64,000 nt of DNA from an uncultured Acidimicrobiales bacterium (GTDB lineage Bacteria; Actinomycetota; Acidimicrobiia; Acidimicrobiales; SZUA-35). The notes below the pieces were generated by a model, which saw only the letters and a list, made by a program, of their open reading frames with translations, was not told the DNA's origin and made no database searches. The DNA is taken from NCBI GenBank assembly GCA_963803875.1, contig CAWDOA010000017.1:15247-79246 (forward strand), read 5' to 3'. This document shows, piece by piece, positions 1 to 64,000 of the stretch. How positions within the stretch are numbered: the first letter of the stretch is position 1; every line of letters begins with the position of its first letter. Both the position numbers and the translations under genes were made by a program.

Positions 1-1
1 C

Positions 2-229
2 TCGTGGTACGAGCCGCTGACCGATCCCGACGCCATCGCCCGGGCGGTGGGCAAGGTGCTCAGCAACCCACAGCTGTTCCTCAACACCACTAGCGACGCC
101 AGCTTGCTGCCCGAGATCTTGATGAATGCCGACTACTACCCCAACCCCAGCGACGCCGAACTCGACGCCGATGTCGCCACGTTCGGTATGACCCCGCTGT
201 TCGACGACGGCGACCTGGCCACCATCTAG
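2..229 (+). CDS. 5'-truncated CDS, probably the C-terminus of an aldo/keto reductase
   Basis: Open frame from the window edge, SWYEPLTDPDAIARAVGKVLSNPQLFLNTTSD...TAG at 227-229; resembles actinobacterial AKR C-termini. Confidence 0.5.
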   Translation, partial: SWYEPLTDPDAIARAVGKVLSNPQLFLNTTSDASLLPEILMNADYYPNPSDAELDADVATFGMTPLFDDGDLATI

Positions 230-233
230 CGAT

Positions 234-331
234 CGTTGTGCCCGTTCCCCGGGCATTTCCATCGCCAGTTTGCGAAGGCTTGAAACCGGCGTCCGTTGTG
301 CCCGTAGAACGGGCGTTTCCATCGCCAGTTC
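234..331. repeat. Left doublet of 60-bp-period imperfect palindromic (REP-like) repeat
   Basis: Unit = aaaccggcg-tccgttgt-gcccg-N5-cgggc-gtttccat-cgccagttt plus linker gcgaaggcttg. Copy 1 is 5'-degenerate with loop ttccc (245-249); copy 2 is 283-331 with loop tagaa. Confidence 0.95.
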
Positions 332-433
332 TGCTCAGGGTTGTGAGACGGACCTCGACTTGGCACTCTGTCGATCTGGGCCCGAGGCCGCTCGAGCGTG
401 TGCTCCTTCTGAAAGCCAAACAAAGGGGTTCAC

Positions 434-1369
434 ATGTCCAGCCATTCCATGCGCCGATTTGCGGCGGTCGTCGACGCCGCCCGACACAGCAGTGGTTTCA
501 TCACCAGCGACGAACTCGGTCGAATGAGCATTCCTGCTTCCACCGTTTCGCGATGGGTCAATCTGGGGTTGCTCCACCGAATTCAACGAGGTGTCTTTCG
601 AACCCAATCTGGGGCTTTCGGCTTCGAGGAAAGCCTCGACCTCGCCATGAAGATCGGATCGGACCAACAGGTGATCGGTGGCAGAACGGCACTGGAGGTC
701 TGGGGTCTCCCCGGCGGAGTTCGTACCAAGGTGAACCTCGTCGGCCCTCGAGGAACACGAAGCCGATCCATGCACGTCGTGTCGTGGGAGTCCCGAGACC
801 TTCGGCCGGTCGATTCCGTGCGAAAGGGGCGCTTGCGGCTCACCACGCCGTTGAGGTCGGTAATCGATTCTGCGCCATTCTGTTCCGACGAACAGCTGGG
901 TCAACAGCTCACGGCGGCTGTCCAAGCCCGACACTTCACGTACGAGGATCTTCAAATGCGGCTGGCTGAGTTGTCCAAGCGTGGTCGAAGGGGCCCGGCG
1001 CAGGTTCGCAAGATCCTTCGAGCTCGCATCACTCTGGACGAGCGGGCCGTGAATTCGTACGAGAAGATGGCTCTGCGAGTGTTCGGCCGGGGCGACTTCC
1101 CGCCGCCGATCGCCCAGTACCGAATTGATGTCGGCGGGCGCACCTACTTCGTAGATTTCGCATGGCCGCTCTACGGCGTATTCGTAGAGTGCGATTCGAT
1201 GTTGGCACACTCGAGTCCCGAACAGCTCCAGGCTGATCTCGATCGGCAGAACGATCTGGTTGCTGCCGGCTGGACTCCGGTGCGATTCACCTACTGGGAC
1301 GTGAGCGAGCGGCCCGACGACGTGATTCGCCAACTTGGTCGCCATCTTCCGAGGGCCGTCGCAGCCTGA
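434..1369 (+). CDS. AbiEi-type wHTH + DUF559 (Vsr-like PD-(D/E)XK) nuclease-domain protein
   Basis: N-terminal GFITSDELGRMSIPASTVSRWVNLGLLHRIQRGVF; central LTTPLRSVIDSA; C-terminal VDFAWP..VECDS..AH..D..RQN.L...GW..VRFT. Confidence 0.85.
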   Translation: MSSHSMRRFAAVVDAARHSSGFITSDELGRMSIPASTVSRWVNLGLLHRIQRGVFRTQSGAFGFEESLDLAMKIGSDQQVIGGRTALEVWGLPGGVRTKVNLVGPRGTRSRSMHVVSWESRDLRPVDSVRKGRLRLTTPLRSVIDSAPFCSDEQLGQQLTAAVQARHFTYEDLQMRLAELSKRGRRGPAQVRKILRARITLDERAVNSYEKMALRVFGRGDFPPPIAQYRIDVGGRTYFVDFAWPLYGVFVECDSMLAHSSPEQLQADLDRQNDLVAAGWTPVRFTYWDVSERPDDVIRQLGRHLPRAVAA

Positions 1370-1478
1370 AACCGGCGTCCGTTGTGCCCGCAGGTCGGGC
1401 GTTTCCATCGCCAGTTTGCGAAGGCTTGAAACCGGCGTCCGTTGTGCCCGCAGGACGGGCGCTTCCATCGCCAGTTTG
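1367..1478. repeat. Right doublet of the same 60-bp repeat, same orientation as the left doublet
   Basis: Copies at 1369-1417 (loop caggt) and 1429-1477 (loop cagga) with the identical 11-bp linker; the gene's TGA stop overlaps the start of the repeat. Confidence 0.95.
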
Positions 1479-1498
1479 GGCAAGAACGAGGAGGGCTT

Positions 1499-2152
1499 CT
1501 AGCGGTTCGCCGGGGGCAGGAACGTGCGGATCATCGACTCGGCGTGGCGGGTGACCGCCTCGGCGTCGAAGGGAGAGCTGCCGTTCACGGCACTGAACTC
1601 TTCGGCCATCTCGTAGGGGGTGCTGGCCGCTCCGATGAACATGTAGAAGAGGTGGCTCCGATCGGGGACGTCGGCGTCGAGATCGGCGTCGAGATCCGCG
1701 ATCAGTGCATCGAACACTGCGTGGAGAGGGCTGATGTGGGTGTCGATCAGCCACTGAAGTCGGGGCCCTGGGGTCGTATTGGTCAAGAACCGATGAAACT
1801 CAGGGTGTTTGGCGAAGAACACGATTGCCTCGGTCACGAGAATCTCGGCGCGCGCTCGTGGTTGGAGTTTTGCCGAGGTCTCCACGGCGGTTCCGAAAGT
1901 GGCATGGAATTCACCGAAGGCCTTTTCCGCTGCTGCTCGCCACAGGTCGTCCTTGGATCCGAAGTGGAAGTCGACCGCTGCCTGACATACACCTGCTTTG
2001 GTAGCGATGGTGCGGGTGGACGCCGATTCATAACCCTGCGAAGCGAACTCGTGCACACCCGCGGTGATCAGCCGGCTACGGGTTCGCAACGTGCGTTCTT
2101 CGGGATGAACACGCTGAGTGCTCGATCCGCCGCTACGGGAAGCAGGGGCCAT
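1499..2152 (-). CDS. TetR/AcrR family transcriptional regulator
   Basis: HTH LITAGVHEFASQGYESASTRTIATKAGVCQAAVDFHFGSKDDLW; TAGGTT 6 nt before the ATG (leaderless). Confidence 0.92.
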   Translation of the reverse strand: MAPASRSGGSSTQRVHPEERTLRTRSRLITAGVHEFASQGYESASTRTIATKAGVCQAAVDFHFGSKDDLWRAAAEKAFGEFHATFGTAVETSAKLQPRARAEILVTEAIVFFAKHPEFHRFLTNTTPGPRLQWLIDTHISPLHAVFDALIADLDADLDADVPDRSHLFYMFIGAASTPYEMAEEFSAVNGSSPFDAEAVTRHAESMIRTFLPPANR

Positions 2153-2193
2153 GGGACGAACCTACTTGGGTTCCGGTGTCATACCAAGATGGA

Positions 2194-2215
2194 AACGTTG
2201 CACCAACGTTGCAAC
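2194..2215. promoter_or_regulatory. Candidate TetR operator
   Basis: aacgttgca twice at an 11-bp period, and gttgca-N7-tgcaac dyad, in the divergent TetR/ligase intergenic region. Confidence 0.4.
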
Positions 2216-2344
2216 TTCGAGACGCGCCGGCAGTTACTCATTGGTAGTTTGCAGCCACCTTGATAACCTCCAAATCGAGGTGGAGACCGTGTGACCAGGG
2301 TCATAGGCTTCACCTACCACCTGACCGAAGAAGGATTCACCGTC

Positions 2345-4138
2345 ATGGCCTTTGAAACAATCTGCCACCGTCTCCACGATCGAGCCTCAACAAGCGGTAG
2401 CGCCGTCGCCTACCGCGACAAGATCACTGGATCGTGGCGCGAAACCACCTGGGCCGAGTACGACGTTCTCGTCGGACGGTGCACCAAAGCGCTCATGAAG
2501 ATGGGGGTCGGCGACGGCGACGTTGTCTCGATCTTGGGAAACAATCGCCCCGAGTGGAGCATCATGTTGCTCGGTGCCATGGGGGTGGGTGGTACCGGTG
2601 CGGGCATCTACGCCTCCAACGCTCCCGAGGAGGTGTCCTACATCGTGAACCACAGCGAGTCCAAGGTCATCATTGTGGAAGACTCCGCCCAATTCGAGAA
2701 GGTCCTTGCCGAGTGGAACAACACACCCACGCTCGCCCATGTCGTGATGATGGAGGGTGCTGAAACCCCCAGCGATAGCCGGGTGATGAGCTGGGAGGAC
2801 TTCCTCGTCAGCGGCGACGACATCGATGATTCCGTGGTTGCTGAGGCCAGAAATGCACTCCGAGCAGATCAGGCCGGTTCCTTCATCTACACCAGCGGAA
2901 CCACCGGACCACCCAAAGCGGTGATGCTGACCAACGAGAACCTTGCCTGGACTGCGGAGATGCTGTCGAACGCAGCAGACATCAAGGCCGGCGACGAGAT
3001 TCTCAGCTACCTCCCGCTATCCCACATCGCTGAGCAGCTGAACAGCATTCACATCGCCATCACGGTTGGTTCGGTCGTGAACTTCTGCCACGAGGGACTC
3101 AAGGTCGCCGACTACCTCAAAGAGGTTCGTCCGATGGTCTTCTTCGGAGTTCCTCGCGTGTGGGAGCGGTTCTATGCCGGTGTCGGCGCAAGGATGCAAG
3201 AAGCTGAAGGGGTGAAGGCCAAGATCGCCGACTGGGCCCGCGGCGTCGGGACCAAGGCCACAGCCGAGCGCAACGCCGGCGGCTCTCCCGGGGGCCTGCT
3301 CGGCATACAAGAACAGGTCGCCGACAAGCTGGTGTTCTCCAAGCTACGGGAGGCACTCGGCCTGGACCGATGCAGGATCTTCATCTCCGGTGCGGCGCCG
3401 GCTTCCCTGGAGATCCTCGAGTTCATGGGCTCGCTGGGTATCTCCATCTGCGAAATCTACGGGCAGTCCGAAGGTAGTGGTCCCACCACTTCGAACCTGC
3501 CGGGTGCTGTGAAGTTCGGTACGGTAGGCAAGCCTCTCCCGGGGGTCGAAGTCAAACTCGGCCCTGACGACGAAATCATCTTCCGCGGCAAGAACGTCTT
3601 TGCCGGCTACTCCAAGGATCAGGAAGCAACCGACGAATGCCTGATCGACGGCTGGTTGCATTCGGGAGATCTCGGCAGCTTCGACAGCGATGGGTACCTC
3701 ACGATCACCGGTCGCAAGAAGGACATCATCATCACCTCCGGCGGAAAGAACATCGCACCCAAGAACATAGAGGGTGCGCTCACCGCGCTCGAACTCGTCG
3801 GACATGCCGTGTGTATCGGCGAACAGCAGCGATATCTCACCGCACTGATCACCCTGGAGCCCGAAGCGGCCAAGCGTTTCGCCGAAGCTCACGGAGAAGA
3901 CCTCGCCTCGCTCCATGCCAGCGATGCCTTGCGTGGCCATCTCGAAAAAGAGATCGCCGACAGGGTGAACAATCAGTTCGCCCGAGTCGAACACGTGCGG
4001 AACTTCAGAGTGTTGGCTCAGGAGTTCACCGTCGAAACCGGTGAGCTCACTCCCACGTTCAAGATCAAGCGCAATGTCGTCAACGAGATGTACGCCGGCG
4101 AGATCGAAAAGGTGTACGAGTTGGGCCAAGCCATCTAG
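2345..4138 (+). CDS. Long-chain fatty acid-CoA ligase (AMP-binding)
   Basis: YTSGTTGPPKAV, YGQSEG, GWLHSGDLG, ITGRKKD, GELTPTFKIKR motifs; start placed at ATG 2345 after gaagga. Confidence 0.93.
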   Translation: MAFETICHRLHDRASTSGSAVAYRDKITGSWRETTWAEYDVLVGRCTKALMKMGVGDGDVVSILGNNRPEWSIMLLGAMGVGGTGAGIYASNAPEEVSYIVNHSESKVIIVEDSAQFEKVLAEWNNTPTLAHVVMMEGAETPSDSRVMSWEDFLVSGDDIDDSVVAEARNALRADQAGSFIYTSGTTGPPKAVMLTNENLAWTAEMLSNAADIKAGDEILSYLPLSHIAEQLNSIHIAITVGSVVNFCHEGLKVADYLKEVRPMVFFGVPRVWERFYAGVGARMQEAEGVKAKIADWARGVGTKATAERNAGGSPGGLLGIQEQVADKLVFSKLREALGLDRCRIFISGAAPASLEILEFMGSLGISICEIYGQSEGSGPTTSNLPGAVKFGTVGKPLPGVEVKLGPDDEIIFRGKNVFAGYSKDQEATDECLIDGWLHSGDLGSFDSDGYLTITGRKKDIIITSGGKNIAPKNIEGALTALELVGHAVCIGEQQRYLTALITLEPEAAKRFAEAHGEDLASLHASDALRGHLEKEIADRVNNQFARVEHVRNFRVLAQEFTVETGELTPTFKIKRNVVNEMYAGEIEKVYELGQAI

Positions 4139-4208
4139 CACAACGCTATCCAGGGTCGCCAGGCGGCCCGGTTCCGCCCTGTCCGGTCCTCAGCGATAGC
4201 GTCGCGCT

Positions 4209-4742
4209 GTGGATGAAGAGGTTGAGTACGAACGAGGCCGCCCCGGCACGGGCTGCGCGCTGGTCATCGGGGTCAATGCGGTGCTGGCGGTGGTGGTTGT
4301 GCTGGTTTTCTGGCTGATCGGAGCGACCCTGGACCAGACCCGCTCAGGGGTGCTCATCGAGAACGGCAGCATCAGTGTCGTGTCGGCGGTGTGTCCCGGT
4401 GAACGCCTGGAAGCTGTGCGCCTGTACCGGATCGGCGGCACCGACGAGCAGCCCGAACAGCAGATCATCTGGGAGATCGAAGGTGAAGGTGCGTTTCCCG
4501 AGCAGTTCGAAATCGGCGCCGAGTTGCCAGGGTTGCGCACCGTCGTGCCGCTGTTCGAAACGATCGGCGACTCAGATGAACTGGTTTTCAGGTTGCGCAG
4601 CAATCAGCTACAGAGTGTTGATGCATTCGGGTTTGTACCTGGTGAGGTAGGGGCCGGACAGGTGGCATCGGTTCCGGCCTTCACCGATCGATCCGAAGAC
4701 CAGTTTCGAGCGCGGGCGCTCGAAGCCACGCCGTGTGAGTAG
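4209..4742 (+). CDS. Hypothetical membrane-anchored protein
   Basis: One N-terminal TM helix; TAGCGT 6 nt before the GTG start; fills the gap between neighbours. Confidence 0.7.
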   Translation: MDEEVEYERGRPGTGCALVIGVNAVLAVVVVLVFWLIGATLDQTRSGVLIENGSISVVSAVCPGERLEAVRLYRIGGTDEQPEQQIIWEIEGEGAFPEQFEIGAELPGLRTVVPLFETIGDSDELVFRLRSNQLQSVDAFGFVPGEVGAGQVASVPAFTDRSEDQFRARALEATPCE

Positions 4743-4751
4743 CCGGGTCGA

Positions 4752-5744
4752 TCAGACCTCGATGACGATCTTTCCCCTGGCTCGTCGTTCCATCAGTTCG
4801 GTGATGGCGGCGGGAGCTTCATCCAGTGAATAACGGCTGGAGATGAAGGGTTTGATCTTGCCGTTGGCGTACAGGTCGAACAGTTCGGCCACGTTCTGCT
4901 GGTGGCCGGCCGGATCTACCATGGTCGACGCTCCCCAGAACACACCGACCACCTGGCAGTTCTTCAACAGGGTCAGGTTCAGCGGAAGCTTGGGAATGCC
5001 GGCCGGGAATCCAATGACGAGGAATCGGCCCTCCCAGTTCATGGCCCGAACCGACGGTTCGGCGTAGTCCCCACCGACAGCGTCGTAGATGATGTCGACG
5101 CCGCCCCCACCGGCCGACTTGATCTGGTTCGACAATGCCTTTTGCTGGTCTCGATCGAGTGGCTGACGCGGATACACGATGCCGGACTCGGCGCCGTGCT
5201 CGAGACAAAGATCAACCTTGTCCTGGGTCGAGCAGCCGGCGATCACCTTCAGCCCCATCGCCCGACCCAATTGAACCGCAGCGAGACCTACCCCGCCGGC
5301 CGCTCCCAGAACGAAGAGCGATTCGCCGTCTTGTGCGTGGGCACGGTTCTTCAGTGCGTAGTAGCTGGTGGCGTAGGTGAGCAGCAGGCATGCGGCGTCG
5401 TCGAAGGGCATATCGTCGGGGATCGGGGTGCACGATGCTGCGTCGATTTCGATCTCTTCGACCATCGCTCCGTGTCCTGGCACAGCGAGCACCCGGTCAC
5501 CCACAGCCAGGTTGGTCACCCCTTCGCCAAGCTCAGAGACAATGCCGGCGAGCTCACCGCCGGGAGCGAACGGGCGGGTGGGCTTCAGCTGGTACAGATC
5601 CTGAATGATCAGGGAGTCGGGGAAGTTGACCCCGATCGCCTTGACGTCGATGACAACCTTCCCCGGACCCGCGGTCGGCGAAGCAACCTCCTCGATCGAG
5701 AGGGTCTCAGGACCACCGGGCTGATGCGACAGGACTGCTTTCAT
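4752..5744 (-). CDS. NADPH:quinone oxidoreductase (MDR family)
   Basis: GVNFPD, PGGELAG, VLGAAGGVGLAAVQ, RARGKIVI. Confidence 0.93.
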   Translation of the reverse strand: MKAVLSHQPGGPETLSIEEVASPTAGPGKVVIDVKAIGVNFPDSLIIQDLYQLKPTRPFAPGGELAGIVSELGEGVTNLAVGDRVLAVPGHGAMVEEIEIDAASCTPIPDDMPFDDAACLLLTYATSYYALKNRAHAQDGESLFVLGAAGGVGLAAVQLGRAMGLKVIAGCSTQDKVDLCLEHGAESGIVYPRQPLDRDQQKALSNQIKSAGGGGVDIIYDAVGGDYAEPSVRAMNWEGRFLVIGFPAGIPKLPLNLTLLKNCQVVGVFWGASTMVDPAGHQQNVAELFDLYANGKIKPFISSRYSLDEAPAAITELMERRARGKIVIEV

Positions 5745-5784
5745 ACTGGGAGGCTACTTGCCGCCCAAAGGCGCATCGAAATTG

Positions 5785-7233
5785 TTAGAGCGAGGCTGTC
5801 AACACCGGAAGGTTGCCCCGTACCGACACCTCGCGCGACACACAGTCGGAGCCGATCAGCGTGGACATCGTGTCAGGGTCGGCGCTGGTGGCCCAGGCGC
5901 GGGCTCCCGACGTGTCGGCGACAGCCATCATGGCTTTGACCGGCTCGCCGTCTCGTCCGTATCCCACGGTGTAGGCGTCGATGGTTGCTGTGCCGGGGGT
6001 CTGTGCCATCAACGGCCGGACCGGTTCAGCGTCGATTGAATCCTGAGGTCGCTCGTACCGAAACGAGGACGGGGGAGTCTCGCTTCCCACCACACAGAAG
6101 GAGTGTTTGCTGAACCACCCGCCGTTGCCTGTGAGAAACGCGGTCCTCGGCTCGACCCGCAACTCCTCGACCGCTTGGGCGAGCGCATGGAGGCAGTAGC
6201 TGTTGAACGGGCCGCCGGCGAACGTCATCCCGCCGGTGATCGTGAACTCCCGGGCTGGATCGATGCCCAACTCGTGCTGGGCGGTCTGCACCGCCGACGG
6301 GAAACAGCTGTAGAGATCGATCAAGCGCACCTCGTCGAGAGAAACGCCGGCCAGCTGCATTGCATGGGCGCCAGCGATCCGCATCGAGGGACTGCCGGCG
6401 AAGGAGTTTCGTGTTCGGGCCAGCAGAGGGTCGTGCCCACCGCTTCCAGCCAGCGGAAAGATCCATGAGCCGGGATCAACACCGGCTGACCGAGCGGCGT
6501 GGGCGGTACAGAGAACAACGGCGGCTGCCTGGTCCACGTTGATGTTGCTCGTCATCAGTTTGGGAAATGGATCGGCAATCATTCGATTCTGATCGGTTGC
6601 GGTTGCGATCTCGTCCGCAGATGCTGCTGCGGTTGTCCATGCGTTCGGGTTCCTGCTGGCAACGGTGCTCGCTCTCGCCCAGAGTTCAGCCGTCGCCGAC
6701 AGGTACTCGCTCGGTGTGAGCCCCGATCGGTGACGGACGGCGCTGGCGGCCATGGCGTAGAAGTTCACAGCCTCCAGACCCCAGGTTTTCCAGTCGGCGT
6801 CCTCCCAGTATTCGGTGTCGGTCCCGAACTCGAAATCGGGGATAGCTCCCTCAGCCTCGGAGAGATACGGCGATGTGCGACCCGCTCGCTTGTCTCGACG
6901 GCGGGTTCTCATCGTCTCGGCAGAACAGATGAGAACGGTATCGACCGTGCCGCGAAGCAGATCCGATGCCGTTTGATTCACCAGGTCGAACACCTCGTTG
7001 CCGCCCATCTGGGTGAGTCCGGTGGCCGCAGGGGACAACCCCAACCGCTCGGCCACCAGGGTTCCGGGGTCGGAGTATGGCCACACCCCGTTGACGACGC
7101 GAACCTGGTCGATGGCCAGCGTGGACGGCAAGGCTCGCTGCGCGACCTCGGCCATCATGGCGATCGGTTCGTTGTCGCCACCTCCTCCGTTGAGCTGGGC
7201 CGCTCCGACGATGACCGGGGTGCGAGGATCCAT
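5785..7233 (-). CDS. Acetyl-CoA acetyltransferase / thiolase-like protein
   Basis: MDPRTPVIVG, NINVDQAAAV, DLYSCFPSAV, TITGGMTFAGGPFNSY; TAGGAT 7 nt before ATG 7233. Confidence 0.85.
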   Translation of the reverse strand: MDPRTPVIVGAAQLNGGGGDNEPIAMMAEVAQRALPSTLAIDQVRVVNGVWPYSDPGTLVAERLGLSPAATGLTQMGGNEVFDLVNQTASDLLRGTVDTVLICSAETMRTRRRDKRAGRTSPYLSEAEGAIPDFEFGTDTEYWEDADWKTWGLEAVNFYAMAASAVRHRSGLTPSEYLSATAELWARASTVASRNPNAWTTAAASADEIATATDQNRMIADPFPKLMTSNINVDQAAAVVLCTAHAARSAGVDPGSWIFPLAGSGGHDPLLARTRNSFAGSPSMRIAGAHAMQLAGVSLDEVRLIDLYSCFPSAVQTAQHELGIDPAREFTITGGMTFAGGPFNSYCLHALAQAVEELRVEPRTAFLTGNGGWFSKHSFCVVGSETPPSSFRYERPQDSIDAEPVRPLMAQTPGTATIDAYTVGYGRDGEPVKAMMAVADTSGARAWATSADPDTMSTLIGSDCVSREVSVRGNLPVLTASL

Positions 7234-7293
7234 TGCGTTCATCCTATGGCTGGTGGGCAGATGGTCTCGAACAGCCGACCGGTGCGCTTGCAA

Positions 7294-7316
7294 ACCTAAC
7301 AAACGTTAGGTAGGGT
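7294..7316. promoter_or_regulatory. Perfect palindromic operator ACCTAAC-N4-GTTAGGT abutting the -10 (TAGGGT) of the TetR gene
   Basis: 7294-7300 and 7305-7311 are exact reverse complements; TAGGGT 7311-7316 lies 6 nt before GTG 7323. Confidence 0.75.
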
Positions 7317-7322
7317 AGCCCT

Positions 7323-7931
7323 GTGGTATCCGAGCGCGAGCCAAAGGCAGCACCGAGGCGACGGCTTCTCGATGCCGCGGCCGAGCTCTTTTCCACCAAG
7401 GGATACGCCGAGACATCCCTCCGTGACATCGCCGGAGCAGTGGGGATCAAAGCCGGTTCGGTCTACTACCACTTCAGGTCCAAGGACGAGTTGTATACCG
7501 AGGTGCTCGATGCAGGTATGGACCTGATGATCGATGGTTTCACCGAGGTGGCATCCGGCCTCGATCCGACGTCACCCGAACCTCGCAGCCGGCTTCGGTC
7601 CCACGTATTCGGACATCTCGACGTGCTTCACTCGAACCTGGCCTACACATCGCTGCATGTCACCACATTCCGAACCGCACCGCAGCCGGTTCGGTCTGTT
7701 GTGGTGCTCCGCCGTGATGCGTACGAGGCGATGTGGACCGGGTTGTTGTCCGATTCACTTCCCGAAACGCCTGCCGCCGAGATCACCATTCTTCGGTTGG
7801 CCCTTTTCGGGGCTATGAATTCATCCATCGATTGGTTCGATGCCGATCAAGGCAGTCTGAAGGAGTTCGCCGACGTGATTACAGATGCATTCTGGGCTGG
7901 AGCGACCGAGCGGGTTGAAAGGGCAGCCTGA
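7323..7931 (+). CDS. TetR family regulator heading the acyl-CoA carboxylase operon
   Basis: LLDAAAELFSTKGYAETSLRDIAGAVGIKAGSVYYHFRSKDELY. Confidence 0.93.
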   Translation: MVSEREPKAAPRRRLLDAAAELFSTKGYAETSLRDIAGAVGIKAGSVYYHFRSKDELYTEVLDAGMDLMIDGFTEVASGLDPTSPEPRSRLRSHVFGHLDVLHSNLAYTSLHVTTFRTAPQPVRSVVVLRRDAYEAMWTGLLSDSLPETPAAEITILRLALFGAMNSSIDWFDADQGSLKEFADVITDAFWAGATERVERAA

Positions 7932-9554
7932 TGCGACCAATTCGCTCCAAGATCGACACCGGCTCGGCCGACTTCGCTGCCAACGCCGACGCCTATCAGA
8001 GATCTCGTGGCCACACTGCACGAGCGGATGCAGTGGGCCATCGATGGTGGCAAGGGCCGCGAGCGCAGCATCGAACGGCACCTCGGGCGCGGCAAGATCA
8101 TGGTTCGGGACCGCATCGACCTCGTGATCGACGACGAAACCCCATTCCTGGAGTTCTCCACACTTTCCGGCTACGGCCAGTACGACAACACCGCTCCCGG
8201 GGCTGGAATCGTCACCGGTATCGGCGTGGTGCACGGCATGCCGTATGTGTTCATCGCCAACGACGCAACGGTGAAAGGCGGATCGCTCACTCCGATCGCC
8301 ATCAAGAAGCACGTTCGGGCACAACAAATCGCAGACGAGAACGACCTCGGAGTGATCTACCTGGTCGATTCGGGAGGTGCGTTCCTGCCGCTGCAAGACG
8401 AAATCTTCCCGGACAAGGATCACTTCGGCGGTTCGTTCTACCGCCAGGCTCGCCTTTCGGCCCGCGGCCTGCCCCAGGTCTCGGTAGTTCTGGGCGGATG
8501 CACCGCAGGAGGGGCGTACGTTCCCGCACTGTCAGACGAGGTGATCATGGTCGAAGGGATAGGCCGGATCTTCCTGGGCGGACCACCGATCGTGAAGGCG
8601 GCATTGGGTGAGGTGATCGATCCCGACGACCTCGGCGGCGCAGAACTTCACACCCAGGTCAGTGGCGTGAGTGACTACATGGCCACCGACGAACACGAGG
8701 CCTACGGACGGCTCCGAGAGATCTGCCAGACAACAAACCAGCGTTCGATCGGCGACCGCCAGGGATGGATCGACTGGGTCGAGCCGAAACAACCGCTCTA
8801 CCCGCCCGAGGAGATCTACGGCATCATCAGCGCTGATGACCGAATCCCGTGGGACAGCACCGAGGTCATAGCCAGGCTGGTGGATGGATCCGAATTCTCA
8901 CCATTCAAGCCCGAGTGGGGCACGTCCATCGTCACCGGATTCGCCCGTGTCTGGGGCCATTTGGTGGGTGTGATCGCCAACAACGGCATCATCTTCTCCG
9001 AGTCGGCTCTGAAAGCCACACATTTCATCGAGCTGTGTGAGCAACGGAGAATCCCACTTGTCTTTCTTCAGAACACGACCGGATACATGGTGGGGCGAGA
9101 CTCCGAAATGGCCGGTATCGCCAAGCATGGTGCGAAGATGGTCGCTGCGGTTGCCAATGCCACGGTGCCCAAATACACCGTGCTGATCGGCGGCTCTTAC
9201 GGAGCTGGCAACTACGGCATGTGCGGTAGGGGCTTCGAACCAAGGTTCTTGTTCGCATGGCCCAACTCGCGAATTGCGACGATGGCTCCGAACACGGCCG
9301 AGACGGTCCTCAGCGACATACGCCTCGCCGGGCTCAAGGGAGCGGAGACAACCGAGGAGGAAATCGCCGAGATCAAGGCCGAGATTCGGGGCCAGTTCGA
9401 GACCCAATCCGATCCCTATCACGCCACCTCCCGGTTGTGGGACGACGGGTTGATCGATCCGATTCACACCCGAGACGCACTGGGACTGTGCCTTGCGCTC
9501 GCTGCTCGTCAGAACGAACCCGCCGCCGGCCCCGGCCTCGTCTATCGGATGTAA
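7931..9554 (+). CDS. Acyl-CoA carboxylase carboxyltransferase subunit (MCC/geranyl-CoA carboxylase beta type); +1 frameshift near 7999
   Basis: MRPIRSKIDT start joins the 8007 frame (ANDATVKGG, VDSGGAFLPLQ, GGSYGAGNYGMCGR, LWDDGLIDP) if one base is removed. Confidence 0.9.
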
Positions 9555-9559
9555 CCGCT

Positions 9560-11422
9560 ATGAGAATCCTTATTGCCAACCGAGGCGAGATCGCTCGCCG
9601 AATAATCCGAACCGCTCACCGACTGGGCCATCAGACGGTCGCCGTCTTTGCCGATCCCGATGCGGAGGCCCCGTTTGTTCAAGAGGCCGGCCAGGCTATT
9701 CGCATCGGTCCGGCCGAACTGTCCAAGAGCTATCTGTCGACGGATCGAGTGCTTCAAGCAGCGAGGACCACGGGAGCCAACGCGGTCCATCCCGGATACG
9801 GATTCCTTTCCGAAAACGCGGATTTCGCGCGGGCGGTGGCCGCAGCCGGGCTCACCTGGATCGGCCCGCGGCCCGAGGCCGTCGAGTCGATGGGGTCCAA
9901 AATCCAGGCTCGCCGACTCGCAGCCGGGGCCGGCGTCCCCATCATTCCCGGCTTCGATACCTCTCAGGACCGTGCCGACCTTGCGGCGGCGGCGGAGCGA
10001 ATCGGCTTTCCGGTTCTGGTCAAAGCGGCCGCCGGTGGTGGTGGCAAGGGCATCCGCATCGTCCACGAGTCCTCCGGATTCGACGCCGCCCTCGATGAGG
10101 CGATCGGTGAAGCCGACCGCTCCTTCGGCGACACCGCCATGATCGTGGAGCGCTACATCCAGCGGCCCCGCCATGTCGAGGTTCAGATCGTTGGCGACAA
10201 GCACGGCAACCTGATCGATCTTGGAACGAGGGAGTGCTCGGTCCAACGCCGATACCAGAAACTTCTCGAAGAAGCGCCGGCGCCGAACCTGCCCGACGCC
10301 ACCCGCCACGGCCTTCGAGAGAGCGCCCGGCTCCTCGGTCACTCGATCGGCTACGACAGCGCAGGCACGGTGGAGTTCGTCGTCGATGACGAAACCGGCG
10401 ACTACTTTTTCTTGGAGATGAACACGCGGCTTCAGGTCGAACACCCGGTCACCGAGGCTGTCACCGGTCTCGATCTCGTGGAGCTGATGATCGGTTCAGC
10501 GGCCGGAGACCCACTTCCTCTCGCCCAGGAAGATGTACCGCACCAGGGTCATGCGATCGAAGCCCGTATCAACGCAGAAGACTCGGCGCGTGGTTTCGTG
10601 CCGCAGATCGGCACCGTTTCGATACTGCGAGTTCCCCCCGGTGTGCGGTGGGAGGCGGCGATCGAAGAAGGTTCAGAGATCTCACCCCACTACGACGCAA
10701 TGGTCGCCAAGCTCATCGTGCACGGTCCAGACCGACCCACCGCGTTGGGATCGATGGTCACCGCTCTCGACACATTGATCCTGGGTGGCGTGGTGACAAA
10801 CACCGGGTTCCATCGATGGCTCCTGGAGCAGCCGCCGGTTGTTGCTGGGCGAGTGACCACGAGGTTCCTCGACGAGACAACGATCCCGACCGAGCGGGAT
10901 GTGCCTGCCGCGGCGGAGCGTGCCGCCGGGTTGGTGCGGACCAAACGTCGATCGGTTGAGAAACTCAATCCGTGGGACTCCTTGCACAGCTTCGCACTCA
11001 CACCTCGACGTCCCGAGCGTTCAGTGCTCCTACAGGACCTCGACGGCGAAGTCCACGTTTCGAGCCCTCGGTTCGAGGCCCACGTGGTGGGTGTCGCCCA
11101 GGGCGAACACGTGGCGGTGAACGAGGCTGGTCATTCCCACTTCTTCACCGTCGTGCACCGGTCGAATCACTGGGCGCCCGAGACCGAGGAGGCCCACGGG
11201 TCCGCCGGCGCCATCGTGTCACCGTTTCCCGCGGTTGTGGCCGAGGTGCACGCCGAGCCCGGTCGAGAGGTCGCCTCCGGTGAGGTTCTTGTGGTCGTCG
11301 AGGCGATGAAAATGCTTCACTCGCTCAAGGCGGCCGGCCCGGGAACGGTTGCAGACGTGCGAGTGGCCCCGGGCGACCAAGTGGCCAGCAACCAGCTGCT
11401 CGTCACCTTCACCGAGATCTAG
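9560..11422 (+). CDS. Biotin carboxylase / biotin carrier (acyl-CoA carboxylase alpha)
   Basis: MRILIANRGEIA, HPGYGFLSEN, GGGGKGIR, EMNTRLQVEHPVTE, biotinylation motif EAMKM. Confidence 0.95.
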   Translation: MRILIANRGEIARRIIRTAHRLGHQTVAVFADPDAEAPFVQEAGQAIRIGPAELSKSYLSTDRVLQAARTTGANAVHPGYGFLSENADFARAVAAAGLTWIGPRPEAVESMGSKIQARRLAAGAGVPIIPGFDTSQDRADLAAAAERIGFPVLVKAAAGGGGKGIRIVHESSGFDAALDEAIGEADRSFGDTAMIVERYIQRPRHVEVQIVGDKHGNLIDLGTRECSVQRRYQKLLEEAPAPNLPDATRHGLRESARLLGHSIGYDSAGTVEFVVDDETGDYFFLEMNTRLQVEHPVTEAVTGLDLVELMIGSAAGDPLPLAQEDVPHQGHAIEARINAEDSARGFVPQIGTVSILRVPPGVRWEAAIEEGSEISPHYDAMVAKLIVHGPDRPTALGSMVTALDTLILGGVVTNTGFHRWLLEQPPVVAGRVTTRFLDETTIPTERDVPAAAERAAGLVRTKRRSVEKLNPWDSLHSFALTPRRPERSVLLQDLDGEVHVSSPRFEAHVVGVAQGEHVAVNEAGHSHFFTVVHRSNHWAPETEEAHGSAGAIVSPFPAVVAEVHAEPGREVASGEVLVVVEAMKMLHSLKAAGPGTVADVRVAPGDQVASNQLLVTFTEI

Positions 11423-11466
11423 TCCAATTTCAGTTGGCGTTCAGTCCACCGTGCGAAAGTGTGAGC

Positions 11467-12147
11467 GTGAGAATTCTTGTCGTCGAGGATGAACGCACGG
11501 TCGCGTCGGCTCTGCGACGAGGACTTCAGGCCGAAGGCTACGGGGTGGACATAGCCGACAACGGAGAGGACGGACTGTGGCGAGCCCAGGAGGGCAGCTA
11601 CGACGCCATCATCCTCGACGTGATGCTCCCCAAGTTGAACGGTTACAAGGTATGCCGCTCGCTGCGCGATTCCGGCAACTGGACGCCGGTTCTGATGCTC
11701 ACTGCGAAGGACGGCGAGTTCGATGTCGCCGAAGGCCTTGACACTGGGGCGGACGACTATCTCACCAAACCGTTCTCATTTGTGGTCCTCTCCGCTCGGC
11801 TGCGAGCCCTTCTCCGTCGCGGCGGAGCAGACACCGCGGAGGGATCTACGTTCCAAGCTGGTGACCTCGTGCTCGATCCCAAGCGGCATTTGTGCCAACG
11901 CGGAGACACCCCGATCGAACTCACCGCCAAGGAGTTCGCCATCCTTGCGTTCATGGTGCGGCGCGCCGGACAGATCTCCACCAAGGTCGACATTCTCGCC
12001 AATGTGTGGGACTACGACTTCGACGGCGACGCAAACATCGTCGAGGTGTACGTTCGGCGCCTCAGGAAGAAGATCGATGAACCGTTTGGAAGCCGTACGA
12101 TCACAACCGTGCGAGGTGTTGGTTACCGACTCGAACCAAATGGCTGA
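11467..12147 (+). CDS. OmpR family response regulator
   Basis: RILVVEDE, ILDVMLP, DDYLTKPF, NIVEVYVRRLRKKID, TVRGVGY. Confidence 0.95.
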   Translation: MRILVVEDERTVASALRRGLQAEGYGVDIADNGEDGLWRAQEGSYDAIILDVMLPKLNGYKVCRSLRDSGNWTPVLMLTAKDGEFDVAEGLDTGADDYLTKPFSFVVLSARLRALLRRGGADTAEGSTFQAGDLVLDPKRHLCQRGDTPIELTAKEFAILAFMVRRAGQISTKVDILANVWDYDFDGDANIVEVYVRRLRKKIDEPFGSRTITTVRGVGYRLEPNG

Positions 12148-12149
12148 CG

Positions 12150-13550
12150 ATGTCGACTGTCTGGGGTAGCTTGCGCAATCGCATCGCACTGGTGGCAACC
12201 GGGGTCACCTTGGTTCTGCTCACTCTGGTGGCTGCACTGTTGCTTGTATCCCAACAGCGGCAGCTCGACGCCGCGGTGGACTCCGCTCTGCGAGCAGAGG
12301 TAGCCGAGGTTCAACGCGATCTGGCGATCACGTTTGGCCGTTCTCTCGACGGTCGGCGGCCACGCTCCAACGTGCTCGATGCCGCTCAACTCGAACGATT
12401 CGTCCGCAACTCCTCGAACAACTTTCAGCTGGTCACACGCAACGGTGATGTCGCCCTCGCAGCTGGGCGATTCTCAGAACAGACACCAATCATCGATTCG
12501 GTCGATCTGTTCGCTCCGAACCAGGACGGAGCGTTCCAGACGGTTGTCGACTCCGATGGCAATCGGTTTCGGGTGGTGTCAGCCGACGTCGGGGCTCAGC
12601 GGGCGCTGATCGTCGGCTATTCGATGGCCGATGTCGACCAAGCTCAGCGGGCCCTGCGCCGCGCACTGGCGGTTGTGCTGCCCTCGCTGGCGGTCCTGTT
12701 GGGAATGCTCATCTGGTTCTTCGTTGGCCGTGCCCTTGCCCCCGTTGAACTGATGCGACGTGAGGTCGACGCCATCTCCGCCGAGGAACTGCACGCGCGC
12801 GTCTCGACACCTGACACCGAAGAACTGAGCGCGCTGGCGGCAACGATGAACTCGATGCTCAGTCGTCTCGAGACGTCGTCGACAAAGCAGCAGCAGTTCG
12901 TATCGGATGCATCTCACGAGTTGCGCAGCCCTCTCACCGGAATCCGCAGCCAGATGGAAGTGAACATCGCCCATCCCGATGCGCCTGGCCGGGAGGAGGC
13001 CGAACGAGACATTCTGAACGAGACCATTCGCATGCAGGCCCTGGTTGAAGATCTGTTGGCGCTGGCGCGCAGTGATCAGGGACAACAACACATCCCCATG
13101 GAGTTGCTCGACCTCGACGACGTGGTCCTGGCCGAGGTCGACCGGCAGCGACGGTCAACAACCACGTCGATCGACACGTCGGCTGTCTCCGCCAGCCAGG
13201 TCACGGGAAACGGCGACCAACTGACCCGGCTCATCCGCAACCTCCTCTCGAACGCGCTTCGGCACAGTGTTCGGCAGGTAACGGTGTCGGTCAGTCAGGC
13301 GGGTGGCAACGTTCAGTTCACGGTCGCAGATGACGGATCCGGTGTTCCCGAAGCGTTGCGGGACGGCATCTTCGAGAGATTCACACGCTCCACCGATGCC
13401 CGCGATCGGGATTCGGGTGGGAGCGGGCTCGGATTGGCCATTTGCCGAACCATTGCCGAGGGGCACGGCGGATCCATTCATCTGGAACCACCCAACCGGT
13501 TCGTCGTTACCCTCCCCACGGCCAAGATCCCTCAGCCGACCCGGGACTAG
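12150..13550 (+). CDS. HAMP sensor histidine kinase
   Basis: Two TM helices, FVSDASHELRSPL H-box, NLLSNALRH, DDGSG, GSGLGLAI. Confidence 0.95.
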   Translation: MSTVWGSLRNRIALVATGVTLVLLTLVAALLLVSQQRQLDAAVDSALRAEVAEVQRDLAITFGRSLDGRRPRSNVLDAAQLERFVRNSSNNFQLVTRNGDVALAAGRFSEQTPIIDSVDLFAPNQDGAFQTVVDSDGNRFRVVSADVGAQRALIVGYSMADVDQAQRALRRALAVVLPSLAVLLGMLIWFFVGRALAPVELMRREVDAISAEELHARVSTPDTEELSALAATMNSMLSRLETSSTKQQQFVSDASHELRSPLTGIRSQMEVNIAHPDAPGREEAERDILNETIRMQALVEDLLALARSDQGQQHIPMELLDLDDVVLAEVDRQRRSTTTSIDTSAVSASQVTGNGDQLTRLIRNLLSNALRHSVRQVTVSVSQAGGNVQFTVADDGSGVPEALRDGIFERFTRSTDARDRDSGGSGLGLAICRTIAEGHGGSIHLEPPNRFVVTLPTAKIPQPTRD

Positions 13551-14044
13551 AGGCTGGCGATTGCTGCTTCGTAGTCAGGTTCTTGAGCGATTTCGGGGAC
13601 GAGTTCGGTGTATTTCACGTGCCCATCGGCTCCGACAACGACGATTGCGCGGGCACACAGACCTTGAAGCGGACCGTCGACCAGCTGAACCCCGTAGTTC
13701 TCGGCGAACTCGGAGTCACGAAAGGTCGAGGCAGTTGCAACGTTCTCGATACCTTCGGCACCGCAGAACCTTCCCTGGGCGAAGGGGAGGTCGGCCGAAA
13801 CGTTCAACACCACGGTGTTGTCGAGGGCTGCTGCCTTCTCATTGAACGTGCGCACGCTGGTGGCACAGGTCGGGGTGTCGATGCTGGGGAAGATGCTGAT
13901 CACGACGTTCTTGCCGGCGTGATCGGCCAGTCGGACCTCGCCCAGATCGCTGCCGACCAGCGAGAATGCCGGAGCGGTTGAACCTACGGCCGGAAGGTCG
14001 CCGTTCGTGTGTGCGGGATTACCACCAAGGGTTACAGAAGCCAT
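13547..14044 (-). CDS. tpx: Thiol peroxidase Tpx
   Basis: FPSIDTPTCATSVRTFN, SADLPFAQGRFCGAEGIEN, EPDYEAA. Confidence 0.95.
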   Translation of the reverse strand: MASVTLGGNPAHTNGDLPAVGSTAPAFSLVGSDLGEVRLADHAGKNVVISIFPSIDTPTCATSVRTFNEKAAALDNTVVLNVSADLPFAQGRFCGAEGIENVATASTFRDSEFAENYGVQLVDGPLQGLCARAIVVVGADGHVKYTELVPEIAQEPDYEAAIASL

Positions 14045-14093
14045 GTAGACAGTTAATCGGCTTTTGCCGGTTTTCGGGCTACCTCATTCGGGG

Positions 14094-15726
14094 CTACTCG
14101 CCTCGTCGGCTGGCGCCGCGATTGCGGGGCAACGCCATGAACGGCCACGGGTTCGGCACTTCACCCATCGAACTCACAATCAGCGTTGGACCGTCGTGAT
14201 CGAACCCGGTGTGGAGAGCGGTTCTGAGCGAATCGAGGTCGTCGGCCCGAAGACTCTGGACACCGAAGCTCTCGCCGAAGGCCACGAAGTTCGGGTTCTC
14301 GAGCGTCGACGCAATGGTCCGGTCCGGGCCGAAACGTTCGGTTTGGATACGCTTCACATTTCCATAGGCACCGTTGTCGTGGAGCAGCAGGGTGACCGGG
14401 ATGTTGTACTGGGCTGCCGTCGCCAACTCCGAGGCCGTGAACAGGAAGCCACCGTCGCCGATCAGCCCGAGGACCTTACGATCGCCGGCACCTACCTGAG
14501 CTCCTATGGCTTGAGCCACCCCGGCGCCGAGTGTTCCGGCAGGACCGCTGGTGAGGAAGGTTCGTGGATGACGAAACTCGAAGAAGAGGTGCGCAGCAAA
14601 TCCCATCTGGGTCACGTCCTCCACGATGATGCCGTCGTCGGGCAACACATCCCTGATGAGTGACATCGTGGACGCGCTGCGGTTCGAGATGGGCGGTGTC
14701 GGCGTCGAACCGAGCCCGCCGTCGGTTGAGTTCGTCGTCGAGCTGACGTCCGCCGGTTGCGTCGCTTGGCAGTGCGTCCACGATGGCCCTCACGCCCTGG
14801 GCCGCATCAGCGTGCAACCCGATCGTGCCCAGGCCGTGACGGTCCAGTTCTGCTTGGTTGATGTTGACCTGAACGATCGTCATCTGATCGTCGGTGCCCC
14901 ATCGCAGCAGCGGGAACTCGAGCCGGGTGCCGATTCCCACCACCACGTCAGCCTCAGGCCACAGGCCGTGCCCCACCGTCAGCGGGACCCACAGCCGGTG
15001 ACGGGCATCGAGCACGCCGTGGCCCTGGCGCCGGGTGAACACAGGTGCTTCGAGCCGTTCGGCCAACTCCCGCACCTCCGTAGACGCCCCGTAGGCTCCT
15101 GCGCCGACCACGATCAACGGCCTCTCGGCCGAAGCGAGCACACTGGCGATTCGTTCCACGTGATCGCTGTCCACCGTCGGAACCGAGCGAGCGGGAGTAG
15201 GCAAAACGCCGTCGGTCTCGTGGTTCCAACAGTCCACCGGGAACTCCACCGAGACAGGCCGGGGTTCGTTGGACAGCAGCTGTTTCAATGCGAGCGACAC
15301 CTCTTCGACAGCTGTCTCGCCGCTGCGAACGTAGCCGGTGTGTTTGGTCACCTGGCCCAGCACCGCGCCCGGGTCATCGAGATCGTGCAGTACACCGGTG
15401 CCTTTGCCAGCCAGCCACGTTGGCACTGCACCGATGAGCGCCAGAACCCGACCGCCACCCCAGTAGGCGCTCGTCAGCGCAGCAGTTGTGTTGAGCATGC
15501 CCGGTCCCGGTACAACGCAGAACGCTGCTGGGTCACCAGTCACCTGCGAGTGTCCCATGGCCATGTACGCCGCACCCTGTTCGTGGCGCGTGACGATGGG
15601 CGTGATGTCACGGGCATCAACCAGGGGATTGAAGAAATCGTCGTTCTGCACGCCCGGAATGCAGTAGAGGGTGTCGACGTCGAGGGCGCGGAGTGCCCCG
15701 ATGGCGAGTTCGGCAACTGTGGTCAC
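14094..15726 (-). CDS. Thiamine pyrophosphate-dependent enzyme (acetolactate synthase-like); +1 frameshift near 14673
   Basis: N-part IPGVQND, TRHEQGAAYMA; C-part GDGGFLF...HDNGAYG TPP motif; TAGGTT 7 nt before GTG 15726. Confidence 0.85.
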
Positions 15727-15901
15727 GGAGCGCAACCTAGTTTGCATTCGCCGGGATCGGGTAGCTCAGAGGCGATCACGGTCACCTCGGCCTTTCGGCC
15801 GATGTTCCCGGGCCTCACGTGGCCTAGGTTCAACCATATGAACCGGGACCACCCCACCCAGAGCCACACCTGGTCGGCCCGAGTGTCGTAACGTCGATTC
15901 C

Positions 15902-17062
15902 GTGGTCCGCATCCCCTTCCTCTCCCCGCGGCTGGCGTGGGTCCGGCAACGTCGAAACGACCTCCGGTCGGCTTTGGCAGTGACCCAATCGGGGGCACCA
16001 CCTCGGCGGACCGACTGGGTCCTGGCTGGGCTGTTCCTCATACTCGGTGTGCTCGAGGGCCTCACCGAGATCGGGTTCCATCCCTCGGGGTGGTTCGAAG
16101 TTCTTGCGTCGATCATCGCTGCGGCAGGTGTGCCGTGGCGCCGGGTCGGTCGTCCCTACCCGCTCGTCGCGAGCGTGCTCGTGTTCTCGCTGGCTTCGGG
16201 ATTCACCGATGATGCAGAATTCGGCCTCACCGGTGGCGCCTTCCTCTCAATTGCCTTTCTGGTCTACGCCGCAGTTCGATGGCGGCCCGAGGCCGACATA
16301 CTGCTGGCCCTGCCTGTTGTCCTGATCGCTGAACCGGTCGGTGCGCTGCTGAGAACAGGAGAAGCGTCCGGCCTGATCGGCAGCTTCACGCTCTGGACGC
16401 TCGTTGCTGCGGCGGCGCTGGTCATGCGGTACCGCTTTGTTCTCCAGCTCAACAACGTAGAGCAGGCTCGTCTCACCGAACGCAATGTCCTCGCCCGGGA
16501 ACTTCACGATTCCGTAGCCCACCACGTGTCGGCGATCGCAGTCCAAGCCCAAGCCGCCCAGTACGTTGCCAGGAACGATCCGGCTGCGGCTCTTCATGCG
16601 ATGGCCGAGGTGGAGGCGACCGCCAATCGAGCGATCGACGAAATGCAGAAGATGGTCGGTGTCCTGCGGACTTCGGACGACCTCACCCGAACCGTGGCCC
16701 CCCGATCGCTGATCGCACTGAGCGATGAATCCATGCACCCCGGGGTTCAGGTCACGGGCCAATCGGACCTGTCCGCTCTGTCTCCCCCGATCGCGGCCGC
16801 AGCATTTCGCGTTGCCCAGGAGTCGGTGACCAACGCCCGCAAACACGCCAGAGATGCTTCTTTCATCAACGTCAACTGCACGATCACCGAAAACGAACTA
16901 GTGCTCCAAATCGTGAACGATGGCGTCACCGGCCAGAGAACCGAGGATGGCTACGGTTTGATCGGTATGGAGGAACGGGTTCTCGCAGTCGGTGGAAAGA
17001 TCGTGGCAGGTCCGACACCCCACAACGGCTGGAGCGTTGTGGCTCGCATCCCACAAGGTTGA
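15902..17062 (+). CDS. Membrane sensor histidine kinase (HisKA_3)
   Basis: Multiple TM helices, LARELHDSVAHHVS, QESVTNARKH, GYGLIGMEERV. Confidence 0.93.
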   Translation: MVRIPFLSPRLAWVRQRRNDLRSALAVTQSGAPPRRTDWVLAGLFLILGVLEGLTEIGFHPSGWFEVLASIIAAAGVPWRRVGRPYPLVASVLVFSLASGFTDDAEFGLTGGAFLSIAFLVYAAVRWRPEADILLALPVVLIAEPVGALLRTGEASGLIGSFTLWTLVAAAALVMRYRFVLQLNNVEQARLTERNVLARELHDSVAHHVSAIAVQAQAAQYVARNDPAAALHAMAEVEATANRAIDEMQKMVGVLRTSDDLTRTVAPRSLIALSDESMHPGVQVTGQSDLSALSPPIAAAAFRVAQESVTNARKHARDASFINVNCTITENELVLQIVNDGVTGQRTEDGYGLIGMEERVLAVGGKIVAGPTPHNGWSVVARIPQG

Positions 17063-17073
17063 TCGGTACAGCA

Positions 17074-17724
17074 ATGATCCGCGTGCTCATCGCCGACGAT
17101 CAAGAACTGGTTCGTACGGGGTTCAAGATGATCCTCGATGCAACCGACGGCATCGAGGTCGTGGGTGAAGCGGCGGACGGACGGGAGGCCGTCACGAAGG
17201 CTCTGCACCTCCAACCCGATGTATGCCTGTTCGATGTGCGGATGCCAGAGATGGACGGCATCGAGGCCACCCGCCAACTGGCCGGACCCGCTGTCGCCGA
17301 ACCATTCAGAGTTGTGATCGTCACCACCTTTGACACCGACGAGAACATCTACGGAGCACTCGAAGCGGGTGCGACAGGGTTCCTATTGAAGAACGCCGGT
17401 CCCGAATTGCTGATCGAAGCGGTTCGAGCAGCGGCCGAAGGTGATGCCCTGATCTCTCCCAGCATCACCCGCCGCTTGCTCCAACACATCGAAGCCGGCG
17501 CGGGCCTGGTGAAGCGACCCCAACCGGTGGACCCGATCACCGAACGGGAAGAAGAGGTGCTCGCCGCCGTCGCACGCGGATTGACCAACAGCGAAATCGC
17601 AGAGGAACTCTTCGTCTCGTTGGGAACGGTGAAAGCCCATATCGCCCACCTGATGGAAAAAGTCCATGCCCGTAACAGGGTGGAACTTGTCATCTGGGCC
17701 TACGAAACCAAACGGATTCGCTGA
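17074..17724 (+). CDS. NarL/LuxR family response regulator
   Basis: [30 protein letters not shown]...GLTNSEIA. Confidence 0.95.
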
Positions 17725-17821
17725 CTGTTGCTCGCCGAGTCGCTGACTGTTCTGCCGACTGTGTTGCGGTCGCTGACTGTTCTGCCGGGTCGCTGACTGT
17801 TCTGCCGAGTCGCTGACTGTC
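17719..17821. repeat. Short tandem repeat, five copies of cgctgactgt core in ~20-bp units
   Basis: Cores at 17719, 17741, 17771, 17791 and 17811; unit cgctgactgttctgccgagt. Confidence 0.9.
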
Positions 17822-19347
17822 TATCCCGCCAGATCAGGGATCGGGTGATCACCCAAGGCCACGCTTATGTTCTTGGTCTCGGTGTAGAAGTCGAAGCTCC
17901 AGTCGCCGCCGTCCCGCCCGATACCGCTGGCCTTGGTACCTCCGAACGGTGTCGGCAGATGACGGACGTTCTGGCTGTTCACCCACACCATGCCCACATC
18001 GAGCGCATCGGCGACCCGGTGCGCTCGCCCGACGTCGTTGGTCCACAGATATCCGGCCAGGCCGTAGTCGATGTCATTGGCGATGTTCACCGCGTCGGTT
18101 TCGTCGTTGAACGGGATGGCAGTCAGCGCCGGTCCGAAGATCTCTTCCTGGGCGATCCTCATTTCGTTGGTCGCATTCGCGAACAGCATTGGAGCCACGA
18201 AATTGGCCGACGGCGGATCGGCCATCGCCGTTCCGCGGTGCACGGCGGCGCCCTGTTCCGACGCCGCACCGAGGTACGAGGTCACCTTCTCGGTGTGGCG
18301 AGGATGTACGAGCGGGCCGATCACCGATGCCGGGTCCAGCGGATGCCCAACCGTGATTCCCTTGATGCGTTCAGCGAGTTGAGCAACGAAGCTGTCATAG
18401 ATCGACTCCTGTATGAGAACCCGACTCGATGACGTGCAACGCTCACCGTTGAGGCTGTAGATCATGAAAGTCACGGCTCGCAGTGCTCGGTCGATATCGG
18501 CGTCATCGAAGACAATCACCGGGTTCTTGCCGCCCAGTTCGAAGTGCACCCGCTTGAGGGTTGGCGCGCCCTGAGCCTGGATCGCTGATCCGGTGCTCGA
18601 CTCACCGACGAATGCGATCGCCTTGATCGACGGGTGCTCGGTGAGTGACTTGCCGGCGGTGTGGCCCAGCCCGTGGACCACGTTGAGGACTCCCGGCGGC
18701 AGACCTGCTTCCAATGCGATCTCCGCCAGCAGGTGTGCTGTCAGGGGGCTCCACTCGGCCGGTTTGTGCACAACGGTGCAACCGGCGGCGAGCGCCGGGG
18801 CGATCTTCCATGTGCTGAGCATGAAGGGTGTATTCCACGGAGTTATCACCCCAACCGGCCCTATCGCTCGGCGGGTTGTGTAGTTCACGTGGGTCTGGGT
18901 GGGGAGGCTGTGCCCGTCGGCCACCGTCGTGGCGTGGTCGGCGAAGTAGCTGAAGTTGGCGGCACCGCGAACCGCCGCAGCCGACATGAATCGCATCGTC
19001 TGCCCCGTGTCGACACATTCGACCAGCGCTATCTGCCGCGCTCGTTCGGTGATCAGTCGAGCGACATCGCGAAGGGTCTTCCGGCGACCAACGGGCCCGA
19101 TCTCCTGCCACACACCGAATGCTTCTTCCGCCGCCTTCGCCGCCGCTGCAATGTCGGCGCTATCGCCCGCCGCCACCCGACCCAGAACAGCCTCATCCAC
19201 GGGGGAGCGGTTTGTGAACGTCTCACCCGAGACGCTCGGCACGGCCTCGCCGTTGATGAGATGCAAAAGCGGCTGATCGGCAAATCTTCCGAGGTGGGTG
19301 GAAACCTCTTCGAGGTTTTGTTCGAACGAGTAGGTGTGAGCAGGCAC
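17821..19347 (-). CDS. hpaE: 5-carboxymethyl-2-hydroxymuconate semialdehyde dehydrogenase
   Basis: ITPWNTPFMLSTWKIAPALAAG, FELGGKNP, YSLNGERCTSSSR, NSQNVRHLPTPFGG. Confidence 0.92.
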   Translation of the reverse strand: MPAHTYSFEQNLEEVSTHLGRFADQPLLHLINGEAVPSVSGETFTNRSPVDEAVLGRVAAGDSADIAAAAKAAEEAFGVWQEIGPVGRRKTLRDVARLITERARQIALVECVDTGQTMRFMSAAAVRGAANFSYFADHATTVADGHSLPTQTHVNYTTRRAIGPVGVITPWNTPFMLSTWKIAPALAAGCTVVHKPAEWSPLTAHLLAEIALEAGLPPGVLNVVHGLGHTAGKSLTEHPSIKAIAFVGESSTGSAIQAQGAPTLKRVHFELGGKNPVIVFDDADIDRALRAVTFMIYSLNGERCTSSSRVLIQESIYDSFVAQLAERIKGITVGHPLDPASVIGPLVHPRHTEKVTSYLGAASEQGAAVHRGTAMADPPSANFVAPMLFANATNEMRIAQEEIFGPALTAIPFNDETDAVNIANDIDYGLAGYLWTNDVGRAHRVADALDVGMVWVNSQNVRHLPTPFGGTKASGIGRDGGDWSFDFYTETKNISVALGDHPIPDLAG

Positions 19348-19736
19348 TAGTCCCGGCCCTTTCGGTAGTTTCGGATTTGGTTTCTATTGACGCGATTGTC
19401 GGGGTCGATCTCCTGGATCTCGCCGCTCAGGGCCAGGATCAGGTCCGGCGCGCAGGAGGTGATGAACGCCTCGATGGTGTCGAGCATCAAGTTGAGAAAG
19501 TTGTCCTTCAGCTGGGAACTTCGACCGGGACCGATGCGGGCGACGAACGAGACGAACCCATATCGTTGGTCGCCGTCAGCAATCCGGTAGTGGTCTCGGC
19601 CGACTGCCCGTGTCCGCAGGCCGTCCTCGGGCGGAAGCTCATGGGCGGATGCGACGGCGTGGACGTGATCCACCAACGCTTGGATATCGCATGCGGTTGC
19701 GACATTGCTCGAATACTCGATGGTGAGGTGAGGCAT
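19347..19736 (-). CDS. hpaF: 5-carboxymethyl-2-hydroxymuconate isomerase (tautomerase family)
   Basis: MPHLTIEYSSN with N-terminal Pro, GLRTRA, IGPGRS; hpa context. Confidence 0.85.
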   Translation of the reverse strand: MPHLTIEYSSNVATACDIQALVDHVHAVASAHELPPEDGLRTRAVGRDHYRIADGDQRYGFVSFVARIGPGRSSQLKDNFLNLMLDTIEAFITSCAPDLILALSGEIQEIDPDNRVNRNQIRNYRKGRD

Positions 19737-19739
19737 TAT

Positions 19740-19751
19740 TTCACATGTTAG
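19740..19751. promoter_or_regulatory. Candidate HpaR operator in the 41-bp divergent promoter region
   Basis: ttcACATGTtag, an imperfect TTAACATGTTAA-like dyad between hpaF and the FAH gene. Confidence 0.4.
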
Positions 19752-19777
19752 ACACTTCTTGGCTAGACTGTGCAACG

Positions 19778-20665
19778 ATGACGCAAACTCGAGTTCTTTC
19801 CTTCCGCACCGATGGTGCCGACATCCGTCGCTTCGGGATCATCGATGATGCCGGGACGGGTGTGGTCGAGCTGGGGCGTCGTACCGGCCTACGGTCGCTC
19901 GGTCACATGATCGCTGCGGGCAGGCTCGACGATGCTGCGCCGTATCGGAACGACCCGGCGGACTACTCGATCGATGACGTGACCTTCGATCGGCCACTGG
20001 CTCGGCCTGGGAAGATCTTCTGTATCGGCGTGAACTACGGCGGTCGAAGTGCCGAATACGACGACACGTCGGACAAGTCGTACCCCAGCGTCTTTGTCCG
20101 ATTTCCCGAGTCGTTTACCGGTCACAACCAGAATCTGGTGCGCCCACCAGAGAGCAACCAGCTCGACTACGAAGGCGAAATCGTGGTGGTCATCGGGAAG
20201 GCAGGCCGGCGGATACCGGTGGATCGAGCTCGCAGCCATATCGCAGCTGTCTCGCTGGGCAATGAAGGAACGATCCGCGATTGGGTTCGCCATGCGAAGT
20301 TCAACGTCACACAGGGCAAGAACTGGCGTCACTCAGGATCGATTGGACCGTGGCTGGTTCCCATTTCTGAAATCCCCATATTCGACGATCTCACCATCCA
20401 GACACGGGTGAACGGCGAGGTCCGCCAGCAGGATTCGCCCCGAACCATGAAGTATCCGATCGAGTACCAGATCCACTACCTGTCGACGTTTTGCACGCTC
20501 GAGGCCGGAGATGTCATCTTCACCGGCACACCCACCGGAGCGGGCGCTCGTCACGATCCACCGATCTGGCTCGTTCCGGGTGACACGGTGGAGGTTGAAG
20601 TCGCCGAGATCGGAGTCCTCCGAAACGGTGTCGAAGATGAGGTCCTCCCCGGGGAAGGTCCATGA
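19778..20665 (+). CDS. Fumarylacetoacetate hydrolase family protein (HpaG-like)
   Basis: KIFCIGVNY, LDYEGE, NEGTIRDW, QGKNW, GDVIFTGTP. Confidence 0.9.
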   Translation: MTQTRVLSFRTDGADIRRFGIIDDAGTGVVELGRRTGLRSLGHMIAAGRLDDAAPYRNDPADYSIDDVTFDRPLARPGKIFCIGVNYGGRSAEYDDTSDKSYPSVFVRFPESFTGHNQNLVRPPESNQLDYEGEIVVVIGKAGRRIPVDRARSHIAAVSLGNEGTIRDWVRHAKFNVTQGKNWRHSGSIGPWLVPISEIPIFDDLTIQTRVNGEVRQQDSPRTMKYPIEYQIHYLSTFCTLEAGDVIFTGTPTGAGARHDPPIWLVPGDTVEVEVAEIGVLRNGVEDEVLPGEGP

Positions 20666-21096
20666 CCACATCGGAATTGCGGGGCTTCGACCGCTCGTTG
20701 CCGATGGCTCTCCTACGAGCTCGCGAGGCTCTGATGCGGCGGTTTCGACCGATGCTGGCCGAGCACGGTCTCACCGAGCAACAATGGCGTGTCATCCGTG
20801 CCCTCGCCGCCGCCGAGTTGCCAATGGATGTGGGCGAAATTGCAGACGCAACGTTCTTGCTCGGGCCCAGCCTGTCTCGCATTCTGTCGAATCTGGACGA
20901 GAGGTCGCTGATCGTTCGGCAGTTGGATCCGCAGGACCAGCGACGGTCGTCGGTGAAGCTCAGCCGCTCGGGACTGGCGCTGTTCGGCCGCATAGCACCC
21001 GAGTCCGAGGAGATCTACGGAGACATCGAGAACCGTTTTGGTGAGAGCCGAATGATCGATTTGTTGTCCCTCCTCAACGAGCTGGAGAAGTCGTGA
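20662..21096 (+). CDS. hpaR: Homoprotocatechuate operon regulator, MarR family
   Basis: SLPMALLRAREALMRRFRPMLAEHGLTEQQWRVIRAL, typical of HpaR. Confidence 0.9.
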   Translation: MTTSELRGFDRSLPMALLRAREALMRRFRPMLAEHGLTEQQWRVIRALAAAELPMDVGEIADATFLLGPSLSRILSNLDERSLIVRQLDPQDQRRSSVKLSRSGLALFGRIAPESEEIYGDIENRFGESRMIDLLSLLNELEKS

Positions 21097-21908
21097 CACT
21101 GAATGGCGACGCAGTGCTCGCTGAGGCCGCGCTCCTCGACAATGCCGAACGAACCCGAACCCAGACCCGCCAGACAACCTCGGTCTTCCCGGATGCAACA
21201 ATCGACGATGCCTATCGCATACAGGCTGCCTGGCGGGATCTTCGTGTGGCCCGCGGTGAGAGGGTCATCGGCCACAAGATCGGACTCACGTCCAAAGCGA
21301 TGCAGGCCACCATGCAGATCTCAACTCCGGACTCAGGGTTCATCACCGACGTGATGGCATTCGACGCCACCGATGGGCCGGTTGTCATCTCGGCCGACGA
21401 CCATCTGGATCCCAAGATCGAAGTTGAACTGGCCTTCGTTCTGGCTGCCGACCTCGATACGCCCGAAGTCGACTTCAACGATGTGATCGAGGCCACCGAT
21501 CGTGTGGTGCCTGCGCTGGAGCTCATCGCGGCCCGCTCGTACCGGACCGATCCCGCCACCGGCCGGCGACGGACCGTTGTCGACACCATCTCCGACAACG
21601 CCGCGAACGCAGCGATCATCACCGGCGGTCTGTCGGTCGGCGCAGATGAAGTCGACCTGCGGTGGGTGGGAGCGCTGCTGGAACGAAACGGCGAGATCGA
21701 GGAGTCCGGTCTCGCCGCCGCAGTGCTCAACCATCCGGCCAACGGAATCGTGTGGCTGGCCCGCCGGTATGCCCAACACGGCATGGCCCTGTGCGCCGGC
21801 GACATCGTGTTGGCAGGTTCATTCACCCGTCCGGTTGACGTTCGGCAAGGCGACAACGTCCGAGTCGACTACGGGCAGCTAGGAACAATCGAGGTCCAAT
21901 TCTCATGA
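21093..21908 (+). CDS. hpaH: 2-oxo-hept-3-ene-1,7-dioate hydratase
   Basis: GHKIGLTSKAMQ, EVELAF, DTISDNAA, VLNHPANGIVWL, LAGSFTRP. Confidence 0.9.
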   Translation: MTLNGDAVLAEAALLDNAERTRTQTRQTTSVFPDATIDDAYRIQAAWRDLRVARGERVIGHKIGLTSKAMQATMQISTPDSGFITDVMAFDATDGPVVISADDHLDPKIEVELAFVLAADLDTPEVDFNDVIEATDRVVPALELIAARSYRTDPATGRRRTVVDTISDNAANAAIITGGLSVGADEVDLRWVGALLERNGEIEESGLAAAVLNHPANGIVWLARRYAQHGMALCAGDIVLAGSFTRPVDVRQGDNVRVDYGQLGTIEVQFS

Positions 21909-22255
21909 GTCTGTATTACCTCCAGAAGTATCTGTATGAGCTCAACCGGGACGCATCGTTCCAAGAGACTCATCGCAACGATCCCGAGCTCGCGGTCAGG
22001 GCCTTCGGCGACGGTGGAAGGCTCACCGAAGAGGAGGCGGATGCGCTCGTCGCTCCCGATATCGGGAAGTTGTATCACCTGGGTGTGAACGGACAGATTC
22101 TCATGCATTTCGCTGCGTTCCATCAGGTCGAATGGGCCGACTACCTCGAACGAATGCGTGAAGGCATTCGGAGCTATGGGCCGGTCCGAGAAGGGGTGTA
22201 CGCCCTCACTACCGGGTTGGACACAACCAACGCGCCGGTCTACGGCGAGGAATAA
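21905..22255 (+). CDS. LigA-like small subunit of extradiol dioxygenase
   Basis: MSLYYLQKYLYELNRD, LTEEEADAL...DIGKLYHLGVNGQILM; immediately upstream of the LigB gene. Confidence 0.75.
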   Translation: MSLYYLQKYLYELNRDASFQETHRNDPELAVRAFGDGGRLTEEEADALVAPDIGKLYHLGVNGQILMHFAAFHQVEWADYLERMREGIRSYGPVREGVYALTTGLDTTNAPVYGEE

Positions 22256-22273
22256 GGACGGAAGGAACCATCA

Positions 22274-23092
22274 ATGCCACTGGTATTTGCCGGCGTGTGT
22301 AGTCACGCCCCCGGAATCACTGGTCGGGCCGACATGGCTGACCCAGAACTGAAGAATGGCCTCTACCGAGCGTTCGACGATCTTCGGGACCGTCTGGAGG
22401 AGAGCCGCCCGGACGCCCTCATGGTCGTCGCCGCCGAACACTTCGCCAACTTCTTCATGAACAACATGCCGAGTTTCGCGGTGGGAATGGCGGATGGCTA
22501 CGAGGGTCCCATCGAGGATCCTGAATGGCTGAACATCGCAAAGTTCACGGCTCCCGGGAATCCGGAGCTGTCCGAACGAATGATCGCCGAAATCATGCAG
22601 ACCGTCGACGTCGCCTATGCCCAGGAGTGGCGCTTCGACCATGGCATAGCGGTTCCGCTGCACTTCCTGACCCCACGGTTCGATCTGCCGGTCATCCCGG
22701 TGAACATCAACTGTCAGGGACCTCCGCTTTCGCCGTTGCATCGGTCGTGGGCATTCGGAGAAGCGGTTCGGCGAGCGGCCGATTCGGTCCCGGAGCGAGT
22801 CGCGCTGATAGGGACCGGCGGCATTTCCCACTGGCCCGCTACCCCCGACAGCGGTCGTATCAACGAGGAGTGGGACCGTGATTTCATGGATCGGTGGTGT
22901 CGCAACGACAGGTCCGCCTTGCTCGACTACGACGACCTCACCGTCTACGCCGACGCCGGTCAGGGCGGATTCGAGATCCGAACGTTCGTGTCGGTTGCCG
23001 CAGCAGCCTCCGGCGCTCAGGGCACCGTGCATTTCTGCGAACCGATTCCGATCTTCGCCGTCAGCTGTACTACTGCCACCTACGCCCTGTAG
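22274..23092 (+). CDS. LigB-type (class III) extradiol ring-cleavage dioxygenase
   Basis: SHAP, EHFANFF, DHGIAVPLHFL, GTGGISHWP, INEEWDR, FEIRT. Confidence 0.9.
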   Translation: MPLVFAGVCSHAPGITGRADMADPELKNGLYRAFDDLRDRLEESRPDALMVVAAEHFANFFMNNMPSFAVGMADGYEGPIEDPEWLNIAKFTAPGNPELSERMIAEIMQTVDVAYAQEWRFDHGIAVPLHFLTPRFDLPVIPVNINCQGPPLSPLHRSWAFGEAVRRAADSVPERVALIGTGGISHWPATPDSGRINEEWDRDFMDRWCRNDRSALLDYDDLTVYADAGQGGFEIRTFVSVAAAASGAQGTVHFCEPIPIFAVSCTTATYAL

Positions 23093-23118
23093 TTGTCAGC
23101 GGCAAGGCGCGAGGTGAC

Positions 23119-23880
23119 TCAACCCCAGCAGTGGCGGCTGGCGTTCCATGGTCGCGTACCGTCGGCCTGCCAGGTGATCACGGCTGCCTCGTCCTGCTGA
23201 GCAGGCGTTGCCAAGTCGGCGGTCCGAACGCCATAACGATCGGCGTGACCGTAGGCGGCCCACGATCCTCGCAGGAACTGATAGGCACCACGAGCCGATG
23301 ACCGGCGGTTGGCTGCGGTGTAGTCACCACGTGATTCGCAGAACCGAATCTCGAGGAGAATGGGGGGCACGAACACGCCGTGGCCGGCATCAACCCAGCC
23401 GGTAGGGGCGAGGCGAACTCTGCTGGGCGGTGGCAAGGTGTCGGTGAGAAGCCGATGCTCGAGGGAATCGCTGATCGCAACCACCACCCGGGAGGGATCC
23501 TCGAACTGTGACCAGTACTCGTGGCCAGCCGCTTCGGGCATTCGCTCCAACGCCCCGACGTAGGTGTCCACGACATGATCTCCTACAGATCGGGTTTGGT
23601 ACTCCTCACTGGCCAGCAAGTGAGTGGCAATCGTTTCGATTGCATACCCGTTTGCGAGCAGGCCACCCCAGTAGACCGCACCTGCTTGGTCTGCTTCGCG
23701 GCCCAAGACGGCCCTGTACAGGCGGGCTGCCTGGTGGATGTGGGCATCTCCGAAAACTTGGGACTTGTATGCGGGTGCGACCGAGTTCGCTGAAGCAGGA
23801 GCGGATGGCAGAGCGACGATCGATGACACCACAAGGAGTGAGGCAATCGCTGCGCGACGAATCAACTGGTGGCGGTGCAT
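23119..23880 (-). CDS. Secreted DUF4214-domain + Rpf-like transglycosylase
   Basis: Signal peptide; RLYRAVLGREADQAGAVYW (DUF4214-like); IRFCESRGDYTAAN..SARGAYQF...W...A.PAQQDEAA (Rpf/lysozyme-like). Confidence 0.8.
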   Translation of the reverse strand: MHRHQLIRRAAIASLLVVSSIVALPSAPASANSVAPAYKSQVFGDAHIHQAARLYRAVLGREADQAGAVYWGGLLANGYAIETIATHLLASEEYQTRSVGDHVVDTYVGALERMPEAAGHEYWSQFEDPSRVVVAISDSLEHRLLTDTLPPPSRVRLAPTGWVDAGHGVFVPPILLEIRFCESRGDYTAANRRSSARGAYQFLRGSWAAYGHADRYGVRTADLATPAQQDEAAVITWQADGTRPWNASRHCWG

Positions 23881-23929
23881 GGCGCACGAGTATTGGAGCA
23901 TTTGGGCTGTAATCCTCAGGTGAATCGAC

Positions 23930-24610
23930 CTATTCGGGTGTGAAACGGAACACATCACCGAACGAACAGCCCACTTCGCCATCCACTGCGGGCGAAGCGC
24001 TACGGGCAGTGAACTCTTTCCCTTGGCCGGCCGGCACCGTCACTTCGGCAAATCCGTCTCGCAGCCGCTCGTCGCTCACAACGAAACGAACCGTGATGAG
24101 ATACGCCCGCTCGCTCTCGAGGGGATTGACAACCACCCCGGTCATGGCGGCACCGTCGTCGTTGGTGCATTCTCTGATTTCGAGCAACTCCTGTTTGGTT
24201 TGCTCGGACAGTTCACGCTCTTCTCCCAGAGGTGCCTGCTCCACGCCGAGCACGTCGTCTTCTTCGAAATCGACAAAATCGCCCTGGCTTACGGTGAACC
24301 CCAACACATCGAGCCGCACAAACTGCACCAGGAGGAGGCAGACAACCACGCCCACGACAAGACCCGCGTAGGAACGACGTCGGAGCGGCCGTGGCCCCAC
24401 CCGGTCGTGGGGAAGCGGCGGCGGGAGCGAGTCGGCAAGGGCGAACACCGCGGCGGAGGCTGGGCCGTACTGAGGGTTGAAACCAACACTTGGCGATGAT
24501 GCGTGGTCGCTGTGTACCGGCCAGTAGCGGCCATCACTTCGCTGCTCCCACCCCGTGGGTGGTGGCCACGGATACTCTCGGCCGTTCCAGGCAACGTAGC
24601 TGTCGCTCAC
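23930..24610 (-). CDS. Hypothetical membrane protein
   Basis: Trp/Pro-rich N-terminus, one TM helix, C-terminal beta-rich domain with two Cys. Confidence 0.7.
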   Translation of the reverse strand: MSDSYVAWNGREYPWPPPTGWEQRSDGRYWPVHSDHASSPSVGFNPQYGPASAAVFALADSLPPPLPHDRVGPRPLRRRSYAGLVVGVVVCLLLVQFVRLDVLGFTVSQGDFVDFEEDDVLGVEQAPLGEERELSEQTKQELLEIRECTNDDGAAMTGVVVNPLESERAYLITVRFVVSDERLRDGFAEVTVPAGQGKEFTARSASPAVDGEVGCSFGDVFRFTPE

Positions 24611-24664
24611 GGTGCCATGGTCTCACACGTTTGACTTCGGGATTCGCACGTCGTGATCGTGGTC

Positions 24665-25360
24665 CTACTTGCGTTGTGGGTCGGTTGCGACATCGTCCGA
24701 AGTTGACGGCCGCCGGTCGACGAGGCCCAGTTCGGTTTCCAGGCGCAAGACCCGGCGCAGAAGTTCTTCCACCTGGGTCTCCACATCGACAAGGCGATCG
24801 TTCCGAGACGGGCCGCCGGTCGTGGACGGCCCGACCTCGGCAAGCACCGTGTCAGCATGCACAGAGTTGGCATCGACTACGCCCCCCAGCAGATGCATGA
24901 ATCGGTTCTGACTCTGGCCGGGGCCACGACCGAGATCGACCACCAGCGGACGATCAGCGACAGCCAGATCTTCTAAAACCGATTCCACGGCATCGACCGA
25001 GTCGAAACTCACATACCGCTCGGTCCGTGTTCGGATCTCACCGGGCGTCTGGGGCCCCCGCAGCAACATGATCGCCACGACCGCCAGCTGCGCCTCGTCC
25101 AAGCCGAGTGCTTCGTCGAGCACGTGTTTGTGTTTGTCGGTACGGCCCGAGGAGATGCTACGGCAGAGTTTGTTCGCCCGAAGTTCCATCATCGCGGCGA
25201 TGACATCTCGTTCGCTGTAGTCGGTGACCGGTGCTCGGTTGGTCTTCTGATTGCAGGCGTTGACCAGCGCATTGGTCGTGAGCGGGTAGTGCTCGGGCGT
25301 TGTTGCTCGCTTCTCGATGAGACTTCCGAGAACCCGAATTTCGACAGCGGTGAGTTCCAT
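24665..25360 (-). CDS. YceH / DUF480 family protein
   Basis: LTAVEIRVLGSLIEKRATTPEHYPLTTNALVNACNQKTNR, LLRGPQTPGEIRTR. Confidence 0.92.
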   Translation of the reverse strand: MELTAVEIRVLGSLIEKRATTPEHYPLTTNALVNACNQKTNRAPVTDYSERDVIAAMMELRANKLCRSISSGRTDKHKHVLDEALGLDEAQLAVVAIMLLRGPQTPGEIRTRTERYVSFDSVDAVESVLEDLAVADRPLVVDLGRGPGQSQNRFMHLLGGVVDANSVHADTVLAEVGPSTTGGPSRNDRLVDVETQVEELLRRVLRLETELGLVDRRPSTSDDVATDPQRK

Positions 25361-25379
25361 CAGCTCTGAGGCTAACTCC

Positions 25380-25408
25380 GGTGAAGTTGAGACGTGGCCA
25401 ACTTCACC
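25380..25408. promoter_or_regulatory. Perfect 10-bp inverted repeat in the divergent promoter region
   Basis: ggtgaagttg-N9-caacttcacc. Confidence 0.55.
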
Positions 25409-25417
25409 TCACCCGAT

Positions 25418-25444
25418 GGGAACTCCTGAGCTGTTTCGAGCGAC
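25418..25444 (+). promoter_or_regulatory. SigC-type ECF promoter GGGAAC-N17-CGAC
   Basis: GGGAAC 25418-25423, CGAC 25441-25444, 9 nt to GTG 25454; same geometry as 30010-30036. Confidence 0.8.
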
Positions 25445-25453
25445 CATTGACAG

Positions 25454-25843
25454 GTGCTTCGCGATCGATCCCTCCGCGTTCGGGTGATGTGTTCGGTGTT
25501 GATTCTGGGGTCGTTTCTCGCCGGCTGTGGCGATGCAGAATCACCGGCGGATCTGAGTGCGGTTGCGCTCGACGGCCGCTCACTGGCCCTGGCTTCGGGC
25601 TGTTCCGCATGCCACGGCAAAAACGGTGAAGGCGGCGTCGGACCGAGCTGGCAGGGTCTCTCCGGCTCACAAGTCACCTTCACCGATGCGACATCATTGA
25701 TCGCCGACGCCGACTACCTCAGCGAATCGATACACGACCCCTCGGCCCGCGTTCGCGACGGATATACCGTGAAGATGCCTCTGAATTCGCTGACCGAAGA
25801 AGAAATACAGAAGGTTGTCGCCTACATCCAGGAGCTGAAGTGA
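25454..25843 (+). CDS. Monoheme cytochrome c lipoprotein
   Basis: Lipobox LAGC, CSACH heme motif, GPSWQGL, YLSESIHDP...KMP. Confidence 0.9.
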   Translation: MLRDRSLRVRVMCSVLILGSFLAGCGDAESPADLSAVALDGRSLALASGCSACHGKNGEGGVGPSWQGLSGSQVTFTDATSLIADADYLSESIHDPSARVRDGYTVKMPLNSLTEEEIQKVVAYIQELK

Positions 25844-26445
25844 ACGTTCGTCTCCTGGTGGTAGTCGCTGCGGCATCGATCCTTCTCACCTCCTGTGGGG
25901 AGGACCAAACGACCCTGAGCGGTTTCGAGCGAATCCCAACCCCGATCGTCAACAACGCTCAACTGCCCGAAGCGACCAATGGGGGCGAACCATTCCACTT
26001 CGAGGCCGACGGCGGTGCTCAGCTGTTGGTTGTCTACTTCGGGTTCACGAACTGTCCTGATGTGTGCCCCACAACGCTGGCTGATCTCCGAGTGGCGCTC
26101 GGATCCTTGGACGCCCAAGAACGTGCAATCATCGAAACAGCCATGGTCACCGTCGATCCGAACCGAGATACCGACGACGTGCTCACTGGATACGTACGCT
26201 CGTTCCTGCCTGATGCGGCCGCGATTCGGACAACTGTTGACCCCGATCTGCGCGTGGTAGCCGATGCGTTCGGCGCCGATTACGACGTGACCGTCGACGA
26301 CGATGGCAACGTCGACGTCGTCCACACCGGGTCCCTGTATGCGGTCAACCGGGCAGGTGAGTTGCTGGTCAGCTGGCCCTTCGGCGTGCCGGCAGATGAC
26401 ATCTCCAACGATCTGCGGCTGCTGTTGGAGCGCGAGGCTGCATGA
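25840..26445 (+). CDS. SCO family copper chaperone
   Basis: YFGFTNCPDVCPTTL, TVDPNRD, VVHTG. Confidence 0.95.
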   Translation: MNVRLLVVVAAASILLTSCGEDQTTLSGFERIPTPIVNNAQLPEATNGGEPFHFEADGGAQLLVVYFGFTNCPDVCPTTLADLRVALGSLDAQERAIIETAMVTVDPNRDTDDVLTGYVRSFLPDAAAIRTTVDPDLRVVADAFGADYDVTVDDDGNVDVVHTGSLYAVNRAGELLVSWPFGVPADDISNDLRLLLEREAA

Positions 26446-26813
26446 GCCGGCTTCTGATTTTGGCCATGGCAGCGATGGTCGCGGTGTCAGCCTGCTCGGG
26501 CGCCGATGATTCGTTCGGGGTCGGCGAGTCCTCCGACACAACCTCTGCCGACTTCTTCTATGAGATTCCCGTCGGGGCGGGCGAGCAGCTCGATGCTGGC
26601 ACGCCTCTGGAAATTCTCCCTGGCGAGCTACGTGCAAAGGTAGGTCAGGCGATCGAGATCGTGAACCTCGACGACCGAGGTCACCTTGTTGGTCCATGGT
26701 TCGTCGGCGCCGGTGAAACTCTCCGTCAGGAATTCACATCCGCAGGTGAATTCATCGGGATTTGTACCGTGCACCCGAGCGGCGAGATCAGAGTGATCGT
26801 GGAGGACTCGTGA
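26442..26813 (+). CDS. Small cupredoxin-like lipoprotein
   Basis: Lipobox VSAC; IVNLDDRGH...GEFIGICTVHP (His...Cys-x2-His). Confidence 0.7.
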   Translation: MSRLLILAMAAMVAVSACSGADDSFGVGESSDTTSADFFYEIPVGAGEQLDAGTPLEILPGELRAKVGQAIEIVNLDDRGHLVGPWFVGAGETLRQEFTSAGEFIGICTVHPSGEIRVIVEDS

Positions 26814-27818
26814 GGCGCCTTGCAGCGTTCTTCGCAGCGGTGTTCATTGTCATGGTGGGCGTCGCCGCACCGGTGAGCGCAGACCCGCCCGGTCCGACCG
26901 AGTATCTGAGCACAATCCAGGCTGTTGAACCACCGACCGGCAGCATTGCTGTCCGAATGATCGGTGGTGACAGCTTCTTCGAGGTCTCCCAACTCGAGCC
27001 GGTGCTGATCGAGGTGGTCGGATACCAGGGCGAGCCCTATCTCCGGATCAGTCCCGACGGCGTGGTCGAGGAGAACCGGCTGTCGGCCTCCACGTATCTG
27101 AACCAGGAGCGGTACGGCGCAGGTGACATCGTTCCCGACTTCGTCGAAAACGACGCAGATCCAGATTGGGTGCAGGTCGGTACCGGCGGACGGTATGCGT
27201 GGCATGATCACCGGTCCCACTGGATGAACCCCAAGCGGCCACCGGGTGCCGAACCTGGTGACACGATCCTCGAGGCTGTCATTCCGCTCCGTGTGGACGG
27301 CAACGACGTGAGCGTCACTGTGGTCTCGATTCTGGAAGAGCCGGCGTCCCCGCTCCCGGCGATCGGAGGCGCGGCCGTGGGGCTCGTGGCAGCGGCGCTT
27401 CTGATGCGCCGCCAGATGGTCGCGCTGAGCGGTACTCACGGCAGGCCTGGCGTTGATGGCCGGGGTTGTGGCCGTCGTATCGGTGCCAGCCGAAACGGGT
27501 CCCCCGTTCACGCTGTGGTTTCCTCCCGCCCTGAGCGTGGTGGCCTTGATCGGCGCGCAGCTACTCCGTTCACGTTCATCCAACCCGTTGGGTCATGTTG
27601 GTTTGCTGCTCGTTGCCGGCACCCAGCTACTGCTGTGGGGACTTCTGGGGCGATCAGCTCTCGCGAATCCGATCCTTCCCACGTACCTCCCGTGGTCGGT
27701 CCACCGGTTCATTGTCGCACTCTCGCTGGTCGTCGGAGTTGCCGTGCTCCTGACTGCGGCACACCAACTGTGGGCCCTGCTGCGGGGCGGGCCATCGCAG
27801 CCGGTCACCGCCACCTGA
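26810..27818 (+). CDS. Hypothetical secreted/membrane protein with WHDHRSHWM motif; +1 frameshift near 27428
   Basis: Signal peptide, extracellular domain, then TM helices continuing in the 27453..27818 frame. Confidence 0.7.
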
Positions 27819-27900
27819 GAACCTGGTCGAGGGTTTACACGATTCGACGACGGTTCTGATCTAGGGTGTCAGAGGATCGCCCCAGAGGAGGAGCCTTCGG

Positions 27901-28458
27901 ATGTCAGACTCAAATGCTCAGACCCCGCCGGGTTGGTATTACGCCGCCGGTGACCCACCAGGAACCCAGCGGTACTGGGACGGCTCCCAATGGCAGGGGG
28001 GCCCTCAGCCGGTGGCAGCCGGAGGGCCGGGTGGAGTAGCCGTTGGGGCGGCCACGCTCGCCGATCCCGGCCGACGTCTGCTCGCCAGAATCATCGACGG
28101 TCTCGTGCTGCTCATTCCGGTGCTCATCGTCGCCGGTGTTCTGGGTCAGGGTTTTGTTGGTGGTCTGGCCACATTCCTCGTTTCTGCGGCCTATGAGGTC
28201 TACTTGCTCGGTACTCGCGGGGCGACCGTTGGCAAGTCGGTGATGTCGGTCAAGGTGGTCAACGAGGACTACAGCGACATAAACATGGAAACCGCCGCGC
28301 GGCGTTTCGCGATCAATGTCGTCAGCGTGATCCCCGGCATTGGTCAGCTGATCAATCTGCTCGTGTTCGTCGCATCGATCGTCATGATCTTCACCGACAG
28401 TCAACGTCAGGTCGTGTGGGACAAGATCGCGAAAACACTGGTGATCAGCACCAAGTAG
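27901..28458 (+). CDS. DUF2510 + RDD family protein
   Basis: TPPGWYYAAGDPPGTQRYWDGSQW; RRLLARIIDG...TVGK...QVVWDKIAKT. Confidence 0.9.
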   Translation: MSDSNAQTPPGWYYAAGDPPGTQRYWDGSQWQGGPQPVAAGGPGGVAVGAATLADPGRRLLARIIDGLVLLIPVLIVAGVLGQGFVGGLATFLVSAAYEVYLLGTRGATVGKSVMSVKVVNEDYSDINMETAARRFAINVVSVIPGIGQLINLLVFVASIVMIFTDSQRQVVWDKIAKTLVISTK

Positions 28459-28470
28459 TCAACGAACGCT

Positions 28471-29028
28471 ATGACTGACCAAAGTGGTCAGACTCCACCG
28501 GGCTGGTATTACGCCGCCGGTGATCCGCCCGGAACACACCGCTATTGGGATGGACGTCAATGGCAGGGTGGCCCTCAGCTCATTCCAGGGCAGTCGCCTG
28601 GAAATTCAGCAGCAGTTGGGCAGAAGGCCGATCTGGGTTCGCGGTTCGTGGCGTTCCTGATCGATACGGCTATCGGGGTTTTCCTCTTCATCGTCCTCCT
28701 GATTCTCGTCGGCGTCCTTGCCGCGATATCCGACGCCCTCGGAGGGATCGCATTTGTCTTGGGTTATGTCGGAATCCTCGGTTTCTACATCTGGAACTAC
28801 ATGATCCGGCAGGGCAGAACCGGTCAGACGATCGGCAAGCAGCAGCAGGGAATCGCTTTGCTTGGCCTCGACGGGCACCCCGTTGGTGGATGGAAGGCAC
28901 TCGGCCGGTACTTTCTCGGGGGCATCATCGACAACGCCTGCTTGATCAACACCCTGTGGATCTTTTTCGACTCCAACAACCAGCGTCTGGCCGACAAGAT
29001 CATCGACGCCAACGTCTTCAAGGTCTAG
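28471..29028 (+). CDS. DUF2510 + RDD family protein (tandem paralog)
   Basis: TPPGWYYAAGDPPGTHRYWDGRQW; RFVAFLID...GQTIGK...QRLADKI. Confidence 0.9.
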   Translation: MTDQSGQTPPGWYYAAGDPPGTHRYWDGRQWQGGPQLIPGQSPGNSAAVGQKADLGSRFVAFLIDTAIGVFLFIVLLILVGVLAAISDALGGIAFVLGYVGILGFYIWNYMIRQGRTGQTIGKQQQGIALLGLDGHPVGGWKALGRYFLGGIIDNACLINTLWIFFDSNNQRLADKIIDANVFKV

Positions 29029-29438
29029 AACGGCAACTGAAGGCTGGTCGGTGGCGGAATATCGCTTGTCGAAAGCCTGACCGCCCAGATCACGAGGACC
29101 AGCACAACATTTCCAAGGAGCAGACGGGTGCGGAATAGGCGCGAGACCGTGCCGCCCAGTGCGCTGAAGCCCACCACCGTCGCCAGCTGAGCGAGTACCA
29201 GCACGGTGAACGGGTGCCGAGCCCACGCGGTTGAGACGTCGAGTCGGGCCAGCGAGAAGGCCGCCCGGGTTGTCCCACACAGAGGGCAATATCCACCGGT
29301 GCATCGTCGAAACGGGCAGATGATCAGGCCGTCATCGTGGCCGAACGCCAGTGCGATGAGAACTCCAATCCCGAGACCGGTGATATCGGCTGTGCGGTCT
29401 CGCCCCGCAAACCAGTGCCGAGAACCGATAGCTGTCAT
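29025..29438 (-). CDS. DUF2752 domain membrane protein
   Basis: ICPFRRCTGGYCPLCGTTRA...AWARHP. Confidence 0.85.
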   Translation of the reverse strand: MTAIGSRHWFAGRDRTADITGLGIGVLIALAFGHDDGLIICPFRRCTGGYCPLCGTTRAAFSLARLDVSTAWARHPFTVLVLAQLATVVGFSALGGTVSRLFRTRLLLGNVVLVLVIWAVRLSTSDIPPPTSLQLPF

Positions 29439-29989
29439 TCGGCTTTGCGAGCTCCATCAGCATCGAACTCGGCGGAGCATTCGGGCTCGGCGAGCAGATC
29501 GAGAAGATCGGATCTGGCCCGCGCCACACGGGATCGGACCGTGCCGATCGGGCACTGCAAGATCTCAGCGGCCTCGGCGTAGGACAATCCGGCGAGCTGA
29601 GTGAGCACAATCACTTCACGCCGATCCGGTCGAAGCTGTTGGAGAAGCAGTTCGTTGTCGATCGAACCGGTCCGATCGAACTCGGGCGAGTCGGGCAGTT
29701 CCACAGGTGACATGTGCTTGCGCCAGCGAGTCTTTGAACGCACGGCGTCGGCACAGGTGTTGCGGGCGATGGTCATCAGCCACGCTCGAGCGGAACCGTC
29801 GTTACGGAAACGAGGCAGAGAGCGGAGCGCGCGGACAAAAACTTCTTGGGCCAGGTCCTCTGCATTGTCTGGATCACCGAGATGTCGACACAGGTCAAGC
29901 ACCGGTTGCTGAGCAGCGCGGATGAATGATTCGGCGGCATGCCGGTCACCGTCCCTGGCCCGGAGTGCGAGTGAAGTCCAGTCGTCGAT
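29435..29989 (-). CDS. sigC: ECF RNA polymerase sigma factor, SigC-like; start uncertain (ATC at 29989)
   Basis: WTSLALRARDGDR.AAESFIRAAQ..V, AEDLAQEVF, SARAWLMTIARNTCADAVR, LTQLAGLSYAEAAEI.QCPIGTVRSRVARAR. Confidence 0.8.
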   Translation of the reverse strand: MDDWTSLALRARDGDRHAAESFIRAAQQPVLDLCRHLGDPDNAEDLAQEVFVRALRSLPRFRNDGSARAWLMTIARNTCADAVRSKTRWRKHMSPVELPDSPEFDRTGSIDNELLLQQLRPDRREVIVLTQLAGLSYAEAAEILQCPIGTVRSRVARARSDLLDLLAEPECSAEFDADGARKAE

Positions 29990-30009
29990 ACATGCATGAT
30001 GCCACCGGC

Positions 30010-30036
30010 GGGAACCGGATCGTGCAGTCGTGCGAC
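30010..30036 (+). promoter_or_regulatory. SigC-type ECF promoter GGGAAC-N17-CGAC
   Basis: GGGAAC 30010-30015, CGAC 30033-30036, 9 nt to ATG 30046. Confidence 0.8.
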
Positions 30037-30045
30037 AAACCAAAC

Positions 30046-30666
30046 ATGGAATGCGACGACGCCCGCATGTGGATCTCCACCCGGATCGATGGCGAACAGG
30101 TAGCCGATGTTGACCTTGTCGACGCTCATATCGCCACGTGCGAAGAGTGCGCGACCTTTGCCGGGGAAGCCCACCGGCTCAAACGGGTCATGGCATTTCG
30201 TCCGGTTCGTGACGAACCGCTCGATCTGGCCCGACTCGTCCTGAACAAGGCGGGTGCGCCGAATCTTGGATCGGGAGAATGGAAGCGAACGCTGCTCGCA
30301 GCGACGGGTTTCACGCTCCTTTTGCTGTCCATCCCCGGTGTGTTGTTCGGGAGCACGATGCTCGGAACCGAACTCGGTGCAACCGATCACAGCGGACGGC
30401 ATCTGGGAGCATTCGGTGCTGCGCTAGCTTTCGGTTTCATCTACGCAGCCTGGCGACCCGAGCGAGCTATCGGACTCGTACCGCTCACGTCGGCGTTGGG
30501 TGCCATGATCATTCTCACCGGCATCATCGATGTCGCACGAGGGTTGTCCAACGGCATGGCCGAGATGAGCCACATGCTCGAGTTGATAGGCGTTGTGCTC
30601 CTGTGGGAGATCTCCGGCAGTCGCCGCCGACTTTGGCAATTGTCGGGCCGTATAGCGCTGCACTGA
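30046..30666 (+). CDS. zf-HC2 membrane protein (putative anti-sigma factor)
   Basis: MECDDARMWISTRIDGE...HIATCEEC (HxxxCxxC) plus four TM helices with His residues. Confidence 0.88.
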   Translation: MECDDARMWISTRIDGEQVADVDLVDAHIATCEECATFAGEAHRLKRVMAFRPVRDEPLDLARLVLNKAGAPNLGSGEWKRTLLAATGFTLLLLSIPGVLFGSTMLGTELGATDHSGRHLGAFGAALAFGFIYAAWRPERAIGLVPLTSALGAMIILTGIIDVARGLSNGMAEMSHMLELIGVVLLWEISGSRRRLWQLSGRIALH

Positions 30667-30674
30667 GGGACAGA

Positions 30675-31826
30675 TCAGCCCACGATCTGACGACCGATGA
30701 TCTCTTTCATGATTTCGTTGGTGCCGCCGTAGATCTTCTGCACGCGTGCGTCTCGCCAGGCCCGGGCGATCGGGTATTCCTCCATATAGCCATAACCGCC
30801 ATGGAGTTGCAGGCACCGATCCATGACTCGACACTCGAGCTCGGTGGTCCACCACTTGGCCTCGGCTGCGTCCTCGGCGGTGAGTTCCCCAACGAGGTAG
30901 GCCTCGGTCTGGCGGTCGAGGAAGACCTGAGCGATATCGAGTTCGGTCTTCATCTCGGCGAGCTCGAACTTGGAATTCTGGAACGTACCGATCGGCTGCC
31001 CGAACGCGGTTCGCTCCTTGACATAGTCAACGGTCCAACCGAAGGCAGCGTGAGCATGTGCGACCGCGCTTATGGCGAGGCTGAGCCTTTCTCGGGGCAG
31101 ATTTCGGACCAGCCCGAAGAAACCATCTCCCTCGTTGCCGAGAAGGTTCTCTGCCGGGACTCTCACATCGGAGAAGAAAAGCTCGGCCGTGTCCTGGGCG
31201 TGCATTCCGATCTTGTCGAGGTTCCGGCCACGGCTGAACCCGTCCATTCCCTCCTCGACGACCAGAAGGCTCATTCCACGATGTTTCTGCGATGGGTCGG
31301 TTTTGGCGGCGACGATCACGAGGGAAGAGTTGATCCCGTTCGTGATGAAGGTCTTGGAACCGTTGATCACGTAGGTGTCGCCATCCCGTACCGCCGTCGT
31401 ACCGATGGAAGCCAGATCAGATCCGGTTCCCGGTTCGGTCATCGCAATTGCGGTCATCGAGTCTCCCGAACAGATTCCAGGTAGCCATCGGGCCTTCTGT
31501 TCGTCGTTGGCCATTTCTGTGAAATACGGCAAACAGATGTCGTTGTGGAGGGTCATGCACATTCCGCTCGCCATGACACCGGCTCGCTGAACCTCTTCGT
31601 TCAAGACGACGTTGAATCGCCAGTCGTCAACGCCGCCGCCTCCGTACTTCTCGTCCACTTCAATTCCGAGAAATCCCATCTCTCCCGCTTTTTTGAACAT
31701 GGCAACGTCGACGTTGCCGGCGGCTTCCCACGTCTCGGCATTCGGGACGATCTCCGCTTCGATGAACGCCCGAGCGCTCTGACGGAACTGCTCGTGGTCA
31801 TCGTTGAAAAGGGTTCGGGTCAACAT
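30675..31826 (-). CDS. Acyl-CoA dehydrogenase
   Basis: AIAMTEPGTGSDL, NGSKTFITNG, QLHGGYGYMEEY, IYGGTNEIMK; TAGTGT 7 nt before ATG. Confidence 0.95.
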   Translation of the reverse strand: MLTRTLFNDDHEQFRQSARAFIEAEIVPNAETWEAAGNVDVAMFKKAGEMGFLGIEVDEKYGGGGVDDWRFNVVLNEEVQRAGVMASGMCMTLHNDICLPYFTEMANDEQKARWLPGICSGDSMTAIAMTEPGTGSDLASIGTTAVRDGDTYVINGSKTFITNGINSSLVIVAAKTDPSQKHRGMSLLVVEEGMDGFSRGRNLDKIGMHAQDTAELFFSDVRVPAENLLGNEGDGFFGLVRNLPRERLSLAISAVAHAHAAFGWTVDYVKERTAFGQPIGTFQNSKFELAEMKTELDIAQVFLDRQTEAYLVGELTAEDAAEAKWWTTELECRVMDRCLQLHGGYGYMEEYPIARAWRDARVQKIYGGTNEIMKEIIGRQIVG

Positions 31827-31930
31827 GGTTTCCACACTACCGATCACCTGGCTGGAAGCTGAAGACGAACAACGTTCACGGGCCGCCGTGGGTTCGAGCC
31901 CGCGTTGGGCGGGCCTACCCTCTATGGCCT

Positions 31931-32626
31931 ATGTCCGCGGTCTTCCCCGCATCCGATGATCTCGATGTCGTCACCGTCGTACTGACCGGCGGGGTCGGCC
32001 CAACGAAGGCGCAGTATGACGCCCTGATCGGATCGTTGAGAGGACCGGTGAAGGTCGTGGCCGCCGACAGCGGCGCAGATCACGCACGAGCGCTTGGTGT
32101 TCGTGTTGATGTCGCAGTTGGCGACTTCGATTCAGCCTCCGATGTCACTCGGGTCTGGCTGTCCCAGCAGGGTTCGGAGGTGCGAGAGTTCGGTCCCCAC
32201 AAGGACCAGAGCGATCTGGAGCTGGCACTCGAGGCCGCCAGCGAAGACGACCCCGAAGTGATCTACGTTCTCGGGTTGGGCGGCGGCCGGCCAGACCACG
32301 CTCTGCTGAATCTCGTCGTCCTGGCCGACGTTCGCTGGAGTACGTCCCGAGTCTTCGGCCTTGCTGAGGAGTGTTGGATCAGTGTTGTGCGAGAAGAAAC
32401 CGAGATCAGGGGTGCACTCGGATCCTTGGTGTCACTCATTCCGATCGGGGGACCAGCGTCGGTCAGCACCGCTGGACTGTTGTTCAGTCTGGACGCAGAA
32501 GAACTCAGCCCGACCAGCGCCCGTGGTCTGAGCAATGTGCTGGCTGGCAGCCGGGCGACGGTTCGGGTAGAGGAAGGTGTGCTGCTCACCATGCAACCGA
32601 TCGACGAGAGCTCAGAACGTGTCTGA
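31931..32626 (+). CDS. thiN: Thiamine diphosphokinase
   Basis: AADSGADH, VGDFDS, KDQSDLELAL, GGRPDHALLN, GLSNV. Confidence 0.9.
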   Translation: MSAVFPASDDLDVVTVVLTGGVGPTKAQYDALIGSLRGPVKVVAADSGADHARALGVRVDVAVGDFDSASDVTRVWLSQQGSEVREFGPHKDQSDLELALEAASEDDPEVIYVLGLGGGRPDHALLNLVVLADVRWSTSRVFGLAEECWISVVREETEIRGALGSLVSLIPIGGPASVSTAGLLFSLDAEELSPTSARGLSNVLAGSRATVRVEEGVLLTMQPIDESSERV

Positions 32627-34097
32627 ATCATCACGACGGGATCGTCGGCAGCGCAGGGCGGCCAAGAGGGCCGCCCGCCGTAGCTGGCCTCAGCGCCTTC
32701 TGATCTCAGCAAATGTTGTCGGCATCTTTCTCGCACTTGGTTCGGCCTATCTCATCAAGAACAGTTTCGGCCGAATCGAGAGAATCGAACGGGTTGAACT
32801 CACCGGTTCGCTGACACCGCTGGAGGTCGGTTCGGAACCGGGTGAGCGTGTGCTCAATGTTCTGCTCGTGGGATCTGATTCCGCAGCTTCGCTCGATCCT
32901 GACAACCCCATCAACCAGGGTCGTCAGGGTGAGCGGAATGGCGACGTCATCATCGTGGCCCACATCGATGAACGGGACGGATCGGCTGCACTGCTTTCGT
33001 TTCCGCGCGATCTCTGGCTTCCTATCGCCGGCAGAGATCGGGACGCAAAGATCAACAGCGCCTTCGCGGTCGGAGGTCCCGCGATGCTCATCGACACCAT
33101 CGAGCAGGACTTCGGCATTCCGATCAATCATTACGTGAACGTCGATTTCGCCGGATTCCAGGGTCTGGTGGATGCCCTGGGGGAAGTGGAGGTGTGGTTC
33201 GACGAGCCCGCACGGGACTGGAACACGCGCACCAATTCCTCCCAGACCGGGTTCGAAATGCTCGAACGCGGCCGTCAAGCGCTCGATGGCCCCACCGCGT
33301 TGGCCTATGTCCGGTCCCGCTACTACCAAACTCTGGACGAGGACGGTCGGTGGGTGGGCGGCCTGGCCGAGGCCAGTGATCTGAACCGAATCAAGCGCCA
33401 GCAGGACTTTCTTCGTCAAGTCACCGCGCAGGCGATTGCATCGGGGTCCCGAAATCCGTTCGTGTTCAACGGACTGATTGATGCAGCTATAGAACACGTC
33501 ACGCTTGACCAGGAACTCAGCCCCGCCCTGTTGCTCGATATCGGCAATGCGTTTCGGGAGTTCGACAGCGACAGCCTCCTGGCGTACAGCCTTCCCGCCG
33601 AGTTCGGATGGGTCGGGTCGGCGAGTGTTCTCTTCGTCGATGAAGAACAGGCCGTACCGATTCTTGAACTCTTTCGTGGAGCGAGAGTGGACGATCCACG
33701 CACGGTCCGTAGCGAAATCGTCCATGTTGCATCGAGGACCGACGAGGCCGCGGACCTTGCGCAGTCGCTGTTGATCCGGGGATTTGGTACCGCACCTGCA
33801 GCGGTCGTCCCTCTGGACCACGGTGGCATAGCCGTCCGTCACGCTCCCGATGCGCGGCAGGCGGCAGAGGTGATCGCAGCGGAGCTGGCTGAACCGGTCG
33901 CATTCGTTGAGGACCCAGCGCTGTCGGGCCGCACCGTTGTTGTTTCTTTGGGTGATCCCGCGCTACCGGCCCCTGTCAACCCAGACAGCGGTGCGCCCTC
34001 AGATGAAGCAGATGCTGGCGGAGCGGCCCAACTCGACGGTGTCGCTGTCCAAGAACCACCTCCGAGCGGGTCAACTGAAGCCACTTGTGGCCGATAA
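32619..34097 (+). CDS. LCP (LytR-CpsA-Psr) family protein
   Basis: TM helix, NVLLVGSD, LLSFPRDLW, KINSAF, VDFAGF, ALAYVRSR, RIKRQQ. Confidence 0.92.
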   Translation: MSESSRRDRRQRRAAKRAARRSWPQRLLISANVVGIFLALGSAYLIKNSFGRIERIERVELTGSLTPLEVGSEPGERVLNVLLVGSDSAASLDPDNPINQGRQGERNGDVIIVAHIDERDGSAALLSFPRDLWLPIAGRDRDAKINSAFAVGGPAMLIDTIEQDFGIPINHYVNVDFAGFQGLVDALGEVEVWFDEPARDWNTRTNSSQTGFEMLERGRQALDGPTALAYVRSRYYQTLDEDGRWVGGLAEASDLNRIKRQQDFLRQVTAQAIASGSRNPFVFNGLIDAAIEHVTLDQELSPALLLDIGNAFREFDSDSLLAYSLPAEFGWVGSASVLFVDEEQAVPILELFRGARVDDPRTVRSEIVHVASRTDEAADLAQSLLIRGFGTAPAAVVPLDHGGIAVRHAPDARQAAEVIAAELAEPVAFVEDPALSGRTVVVSLGDPALPAPVNPDSGAPSDEADAGGAAQLDGVAVQEPPPSGSTEATCGR

Positions 34098-34226
34098 AGG
34101 TTGTGCGGGTGCACCGTAACCACGGATCGATCCCAAGTCGGGTAGATCCGCCCAGCGAAGCCCCCGCAGTACCCATCGCTAGCCTGCAAAGGTTGGCGGA
34201 AACCTGTAAGTGACGGAGAAACAGAC

Positions 34227-35504
34227 GTGGCAACGATCGCTGTAATCGGAACCGGATACGTAGGCCTCACAACCGGGGCGTGTTTTGCGCACCTCGGTCA
34301 CGATGTGATCTGTGCCGATATCGATGCAGAGAAGATCGCCCGGCTCCAGGACGGCCAGATCCCGATCGTCGAAGAAGGACTCGACCGAATCGTGGCCGAG
34401 GCGCTGGCCGCCGGAAAGATCAGTTTCGTGGTCGGTGCCACCAACGCCAGTGAGCACTGCGAGTTCCACTACTTGTGTGTGCCGACTCCCCAGGATTCGG
34501 ATGGATCAGCCGATCTCAGCTATCTGAAAGCCGCCGCAGCAGAAATCGGACCGACACTTCCTGCTGACAGTGTTGTTGTGAACAAGTCGACTGTTCCGGT
34601 GGGATCCACCGAGGTTGTCGCCAAGCACCTGAACAGGCCCGATGTGCAGGTTGTATCCAATCCGGAATTCTTGCGTGAAGGAACCGCCGTTCAGGACTTC
34701 CTGCATCCGGACAGAGTCGTCATCGGCTCCAGCGATCAGGAAGCTGCGATTCGGGTGGCAGCGCTGTACAGCAGAGTGCGCGCCCCGATCATGGTCACTG
34801 ATCCGGTAACGGCGGAGACGATCAAGTACGCCAGCAACGCCTTTCTCGCAACCAAGCTGAGCTTCGTGAATGCCATTGCCAACCTTTGTGAACACGTGGG
34901 CGCCGACGTCGACGAGGTCACGTTGGGGATGGGGTATGACACGCGCATCGGCAAGGAGTTCCTGAAACCCGGCCCGGGCTGGGGTGGAAGTTGTTTCCCC
35001 AAAGATGTGGCGGCGCTGGCCCGTATCGCAGACGACTACGGCTACGACTTCACGCTGCTGCGTGAAGTCCTCAACGTGAACACACTGCAGTTCGAGCGAA
35101 CCGCACAAAAGGTTCTCGATGCGTTGGGCCCAGATCTCGCGGGCAAGAAAGTGGCCGCGTGGGGTCTCACGTTCAAGGCCGGCACCGATGATCTTCGCGA
35201 TTCCCCGGCGATCGAAGTTCTCCAGCGAGTCAGCGGAGCGGGCGCCCAGGTAGTCGCTTTCGATCCGGCAATACCGGCCGAGATTCCTCAGTTGCCGCTG
35301 GTGACAGTCGCTTCAGATCCGCTGGTTGCGGCCAAGGACGCGGACGTGCTCGTCGTTCTCACCGAATGGCCGGAGTTCAAGTATGTCGATTTCGATCAAC
35401 TGGCTGATCAGATGCGGGGTCGTATAGTGATAGACAGCCGGAATCTGCTCGATCGCTCGATTCTCAAGCGTCGGCACTTCGACGTCATCGGTATCGGACG
35501 CTAG
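34227..35504 (+). CDS. ugd: UDP-glucose 6-dehydrogenase
   Basis: [46 protein letters not shown]. Confidence 0.95.
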
Positions 35505-35506
35505 AG

Positions 35507-36449
35507 GTGGCCAGGATCGTCGTCACCGGAGGCGCCGGCTTCCTCGGATCAAATCTATGCCGGAGCCTGCTAGATCGTGGTGACGAGGTGGTATGTCTCG
35601 ACAACTTCGTGACCAGCTCGGAGGAGAACATCGAGGGACTCTTCGGCCGTCAGGGTTTCTCGTTCTCCAATCAGGACGTGACGAACCACATCTGGGTGCC
35701 GGGTCCGGTGGATACCATCATGCATCTTGCCTCGCCGGCATCACCCATCGATTTCGAGAAGATCCCGATTCAGATCATGAAGGTGGGCAGCCTCGGAACC
35801 CACAACTGCCTGGGATTGGCCCGTGCCAAGGGGGCGACGTTCCATCTCAACTCCACCAGTGAGGTCTATGGCGACCCGTTGGTCCATCCTCAACCAGAGA
35901 CGTATTGGGGCAATGTCAATCCCAATGGACCTCGGAGTGTGTACGACGAAGCCAAACGATTTGCCGAGGCGCTGACACTTGCGTACGAGGCCACAACACG
36001 ATATCGACGTGCGGATCGTCCGCACATTCAACACCTACGGTCCGCTGATGCGGCCCGACGATGGTCGGGTGGTGTCGAACTTCATCACCCAGGCGTTGCG
36101 GGGTGAGCCGCTGACGATTTACGGCGATGGCACTCAGACCCGCAGCTTCTGTTATGTGACCGATCAGATCGAAGGACAGTTGGCGCTGCTGGACAGTGGC
36201 TACACCCAACCGGTCAACATCGGCAGCGATGTCGAGTTCACGATGCTCGAACTGGCCGAGCATGTGGTGGACATCACCAACAGTTCGGCCGGCATCGTGC
36301 ATCAACCGTTGCCCCAAGACGATCCCACCCAACGTAAGCCCGACCTCACGGTCGCCAAGCGTGAACTCGGATGGTCACCCAAAGTGCCTCTCCGGCAGGG
36401 GCTCGAACTCACCAGCGCATACTTCGCCGAGAAACTCGGTCTCACCTAG
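35507..36449 (+). CDS. UDP-glucuronic acid decarboxylase (UDP-xylose synthase) family; +1 frameshift near 35988
   Basis: [50 protein letters not shown]; continues [24 protein letters not shown]. Confidence 0.9.
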
Positions 36450-36539
36450 CCGACCTTGGGCCCGCATTGGGCACAGAACTGAGCAAGGCTCCACGATTGG
36501 CAGGCTCAGGCCCGATGATGGCAAGTAGCATCGAAGCTG

Positions 36540-37622
36540 ATGAGGGTTGCCGTTACCGTTGAACAATTCTGGCATCCGGTTCCGGGTGGCACCGCCCGGG
36601 CCACCCACAAGACGGTACGTGCGCTTCAGCGGGCTGGACAAGCTGATCTCGTCGGCGTCGCTGCGGCTCATCCCGACGCCATGGAGGGGAGCGAACTGAC
36701 GATCCCGGTAGTCCACAGCCGACTCAAGCGCCCGCTTCTGTACGAGTCGTGGCTACGGCTGAACCGTCCCAGGATTCAACCGATGGTCGACGGTTGTGAT
36801 CTCATTTGGGCCTCGGCCATGGTGCCTCCACCAAGGGGCAACTCGGCGATGATCACCACTGTCCACGATCTCGAATTCCTCGATCACCCGGAGTGGCATA
36901 CCAACCGAGGGCGTAGCTTCTTTCCACGGGCATTCGCTGCGGCTGTCGATCGTTCCGACGTGATCGCCTGTCCATCTCGAACCGTGGCCGATCGCTGCGT
37001 GCGCGCCGGCGTATCGGCGGATCGCATCCGTGTCATTCCCTGGGGGGTGTCTCCGAAACGAGTCGATGCTGTAGAGGTCGCTGAGATCCGGGCCCACTAC
37101 GACCTTCCCGAGACGTTCGTTCTCTGGGTCGGAACGAGCGAACCTCGCAAGAACCTCGATGGATTGGCACAGGCGATGCAGAAGCTGGACGTGCCGATCG
37201 CAGTGGTCGGCCCTGACGGCTGGAATCTGAAGGCCGAGGATGTGCTGAATCCGCTGGGTGAGCGATGTCATCGCCTGGGCAAGGTGCCCGATCGCGACCT
37301 GCACGGTCTGTACGCAGCTGCGTCAGTCTTTGCGTTTCCTTCTCATGCCGAAGGGTTCGGGCTTCCCGTGCTCGAAGCGATGGCGCAGGGAACGCCCGTG
37401 GTCACGTCGAGGCGAACTGCCACCGAAGAAGCGGCTGGTGGCGCAGCGCTGTTGGTGGACCCGTCGAACCCCGATGAGATCGCTGATGCGCTCACCGGGA
37501 TCCTGGCCGATGAGGTGATGGCAGCTCGTCTCACCGCCCTCGGACTGGATCGCGCCCACGAGATGAGCTGGGACGCCACCGCGGCCGGATACGGAGCAGC
37601 GTTCGCCGACGCGGTCGGCTAG
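36540..37622 (+). CDS. Glycosyltransferase family 4
   Basis: TVHDL, EPRKNL, FPSHAEGFGLPVLEAMAQGTPV. Confidence 0.93.
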   Translation: MRVAVTVEQFWHPVPGGTARATHKTVRALQRAGQADLVGVAAAHPDAMEGSELTIPVVHSRLKRPLLYESWLRLNRPRIQPMVDGCDLIWASAMVPPPRGNSAMITTVHDLEFLDHPEWHTNRGRSFFPRAFAAAVDRSDVIACPSRTVADRCVRAGVSADRIRVIPWGVSPKRVDAVEVAEIRAHYDLPETFVLWVGTSEPRKNLDGLAQAMQKLDVPIAVVGPDGWNLKAEDVLNPLGERCHRLGKVPDRDLHGLYAAASVFAFPSHAEGFGLPVLEAMAQGTPVVTSRRTATEEAAGGAALLVDPSNPDEIADALTGILADEVMAARLTALGLDRAHEMSWDATAAGYGAAFADAVG

Positions 37623-37634
37623 GACCGGCACCCG

Positions 37635-38748
37635 ATGGAAACGGTTGGCGTCAACTTGTTGTGGCTCGATCCGGGTGTGGTCGGCGGAAGCGAGGAGTAC
37701 ACGCTGAGTTTGCTTCGAGCTGTCCATGAATTGGATCCTCTGGATCTCGAACTTCGACTCTTCGTCCAGAAATCGTTGTGTGATCACCATCCCGATCTCG
37801 AGAAGCGGTTCGAGATCTTGACCGCACCACGCTTGCCAGGGGGCAAGGCCGGTCGGGTCGTCACCGAACACACATGGCTTTCTCGTCAGAGCGCTGCGGT
37901 GTCCCTCGTGCACCACGCCGGGGGCCTGATCCCCGCTGGATCCCCATCGAGACCGATGCTGACGATCCTGGACCTTCAGCCACTCGATATGCCCGAGAAT
38001 TTCGGGGTAGTGAAGCGGAACTGGCTAGGACGGATGATTCCGCGATCCATCGAATCTGCGTCGGCGATTGTGACGCCGAGCCGTTTCACGGCGTCCAGGG
38101 TCACCGAACTCTTTGGTGTGGCTCGAGACCGGATCCACGTGGTGCCGTTTGGATTGGAGTCAACGACACGACCAACGAGCCCGCCTCCCGGAGATGGTCC
38201 TGTCTTCCTGTATCCAGCCATTGCCTATCCTCACAAGCGCCACGCCGATCTCATCGAGGCATTCTCGCTTGTGCGGGTCGAGCACTCCGACGCTCGCCTG
38301 ATCCTCACCGGTGGAGAGGGGCCCCTAACGGCCGATCTTCGCGCCCAGATAGAGGCTGAAGGACTGGAGAGCGCAATTTCGATAACAGGCCGGATTCGAG
38401 CGCGACGAACTCCTGTCACTGATGGGTTCGGTGACCGCTGTGGTCATACCGTCCGAGTACGAGGGGTTTGGTCTTCCCGCGCTCGAGGCCATGAGCCTCG
38501 GTACCCCGGTGATCGTGGCGGATGCAGGCTCCTCTCCCGAGGTCGTAGGCGATGCCGGAATCGTTGTACCCCCCAGGCAGCCTGCTGTGTTGGCACGTGC
38601 GATGGGTTCGTTGATAGTCGACCCCCACGCTCGAAAACGGTTGAGCGAAGCGGGATTGGTTCGGGCTGCGACGTTCGAGTGGAAGAGGTCGGGGCAAGCG
38701 TTGATTTCGGCCTACCGTGACGCTCTTGCTTACATCCAGAACACATGA
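37635..38748 (+). CDS. Glycosyltransferase family 4; +1 frameshift near 38397
   Basis: GGSEEY, YPHKRH; second frame PSEYEGFGLPALEAMSLGTPV. Confidence 0.88.
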
Positions 38749-38757
38749 TGCTTTCTG

Positions 38758-39981
38758 ATGCGGATTCTTGTTCTTTGCCCACATTTCGCCCCTGATCTGC
38801 ACGCAGCCACCGGCGAGGTCATGACCGAGTTGGTTCGGTCTCTGACCGACCGCGGCCACATGGTTGATGTTGTCACCTCGTTGCCGTGGTATCGGGATCA
38901 TGATGTGGAGCCGGAGTGGAGGGGCCGACCGGTCAGATCCGAGAGCACTGATTTCGGATCGGTGACGAGGGTCTGGCCGTTTCCAACCGACAAAGGCAGT
39001 GTTGTCTCGAGATCGCTCGCCTTCGCCGCCCAAACGGCCCTCTCGCTTCTGGTGGCTCTGCCAAAGCAACGACCCGACATCGTGCTGGCGATGTCGCCCC
39101 CGATCTTCTTCGGCAGCGCGGGACGACTTCTGGCCCGAAGATTCAAGGTCCCGTTCGTCTTCAACGTGCAAGACATCTTTCCCGATGTCGCGGTCGAACT
39201 CGGCATGTTGACCAACGAGCGGGCGATCAAGGTCGCACGGCGATTGGAACGGTCGCTCTACGACAGCGCCGACGCGGTCACGGTTCTGAGTGAAGACCAG
39301 GCTCGCAACGTACGGGCGAAGATGGTGAAACCGGAGAACGTACAGATCATCCCGAATTTCGTGGACACCAGCCGGGTGAGAGTGGTGGATCGGATGACTG
39401 AGTACCGGGGGCGTCACGGTATCGATGACGAACTTGTCGTCATGTACTCGGGCAATGTCGGCTTCAGCCAGAGTTTTCACTTGGTCGAGGCGGCCGCGGT
39501 CCATTTCGCTGACAGGTCCGATGTCCGATTCGTCATCAACGGTGAGGGCGCTGCCCGCGCCGATGTCGACCGCTGGGCCCAACCCATGCCGAATGTGATT
39601 GTTTCGGACTTCGCCCCGCGAGAAGCGGTCTCCGATGTTCTCGGTACCGCCGACATTCACCTGATCCTCCTGAGCGCCGGGCTGGCCCAGTCCAGTACGC
39701 CGAGCAAGCTGTATGGAATTCTGGCGGCAGGGCGACCGGTCTTGGCCTCCATTGATCTCGGCAGTGATGCTGACCAGGTGATACACCGGTCCGGAGCCGG
39801 ACTCACCGTGCCCCCAGATGACCCCTCGGCCTTCATCGAGGCCCTTGATGAACTGCTCTCTGATCGAGCCCACTTGGAGGAACTGGGTCGCAGGGCCCAG
39901 GAGTTCGTGGGTCAACTGCTCACCCCTGACCAGCAAGCACAGGCCTATGAGCGTCTATTTGTCCAGCTGGGATCGATGTAG
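38758..39981 (+). CDS. Glycosyltransferase family 4 (WbuB/WcaI-like)
   Basis: HFAPD, MSPP, VQDIFPD, MYSGNVG..Q, PSKLYGILAAGRPV. Confidence 0.92.
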   Translation: MRILVLCPHFAPDLHAATGEVMTELVRSLTDRGHMVDVVTSLPWYRDHDVEPEWRGRPVRSESTDFGSVTRVWPFPTDKGSVVSRSLAFAAQTALSLLVALPKQRPDIVLAMSPPIFFGSAGRLLARRFKVPFVFNVQDIFPDVAVELGMLTNERAIKVARRLERSLYDSADAVTVLSEDQARNVRAKMVKPENVQIIPNFVDTSRVRVVDRMTEYRGRHGIDDELVVMYSGNVGFSQSFHLVEAAAVHFADRSDVRFVINGEGAARADVDRWAQPMPNVIVSDFAPREAVSDVLGTADIHLILLSAGLAQSSTPSKLYGILAAGRPVLASIDLGSDADQVIHRSGAGLTVPPDDPSAFIEALDELLSDRAHLEELGRRAQEFVGQLLTPDQQAQAYERLFVQLGSM

Positions 39982-40027
39982 CCTGAGAACACTCTCACCC
40001 GCCGGCAACATGTAAAGGCAGTCTTCA

Positions 40028-41033
40028 ATCCGCGCAGTGATCCTCGTAGGCGGATTCGGCACACGACTCCGACCGCTCACCCTGTCGGCGCCGAAGCAGA
40101 TGCTTCCTGTCAACGGTCTCACGATGCTCGAGCGGGTGGTTATGAACCTGGCTCGTGGTGGGGTCACCGAAGCGGTACTTGCGCTCGGCTACCTGCCCGA
40201 AGTCTTCCAGGACGAGTTCCCAACCGGCGAGATCGCAGGCGTCGAAATGCACTATGCGGTGGAGCCCGAACCGCTCGACACCGGTGGTGCCATCGGCTTT
40301 GCCGCTCGATTTGCCGGGTTCACCGACCAGACGTTCATCGCTCTGAACGGAGATGTGATCAACGATCTCGATATCGCAGCACTCGTAGCGCAACATCGCG
40401 CCTTTGGTGGAGAAGGAACCATACATCTCACGCCGGTTGATGACCCGTCGCGCTTCGGTGTCGTTCCCATACATGCCGATGGACGAGTGGAAGCGTTCAT
40501 CGAGAAACCGCCGGCTGACGAAGCACCCACCAACTGGATCAACGCCGGTACCTACGTTCTCGAGCCGTCTGTACTCGACCGGATCCCGGAAGGGGAAAAG
40601 GTCGAGCATCGAACGGGCTGTCTTCCCGGCCATGGTCACCGACGGCTCGTTGTTCGCCGTTCAAGAGGCTGGCTACTGGGTCGATGCGGGAACTCCGGAG
40701 AGCTACCTCAAGGTCGCTCTCGATCTGGTGAACGGCGTCCGCAGCACAGAACCGGCGATCGCCGCAGACACCATCATTCACGACGGCGCAATCGTGGAGA
40801 ACTCCATCGTCGAGTCGGGTGTCGTCGTCGATGCCGGTGCAACTGTGCGGGGCTCGATGATCCACCGCGGGGCACGGATCGGTTCCGATGCGCAGATCAT
40901 CGACTCCATCGTCGGACCGAATGCGCTCATCGGCACAGCTGCAAGGTTGTCGGACCTCACCGTTGTCGGTGACTCCGAAACCGTAGAAGCGCACTCCGCT
41001 CATGTCGCGGCGAGGATCCCGAGCGACAATTAG
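40028..41033 (+). CDS. NDP-sugar synthase (mannose-1-phosphate guanylyltransferase-like); +1 frameshift near 40604; start uncertain
   Basis: RAVILVGGFGTRLRPLT..PKQMLP, EPLDTGGAI, FIEKP, INAGTY; continues SIERAVFP, YWVDAGTP, hexapeptide tail. Confidence 0.88.
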
Positions 41034-41083
41034 GGGCTCGACGCCACTTTGCGTCCGCTGCGTTTTGCCGAAAGAATCGGCTG

Positions 41084-41872
41084 ATGGACTTTGAAACGAT
41101 CCTGTACAGCGTTGCCGACAGTGTTGCCCACATCAGGTTGAACAACCCGGAGGGTGCCAATGCGGTCACTCCGCTGTTCTCCCGCGAGTTCCGGGCGGCG
41201 ATGCTCGAGGCACACGTGGACGATGAGGTTCGAGCTGTCTGTGTCACCGCCGAAGGAAAGGTCTTCTGCGCTGGAGGTGATCTGAAGTTGTTCGCAGCTG
41301 AAGGTGAGAACGTCGGTCGCGTGGCTTCTGACATGCTCACCGACTATCACGGTGCGCTCTACCGCATGAACGCGATGCCGAAACCCGTGGTGGCCGGTGT
41401 CGGCGGCGCAGCCGGCGGGGCCGGAATGTCGTTGGTCTGCGCCTTCGATCTGGTCGTGGCGGCCGAGAACGCGAAATTCATCATGGCCTACACCAAGGCC
41501 GGTGTTACCCCCGATGGCACCAGCACGTACTTCTTGGCCAGGCATGTGGGCGTGCGTCGGGCTTTGGACCTTGTCCTGAACAATCGCATGCTGAGCGCCC
41601 AGGAGGCCGAACAGTGGGGCCTCGTCAACCGGGTCGTTCCCAAGGGTGAGGCCGATTCAGCGGCGTTGGCGATGGCAGGAGAACTGGCCGCTGGACCCGG
41701 TTACGCACTGGGCCATGCAAAGAAGCTCGTCTATGCCGGCTTCGAGAGCACACTTCCCGAGGCGGGCGAGCGGGAGGCGGAGGTATTCCTGGCTGCATCC
41801 ATGCACCCCGACGGGCTCGAGGGTATCGCCGCATTTGCGTCTAAACGGGCGCCCGAGTTCAACCGGAAGTAA
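41084..41872 (+). CDS. Enoyl-CoA hydratase/isomerase
   Basis: VFCAGGDL, GAAGGAGMSL, GVTPDG, EGIAAFASKRAP. Confidence 0.93.
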   Translation: MDFETILYSVADSVAHIRLNNPEGANAVTPLFSREFRAAMLEAHVDDEVRAVCVTAEGKVFCAGGDLKLFAAEGENVGRVASDMLTDYHGALYRMNAMPKPVVAGVGGAAGGAGMSLVCAFDLVVAAENAKFIMAYTKAGVTPDGTSTYFLARHVGVRRALDLVLNNRMLSAQEAEQWGLVNRVVPKGEADSAALAMAGELAAGPGYALGHAKKLVYAGFESTLPEAGEREAEVFLAASMHPDGLEGIAAFASKRAPEFNRK

Positions 41873-41881
41873 CGTCGTTTC

Positions 41882-43372
41882 ATGGTCCGCGCCTCCCAGT
41901 CTGAGTCCGTTGGTATTGCGGTACCCCTCGATGATGCCGGTCGCCGAGCTACGACGGCATTTGCCAAGACCGTCCTGGCCGAGGCGATCGGTGAGTCGAA
42001 TCTGGCGGCTGCGGCTGCGGTTCGTGCTGAATCCGAGTGGCGGAAGCACTATCACCGGCACTTCGTTGCCGCCTCAGAAGCCGGGATCGCCAGCCCGGCT
42101 GATGCAAGGGGAATCGCTCCGCGAGGACTGGCGGCGGTGTCGGGTTCGCTGCGTTTCGTGCGCAACGGCGACGATCAACCTCTCCATGCGGTGATGACCG
42201 GTCGGGCCACGAATCCGCCCCTCGACACCCAGGTCATCCCAGGCACGCCGGGCCCGGTTCCGCGATTCACAGTTCCATACCGAGGTATCGACCTGGGTGG
42301 CGACGACCTCCGAGGCCAATTGGAACGGTGGGTTGCAGCCGGTGTCATCGAAGTGAGCGCCGCATCCGGATTGGAAGAGGTACTCGACAATCCCGACTGG
42401 CTCGATCTCTCCGATCTGACATTCGTCGTAATGGGCGCCGGAGCTGAGCTGGGCCCGTATCCAGCGCTCATGGGACTGGGGGCCAGGGTCGCTGCGGTCG
42501 ATCTCCCCGTCGACAAGATTTGGAACCGGCTCACCGCTCGGGCCGGTGAACGCAGTACGTTGCTCTACCCGGTCAGAGACGGACAACCGGGAGCAGATCT
42601 CACCTCAGATCTGCCGGAGATCCGTGATTGGATCGACGCCCTCGAGGGGCCGATCGTCCTCGGCGGATATGCCTACGCCGATGGCGAAGCGCACCTCCGT
42701 GTGTCTGCCGCTCAAGATGCCCTCATCGCTCATGCTCTGCAGAAGCGCACGCCGGGGTCGGTGGTAGTTGCCCATTTGCTGACGCCCACCGACTGTTACG
42801 CAGTATCCGAACACACCGCCGAAGCCGCACGACGGGCCTGGGCCCGCCGACCAAAGAGCCTTCGCATGGCTCAGGCCGTGGCCCGGACAGTGTCGGGTGG
42901 TCGCCTCTTCCAGCAGGCCATCACCGATTGCATCGACGGCAAGGAGGGGTATCGATCGGCGGTATTCGACACGCTCGTGACTCAACAGGGACCGAACTAC
43001 GCACTGGCCAAACGGATTCAAGAATGGCGGGCGGTTGATTCACGAGCCCGCGGCGCCCGTGTTTCGGCCAATGTGTCGCCGAGCAGCACCACTCGATCGG
43101 TCACGAAGAACAAAGCGCTGGCCGCTGCCTATCGCGGTGCTGGAATGTTCAACATCGAAGTGTTCGAACCCGACACCACGAACGCGTTGATGGCGCTCAT
43201 GCTGATCCGTGATCTTCGAACAACCACGGGCCCGGCCGACCCCTTTGTGACACTCTCCAACCCGCTGCAGATTCTCAGCGATGCTGCATGTCACGGTGGG
43301 CTGTGGCGCAGCCCCTACACAACCCGGACCGCACTTCCTCTCGCCGCAGTTCGGGGATTTTTACCGAGGTAG
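41882..43372 (+). CDS. Conserved hypothetical protein
   Basis: 496-aa ORF, TAACGT 6 nt before ATG; VVMGAGAELGP and QQGPNYALAKRIQ motifs. Confidence 0.75.
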   Translation: MVRASQSESVGIAVPLDDAGRRATTAFAKTVLAEAIGESNLAAAAAVRAESEWRKHYHRHFVAASEAGIASPADARGIAPRGLAAVSGSLRFVRNGDDQPLHAVMTGRATNPPLDTQVIPGTPGPVPRFTVPYRGIDLGGDDLRGQLERWVAAGVIEVSAASGLEEVLDNPDWLDLSDLTFVVMGAGAELGPYPALMGLGARVAAVDLPVDKIWNRLTARAGERSTLLYPVRDGQPGADLTSDLPEIRDWIDALEGPIVLGGYAYADGEAHLRVSAAQDALIAHALQKRTPGSVVVAHLLTPTDCYAVSEHTAEAARRAWARRPKSLRMAQAVARTVSGGRLFQQAITDCIDGKEGYRSAVFDTLVTQQGPNYALAKRIQEWRAVDSRARGARVSANVSPSSTTRSVTKNKALAAAYRGAGMFNIEVFEPDTTNALMALMLIRDLRTTTGPADPFVTLSNPLQILSDAACHGGLWRSPYTTRTALPLAAVRGFLPR

Positions 43373-43924
43373 GTTCGAGAAGTCCACTTCGGAGGTTGGT
43401 ACGACTTCGCTTGTGCGTCCCGGTGATGTTTGCGAGGCCCATATCGAGTTGGTGTGAGCGATCAGTCCGGCGCCATTTGGCATGCCGGACGGCGATGACT
43501 CGTCGGTGGTGTGGGCGTCAGCAACCAACACGGTGTCGTAGCCCCTCACGTGGGCTCCATGGAGGGTCCAGCGCACGCAGAAATCGGTCTGTGCGCCTGT
43601 CATCACAAGCCGACCAACGTTGCGGCTGGCCAGTTCATCCTCCAGCGTTGTGCCTTCGAAGGAATCTCGGACGGTCTTGCGTACGTGAGGCTCGGAGGCG
43701 AGCGGAGTCAGTTCAGGCACGATCCGCCATTCGTTCGAATCGAGCGGCAGCCCGTCGTCATCGTGCTGCACCCAGATGACCGGGACGCCAGCGCCTCTTG
43801 CCTCGTCGACCAGCGCCTTGATGTTGGTGACGACGACATCGCGATCGTGGGCGGCCGCCATCACATCGTTCTGAACATCGATCACGAGTAGGGCGGTGTT
43901 GGGTCGATCCGTGAGCACTGTCAT
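43361..43924 (-). CDS. Isochorismatase / cysteine hydrolase family
   Basis: ALLVIDVQND, VRKTVRDSF, GAQTDFCVRWT, VADAHTT. Confidence 0.92.
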   Translation of the reverse strand: MTVLTDRPNTALLVIDVQNDVMAAAHDRDVVVTNIKALVDEARGAGVPVIWVQHDDDGLPLDSNEWRIVPELTPLASEPHVRKTVRDSFEGTTLEDELASRNVGRLVMTGAQTDFCVRWTLHGAHVRGYDTVLVADAHTTDESSPSGMPNGAGLIAHTNSIWASQTSPGRTSEVVPTSEVDFSNLPR

Positions 43925-44008
43925 CCACATCATGATGCCGCACCTGCGAGTGCCCCGCACAGGGCGGGGTGAACGTTGGTTGGCGTCATGTGGGTTATGA
44001 CCCTGGTT

Positions 44009-45295
44009 CTATTCGAGCTGAGCAACCAGCGGGCCGTCGTCGAAGATGCTGGCTCGGACACCCTTGGGTTTCGGATCGTTTCGGTGTTTGTAACGGTGGT
44101 GTAGCGGGCAGAGAAGTTGGCCGTTGCGGATGAGGGTCGGTCCGGCCTGGATCCAGGCGATCACGTGGTCGGTGTCGCAGAGCCGGGCAGTCGTGCTACA
44201 GCCGGGATGTTGGCAGTGGTGATCACGGAGCCGTATCAGCCGTCTCTGGATGGTGGTGAAGTGGCGGCCGGCGGGGCTGTCGCCGGCGATGTTTCCGTTG
44301 TGATCGAGTCGGTGGCGTCGTACCCGGGCTGTGGTGGTGGCCAGCTTTTGGGTGATGGCAGGTGGAATGAGGGTGCCTCGGGTTGTGCGGGGGTAGCAGC
44401 GGGCACTGAACCCTGGGTCTCCGTGAACCCGTATCCGGCTGACACCTCTGGTTCGGTCGGTGTTGGTGGGTGTGTCGCCTGCGCCGGGTTCGGCGGTCCC
44501 GCCGGTTGGGTCGAGGATTTCGAGGTGGGCTCGATATTTGCCGTCGGGATTCAGTACCAGGTCCACCAGGGCATCCATTGCTGTGGCCGAGCGGTACCGG
44601 TCGGGGTGTTCGGCTTTGATCGGCTCGGACCGGTCCAGCACGGTTTGTGCGAAGGGTTCGGCATGGAGGGCGCCGATGGTGCCGGTGAGGTGGAGGTTGC
44701 CGTTGAGGTCGTACTGGAGGAGCAGATGTTGTTGGGCTTGAGCTCTGATGAATTCGTCGAGGTGTTCATCAGGATCCGAGACCGCTTCCCACTCGGCGAG
44801 GTAGTCCTTGAACTCCTCTGGGGTACACATCGCGGCGAGCTCCGCCAGGTGATGTTCGGCCGACTTGAACTGGTCGGAGTTCACCGATCGCCACACTGGC
44901 TGCACGAGATCGATGTGGGCCATGGTGATCTCGCCCTTCATCAACGCTTGATGGAAGTGGGGGAGACGCTCCGATGCAAAACCGGCTCGGCGCAGCTGGC
45001 GAGCCCTGGCCCGTGACACGCGACAGGTGGAGGTGAGCAGCGGCGTCATCGACTTTGCCCCCTTGGTGAGGGCGCAAGTGTTGCGCTCTCCGAAAGCAAC
45101 AAACCGACCCGCTACCGCCGCAGCTTGTTCGGTGTTGGCAACCAGGTCGGTGATCAGATCGGCGATCTCGGCCCGGGAGAGGCTGGAGTTGTCGAGCGTT
45201 GCGATGTCACGCAGTCGCTCCGACACCGCCAGAAGCTGTTGCCGCTCGTCGGCCAAATGGCCGCCATCGGATTCGATCTCCGCCGAGAACTTCAT
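44009..45295 (-). CDS. DUF222 (13E12-type) + HNH endonuclease
   Basis: ALMKGEITMAHIDL N-part; RDHHCQHPGC...CDTDHV.AW..AGPT..NGQLLCPLHHRYKH. Confidence 0.9.
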   Translation of the reverse strand: MKFSAEIESDGGHLADERQQLLAVSERLRDIATLDNSSLSRAEIADLITDLVANTEQAAAVAGRFVAFGERNTCALTKGAKSMTPLLTSTCRVSRARARQLRRAGFASERLPHFHQALMKGEITMAHIDLVQPVWRSVNSDQFKSAEHHLAELAAMCTPEEFKDYLAEWEAVSDPDEHLDEFIRAQAQQHLLLQYDLNGNLHLTGTIGALHAEPFAQTVLDRSEPIKAEHPDRYRSATAMDALVDLVLNPDGKYRAHLEILDPTGGTAEPGAGDTPTNTDRTRGVSRIRVHGDPGFSARCYPRTTRGTLIPPAITQKLATTTARVRRHRLDHNGNIAGDSPAGRHFTTIQRRLIRLRDHHCQHPGCSTTARLCDTDHVIAWIQAGPTLIRNGQLLCPLHHRYKHRNDPKPKGVRASIFDDGPLVAQLE

Positions 45296-45301
45296 ACCCG
45301 T

Positions 45302-45323
45302 ATTATCCCCTAGGGGTGTGACA
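45302..45323 (-). promoter_or_regulatory. RecA-NDp/PafBC-like promoter of the HNH gene
   Basis: Minus strand TGTCAC-N10-GATAAT-N6-ATG; the spacer overlaps the palindrome cccctagggg. Confidence 0.5.
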
Positions 45324-45326
45324 CAG

Positions 45327-47915
45327 TTAGGTCCGCCCAAGGTCGGTGAGAGTGAGAACGAGTTCGCCTCGTTCGTTGCTGGCGGGGAGGTCGACCGAGC
45401 CGGTGAGACGCCACTCGTCGTAACCCTGGGGATCGCTGATGATTTGGGTGACGTCGCCGGTGCTGGGTTCCCAGATGAATTTGTGTGGCGATCGTGCTTC
45501 GGCGTCCACCATCACGGCATCGTGTTCGTCGTAGTAGGCGCTGAAGAGGCCGGTGGCTCCTTCGATCGGAACGAGATTGGGACGGTAGAACGCAAGCTCC
45601 TCAACATATTTCCACATGCGATTTCGGACGAGGATCGCGAATGCTTTGGTCTGTGTGAAGTCGGCCATCGGCGGCGGGGGAGCGGGAGCAGCATCGGCCT
45701 CGTCGGGGTTGCGCAGCTTCTCCCATTCGTCGATCAGCGACGAGTCCACCGTACGGATGACCACGTTGAGCCAGTCGATGATCTCTTCGATCTCGGGCGT
45801 GCGAACGTCGATCGGTACGTTCTGGATCAAGCCTTTGTACACATCGGAGAGGTAACGAAGGAGCACACCTTCGCTTCGTTTGAGTCCGTGGTAGTTGATG
45901 TACTCCACGATCGTCATAGCTTCGGTGAGCATCTCTCGCACGATGCTTTTGGGTTTGGGCGTGTATTGGCCGACGTAAGGATGGCGGATTCTGAAGTGGT
46001 CGAAGTGGTTGTAGATCCACTCTCGTTCCGGCTGTGGTGGTCGGACCTCGGCCAGTCGTTCCATTCGTTCCTCGTATTCGACGCCGCGACTCTTCATGTC
46101 GTTCATCAGCTCGGTCTTGGCTCGATCGAGCTGGGCTGCGATGATCACCCCGGGGTTTTCCTGGACCGACTCGACAATGCTGAGTACCCGGTATGCGAAA
46201 GAGTGTTCTGGCTCACCGGGTTCTGATGCCTCGGTCTCGACTGCCGCATGGTGATCTCTGGGTGCCGCTGCGGAGGGACGGAGCAGCTCTTCAGGCTCCT
46301 CAGCGTTGACCGAGCGAAGCGAGCTTGGAGCGACCGGAGGAGGCGCCCCCGGCGCCGACGATGCGAGCGGAATCGAATTGACAGCTGCGATCGCCCAGAG
46401 ACTCAGCGGTTGATGGAGGGCGAATTCTTCCTGCACGTCGAAGGTGACTCGAACCAGGCGGCCCAGCTCGTCGGGCTCGTCGGGAAACTCCAGCAGATCG
46501 GCATCGCGCAATGATCGATAGATACGTATCGCCTGCCGTTTGTGTCCCCGCTTTCGTCGTTCGGTCTCGTGATTCTCTTTCAGGATTTGTTGCATTGCAC
46601 CACACCCGTCGCCGGCGCGATCGAGGACGTTCAGCATCATCTGATGACTCACGTCAAAGCTGCTGGTGAGCGGTTCGGGCTCGCCGTTCACCATCCGGTT
46701 GAAGGTGTCCTCTGTCCAGTGGGTGTAGCGCCGGTCGGGGGCTTGCTTCTTCTTCGGTTTCTTCTTGCTGCTGGAAGCCGCCGCCTTCTCTTCGGCGCGG
46801 GCGTTCTCCACCACATGGGGCGGCGCCTGCACCCACACGTGGCCTTCGGTGTCGAACCCTCGCCGACCGGCCCGGCCGGCGATCTGCTTGAACTCGCGGT
46901 TGGTGAGCAGACGATTGGAGCGACCGTCGTATTTGCAGAGTTGGGTGAAAAGAACCGATCGGATCGGCACGTTGACGCCTACGCCAAGGGTGTCGGTTCC
47001 GCAGATGATCTTCAGCAGTCCCTCTTGTGCGAGCTTCTCGATCAGCAACCGATATTTCGGGAGCAGGCCGGCGTGGTGGACGCCGACGCCTCCGGTGATC
47101 CAGCGCCGCATGTCCTTTCCGATCGGCGTGTCGAACCGGAAGCCGCCGATCGCCTCCTTGATCTTGGCCTTCTCTTCCTTGGAGAGTGGGTCGAGGCTCA
47201 GGTAGCTCTGAGCAGCCTCGGTCGCCTCCCGTTGGGTGAAGTGGACGAGGTAGATCGGTGCCCGATCGGTCTCGAGGAGGTCCGAAACCGAAGCGTGAAG
47301 GGTTGTATGCCGGTACTCGAACGTGAGCGGCACCGGCCGGTCCGTTGACTTCACGGTGATCGCAGCTCGGCCGGTGCGTTCGGTGAGATCGCGCTCGAAG
47401 AACTGGGTCGGACCGAGGGTCGCGCTCATCAAGCAGAACTGGGTTTGGGGCAGCTCCAGCAAGGGCACCTGCCACGCCCAGCCTCGCTGTGGGTCGGCGT
47501 AGTAGTGAAACTCGTCGACCACTGCCTGATCGACGTTTGCTCGCGATCCTTCTCGCAGTGCCAGATTGGCGAGGATCTCGGCGGTGCAGCAGATGATGGG
47601 AGCGTCACTGTTGATGCTGGCGTCACCGGTGACCATCCCCACGTTCTCAGCGCCGAAGTCGTTGCTGAGGCTGAAGAACTTCTCGCTCACGAGAGCCTTG
47701 ATCGGTGCGGTGTAGTAGCTGCGGTGGCCGAGCTTCAGCGATGCGTAGTGGACGGCCGCTCCCACCAAGCTCTTTCCTGATCCGGTGGGCGTGTTGAGAA
47801 TGACGTGGTTTCCACTGTAGAGCTCGAGGATCGCTTCGAGCTGGTGGTCGTACAGCTCTAGGCCGAGCTGGGTAGCGAACTCGGTGAAGCCGTCGAGTAG
47901 TTCACCTTCGTCCAC
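45327..47915 (-). CDS. DEAD/DEAH-box (Ski2-like) helicase with DUF3516
   Basis: TPTGSGKS, VVDEFHYY, MSAT, GTDTLGVGVN, QIAGRAGRRG, RSEGVLLRYLSD. Confidence 0.93.
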   Translation of the reverse strand: MDEGELLDGFTEFATQLGLELYDHQLEAILELYSGNHVILNTPTGSGKSLVGAAVHYASLKLGHRSYYTAPIKALVSEKFFSLSNDFGAENVGMVTGDASINSDAPIICCTAEILANLALREGSRANVDQAVVDEFHYYADPQRGWAWQVPLLELPQTQFCLMSATLGPTQFFERDLTERTGRAAITVKSTDRPVPLTFEYRHTTLHASVSDLLETDRAPIYLVHFTQREATEAAQSYLSLDPLSKEEKAKIKEAIGGFRFDTPIGKDMRRWITGGVGVHHAGLLPKYRLLIEKLAQEGLLKIICGTDTLGVGVNVPIRSVLFTQLCKYDGRSNRLLTNREFKQIAGRAGRRGFDTEGHVWVQAPPHVVENARAEEKAAASSSKKKPKKKQAPDRRYTHWTEDTFNRMVNGEPEPLTSSFDVSHQMMLNVLDRAGDGCGAMQQILKENHETERRKRGHKRQAIRIYRSLRDADLLEFPDEPDELGRLVRVTFDVQEEFALHQPLSLWAIAAVNSIPLASSAPGAPPPVAPSSLRSVNAEEPEELLRPSAAAPRDHHAAVETEASEPGEPEHSFAYRVLSIVESVQENPGVIIAAQLDRAKTELMNDMKSRGVEYEERMERLAEVRPPQPEREWIYNHFDHFRIRHPYVGQYTPKPKSIVREMLTEAMTIVEYINYHGLKRSEGVLLRYLSDVYKGLIQNVPIDVRTPEIEEIIDWLNVVIRTVDSSLIDEWEKLRNPDEADAAPAPPPPMADFTQTKAFAILVRNRMWKYVEELAFYRPNLVPIEGATGLFSAYYDEHDAVMVDAEARSPHKFIWEPSTGDVTQIISDPQGYDEWRLTGSVDLPASNERGELVLTLTDLGRT
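46260..46348. other. Structured ~89-nt element lying in frame inside the helicase gene
   Basis: Nested stems gggtgc/gcgccc, cgctg/cagcg, ggagc/gctcc, ccgagc/gcttgg; encodes GAPPPVAPSSLRSVNAEEPEELLRPSAAAP. Confidence 0.5.
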
Positions 47916-47957
47916 AATTGGCAGGCTACCCGCAGTTACCGATCCGCCTTGAGCTGT

Positions 47958-48483
47958 CTACTCGACCTCGTCGTGCAGCTCGATGTCGACCAGCAGCTTG
48001 TCGGCGAGGGCCTGGAGCACATCGCCCAAATCGTCCTCGGACAGTTCCAGCGGCGCACTCAGCACCGCCGTGGCCTCGAACAGGGTGCCACCGGCCATCG
48101 GGGCGCTGCGGGTGTGTGTTTCAAGATCGGCGATGCTCACGTGTCTGGACGCCAGTGCGGAGGAGATGTCGTAAATGATGCCAGGCCGATCTTGGCCCAC
48201 CAGTTCGAGCGAGAAGGTGCGAGTCGCGGTCTCACCGCTCGGCGCTGCTCTCTGCACTGTGACGCTCAGAAGCCCGGATGTTTCGATGCGTTCGAGTTCT
48301 TCTGTGAGGGCATTCGGCTGCGTCATCGGGCACCGTCACCAACACGATGCCGGCGAAGTGCCCGGCCAGGTTGGACATGTTGCTTTCTTCCCAGTTTCCG
48401 CCGTGCTGAGCGATCGCAGCGGCTACTGAGTTCACGAGGCCGCTTTGATCCTTACCGATGATCGTTACGACGAGCGATGCCAT
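47958..48483 (-). CDS. Double ACT-domain protein (GcvR-like); +1 frameshift near 48315
   Basis: LVVTIIGKDQSGLV...GGNWEESNMSNLAGHFAG; second frame LVGQDRPGII. Confidence 0.85.
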
Positions 48484-48517
48484 TGGTTCAGAGTAGGTGA
48501 GAGACAATGATGTGCGC

Positions 48518-49724
48518 TCAAAGCACTGTGAAGCTCAAACCGGCGTGGTCGGTGAGGGCCGAGATCAGATCGTCCCCCATGGCGGTGGCGGGCGTCCAGA
48601 AACCACCGGGTGTGCTGAGAGTCCGGAGTCTCGAGCAGCGTGAGCGCTGACTCGGAAAGCATTCGCGCAGTAGACCCGTAGCCGGGGTCACGGTCACCGG
48701 TGACCTGCACCCTGACCACGTCGCCACTCGAGGTGGTTCCCCGCAGGATGATCGTGAAGAATCCGTTCCGCTGAGCGTCGGGCGAAGGGCCTTCTCCCGG
48801 GTCGGGGAGGACGAACCGCCTCATCAGGTTTCGGGTGGGACCCAGTGCGGCAAGCCCCATGAAACCCCCCAGCCCGGCGGCGAGGGCTCCGGCTTTGGCG
48901 GCTCCCAGGGGGCCGCCACCGGTTGCCATTTCTTCGCTGTAGGTGAAGTCCCCCCACGGTTTACCGAGAAGTGCGTGAGTGCGGTGGACGATCTTGCTGT
49001 TGGTTGCGGCCATCACGAACGGCGCCAGCCAGAGCTTTTCCTCGGTGTGTTCGCGGACACGACTCGGGTTGGGTTGGCGAATTCCCGATCGTTCCCCCGA
49101 TGGCGCAAGGGCGTACGGGTTTGTCAGGACTTTGCGCAACGAAGGATCCTGGGCGAGTTCCTCCATCATGTTCATCATGCTGGCGATCGTTCCGCCCGAG
49201 GCGCCCCCCTTCATCGCCTTGACAATCAGTTCAACCGTCACTGCCGGTTCGCCGTGCAGCTCCTGGCAGTGGCGCTGAAGGAACCAAACCCCCAAATCGG
49301 AGGGAATGGAATCGAATCCGCAGGCGTGAACGATTCGTGCTCCGGACTCCGTTGCGACGTCCTGGTACTCGTCGATCATGCGTGCCATCCAGTGCGGCTC
49401 GCCGCTGAGATCGCAGTAGTCGGTCCCGAGTTCGGCGCAGGCAGCGACCACCCCGGTTCCATATTGTGCGTAGGGGCCCACTGTGGAGATCACCAGCTTG
49501 GTGGAGTTGACCATTTCCCGGACGGTGGAATCGTCGTTGGCGTCCACGACCAGCTCGGGTACCGCGGCCCCGGTCTCTTGTGCGACCTCGCTGAGTTTGG
49601 CTGGGTTGCGGCCGGCGATGGCCCAATTCACAGCGCCGTCGACGCCGATTCGCTCGACCAGGTTTCGAGCGGTGATCTGACCCACGAAGCTCGTGGCGCC
49701 GAAAAGAATCAGGTCGTAGTTCAC
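48518..49724 (-). CDS. Saccharopine dehydrogenase-like oxidoreductase; +1 frameshift near 48615
   Basis: LFGATSFVG, IAGRN, TVGPY, YCDLSGE, CGFDSIPSDLG, DPGYGSTA; tail PGGFWTPATAMG. Confidence 0.9.
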
Positions 49725-49761
49725 GGTTCGACGCTACCCATCTCGGCCCGGGCTGCACCCG

Positions 49762-50476
49762 CTAGCGGAACAGATCCCCGTCGTAGCTTCGAACCACATC
49801 GTCAACCACGGTTCCGTTGCCGAACCAGGACGGGTCGACGCCCCTGATGACCGCCACCGCCACGCCGGAGCTCTTGCCTCTGATCAGCTCGGCAGCACCG
49901 GCGAGCTCATCAACGATGCAGATTTCGGTGACGGTGAGCGTACGGCCGGTGGCGTCGGGGGATCCCCGCAGGTCGAGTATCGGCCGGATTCCGGCACAGC
50001 CCAGTGCGATGTCGGTAACGCCGCGTCGCCAGGGTCGGCCGAAGGTGTCGGCCACGATGACTGCGACTTCGGTTCCGAGCCGGTGGGTGATGGCGTCGCG
50101 GATTCGGCGAGCAGAACGATCGGAGTCCTCAGGGAGCAGAGCCGCGATGTCAGGCGCAACGTTGCTTCGATCGATCCCTGCGTTGGCGCAGACGTAGCCA
50201 TGTTTGGTTTCGGTGATGATCAGGTCACCTCGGCGGCGCAACACCCGCTTGGCCTCGGCGACCACGAGTGGCTTGTGGCTCAGCGGATCCGTGGGATCTA
50301 CGCGCACCAGTTGACCCTCCGCCTTGCTGACCACCTTCTGGCTGACTATCAGAACGTCACCTTTGGCACAGGGGGTACTCGGCCTGGCAGGCGGTATGGA
50401 TCAGCCCGGCGAGATCGTCGCCGGGCTGGATTTCCGGGAGGCCCTCGATTGCCACAATTTCCAGCCGTTTCGCCAT
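49762..50476 (-). CDS. cofE: Coenzyme F420-0:L-glutamate ligase; +1 frameshift near 50367
   Basis: MAKRLEIVAIEGLPEIQPGDDLA, then GDVLIVSQKVVSKAEG, CANAGIDRSN, DTFGRPWRRG, DELAGAAEL. Confidence 0.9.
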
Positions 50477-50516
50477 GAGCCGAACCTACTGGGTGGATCG
50501 AATCTTGGGATCGGGT

Positions 50517-50765
50517 CTATGTGAAGATAATTTGTCCGCCGGCGGCCATTTCGTAGAACTCGCCGACGGTGATAATCCCTTCCACGTAGTCGACGAGATC
50601 GTCCTCGGTGAAGCCGAAAAGATCTGCGGACGCCATACATGCATACAGGCCCGCGCCAGTGTCGGAGATCATCTCTACGAACTCAGGGATATCGGGAATG
50701 TCGAGCGCCTCGATCTTGTGTTCCGTGTATTTGGTAGCGAGGGCCGACACACCGGGGATTCCGCC
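50517..50765 (-). pseudogene. C-terminal remnant of a DsrE/DsrF/DrsH-like (DsrE2) protein
   Basis: GGIPGVSALAT...LDIPDIPEFVEMISDTGAGLYAC.AS.DLF...IITVGEFYE.AAGGQIIFT; the N-terminal half is not found upstream. Confidence 0.7.
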
Positions 50766-50786
50766 GGGGCCCAAACCGCTGACAGA

Positions 50787-50800
50787 GTGACGTTTGACCC
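50787..50800. promoter_or_regulatory. DosR/DevR-type box
   Basis: GTGACGTTTGACCC, 35 bp upstream of the CBS gene. Confidence 0.6.
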
Positions 50801-50835
50801 TGCCCGAGCGCCTCGCAAACCCTTGAAATGGGGTC

Positions 50836-51216
50836 ATGAGAAACAGCGCACAACAGCCGAGGCTTGTGAGGGACCTGATGACGTTCGATGTGCTGACGTT
50901 GCTTCCCACGGACACGGTCGACGACGCACGAGATCGCATGCTGGTCGGAGCCATCAACGCTATTCCCATTGTGGCTGAGAACGGTCAGACGGTCGGGATG
51001 GTCACCTCGCACGACCTCGTTGACGACTGGGAGGGCACGTCACCGCTCTCGGCGTGCATGACTCACACCGTGGTCACCATGGACTCGTCGGCCAGCGTGG
51101 TCGAGGCTGCTCAGGTGATGAAGGCCGAACTGATTCATCACCTCGTGATCACTGAGGATGGCCAAGCTGTCGGTGTGTTGTCCACCTTTGATCTACTCGA
51201 CGCTCTATCGGAATGA
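50836..51216 (+). CDS. CBS domain protein
   Basis: VRDLMT, IPIV..GMVTSHDL, HHLVI..VGVLSTFDLL. Confidence 0.9.
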   Translation: MRNSAQQPRLVRDLMTFDVLTLLPTDTVDDARDRMLVGAINAIPIVAENGQTVGMVTSHDLVDDWEGTSPLSACMTHTVVTMDSSASVVEAAQVMKAELIHHLVITEDGQAVGVLSTFDLLDALSE

Positions 51217-51225
51217 GGTACCACC

Positions 51226-51594
51226 ATGACTACCAAGTTCATTCGTCGCAGGGATGAGCTCCTCGCCGGGTTTCGCGCCCTCCGCCGCGATTTGCCGCAG
51301 GTCATGGCCGGGTTCGGCCAGATCCACAAGGCCGCCATGTCCGACGGAGAGTTGCCGACCAAGACCAAAGAACTGATAGCGCTGGCCATAGGTGTCACCA
51401 GTCGTTGCGAAGGGTGCATTGCGCTCCATACCTACGATGCGCTGAAGGCGGGGGCGACGAAGGCAGAGGTCCACGAGGCGCTGGGCGTCGCAATCATGAT
51501 GGGAGGCGGACCGGCAGCGGTGTACGCCTCCGAAGCCGTCGAGGCGGTGGAACAGTTCTACCTTCACCGCGACGATGAAGCGACCAGCGGATAG
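51226..51594 (+). CDS. Carboxymuconolactone decarboxylase / AhpD family protein
   Basis: KTKELIALAIGVTSRCEGCIALH, MMGGGPA. Confidence 0.92.
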   Translation: MTTKFIRRRDELLAGFRALRRDLPQVMAGFGQIHKAAMSDGELPTKTKELIALAIGVTSRCEGCIALHTYDALKAGATKAEVHEALGVAIMMGGGPAAVYASEAVEAVEQFYLHRDDEATSG

Positions 51595-53070
51595 ATGACC
51601 GAGAAGTACGCCGATATCGCCGAGACCCACATCTCGACGGTGTTCTTCGCTGGTGACCGGGCGTACAAGCTACTGAAGCCGGTCAAGATGGGGTTTCTCG
51701 ACTTCTCGACTTCGGAGCGACGCATGGAGGCCGCAGAGCGGGAATTGCAGCTCAATCGCCGTATTGCTCCCGATGTCTACCTGGGCCTGTCCGACGTCAT
51801 CGAAGGGCAATCCACGGTTGATCGATTCCTGGTCATGAAGCGGATGCCCACTCACAGGCGACTCTCACTGCTGTTGACACAGCCCGACAGCGAATCGCAC
51901 GTGCGGCGAGTAGCGCGATCGATCGCCCAGTTCCACGCATCCCTGGACCCTGTGCGAAAGGAACCGTCACCGGCGTCGCTGCCGGCGGTGAAGAAGAACT
52001 GGGATGACAACGTCGAGACGATGACACCGTACGTCGGACCGGTCCTGGATCCGGTTCAGTTTGGTCGGGTACGGGCCATGTACTCAACCTTCATCGAAGC
52101 CCGTGAGTTGTTGTTCGCGCAGCGAATCGATTCGGGTTTGGTCAGAGACGGTCACGGCGACCTGACCGCCGACGACATTTTCTGCCTCGATGATGGTCCC
52201 CGAATCCTCGACTGCCTCGCATTCGATGATTCGCTGCGGATCAGCGATGTGCTGCTCGATGTTGCGTTCTTGGCGATGGATGTCGAACGGTTGGCCGGTC
52301 CGGCCCTTGCGGACCATTTCATGGGCAGTTACACCGAGTTCTCCAACGAGCATCATCCGGCGTCGTTGCTACATCACTACGTTGCGTACCGAGCACACGT
52401 CCGAGCCAAGATTGCGTGCCTCCGGTTCACCCAGGGTGACATCGATTCCGCCGATTCTGCTCGTGCGTACCTGCAGCTGTCCCTGCGGCATCTGGAAGTG
52501 GCGGCGGTCAGGCTGGTGCTGATCGGCGGCTCGCCGGGAACGGGAAAGACCACCCTCGCCAACGCCCTGGGCGCTCAGCGCAACTGGATCGTGCTCAATT
52601 CCGATGAACTTCGCAAGGATGTCGCCGGTCAAGGGCATCAGGACCGCGATGTAACGCCATTCGGTACGGGCATCTATTCGGCAGAATTCAACCAACGGAC
52701 ATACGCCACACTGCTCGATCAGGCACTGCGTCTGCTCAGGCAGGGGGAATCGGTGATTCTGGATGCCTCTTGGCCCACTGGGGAGCTCCGGTCCGCGGCC
52801 CGAGAGATTGCCGCATCGGGAGGGGCCGTCCTCCACGAGTTCGAGTGTGCGCTCCCCGCCGAGGAATGCAAGGCGAGGATTATCGATCGGCTCAGCAAAC
52901 CTGAACGCAACGACTTCTCTGACGCCACGCCTTCGATCGTGGAGGATGCGATCGCCAGTCGCGATGTTTGGCCGGAGGCAGTTGTGATCGATTCCTCGCA
53001 TCACGTAGCCCAGTTGGTCACCGAGGTTGGAACCGAACTCGACATGGCCGAGGAGTCGCAAGGGACCTAA
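51595..53070 (+). CDS. Aminoglycoside phosphotransferase-like + AAA_33 ATPase (Rv2004c-like)
   Basis: ETHIS.VF, AYKLLKPV..GFLDF, RDGHGDL, LDCLAF, YRAHVRAK, GGSPGTGKT. Confidence 0.92.
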   Translation: MTEKYADIAETHISTVFFAGDRAYKLLKPVKMGFLDFSTSERRMEAAERELQLNRRIAPDVYLGLSDVIEGQSTVDRFLVMKRMPTHRRLSLLLTQPDSESHVRRVARSIAQFHASLDPVRKEPSPASLPAVKKNWDDNVETMTPYVGPVLDPVQFGRVRAMYSTFIEARELLFAQRIDSGLVRDGHGDLTADDIFCLDDGPRILDCLAFDDSLRISDVLLDVAFLAMDVERLAGPALADHFMGSYTEFSNEHHPASLLHHYVAYRAHVRAKIACLRFTQGDIDSADSARAYLQLSLRHLEVAAVRLVLIGGSPGTGKTTLANALGAQRNWIVLNSDELRKDVAGQGHQDRDVTPFGTGIYSAEFNQRTYATLLDQALRLLRQGESVILDASWPTGELRSAAREIAASGGAVLHEFECALPAEECKARIIDRLSKPERNDFSDATPSIVEDAIASRDVWPEAVVIDSSHHVAQLVTEVGTELDMAEESQGT

Positions 53071-53110
53071 TGCTCTGCCCTCGTTCGCAAGCTCGACTGA
53101 TCATGAGCCT

Positions 53111-53977
53111 ATGAACACCAACTCCGACAGGCCCCAGGTTGTCGTTGGCATCGACGGGTCTCCAGACTCCCGACTTGCCTTGGAATGGGCGGCTGACCCA
53201 GACAAGGGTCTTGGAGACATCCGGACGCTGACGGCCTACAACATCGGCCCGTTCTTCGATGGACTGGGAATGGCGCCCAGCGCGGTGTACAGCCCGGAGA
53301 TCTTCCAAAGCGCAGCCGAGGAACGAGCCGTCGCGGTTCTGAACCAGGTGGATCCCGGTCTGGTGGAGACGCATCGCACCGTGCAGGGGTCTGCCGGCCG
53401 TTGCCTGGTTGAGGCTGCTGAGGGGCTCGATCTGCTGGTTGTGGGCTGTCGTGGTCGCAGTGCCGCAGCCGAGATGCTCCTGGGTTCGGTGGGTTCCTAC
53501 TGTGTGAAGCATTCCTCGGTCCCGGTTGCGATCGTGCCTGAGACCGGAAACGTCAAAGGTCCCCTGTCGCGTCTCGTCGTTGGGATAGATGGTTCGGACA
53601 ACTCCAAGGCTGCGCTGCGATGGGCGCTTGATCACGTTGACAGCGACGGCAAGGTTGTCGCCATGGGAACATTCAACATGATGTTCCATGCGTTCAGCGT
53701 GCCTGAACCTCCCGAATCCGAACTGGTCGATCAGATGTTGGACACGGTCCGTGAAACTGTGGAAGTCGTGTCACGCCCTGACGAGATCGACAAGCTCATC
53801 GAGATCGATGTCCATGCCGGGGACCCGAGAATGGAGCTGCGCCTCGCCGGTGAGCAGGCGAGCGCCCTGGTACTTGGCTCCCGGGGTCATCGCGGAGTTG
53901 CCCATCTGTTGCTTGGTTCCACCGCCACCTCGCTTGCCCAGCACCCTACGTCGGTCACGATCGTTGTCCCCGAATAG
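53111..53977 (+). CDS. Tandem universal stress protein
   Basis: VVVGIDGS twice, LLVVGCRG..LLGSV, LVLGSRG..LLGST. Confidence 0.93.
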   Translation: MNTNSDRPQVVVGIDGSPDSRLALEWAADPDKGLGDIRTLTAYNIGPFFDGLGMAPSAVYSPEIFQSAAEERAVAVLNQVDPGLVETHRTVQGSAGRCLVEAAEGLDLLVVGCRGRSAAAEMLLGSVGSYCVKHSSVPVAIVPETGNVKGPLSRLVVGIDGSDNSKAALRWALDHVDSDGKVVAMGTFNMMFHAFSVPEPPESELVDQMLDTVRETVEVVSRPDEIDKLIEIDVHAGDPRMELRLAGEQASALVLGSRGHRGVAHLLLGSTATSLAQHPTSVTIVVPE

Positions 53978-53997
53978 GCGTAGTTCCCGTCGGGGCT

Positions 53998-54011
53998 GGG
54001 ACTAAAGTCCC
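53998..54011. promoter_or_regulatory. DosR/DevR box, consensus match
   Basis: GGGACTAAAGTCCC matches the mycobacterial core GGGACTWWAGTCCC; lies upstream of the regulator gene. Confidence 0.85.
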
Positions 54012-54076
54012 TATTGAGGGCGGCCAGCTGGAGGACATCATGCCTACAAGCTGAGCTGGCCCCGTGGGATGTGTGC

Positions 54077-54757
54077 ATGAAGACCGAAAAGGATGATGGC
54101 GGCGGCCCAGCCCCTATCGGCGTCTTCCTGCTCGACGATCACGAGATCGTGCGTCGGGGTGTCGCCGATCTGTTGAACGCCGAAGCCGACATCACAGTCG
54201 TCGGAGAAGCGGGCACAGCTGCCGAAGCTCTGAGGGAGGTTGAGCATTGTCACCCCGATGTTGCGGTCCTCGATGTCCGATTGGGCGACGGCAACGGTAT
54301 CGAGGTGTGCCGAGACATCAGGTCTGAGTATCCACACATCGCCTGTCTCATCCTCACATCGTTCGCTGATGATCATGCGCTCGTCGATGCGTCCTTTGCC
54401 GGAGCCGCCGGCTATGTCCTCAAGCAGATCCGCAGCAACGACCTGGTCGAGTCCATTCGAAAGGTCGCCAACGGATCGGCGCTCTTGGACACCGCGACCG
54501 TACGTATGGCAATGGCGCGGCTCAAGGACAGCGAGGAGGGCCGGGTGGCCACGCTCACACCCCAGGAGCACAAGATCTTTGATCTCATCGGCGAGGGACG
54601 ATCGAATCGTCAGATCGCCGATGAACTGTTCCTCGCCGAGAAGACGGTCAAGAACTATGTGTCAAACCTGCTGTCCAAGTTGGGTATGAGTCGTCGAACT
54701 GAGGCTGCTGCGTTCGCAGCCCGACTCGAGGAACGAGCCAAGAAACGCTACGAATAG
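54077..54757 (+). CDS. dosR: DosR/DevR-like response regulator
   Basis: VFLLDDHEIVRRG, LDVRL.DGNGIEVCR, LTSF.DD, FLAEKTVKNYVSNLLSKLGM.RRTEAA. Confidence 0.85.
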   Translation: MKTEKDDGGGPAPIGVFLLDDHEIVRRGVADLLNAEADITVVGEAGTAAEALREVEHCHPDVAVLDVRLGDGNGIEVCRDIRSEYPHIACLILTSFADDHALVDASFAGAAGYVLKQIRSNDLVESIRKVANGSALLDTATVRMAMARLKDSEEGRVATLTPQEHKIFDLIGEGRSNRQIADELFLAEKTVKNYVSNLLSKLGMSRRTEAAAFAARLEERAKKRYE

Positions 54758-54767
54758 AACGTCTCGG

Positions 54768-56177
54768 TCAGGAATCGTCCACCAGCGGTGTGATCAATCC
54801 GTAGTGGCCGTCGAATCGCCGGTAAAGGACATTTCCGCGACTGCTCTTGGCATTGACGAAGAAATGGAACGGTAGTCGACCCTGATCGAGAACTTCGATC
54901 GCCACGATCAGCGTGTGGACCGGGGGTGTGTCAGCGGCGAACTCGAACTGAGCACTGTTCGACTCGGCCTCCACCGTTGCTTCGCCCAATCCGTGGATTA
55001 TGTATGCGCCGTCGGTTCGCTCCAGCACACAGTCCTTGCCGGTGTTGAGCTCTACGAAAAGAAAGAAGTCGAAGTCCATGAGATCTGCATCCCAGGCGGC
55101 TTCTTCCACGGTCATATCGGTTGGGGCAAAGGTCTTGTGCCGGACGATCTCCCGCTCTTCGGGCGGTCGGTCGAAGTATGGGAGCATCGGAGTTGGACGG
55201 TTCCCGTGGCGCCACTCTCCATCAGCGGAACGAAGCCCGGTCGGACTGTGGCGACGCCGGTCCCGGCGACTCTCCACCTTCGAGCGAAGCTTGGACAAGA
55301 CCTGGTCGACCGCTTCGTGGAGTGTTCCCGCTGATGCCGCCACTCGGAGGAAGCTGCCGCCCAGGTCGATTGTCGACTCAACGACCGCCGGATCCTGTGC
55401 CGATGGATTTGACGACATCGACAGTTTGATTCGTGCAGCGTGGACGGTTTCGGGGATCTGGTCGACGATGTGGTCGAGTCGGTCTTTCGCATAGGAGACA
55501 GCGCCCTTGGGCACGCCGGTCCGATTGACAACCTCGATCTCAACGGTGGGAGCCTCCGGTACTGGCTCCCAGTCCGGTTCGACACCGAGCCACTGCTCAA
55601 CAATCGCTCCGCGACGCACCCTGAGCCACGTTGGTGGCAGATCGGAGTCGTCGGGTAGCTCTACTGCAACATTGCGATCTTCGCCATGCAAGATGACATC
55701 GTCGAGGTTGGCTCTCCAGCCTGAGTCCTCGAGGGCGGCGCGAAGATGGCGGTGACCGGTAATCGGTCCGTCGGCCGTGTGCACTACTGCCTCGGGCAGG
55801 TAGAGCGAAGCGGCCAGGTCGAAGTTCTGTTCCTCCATCGATTCCAGCCATGCCTCGACAACGCGAAACGGCTGCGTTGTGACGTCGATTCCAAACTCGT
55901 CATGCGCCGTTGTCCGAATCTTGGAACCGGGGCGAGCGGCACCGGTAAGGTCACCGAATCGGCGATGGCGGTGGTTGGTTCGGGAGCCCTTGCGTAACTT
56001 GACACTCTCGGCGGTTTCGGCGCCGTGACTCCGGCGTAGTCCGAAGTGCACTCGCGCGCTTGGGACCCGTGCTGCAGTCTCCACTTCTGATAGTGGCGCC
56101 CTGTAGGTCCGGCCACGACGCACTATGTAGACGCACTGCTGCTCGTCGTCGATCCGTAGAACTCTTCCATCTGGCAC
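54768..56177 (-). CDS. Multidomain HPF/RaiA protein with S30EA C-terminal domains and extra N-terminal domains
   Basis: aggagg RBS; VSYAKDRL...EAVDQVLSKLR (HPF); IVRHKTF..MTVEEAAW...FDFFLF; GNVLYRRFDGHYGLI. Confidence 0.85.
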   Translation of the reverse strand: MPDGRVLRIDDEQQCVYIVRRGRTYRAPLSEVETAARVPSARVHFGLRRSHGAETAESVKLRKGSRTNHRHRRFGDLTGAARPGSKIRTTAHDEFGIDVTTQPFRVVEAWLESMEEQNFDLAASLYLPEAVVHTADGPITGHRHLRAALEDSGWRANLDDVILHGEDRNVAVELPDDSDLPPTWLRVRRGAIVEQWLGVEPDWEPVPEAPTVEIEVVNRTGVPKGAVSYAKDRLDHIVDQIPETVHAARIKLSMSSNPSAQDPAVVESTIDLGGSFLRVAASAGTLHEAVDQVLSKLRSKVESRRDRRRHSPTGLRSADGEWRHGNRPTPMLPYFDRPPEEREIVRHKTFAPTDMTVEEAAWDADLMDFDFFLFVELNTGKDCVLERTDGAYIIHGLGEATVEAESNSAQFEFAADTPPVHTLIVAIEVLDQGRLPFHFFVNAKSSRGNVLYRRFDGHYGLITPLVDDS

Positions 56178-56295
56178 TTGGATTCCTCCTAGAAGGATTG
56201 TGTTGTGTGATCGCTTTGGTTGGAGATCACGCTCTGTTTGGAGATCAAGATGTGAATGATGCCATTCAGCTCACCATCCTCCCCACGTTGTGACT

Positions 56296-57312
56296 CTAGA
56301 AGGGGCCAAGGTCCTCATGTGGCCTACGGCCGGCGTCGGGCATGTCGTCGGCGATTTCACCAACGAGTTCTGACACGATGTCTTCGATTGTGGCCAGGCC
56401 GAGGGTCTTTCCGGTTGGATCGGTCACGATCGCCACAAGGGACCCTGATGCCTGCATCTTGCCAAGGAGCTGCGACAATCGATCCTCGGGTCGGCACCGC
56501 AACACCGACGCGGTCAGGGAAGCCACGGGTACCTCAGGTTGTCGGTCGATTTGAGCGGCGAGGTCGCGGAGTCGAACGGTACCAACGACCTGATCCAGGC
56601 TGTCGCCCGTGACGGGTAGGCGCCGGTGTCCGGCCGCGATCGCGGTCGCGAGGGCATCGCCCGCAGCGACCGCGGCGGAGACGTGAACGATATTGTCGCG
56701 GTGCACCATCACATCGGCGACGTTGCGGTCGTTGAACTCGAAGGATCTGGCAACCAGTTCGGCGTCGTGAGCTTCGATCTCGCCGGCATCAGCCGCCTCC
56801 TGGGCTACCGAGACGATTTCCTCAGCTGTGAACACACCCAGGGTCGCTCCATGGCCGGGTGACTGTAGATCAGCCAGACGAAGTAGCGCGGCAACGATTG
56901 GTCGAAGAATGGCCGAGAGCATCGACACAACCGGTGTGACCCGCATGGCCATCCGGTATGGGTCTCTCACCGCCAACGTCTTGGGGATCGCCTCGGCATA
57001 CACGAACAGAGCCAGCGTGAGAGCCACTGTCGCCGCCGGGAGTCCAAGGCCGCCAAACCATTGTTCGGCCAGGAACGCTCCCACCGTGGCGCTGGTGATC
57101 TGTAGGAGCAGGACGAAGAACAAGATCGAGTTGAGAACGATTGGTAGATCGTCGAGCAGAGCGATGAGTTCATCGGATCGTCGCTGGTTGGAGTCGGCAG
57201 CAGCTATCACCGCAGAGCGACGTACTCGGATGATCGAGACCTCGGCGACGGCCAGCACCGCCACTCCGATGAAGCAGGCGATGAGTACAACGATGAGCAG
57301 CGGAACAACCAC
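56296..57312 (-). CDS. CNNM/DUF21 + CBS hemolysin-family membrane protein
   Basis: AEVSII, AEAIPKTLA, FNDRNVADVMVHR, GLATIEDIVSELVGEI. Confidence 0.9.
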   Translation of the reverse strand: MVVPLLIVVLIACFIGVAVLAVAEVSIIRVRRSAVIAAADSNQRRSDELIALLDDLPIVLNSILFFVLLLQITSATVGAFLAEQWFGGLGLPAATVALTLALFVYAEAIPKTLAVRDPYRMAMRVTPVVSMLSAILRPIVAALLRLADLQSPGHGATLGVFTAEEIVSVAQEAADAGEIEAHDAELVARSFEFNDRNVADVMVHRDNIVHVSAAVAAGDALATAIAAGHRRLPVTGDSLDQVVGTVRLRDLAAQIDRQPEVPVASLTASVLRCRPEDRLSQLLGKMQASGSLVAIVTDPTGKTLGLATIEDIVSELVGEIADDMPDAGRRPHEDLGPF

Positions 57313-57373
57313 AGGGACATCGTGGGGTCGTTTCGGGCATGGCGCTAGGGCCCTACGGCCACATCGTTCTCCT

Positions 57374-57405
57374 GTGACTTTGTGCTCTGCTGTGAGCTCG
57401 GTCCC
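57374..57405. promoter_or_regulatory. Two degenerate DosR-type boxes
   Basis: GTGACTTTGTGCTC (57374) and GTGAGCTCGGTCCC (57392) upstream of the USP gene. Confidence 0.35.
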
Positions 57406-57446
57406 GCCATCAGGCTGGTGGTAATCGGGAACCAGGGAGGTTGTAC

Positions 57447-57896
57447 ATGTTCAAGACCATTGTCGTTGGCACCGACGGTTCGATCAACGCTGAACGGGCT
57501 GTCCGGGCAGCAGCCTCAATTGCGAAAGAGCAGAATGCACACCTGCATGTCGTCACCGGTGCCCGGCCGATGACACCTGAGCAGATGTACGAGCTCAAAC
57601 GTTCCCTTCCCGATGAGTTTTGGCCTCAACTCCATGCCGACTATTTCAGCGAAGAACGACTCGCCGCTGCGCAGGCAATTTGTAACTCGGCTGGAGTCGA
57701 CGCTGAGACGCATAGCCACGCGTCATCGGGAGCTGATGCGGTGCTCGACGTCGCAGAGACGCACAATGCGGACTTGATCGTTGTCGGATCTCGAGGTGAA
57801 GGGGCAGCCAAACGGCTCATGCACGGCAGTGTCTCGACCAAGGTGTTACACCACGCCCCCTGTTCGATCTTGGTGGTACGCGAAGAGGTCGTCTAG
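57447..57896 (+). CDS. Universal stress protein
   Basis: MFKTIVVGTDGS, DLIVVGSRG..GSVS..APCSILVV; ggagg RBS. Confidence 0.94.
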   Translation: MFKTIVVGTDGSINAERAVRAAASIAKEQNAHLHVVTGARPMTPEQMYELKRSLPDEFWPQLHADYFSEERLAAAQAICNSAGVDAETHSHASSGADAVLDVAETHNADLIVVGSRGEGAAKRLMHGSVSTKVLHHAPCSILVVREEVV

Positions 57897-57919
57897 CTCG
57901 TTGACCTTCGCCGCCAGCC

Positions 57920-59701
57920 TCAGAGGTCGCCGGTCTGCCAGGTGAGGATTGCGCCTCCGGTCTTGCTGTTTGCGAGAGTTGAAGTTCCACCCACCCGCTC
58001 AGCCCGTGATCGGAGGTTCTTGAGCCCGTGACCATGAGCAGAATTGGGGTCGACGCCGGTCCCATCGTCGGCAATGGTGAGGCTGACGTGACCTCCGATG
58101 CAGATGGAAACTTCAGCCGAGCTTGCGCCTGCGTGACGGGCCACGTTGGTCAGTCCTTCGCTGAGCGCCGGAAGGAGCTGCTCGACAACGATTCCGGGTA
58201 TGGCCTCCGAATCGCCGATGACACGAAGTTGCGGGCGGAAACCAAGCGAGGGAACAACCGCTTCGATCGTTGACTCGATGTCGCGTTGGGTTCGGGCCAG
58301 TACCGGTGAGTGCAGCCGAAAGATCGCAGATCGCATGTCCGTGATCGCTCGGTCGAGTTCATCCACCGTTCCTTGAAGTCTCTCCTTGGCGATGGTGTCG
58401 TTCAGGTGACCCTGCAGTGATTGCAGGCCCATTCCTGCTGCGAACAATCGTTGGATGATGAGGTCGTGAAGATCCTCGGCCAACCGGGCACGGTCCTCGA
58501 GAATGCGGAGCCGGGCCTCGTCCCGGCGGGCTCTGCGGGCTTCGGTGAGATCCGCAACATGCACCAGCACTCGGGTGGAGTCGCCTGGACCTTCATCCAT
58601 GACCGCAGCATGCACCCATACCCAGATTTCGTGGCCGTCGGCGTGGATGTATCGCTTCTCGACGGTGAACCGCGGGGTGTGGCCCCCAACAACCCGAAGG
58701 GCCCATTCGTCGCTGTCACCAGCATCGTCAGGGTGGGTGAGCTCAGCAAAGCTCTTGTCGAGTAGCTGTTCGGGCTCGTATCCCAATAGATCACACAGTG
58801 CTTGGTTGACACTCTTGATCCTTCGCCGCCCAGGATCGCTGAAGTCGACGATCGCCATCCCGACGGGGGCGCACTCGAATGCGGTGCGGAAGGCCGACTC
58901 ACTGGCCGCTCGAGCCCGGACGGCATCGAGTCTCTCGGTGATGTCGCGCACGAGAGCAACCAGGCGGCGAGGTCGACCGTTGGCCGCTGCCTCGGGGTAC
59001 TCGACCACGATTTCGACAGGCACCTCGCGACCGTCGCTGCGGCGGTGTGTGGTGGTCAGCGTGACCGAGCCTTGCTCGCCACTGAGCAGTGGCTCCAACA
59101 CTCTTCGAAAGGCCTGCTCGGTGAACTCCGGTTCGATGTCCAAAGGCGTCATCTTCAGCAACTGTTGGCGGCTGTACCCGAGTTGTTTGACAGCTCCGTT
59201 GTTCACGTAGGTGAATCGCAACGAATCCGGATCGAACATGAGGACACCGTCGCGAGCGGAGTTGACCGTGTGAAGCACCGCATGGACTTCGGATTCGGCA
59301 TTGTTCCTTTCGGTGACGTCACGGACTGTGGCAACGACGCCGGCCCCATCTCCGGTTTCCACCGGGCTGAGCGAGATTTCGACCGGAAACTCCGACCCGT
59401 CGCGGCGCCGAGCCCACAGGTTGAGATCGGTGCCCATGGCGCGACGCTCGGGCGCGTTCTGATAGCGACTTCGTTGGTCTCTGTGACGGTCCCGCAGCCG
59501 TTCGGGCAACAGAAGGTCGACATTCTCTCCGATCAGATCGTCGCGGTCGAACCCGAACATGCGCTCGATCTGCCCGTTCACCAAGATGAGACGACCGTCG
59601 TGGTCAACCAAGAGCATCCCGTCGGGTGAGGACTCGACCATGGCCCAGGCGGGGACACCGGAGGAGGCTTCATCGGACACAACCACGATCGGCTCAGACA
59701 T
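57920..59701 (-). CDS. Cytoplasmic triple-PAS sensor kinase with DosS-like HisKA_3/HATPase core
   Basis: Three PAS/PAC repeats; DRARLAEDLHDLIIQRLFAAGMGLQ, EGLTNVARHA, GHGLKNLRSRA. Confidence 0.92.
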   Translation of the reverse strand: MSEPIVVVSDEASSGVPAWAMVESSPDGMLLVDHDGRLILVNGQIERMFGFDRDDLIGENVDLLLPERLRDRHRDQRSRYQNAPERRAMGTDLNLWARRRDGSEFPVEISLSPVETGDGAGVVATVRDVTERNNAESEVHAVLHTVNSARDGVLMFDPDSLRFTYVNNGAVKQLGYSRQQLLKMTPLDIEPEFTEQAFRRVLEPLLSGEQGSVTLTTTHRRSDGREVPVEIVVEYPEAAANGRPRRLVALVRDITERLDAVRARAASESAFRTAFECAPVGMAIVDFSDPGRRRIKSVNQALCDLLGYEPEQLLDKSFAELTHPDDAGDSDEWALRVVGGHTPRFTVEKRYIHADGHEIWVWVHAAVMDEGPGDSTRVLVHVADLTEARRARRDEARLRILEDRARLAEDLHDLIIQRLFAAGMGLQSLQGHLNDTIAKERLQGTVDELDRAITDMRSAIFRLHSPVLARTQRDIESTIEAVVPSLGFRPQLRVIGDSEAIPGIVVEQLLPALSEGLTNVARHAGASSAEVSICIGGHVSLTIADDGTGVDPNSAHGHGLKNLRSRAERVGGTSTLANSKTGGAILTWQTGDL

Positions 59702-59815
59702 CTCGAGTTCGTTCAAGAGCACCCTCGGATCAAGGTGGGACTGGGATTACTTCCAAAGGTACTAGCTAACCGGGCCGACGATGAAAGCGTGTGTAAGGGC
59801 TGGTCTGATTGGCTT

Positions 59816-59829
59816 GGGACCAATGACCC
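59816..59829. promoter_or_regulatory. DosR/DevR-type box
   Basis: GGGACCAATGACCC in the divergent kinase/PNPOx intergenic region. Confidence 0.7.
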
Positions 59830-59911
59830 TGTTGAGAACATAGGGCACGGGCGACGCTGAAGTGAGCGATCTGCCGCTCGATTTGTTTTCGCCACATCAG
59901 GAGGCCCAGCT

Positions 59912-60331
59912 GTGAACTCCCATATCGTTTCCGGTCCGACAGCCCTCAATGAGCTGACGATGGCCGAGTGCGAGGGCCTGCTCCTTCGAACCCCGGTAGG
60001 CCGTATCGGATTCAGTCTTGGCGGTGAGCAGTGCATTCTTCCGATCAACTATCGATTCCTCGACGGCCACATAGTGTTCAGAACCACCACCGGACGCAAG
60101 CTGCATGCGGTCGCAGGAGGCGAAAAGGTTGCGTTCGAGGTGGACAGGTGGGATCGGGAGACCCGCACCGGCTGGAGTGTGCTGGTCATTGGACCGGCGG
60201 AGGAGATCGCAGACTACGAGGAGTTCGAGAAAGTTGAGGCGCTTGGACTCCGCCCGTGGACCAACGATCCGAGCTTGAATCGGTGGGTTCGAATCGTCCC
60301 GGACAAGATCACCGGCCGTCGGATCTCCTAG
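59912..60331 (+). CDS. Pyridoxamine 5'-phosphate oxidase-like protein
   Basis: ECEGLL...VGRIG, ILPINY, FRTTTGRKL, VAFEVD...GWSV, ITGRR. Confidence 0.9.
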   Translation: MNSHIVSGPTALNELTMAECEGLLLRTPVGRIGFSLGGEQCILPINYRFLDGHIVFRTTTGRKLHAVAGGEKVAFEVDRWDRETRTGWSVLVIGPAEEIADYEEFEKVEALGLRPWTNDPSLNRWVRIVPDKITGRRIS

Positions 60332-60349
60332 CTGGCTGGTCGCACGAAT

Positions 60350-60417
60350 CTGATTTTGGCTACCTGCTGATTCTGGTTACCTGCTGATCCGGGCTACGTG
60401 CTGATTCGGGCTACTTG
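60350..60417. repeat. Four tandem 17-bp repeats
   Basis: ctgattttggctacctg / ctgattctggttacctg / ctgatccgggctacgtg / ctgattcgggctacttg. Confidence 0.9.
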
Positions 60418-60905
60418 GTCAGCGCAAGATCTGCCGCGACATCTTCGGCCCACGCGGTAATCCGATTCCAGTTGCGGTAGTCGCCGTCGGCGACACCGAG
60501 AGCACGGATCATGGCCCGGTCACCAAAGGACAGATGGGTTGAGTCCAAGGCACCGGCAAACAGGGCGTGGCCTCGTGCGTCCAGGGCCGTGAGGGCTGAT
60601 TCGACGTCCTTGGGGTTCTCGGTTGGCGTTGGGGGGTTCCCGAGCGGGCCGACACTGAACAGCCACACCGGAAGAGCTGCGAGTGCGGGGCCGTTGGAGC
60701 GCAGGAAGTTCCGAACCGAACGCCGCCACCGACCTGCGTAGACTGCGCTGCCGATGACCACACCGTCGTACTGGGCAAGGTCGGGGTGTTGGTCCGGCGT
60801 TCTGACCTCGACCTGGAGCCCTTTCTGAGCGAACACATCGGCCATGTGATGGGCGATTCTGCCGGTGGACCCATATTTCGAGCCGAAGATGATGAGAATT
60901 GTCAT
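60411..60905 (-). CDS. Flavodoxin-domain protein (HemG-like)
   Basis: IFGSKYGSTGRIA, YDGVVIGSAVYAGRW, WLFSVGPLG, DYRNW. Confidence 0.88.
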   Translation of the reverse strand: MTILIIFGSKYGSTGRIAHHMADVFAQKGLQVEVRTPDQHPDLAQYDGVVIGSAVYAGRWRRSVRNFLRSNGPALAALPVWLFSVGPLGNPPTPTENPKDVESALTALDARGHALFAGALDSTHLSFGDRAMIRALGVADGDYRNWNRITAWAEDVAADLALTK

Positions 60906-61360
60906 TTTGTACCTGCCGGGATTGCGTCCACGTGGGCCGTGGGGACCATTGCAATTGCGCACGTTGCGCCTCGGATCACAGACCTGGCCACCGAGCCCAA
61001 TTCTCCTAGTCCTGAGTGATGAGTGTTTCCGAGAACGATCAGGTCAGCCGTCTCGCCAGCCTTCACCAGTTCGGTGACCGGGTCCCCATGGCGCACGTCG
61101 ACCCGTACCGGCACGGCCGATCGATGGTTCTCCCACCGATCCCTACTCACCTCTTCGATCAGGCTGTTCACCCGGGCAGCAGCGGCCATTTGAGCCGTGT
61201 GCAGGTTGGCGAATGGGTTCTCCAGACCGCCCAGCAACGTGAGATTCCATACTGAGAGCGCCACTACCTCGTCGGCGCCGTCGGCCTGGTCCAGGGCCCA
61301 ACTGAGCACGCTGCTGGCCGTTGGTGATGCATCGACTGCGACGACGATCTTTCGATTCAC
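60902..61360 (-). CDS. Universal stress protein
   Basis: IVVAVDASP, HGDP, DLIVLG..LGSVA..ATC. Confidence 0.9.
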   Translation of the reverse strand: MNRKIVVAVDASPTASSVLSWALDQADGADEVVALSVWNLTLLGGLENPFANLHTAQMAAAARVNSLIEEVSRDRWENHRSAVPVRVDVRHGDPVTELVKAGETADLIVLGNTHHSGLGELGSVARSVIRGATCAIAMVPTAHVDAIPAGTK

Positions 61361-62190
61361 TTTTCGGGTCCTTCTTGATGAACGGCGAGCACAGGCACTG
61401 AGGCACGCTTCACGATGTCGATGGCCACGCTGCCGAACAGCAAACGATCGAGCCCGCTACGTTGCCGGGTGGCAACGACCAGTAGTACCGCATCCCGACT
61501 CTCGCTGAAGCTGACGATTTCCTTGGCGGGATGAGCGCCGTGGAGCACGTCGTAGTTGACCGTGGCAGTGCCGCGCGCCTCGAGGTCACGGGCCAGTGCA
61601 TGGAGCTGATTGGTCTCCAACGGGAGATGGTGGCCGGGCAGGGCGCTGACACCTGCCGCCACTTTGAGTTCCTCACCAACCGAGATCAGCCAGGGTGAGA
61701 GGTTGAACTCGGTCGAAACCCGGGCCGTAGCATTGAGCAAGCTCTCGCTCTCGGCTTGAGGGTCAACGCAGCCGAAGACGGCACCGTCGAGCTCGTAGTT
61801 CTCGACATCCACATTGGGCCCGACGATCACACTCAGACCGGCGGGACGTTGGTGAACGATCTCCTCGGAGACATTGCCCAGGAGTCGCTGGGTGTGAGAA
61901 TGGCCCGGACTGGCGAGCACGACGAGCGTCTCGTCATCCATCAGATCGTGAAGTGCGTTCTCCACCGACACGCTGTTCAGTCGGATCACAACTTGGTCCG
62001 GTTGCAGCCCTGCCGCCTCGACCCGTTCTCGAAGATCGGTTCGCCGTTGGTCTTCGTCGATCACCTCGGTGAACAAGACCGTGGCAACGACGAGTTCGGC
62101 TCCCGATGCCTTGGCGAAAGCGTCGGCCGGCTTCAGTGCGCGCAACGAGGACTTGGACGAATCGATTGGTACGAGAACTCGTTTGAACAC
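61357..62190 (-). CDS. Tandem universal stress protein
   Basis: MFKRVLVPIDSS, LLGNVSEEI, LLFGSVAIDIVKRASVPVL; gagga RBS. Confidence 0.9.
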   Translation of the reverse strand: MFKRVLVPIDSSKSSLRALKPADAFAKASGAELVVATVLFTEVIDEDQRRTDLRERVEAAGLQPDQVVIRLNSVSVENALHDLMDDETLVVLASPGHSHTQRLLGNVSEEIVHQRPAGLSVIVGPNVDVENYELDGAVFGCVDPQAESESLLNATARVSTEFNLSPWLISVGEELKVAAGVSALPGHHLPLETNQLHALARDLEARGTATVNYDVLHGAHPAKEIVSFSESRDAVLLVVATRQRSGLDRLLFGSVAIDIVKRASVPVLAVHQEGPEK

Positions 62191-62253
62191 TGTGGTTCCT
62201 CTTTCGGTGGATCCCTCCGTGTAAGAGTGACCCGTAGCTGTGTGGACTCGCTA

Positions 62254-62330
62254 GGGACTTTCGTCAACCGATCTTCCGAAGAGCAGGTGGGACTAAAGGC
62301 CCTGTCTAGACCTCATTGGACCAATGTCTC
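62254..62330. promoter_or_regulatory. Cluster of three DosR-type boxes in a divergent promoter
   Basis: GGGACTTTCGTCAA (62254), GGGACTAAAGGCCC (62289), TGGACCAATGTCTC (62317). Confidence 0.75.
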
Positions 62331-62338
62331 CTAGAGAT

Positions 62339-62761
62339 ATGAGCGAGGACGATCTACGGGCACCACTGGAAGACTTGACCCCTGAGCAGTGTTGGGAGCT
62401 GTTGGCCCAGAAGTCGATCGGACGTCTGGCGGTGGTCATCAACAACAGCCCGGACATCTTCCCGGTCAACTACAAGGTCTGGAACAAGGAGATTTACGTT
62501 CAGACCGCGCCGGGGATGAAGCTGGCGGCGGCCGTGCTGAACCCCACGGTTGCATTCGAGGTCGACGCCATCGATGAGATGCGCAAGTTCGGCTGGAGCG
62601 TTGTGGTGCGTGGAGAGGCAAACGAACTAGAGCAGATCGATGATCTCATGTTCGCCGAGGATCTGTCGGTAGGGCCGTGGGCCGCCGGAGTGAAGAGTCG
62701 ATTCCTACAGATCGTTCCGTCAACGATCTCAGGTCGTATGCTCCCCACCCGGCCTGAGTAG
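62339..62761 (+). CDS. Pyridoxamine 5'-phosphate oxidase-like protein
   Basis: QCWELL...IGRLA, PDIFPVNY, TAPGMKL, VAFEVD...GWSVVVRG, ISGR. Confidence 0.9.
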   Translation: MSEDDLRAPLEDLTPEQCWELLAQKSIGRLAVVINNSPDIFPVNYKVWNKEIYVQTAPGMKLAAAVLNPTVAFEVDAIDEMRKFGWSVVVRGEANELEQIDDLMFAEDLSVGPWAAGVKSRFLQIVPSTISGRMLPTRPE

Positions 62762-62831
62762 GGCTTGGTCCATCGAGTCCGACATCGTCGTACGTGATCA
62801 TGATCACGATCCGTGGAACACTGGGGAGTCC

Positions 62832-64000
62832 GTGAAATTCACAGGTGAGCTAGCACGGCAGCACATGCAGGCAGCACCTGACGCGATGCTCACATTCGAT
62901 TCGTCGGGTCGAATCACATGGGCCAACACGAGCGCACACGAGCTGTTTGGCTACGGGGAAACCGGTTTGCAGGAATGTGGCCTGCAAGAGTTGGTGCCCG
63001 AGCGATTCCATCGGGCCCAGCTTGCGCGCTATCTCGAACACCCTCAGCCCCGATTGATGGGTGAGGGTCCCCGCAGTCTGGTAGGGCTACGTGCCGACGG
63101 TTCGGAGTTCGCAGCGGAGATCAGCTTGGGCCCGATACAGACCGTCGACGACGAGCTCTCGGTCTTTGCGGTTGTTCGGGATGTGACCGCGCTTCGTGAT
63201 CAGCAATCTGAGGTTGAAGCAATTCGAGCCTCGCTTGACACCGTTGAGGAAGCCATCTTCATCTTCGAGGTCGGCAGCCTCACGTTGTGTTATGTGAACG
63301 ACGGCAGCGTGCCGGCAATCCGGCCTTTCCCGTTCCGACCTCTTGGACGGCATGATGTTTACCGATTTGGCCCCCGGCCTCGGTCGCCAAGAGCTCGAGA
63401 ATCTTCTGGCGCCGCTGGTGGCGGGCGATCGTTCCCTGATCACCTATGACTCGGTGCACAGTCGCAGGGGGGCATCGGACCGGAACGTCGAAGTGCTGAT
63501 CCAGCACCCTGGCTCGTTGACCTTTGGCAAGGACTGTTTGATCGCACTCGTGCGCGACACCACTGAGCGGCTGGCTCAGGTCAAGCGACTGTCGGCATCG
63601 GAACGAGCCTTTCGGTCGGCGTTCGAGGATGCTCCGGTTGGAATGGCTATTGCGGATCTCCGGGTGTCGGGCGAGCGCCGGATCCTTGCCGCCAACGACT
63701 CCTTGGCAGACATGCTCGGACGCTCCATCGAGGAGCTGGTCGGAGAATCGTTCGATTCGCTGACTCATCCCGAGGATCGCGACTCAAGTTTGGCCGGTGC
63801 TGAGGGTTTGGCCACCGGCAGGTTCGATCTCTATCGAACCCAGAAAAGGTATCTCCGCCCCGACGGTAGCGTTGTGACCGCATTGCTCTCGGCTGCGTCG
63901 CTGGCTACAGATGAAGGGCCGCGTGCACTGGCCCACATCGTGGATATGAGCCGGATCCTCACGGCGGAGTTCGAGCGAGATCAGCGGGAGGAACTTCTCA
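62832..64000 (+). CDS. Multi-PAS sensor protein, 3'-truncated paralog of 57920..59701; +1 frameshift near 63307
   Basis: APDAML, RADGSEFAAEISL, YVNDG; after the shift ASERAFRSAFEDAPVGMAIAD, LTHPED, KRYLRPDG; open to the window end. Confidence 0.85.

Follow-up and report, generated by a model that had tools for sequence, protein, structure and literature searches.

A conserved AbiEi-like, Vsr-type nuclease gene framed by REP-like palindromes suggests a repeat-and-enzyme partnership in an uncultured Acidimicrobiales lineage

The window analysed here, a 64,000-nt stretch from the genome of an uncultured Acidimicrobiales lineage (G000; 3.6 Mb, 91% complete), contains a plus-strand gene at positions 434–1369, which encodes a 311-residue protein assigned by Pfam, PADLOC, AlphaFold2 and fold matches to an AbiEi-like module joined to a nuclease of the Vsr/DUF559/EDxHD type. 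The gene is bracketed by four 49-nt REP-like palindromes, all on the plus strand, that form two direct doublets: L1 (223–271) and L2 (283–331) on the left, and R1 (1369–1417) and R2 (1429–1477) on the right. The two copies of each doublet are joined by an 11-nt plus-strand linker (272–282 and 1418–1428), identical on both sides, and related linkers are present in the cassettes of G006 and G010. A repeat search returns the two doublets as a 102-nt direct repeat (229–330 versus 1375–1476) with 89% identity. Each of the four copies matches, at E values of 3e-12 to 2e-15 against the whole genome, a profile built from those same four copies, and each is also matched by the covariance model (L1: profile E 3.3e-12, covariance-model match C17:15469–15517). 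L1 has a divergent 5′ arm, which reaches into the stop codon of the upstream aldo/keto reductase gene, ending at 229; the stop codon of the nuclease gene (TGA, 1367–1369) shares its final base with the first base of R1; and R2 ends 21 nt short of the stop codon of the convergent TetR gene (1499–2152, minus strand). An AMP-binding enzyme is also among the neighbours. The preliminary description had read this layout correctly, including the paired direct palindromes with identical linkers, the stop codon running into the right repeat and the position between two convergent genes.

The segment between the left repeats and the start codon (332–433, plus strand) is a conserved leader. Alignment of positions 320–445 with G006 and G010 gives a mean column identity of 84% with long invariant blocks, even though dS of the gene is saturated between G000 and G010, and the leader probably holds the promoter and the 5′ UTR. 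A scan of positions 1–1700 found no σ70 consensus on the gene strand, the one promoter-like site being antisense; a simple terminator scan of the same interval found no terminators, and Rfam, searched at permissive thresholds on positions 1–2400, gave no match.

The hairpin proposed in the preliminary description is retained in its outer stem, its internal loop of about 7–8 by 7–8 nt and its inner G+C stem, but the 9-bp outer stem carries one C/A mismatch. The four flanking copies fold as DNA at −10.2 to −11.9 kcal/mol (L2, with its internal loop, at −10.7 kcal/mol). Across 38 copies from five genomes, 83.8% of cells are paired in the hairpin register, versus 29–43% when the partner column is slid; 10 of the 21 hairpin pairs vary on both sides, and the covariation score of 0.264 compares with 0.183 in shuffles and was attained by none of 500. 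G-U pairs occur among the sense-strand hairpin pairs, and the 38-copy consensus has no GTAG end. The four copies at the gene are imperfect hybrids of two arm types and are the weakest hairpins of the repeat family, which agrees with binding of the protein to duplex DNA no less than with cutting of hairpins.

In the protein, the AbiEi-like DNA-binding module occupies approximately residues 1–200 and the nuclease domain approximately residues 205–305. Pfam reports AbiEi_4 and, with a modest 22.3 bits (cut-off 20.6), DUF559, while MTES_1575 stays below its cut-off; PADLOC matches AbiEi over residues 9–190 (E 3.4e-18), with whole AbiEi models covered. NCBIfam holds no family for the 311-residue protein, and its search shows no transposase domain. 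The structure predicted by AlphaFold2 (pLDDT 90.8) has fold matches to 6y8q, 1zel, 3r3p, 1cw0, 1vsr and 3hrl. Specifically, the N-terminal part matches the AbiEi structure 6y8q (Foldseek E 1.4e-6), while the C-terminal part matches the catalytic domain of I-Bth0305I (3r3p; TM 0.74–0.75 on target) as well as Vsr and DUF559 folds; sequence-profile searches of the PDB return 3hrl (E 4.2e-6) and 3r3p (E 5.8e-4). The predicted fold thus confirms the DUF559/Vsr-like nuclease domain that had been proposed from the sequence. Across 44 homologues, D241 and E252 do not vary, at least 90% keep D254, H259 and D268, and, in our own reading of the alignment, these five residues appear to map onto the EDxHD motif.

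A homodimer model built with a custom alignment scores 0.42, versus 0.00 for the best of three controls, passing a mark that 20 of 30 proteins solved as same-chain pairs reach, compared with 1 of 23 single-chain structures, though resemblance to solved dimers may account for the pass. At least 56% of contacts recur between runs, the partner pLDDT is at least 79, and the interface lies at residues 254–304. The gene is under strong purifying selection, with a dN/dS of about 0.09 (0.085 versus G006 and 0.091 versus G010; full range 0.085–0.106). No AbiEii toxin gene is found among the reductase, TetR and AMP-binding neighbours, as had been noted, nor elsewhere: the AbiEii profile (PF08843) has no match across the 91%-complete genome, the same profile having matched 3 of 14 control genomes. 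The earlier designation of the gene as an orphan does not hold, since five distant paralogues exist in G000.

The palindrome is not confined to the gene. A profile search of G000, stable over three iterations, finds 25 copies on nine contigs, four at the gene and 21 elsewhere, so the stand-alone copies that the preliminary description had suggested looking for do exist. Most of these lie just past stop codons, often between convergent genes as judged by crude ORF calls, and gene-less doublets are found elsewhere in G000, G006, G010 and G002. Two further pairs of the same repeat in G000 bracket unrelated small genes, one coding for a coiled-coil protein and one for a strictosidine-synthase-like protein; bracketing is therefore not exclusive to the nuclease gene. 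Eight of the 13 repeat regions examined in G006 are orthologous to G000 repeat sites. The repeats are thus mostly old and not on the move, and, because most stand-alone copies sit at orthologous sites in a sister species, the system in G000 appears to be preserved and not to be spreading actively. Additional DNA found at such orthologous sites in G010 (~1.2 kb), G001 (~0.9 kb) and G000 (contig C11, ~1.3 kb) was considered as further cassettes and rejected, as it consists of inserted unrelated genes. The RAYT transposase profile Y1_Tnp (PF01797), which matched 6 of 14 reference genomes in a control, has no match in G000, G006, G010 or G002 and a single weak match (29.6 bits) in G005; no Y1/RAYT enzyme was thus found in G000 or in three of the four other repeat-positive genomes, in line with the preliminary description. 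Against the partnership proposed below, the largest short-repeat family of G000 (124 sites) and a 10-site palindrome family adjoin none of these nuclease genes.

The gene and the repeat occur together. In a covariance-model search of 88 genomes of the family, in which counts overstate the evidence as related genomes are non-independent samples, the repeat is present at seven or more sites only in G000, G006, G010, G005 and G002, each of which has the cognate gene framed by the repeat; three marginal cases lie outside these five. The model found nothing in G003, G004, G008 and G009, which are without the cognate gene. G007, 55% complete, shows a single repeat site, with no gene detected, and G001 has the gene clade with only one marginal match. 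Furthermore, the repeat changes with the protein. G005 and G002 carry a 52%-identical gene framed by a variant repeat that keeps the core and has a new outer stem, and this variant is the one scattered through both genomes. G021, with a 53%-identical gene, has 14 matches to that gene's own repeat. In G039, where the gene is 25% identical, its palindrome is found at 25 sites, 23 of them without mismatch, versus none for a reversed control pattern. Flanking copies are 84–97% alike within a genome versus 52–82% between genomes (89% for the sister genomes G005 and G002), while dS of the gene is saturated between G000 and G010; the copies thus evolve in concert. Repeats diverge in step with the protein, an outcome in favour of the preliminary description, which had suggested a test of repeat/protein co-phylogeny.

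Framing by repeats is also a property of the wider protein family. Of 44 non-redundant homologue loci, spanning 22–100% identity, 25 show matches between the repeats of their two 500-nt flanks at E≤1e-5, and 16 do so at E≤1e-10, whereas among 300 random G000 ORFs of similar size one reaches E<1e-5 and none reaches E<1e-10; homologues are thus strongly enriched for flanking palindromes, as had been predicted. The upstream repeat usually ends 45–160 nt ahead of the start codon, and the downstream repeat abuts or overlaps the stop codon. Among the 19 loci without such matches at E≤1e-5 are two of G001's three close copies; the C132 copy of that genome, with no matched flanks by BLAST and, by eye, weak hairpins sharing ~10 nt, was considered and not counted as framed. 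Three of the five G000 paralogues are framed by repeat families of their own (4, 15 and 36 sites), and a fourth has a short 16–19-nt match.

The gene is syntenic in three species (G000, G006 and G010) and present as one cognate copy in each of G000, G006, G010, G005 and G002, with G001, which has three copies, as the exception. Three relatives, G004 (with a 25-nt spacer), G003 and G001, have the otherwise conserved reductase–TetR site without the gene, providing the empty sites that the preliminary description had suggested looking for, and no palindrome copy was found at any of them. For the locus occupied in G005 and G002, G000 was considered as an empty site and set aside, since the two flanks lie ~5 kb apart there. 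More widely, close homologues occupy different loci in different genomes, and several genomes carry three to eight copies. Searches of 72,556 plasmids and 50,697 phages returned no homologue at E≤1e-8, and no target-site duplication lies beside 20 near-identical copies in G039. In this lineage the gene has the character of a domesticated one, inherited vertically at a single locus. Among metagenome contigs, a joint from 331 to 1494 (X2), considered as an empty site, was rejected, being the repeat adjoining the TetR end in an 88%-alike relative. One low-depth contig (X3) links 1369 back to 250, joining the 3′ end of the gene through the repeat to the left doublet; this joint may reflect tandem or circular copies, or else the passage of the assembly through the repeat, and is no more than a weak hint.

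The explanation that we favour, and that we hold to be somewhat probable, is a partnership of repeat and enzyme like that of REPs and RAYTs, but based on an unrelated, probably dimeric, palindrome-recognising nuclease. The preliminary description had put forward a REPtron-like system using another enzyme family, and the computational checks support it; binding, cleavage, the symmetry of the dimer on DNA and a role in spreading or homogenising the repeats are what we infer from them. As the dimer model suggests, the protein probably acts as a homodimer. Its AbiEi-like winged-helix module would recognise both half-sites of its own lineage-specific palindrome, its Vsr/EDxHD-type nuclease domains, judging from their folds, may cut at or near the palindrome, and subsequent repair or re-joining would create, copy and homogenise palindromes. 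Such a cut-and-repair scheme would explain the constant framing of the gene, the genome-wide palindrome and the joint change or loss of gene and repeats. Stand-alone repeats at gene 3′ ends could double as hairpins in transcripts. More tentatively, and with greater doubt, Actinobacteria (here the class Acidimicrobiia) might harbour an unrecognised palindrome-propagating class, in which each nuclease, a dimer of the AbiEi-winged-helix/Vsr type, would bind the long palindrome of its own system in duplex or cruciform form and cleave it at the dyad or close by, re-joining or repair would then create, copy and homogenise palindromes across the chromosome, and the imperfect copies flanking the gene would represent a protected or immune form. 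No description of such a system was found in the literature searched.

Three other explanations have to be weighed. The cassette of repeat, leader, gene and repeat could be a self-mobile selfish unit that moves by a homing-like or cut-and-rejoin route, the nuclease cutting its cognate palindrome elsewhere and the cassette being copied or ligated in, with stand-alone palindromes as landing pads or excision footprints instead of products in their own right. The cassette is indeed an insertion relative to G004, G003 and G001, close homologues sit at different loci and reach three to eight copies in some genomes, the nuclease domain matches a homing endonuclease proven as such in PMC3239194 (3r3p), direct repeats on both sides would permit excision by recombination, the gene-less doublets could be read in the same way, and so could the X3 joint, if that single low-depth contig is not a repeat path in the assembly graph. 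However, three species retain the gene at a single locus over a time in which its synonymous sites became saturated, and this retention, together with a dN/dS of ~0.09, is unlike the invade-and-decay cycle of homing genes. Single cognate copies in five genomes, the lack of homologues on the plasmids and phages searched, the lack of target-site duplications beside the G039 copies and the empty sites of relatives without a stand-alone repeat also argue against this explanation, which we consider unlikely.

Less probable still is that the protein is a DNA-binding nuclease that regulates its own gene and serves some other purpose, for example defence or repair. The palindromes ahead of the gene would then act as operators of the AbiEi type and those behind it as terminators, and the copies across the genome would be either a regulon or common terminator hairpins used by the protein as well. 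This reading would suit the match of residues 9–190 to whole AbiEi models and to an AbiEi structure, the autoregulation of AbiEi antitoxins through promoter inverted repeats (PMC7319586), the upstream repeats ~100 nt ahead of the start codon followed by a conserved leader, the stand-alone copies just past stop codons and often between convergent genes (crude ORF calls), and the G-U pairs of the sense-strand hairpin. But an operator would not account for a copy of the palindrome directly at the stop codon in most homologues, for repeat families that come and go together with the gene from one genome to another, or for the identity of 23 of 25 copies in G039; moreover, no AbiEii partner was found in the genome and the simple scan found no terminator at the locus. 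Finally, the bracketing could be without functional meaning, with REP-like repeats and horizontally acquired genes gathering in the same variable intergenic spots. Repeat sites are variable spots in G010, G001 and G000, where unrelated genes were inserted, and two other repeat pairs bracket unrelated genes, yet the contrast between 25 of 44 loci and 1 of 300 controls comes close to refuting this, and paralogues with their own repeat families, the constant position of repeats relative to start and stop and the concerted evolution of flanking copies make such a coincidence highly improbable.

REP-like palindromes are among the commonest bacterial repeats, and a partner enzyme is known only for those served by RAYT tyrosine transposases; whole REP classes have been described without a dedicated transposase (PMC3733652). 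Judging from this locus and related ones, a second enzyme family, unrelated to the RAYTs, appears to share their genomic signature: one conserved gene lies among repeats of its own, the pairing of gene and repeat is lineage-specific, and the two are present or absent together. If true, the partnership would give RAYT-less REP families of high-G+C Gram-positive bacteria an origin that can be tested, would add a new family of long-site, programmable-looking palindrome nucleases, and would mean that the routine annotation of these genes as AbiEi antitoxins needs correcting. A palindrome-propagating class, should it exist, would provide a protein-sequence-specific, transposase-free route to REP-like repeats and an answer to how RAYT-less REP families arise and persist.

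IS200/IS605 elements are small, carry a gene between subterminal hairpins, lack classical terminal inverted repeats and make no target duplication. The cassette resembles them as a small element with a gene between hairpins, but it has no Y1 transposase, and its flanking hairpins are full copies of one palindrome instead of distinct ends. Nor does it look like an insertion sequence or MITE, having no transposase domain, flanking units in direct orientation and no duplication at 20 G039 copies. With the AbiEi antitoxin of type IV AbiE systems (6y8q; Rv2827c, 1zel), the protein shares, in sequence and fold, its first ~200 residues, which match the whole two-domain AbiEi, antitoxin winged helix and C-terminal domain alike, and AbiEi proteins bind inverted repeats (PMC7319586). 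It differs in that no adjacent AbiEii (DUF1814 nucleotidyltransferase) gene forming a bicistronic operon is found, a nuclease domain is fused, and the palindromes lie also downstream and genome-wide.

The nuclease part itself has the Vsr-type PD-(D/E)XK fold and the conserved acidic and histidine residues of DUF559/Vsr-like (EDxHD) enzymes. It shares this fold, and the order of a DNA-binding part followed by a C-terminal nuclease, with I-Bth0305I (3r3p), a homodimer whose footprint spans ~60 bp at a pseudopalindrome (PMC3239194), not far from the length of the 49-nt palindrome described here. I-Bth0305I sits in a group I intron of a phage recA gene and uses NUMOD-type DNA-binding motifs (PMC3239194), whereas the present gene stands free in an intergenic region, encodes an AbiEi-like module and has intact copies of its presumed target on either side. 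It lies neither in an intron or intein nor in an interrupted site of its own: full palindromes stand on both sides, and none was found at the gene-less sites of G003, G001 and G004.

The closest likeness is to the REP/RAYT systems (REPtrons; REPIN-RAYT) of Proteobacteria, in which a chromosomal gene, mostly present once and passed on vertically, lies among copies of a palindromic family dispersed over the genome, each gene lineage has its own repeat family, and gene and repeats are present or absent together (PMC5581495, PMC3733652). Correspondingly, the gene is flanked by a dispersed repeat family in G000, G006, G010, G005, G002, G021 and G039, and it is a vertically inherited gene under purifying selection, with one cognate copy in each of the first five of these genomes and, as the exception, three copies in G001. 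In contrast to REPtrons, it encodes AbiEi_4 and DUF559, that is, an AbiEi-like winged helix and a Vsr-type PD-(D/E)XK nuclease, not a Y1 HUH transposase (PF01797); its 49-nt palindromes stand in direct tandem doublets without a 5′ GTAG tag, whereas REPs form inverted pairs (REPINs); and its likely substrate would be dimer-bound duplex or cruciform DNA, not a single-strand hairpin. CGTC-type and untagged REP families are likewise palindromic intergenic repeats, for which no RAYT is found (PMC3733652); here, in contrast, position, co-occurrence and co-divergence point to a candidate dedicated enzyme.

The compact cassette, positions 223–1477 of the window, is flanked by a convergent gene pair whose 3′ ends face it: an aldo/keto reductase gene on one side and a TetR regulator gene on the other, with a gene for an AMP-binding enzyme next after the latter. 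Along the forward strand it is composed of palindromic unit L1 (223–271, 49 nt), a linker (272–282, 11 nt), unit L2 (283–331, 49 nt), a leader (332–433, 102 nt), the focal gene (434–1369, 311 codons), unit R1 (1369–1417), an 11-nt linker identical to the first (1418–1428) and unit R2 (1429–1477, 49 nt). The first base of R1 is overlapped by the stop codon of the focal gene. All four 49-nt units have the orientation of the gene, and in a repeat search the left and right doublets match each other directly over 102 nt with 89% identity. As single-stranded DNA each unit folds into the hairpin put forward in the preliminary description, in which a symmetric internal loop separates the outer stem from a G+C inner stem, except that the outer stem carries one mismatch. 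The fold energies of the four units are −10.2 to −11.9 kcal/mol, and positions 1–2400 have no match in Rfam.

The focal protein matches AbiEi_4 in Pfam (residues 15–56), with DUF559 barely above and MTES_1575 below the cut-off, while the PADLOC AbiEi models cover residues 9–190 (E 3.4e-18). From 44 homologues an AlphaFold2 model was built (mean pLDDT 90.8), whose first ~200 residues match AbiEi antitoxin over its full length (6y8q) and also Rv2827c (1zel). For the last ~100 residues the fold matches are to the homing endonuclease I-Bth0305I in its catalytic domain (3r3p; TM 0.74 on target), to Vsr (1cw0, 1vsr) and to a structure of DUF559 (3hrl), and sequence-profile matches accord with these. 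D241 and E252 are invariant among the 44 homologues, and conservation is 90% or more at D254, H259 and D268; in our reading these residues supply the acids and the histidine of an EDxHD/Vsr active site. As the preliminary description stated, no AbiEii toxin partner is encoded near the gene, and none was found in the source genome G000 either.

A two-copy model of the protein scores 0.42 against 0.00 for the best of three controls and passes its mark, although the model used a custom alignment and likeness to solved dimers may add to the pass. Of 30 proteins with solved structures as one-chain pairs, 20 reach this mark, as does 1 of 23 with single-chain structures. The runs have at least 56% of contacts in common, with pLDDT of at least 79, and place a symmetric interface at residues 254–304 of the nuclease domain. 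The modelling supports, rather than shows, dimerisation of the focal protein. I-Bth0305I is described as a homodimer with a footprint of ~60 bp around a pseudopalindrome (PMC3239194), and inverted repeats are the reported binding sites of AbiEi antitoxins (PMC7319586).

Homologue loci were gathered from searches of genomes and related loci; removal of duplicates and of two loci truncated at the end of a contig (L031 and L032) left 44, with 22–100% identity to the focal protein. These and 300 random G000 ORFs of 230–380 aa were judged on matching repeats in both 500-nt flanks. The predicted enrichment is borne out: 25 of the 44 homologue loci have such repeats at E ≤ 1e-5 versus 1 of the 300 control ORFs, and 16 versus none at E ≤ 1e-10. 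The single matching control ORF adjoins a paralogue of the focal gene. Among the 25 doubly flanked loci the repeats are direct in 21 (E ≤ 1e-5); the 19 loci that miss this threshold include two close copies in the relative G001. The anatomy is constant. Upstream, the repeat usually ends 45–160 nt ahead of the start codon; downstream, it touches or overlaps the stop codon. These repeats, 28–60 nt long, are palindromic and differ in sequence by lineage. Throughout the close clade the period is ~60 nt, with upstream and downstream units numbering 2+1 in G006 (93% identity to the focal protein), 2+2 in G010 (72%), 2+2 in G021 (53%), 1+2 in G005 (52%) and 2+1 in G002 (51%).

G000, in which the window occupies C17:15247–79246, comprises 3.63 Mb in 21 contigs, is 91% complete and has a G+C content of 60–63% per contig. 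A profile built from the four cassette copies and iterated three times over this genome converges on 25 copies, so that the stand-alone copies for which the preliminary description proposed a search do exist: 21 of them, on eight other contigs. By crude ORF calls these are intergenic; most follow directly on a stop codon, and the genes on either side are often convergent. Most are far better palindromes than the cassette copies, with a mean DNA fold of −17.7 kcal/mol (range −11.9 to −26.0; rank test p = 0.002, the copies being non-independent). The weak pairing of the gene-flanking copies could mean that they are a protected version of the target, or that they are simple operators in duplex form. 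When 38 copies drawn from five genomes are aligned, 83.8% of cells are paired in the hairpin register of 21 pairs, versus 29–43% with the partner column slid. Both sides change in 10 of these 21 pairs, and the covariation score lies above all 500 shuffles. Two neighbouring pairs are mostly G-T/T-G on the sense strand of the focal gene, and the two strands of the palindrome are therefore not equivalent. Repeat-unit number per site differs between species, with a doublet at C11:388055–388174 of G006 answering to a single unit at C8:118983 of G000; cassette units likewise differ (2+1 in G006, 2+2 in G000).

A covariance model of the palindrome, run on 88 genomes of the family, finds 25 sites in G000, 17 in G006, 13 in G002, 8 in G010 and 7 in G005, each of which carries a cognate gene (a member of the focal-gene clade) framed by the repeat. 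G007, 55% complete, has one site, and no cognate gene was found in it. One marginal match each occurs in G001, with three copies of the focal-gene clade, and in G032, with only a distant family member (E 2.3e-44). Four genomes of the same genus (G003, G004, G008 and G009) have neither site nor clade member, and the other 76 genomes have no site. The variant scattered in G005 and G002, absent from G001, G003 and G004, retains the core and has a new outer stem that is again self-complementary. The repeat of the G021 gene has 14 matches in that genome. G039 belongs to a different family within the order; there a 25% identical homologue is flanked by a palindrome found at 25 sites, 23 of them without mismatch in 28 specified bases; a reversed control pattern gives 0.

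Among 20 near-identical G039 copies inspected, none has a direct target duplication beside the palindrome. In 6 of 20 copies (L123–L142) the two variable bases just outside it are mutually complementary (chance ~1), as if copies were centred in palindromic 4-mers or arms corrected against each other. Four copies (L124, L130, L136 and L141), one of them upstream of the gene, have a further ~40 nt in common on one outer side, and the repeated unit may there be longer than the palindrome.

G000 also encodes five distant paralogues of the focal gene. Three are framed by palindrome families of their own, with 4, 15 and 36 sites genome-wide; the fourth has only a 16–19-nt flank match and the fifth none. 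At C13:51650–51960, a site that in G001 is occupied by a close homologue of the focal gene, two palindromes of the family framing paralogue C16:593295–594371 lie ~240 nt apart with no gene between, and could represent a gene-less derivative or a hot spot. The largest short-repeat family (124 sites, median ~133 nt) is G+C-rich, heterogeneous and composite; its one member in the window (46261–46376) adjoins no AbiEi-DUF559 gene. A separate palindromic repeat of ~46–58 nt occupies 10 sites (C16:789578–808221, C6:81536–107649 and C9:213804), six of them within 20 kb on C16, with no paralogue adjoining by a 250-nt criterion. Beside one stand-alone repeat, ~1.3 kb (C11:155050–156361) is missing from G006; judged by eye, its ORFs resemble a TauD/gamma-butyrobetaine-hydroxylase-type dioxygenase, possibly frameshifted.

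The cassette occupies the same reductase–TetR site in G000, G006 and G010. Empty versions of this site, which the preliminary description had suggested looking for in relatives, differ in content: G004 has a spacer of 25 nt, the 150 nt in G003 are unrelated in sequence, and the 178 nt in G001 include another palindrome; thus the whole cassette, repeats included, is a unit of insertion or deletion. The focal gene is under strong purifying selection, with dN/dS of 0.085 against G006 (dS 0.53) and 0.091 against G010 (dS ~2.6, saturated), and the ~100-nt leader retains long invariant blocks across the three genomes. Flanking copies are 84–97% alike within a genome and 52–82% between genomes (89% for the sisters G005 and G002), indicating that they evolve in concert. 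The 13 G006 repeat regions compared hold 14 of the 17 sites in that genome, and eight of these regions have an orthologous repeat site in G000; most stand-alone copies are older than the split of these genomes. G003 lacks the repeat at one aligned orthologous site.

The mechanism that we consider most likely, with moderate confidence, is that a dimer would bind the palindrome through its AbiEi-like modules, the Vsr-type domains would cut at or near the bound palindrome, and cutting followed by repair would generate and homogenise palindrome copies; its biochemistry we infer throughout. The main rival, possible but rather unlikely, takes the cassette itself as a mobile, homing-like unit and the stand-alone copies as its landing pads or footprints. 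It can draw on the empty sites, but is weakened by long persistence at a single locus under purifying selection. That the protein has a purely regulatory role or one in defence is improbable, as this leaves the downstream and dispersed copies and the co-occurrence of gene and repeat unexplained. That the repeats bracket the gene by coincidence is scarcely credible and is excluded in practice by the 300-ORF control.

A literature search, thin on subscription journals, found no link of the AbiEi-DUF559 family to repeats, and no paper on DUF559 together with AbiEi, on REPIN/RAYT in Actinobacteria or on REP palindromes with a Vsr endonuclease. By title or opening of the abstract, none of the DUF559 papers listed concerns repeats, and the RAYT/REPIN and nuclease papers found all concern Y1 enzymes. 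A search for Y1/RAYT transposases found none in G000, G006, G010 and G002 and one weak match each in G005 and G001. The proposed partnership of nuclease and palindrome differs from REP/RAYT in its enzyme, which is unrelated to the HUH Y1 transposases. It resembles REP/RAYT (PMC5581495, PMC3733652) in having a conserved gene on the chromosome, usually in one copy, that is framed by a genome-populating repeat family, in the lineage-specific pairing of gene and repeat, and in their joint presence or absence. No homologue of the focal protein was found in plasmid and phage collections.
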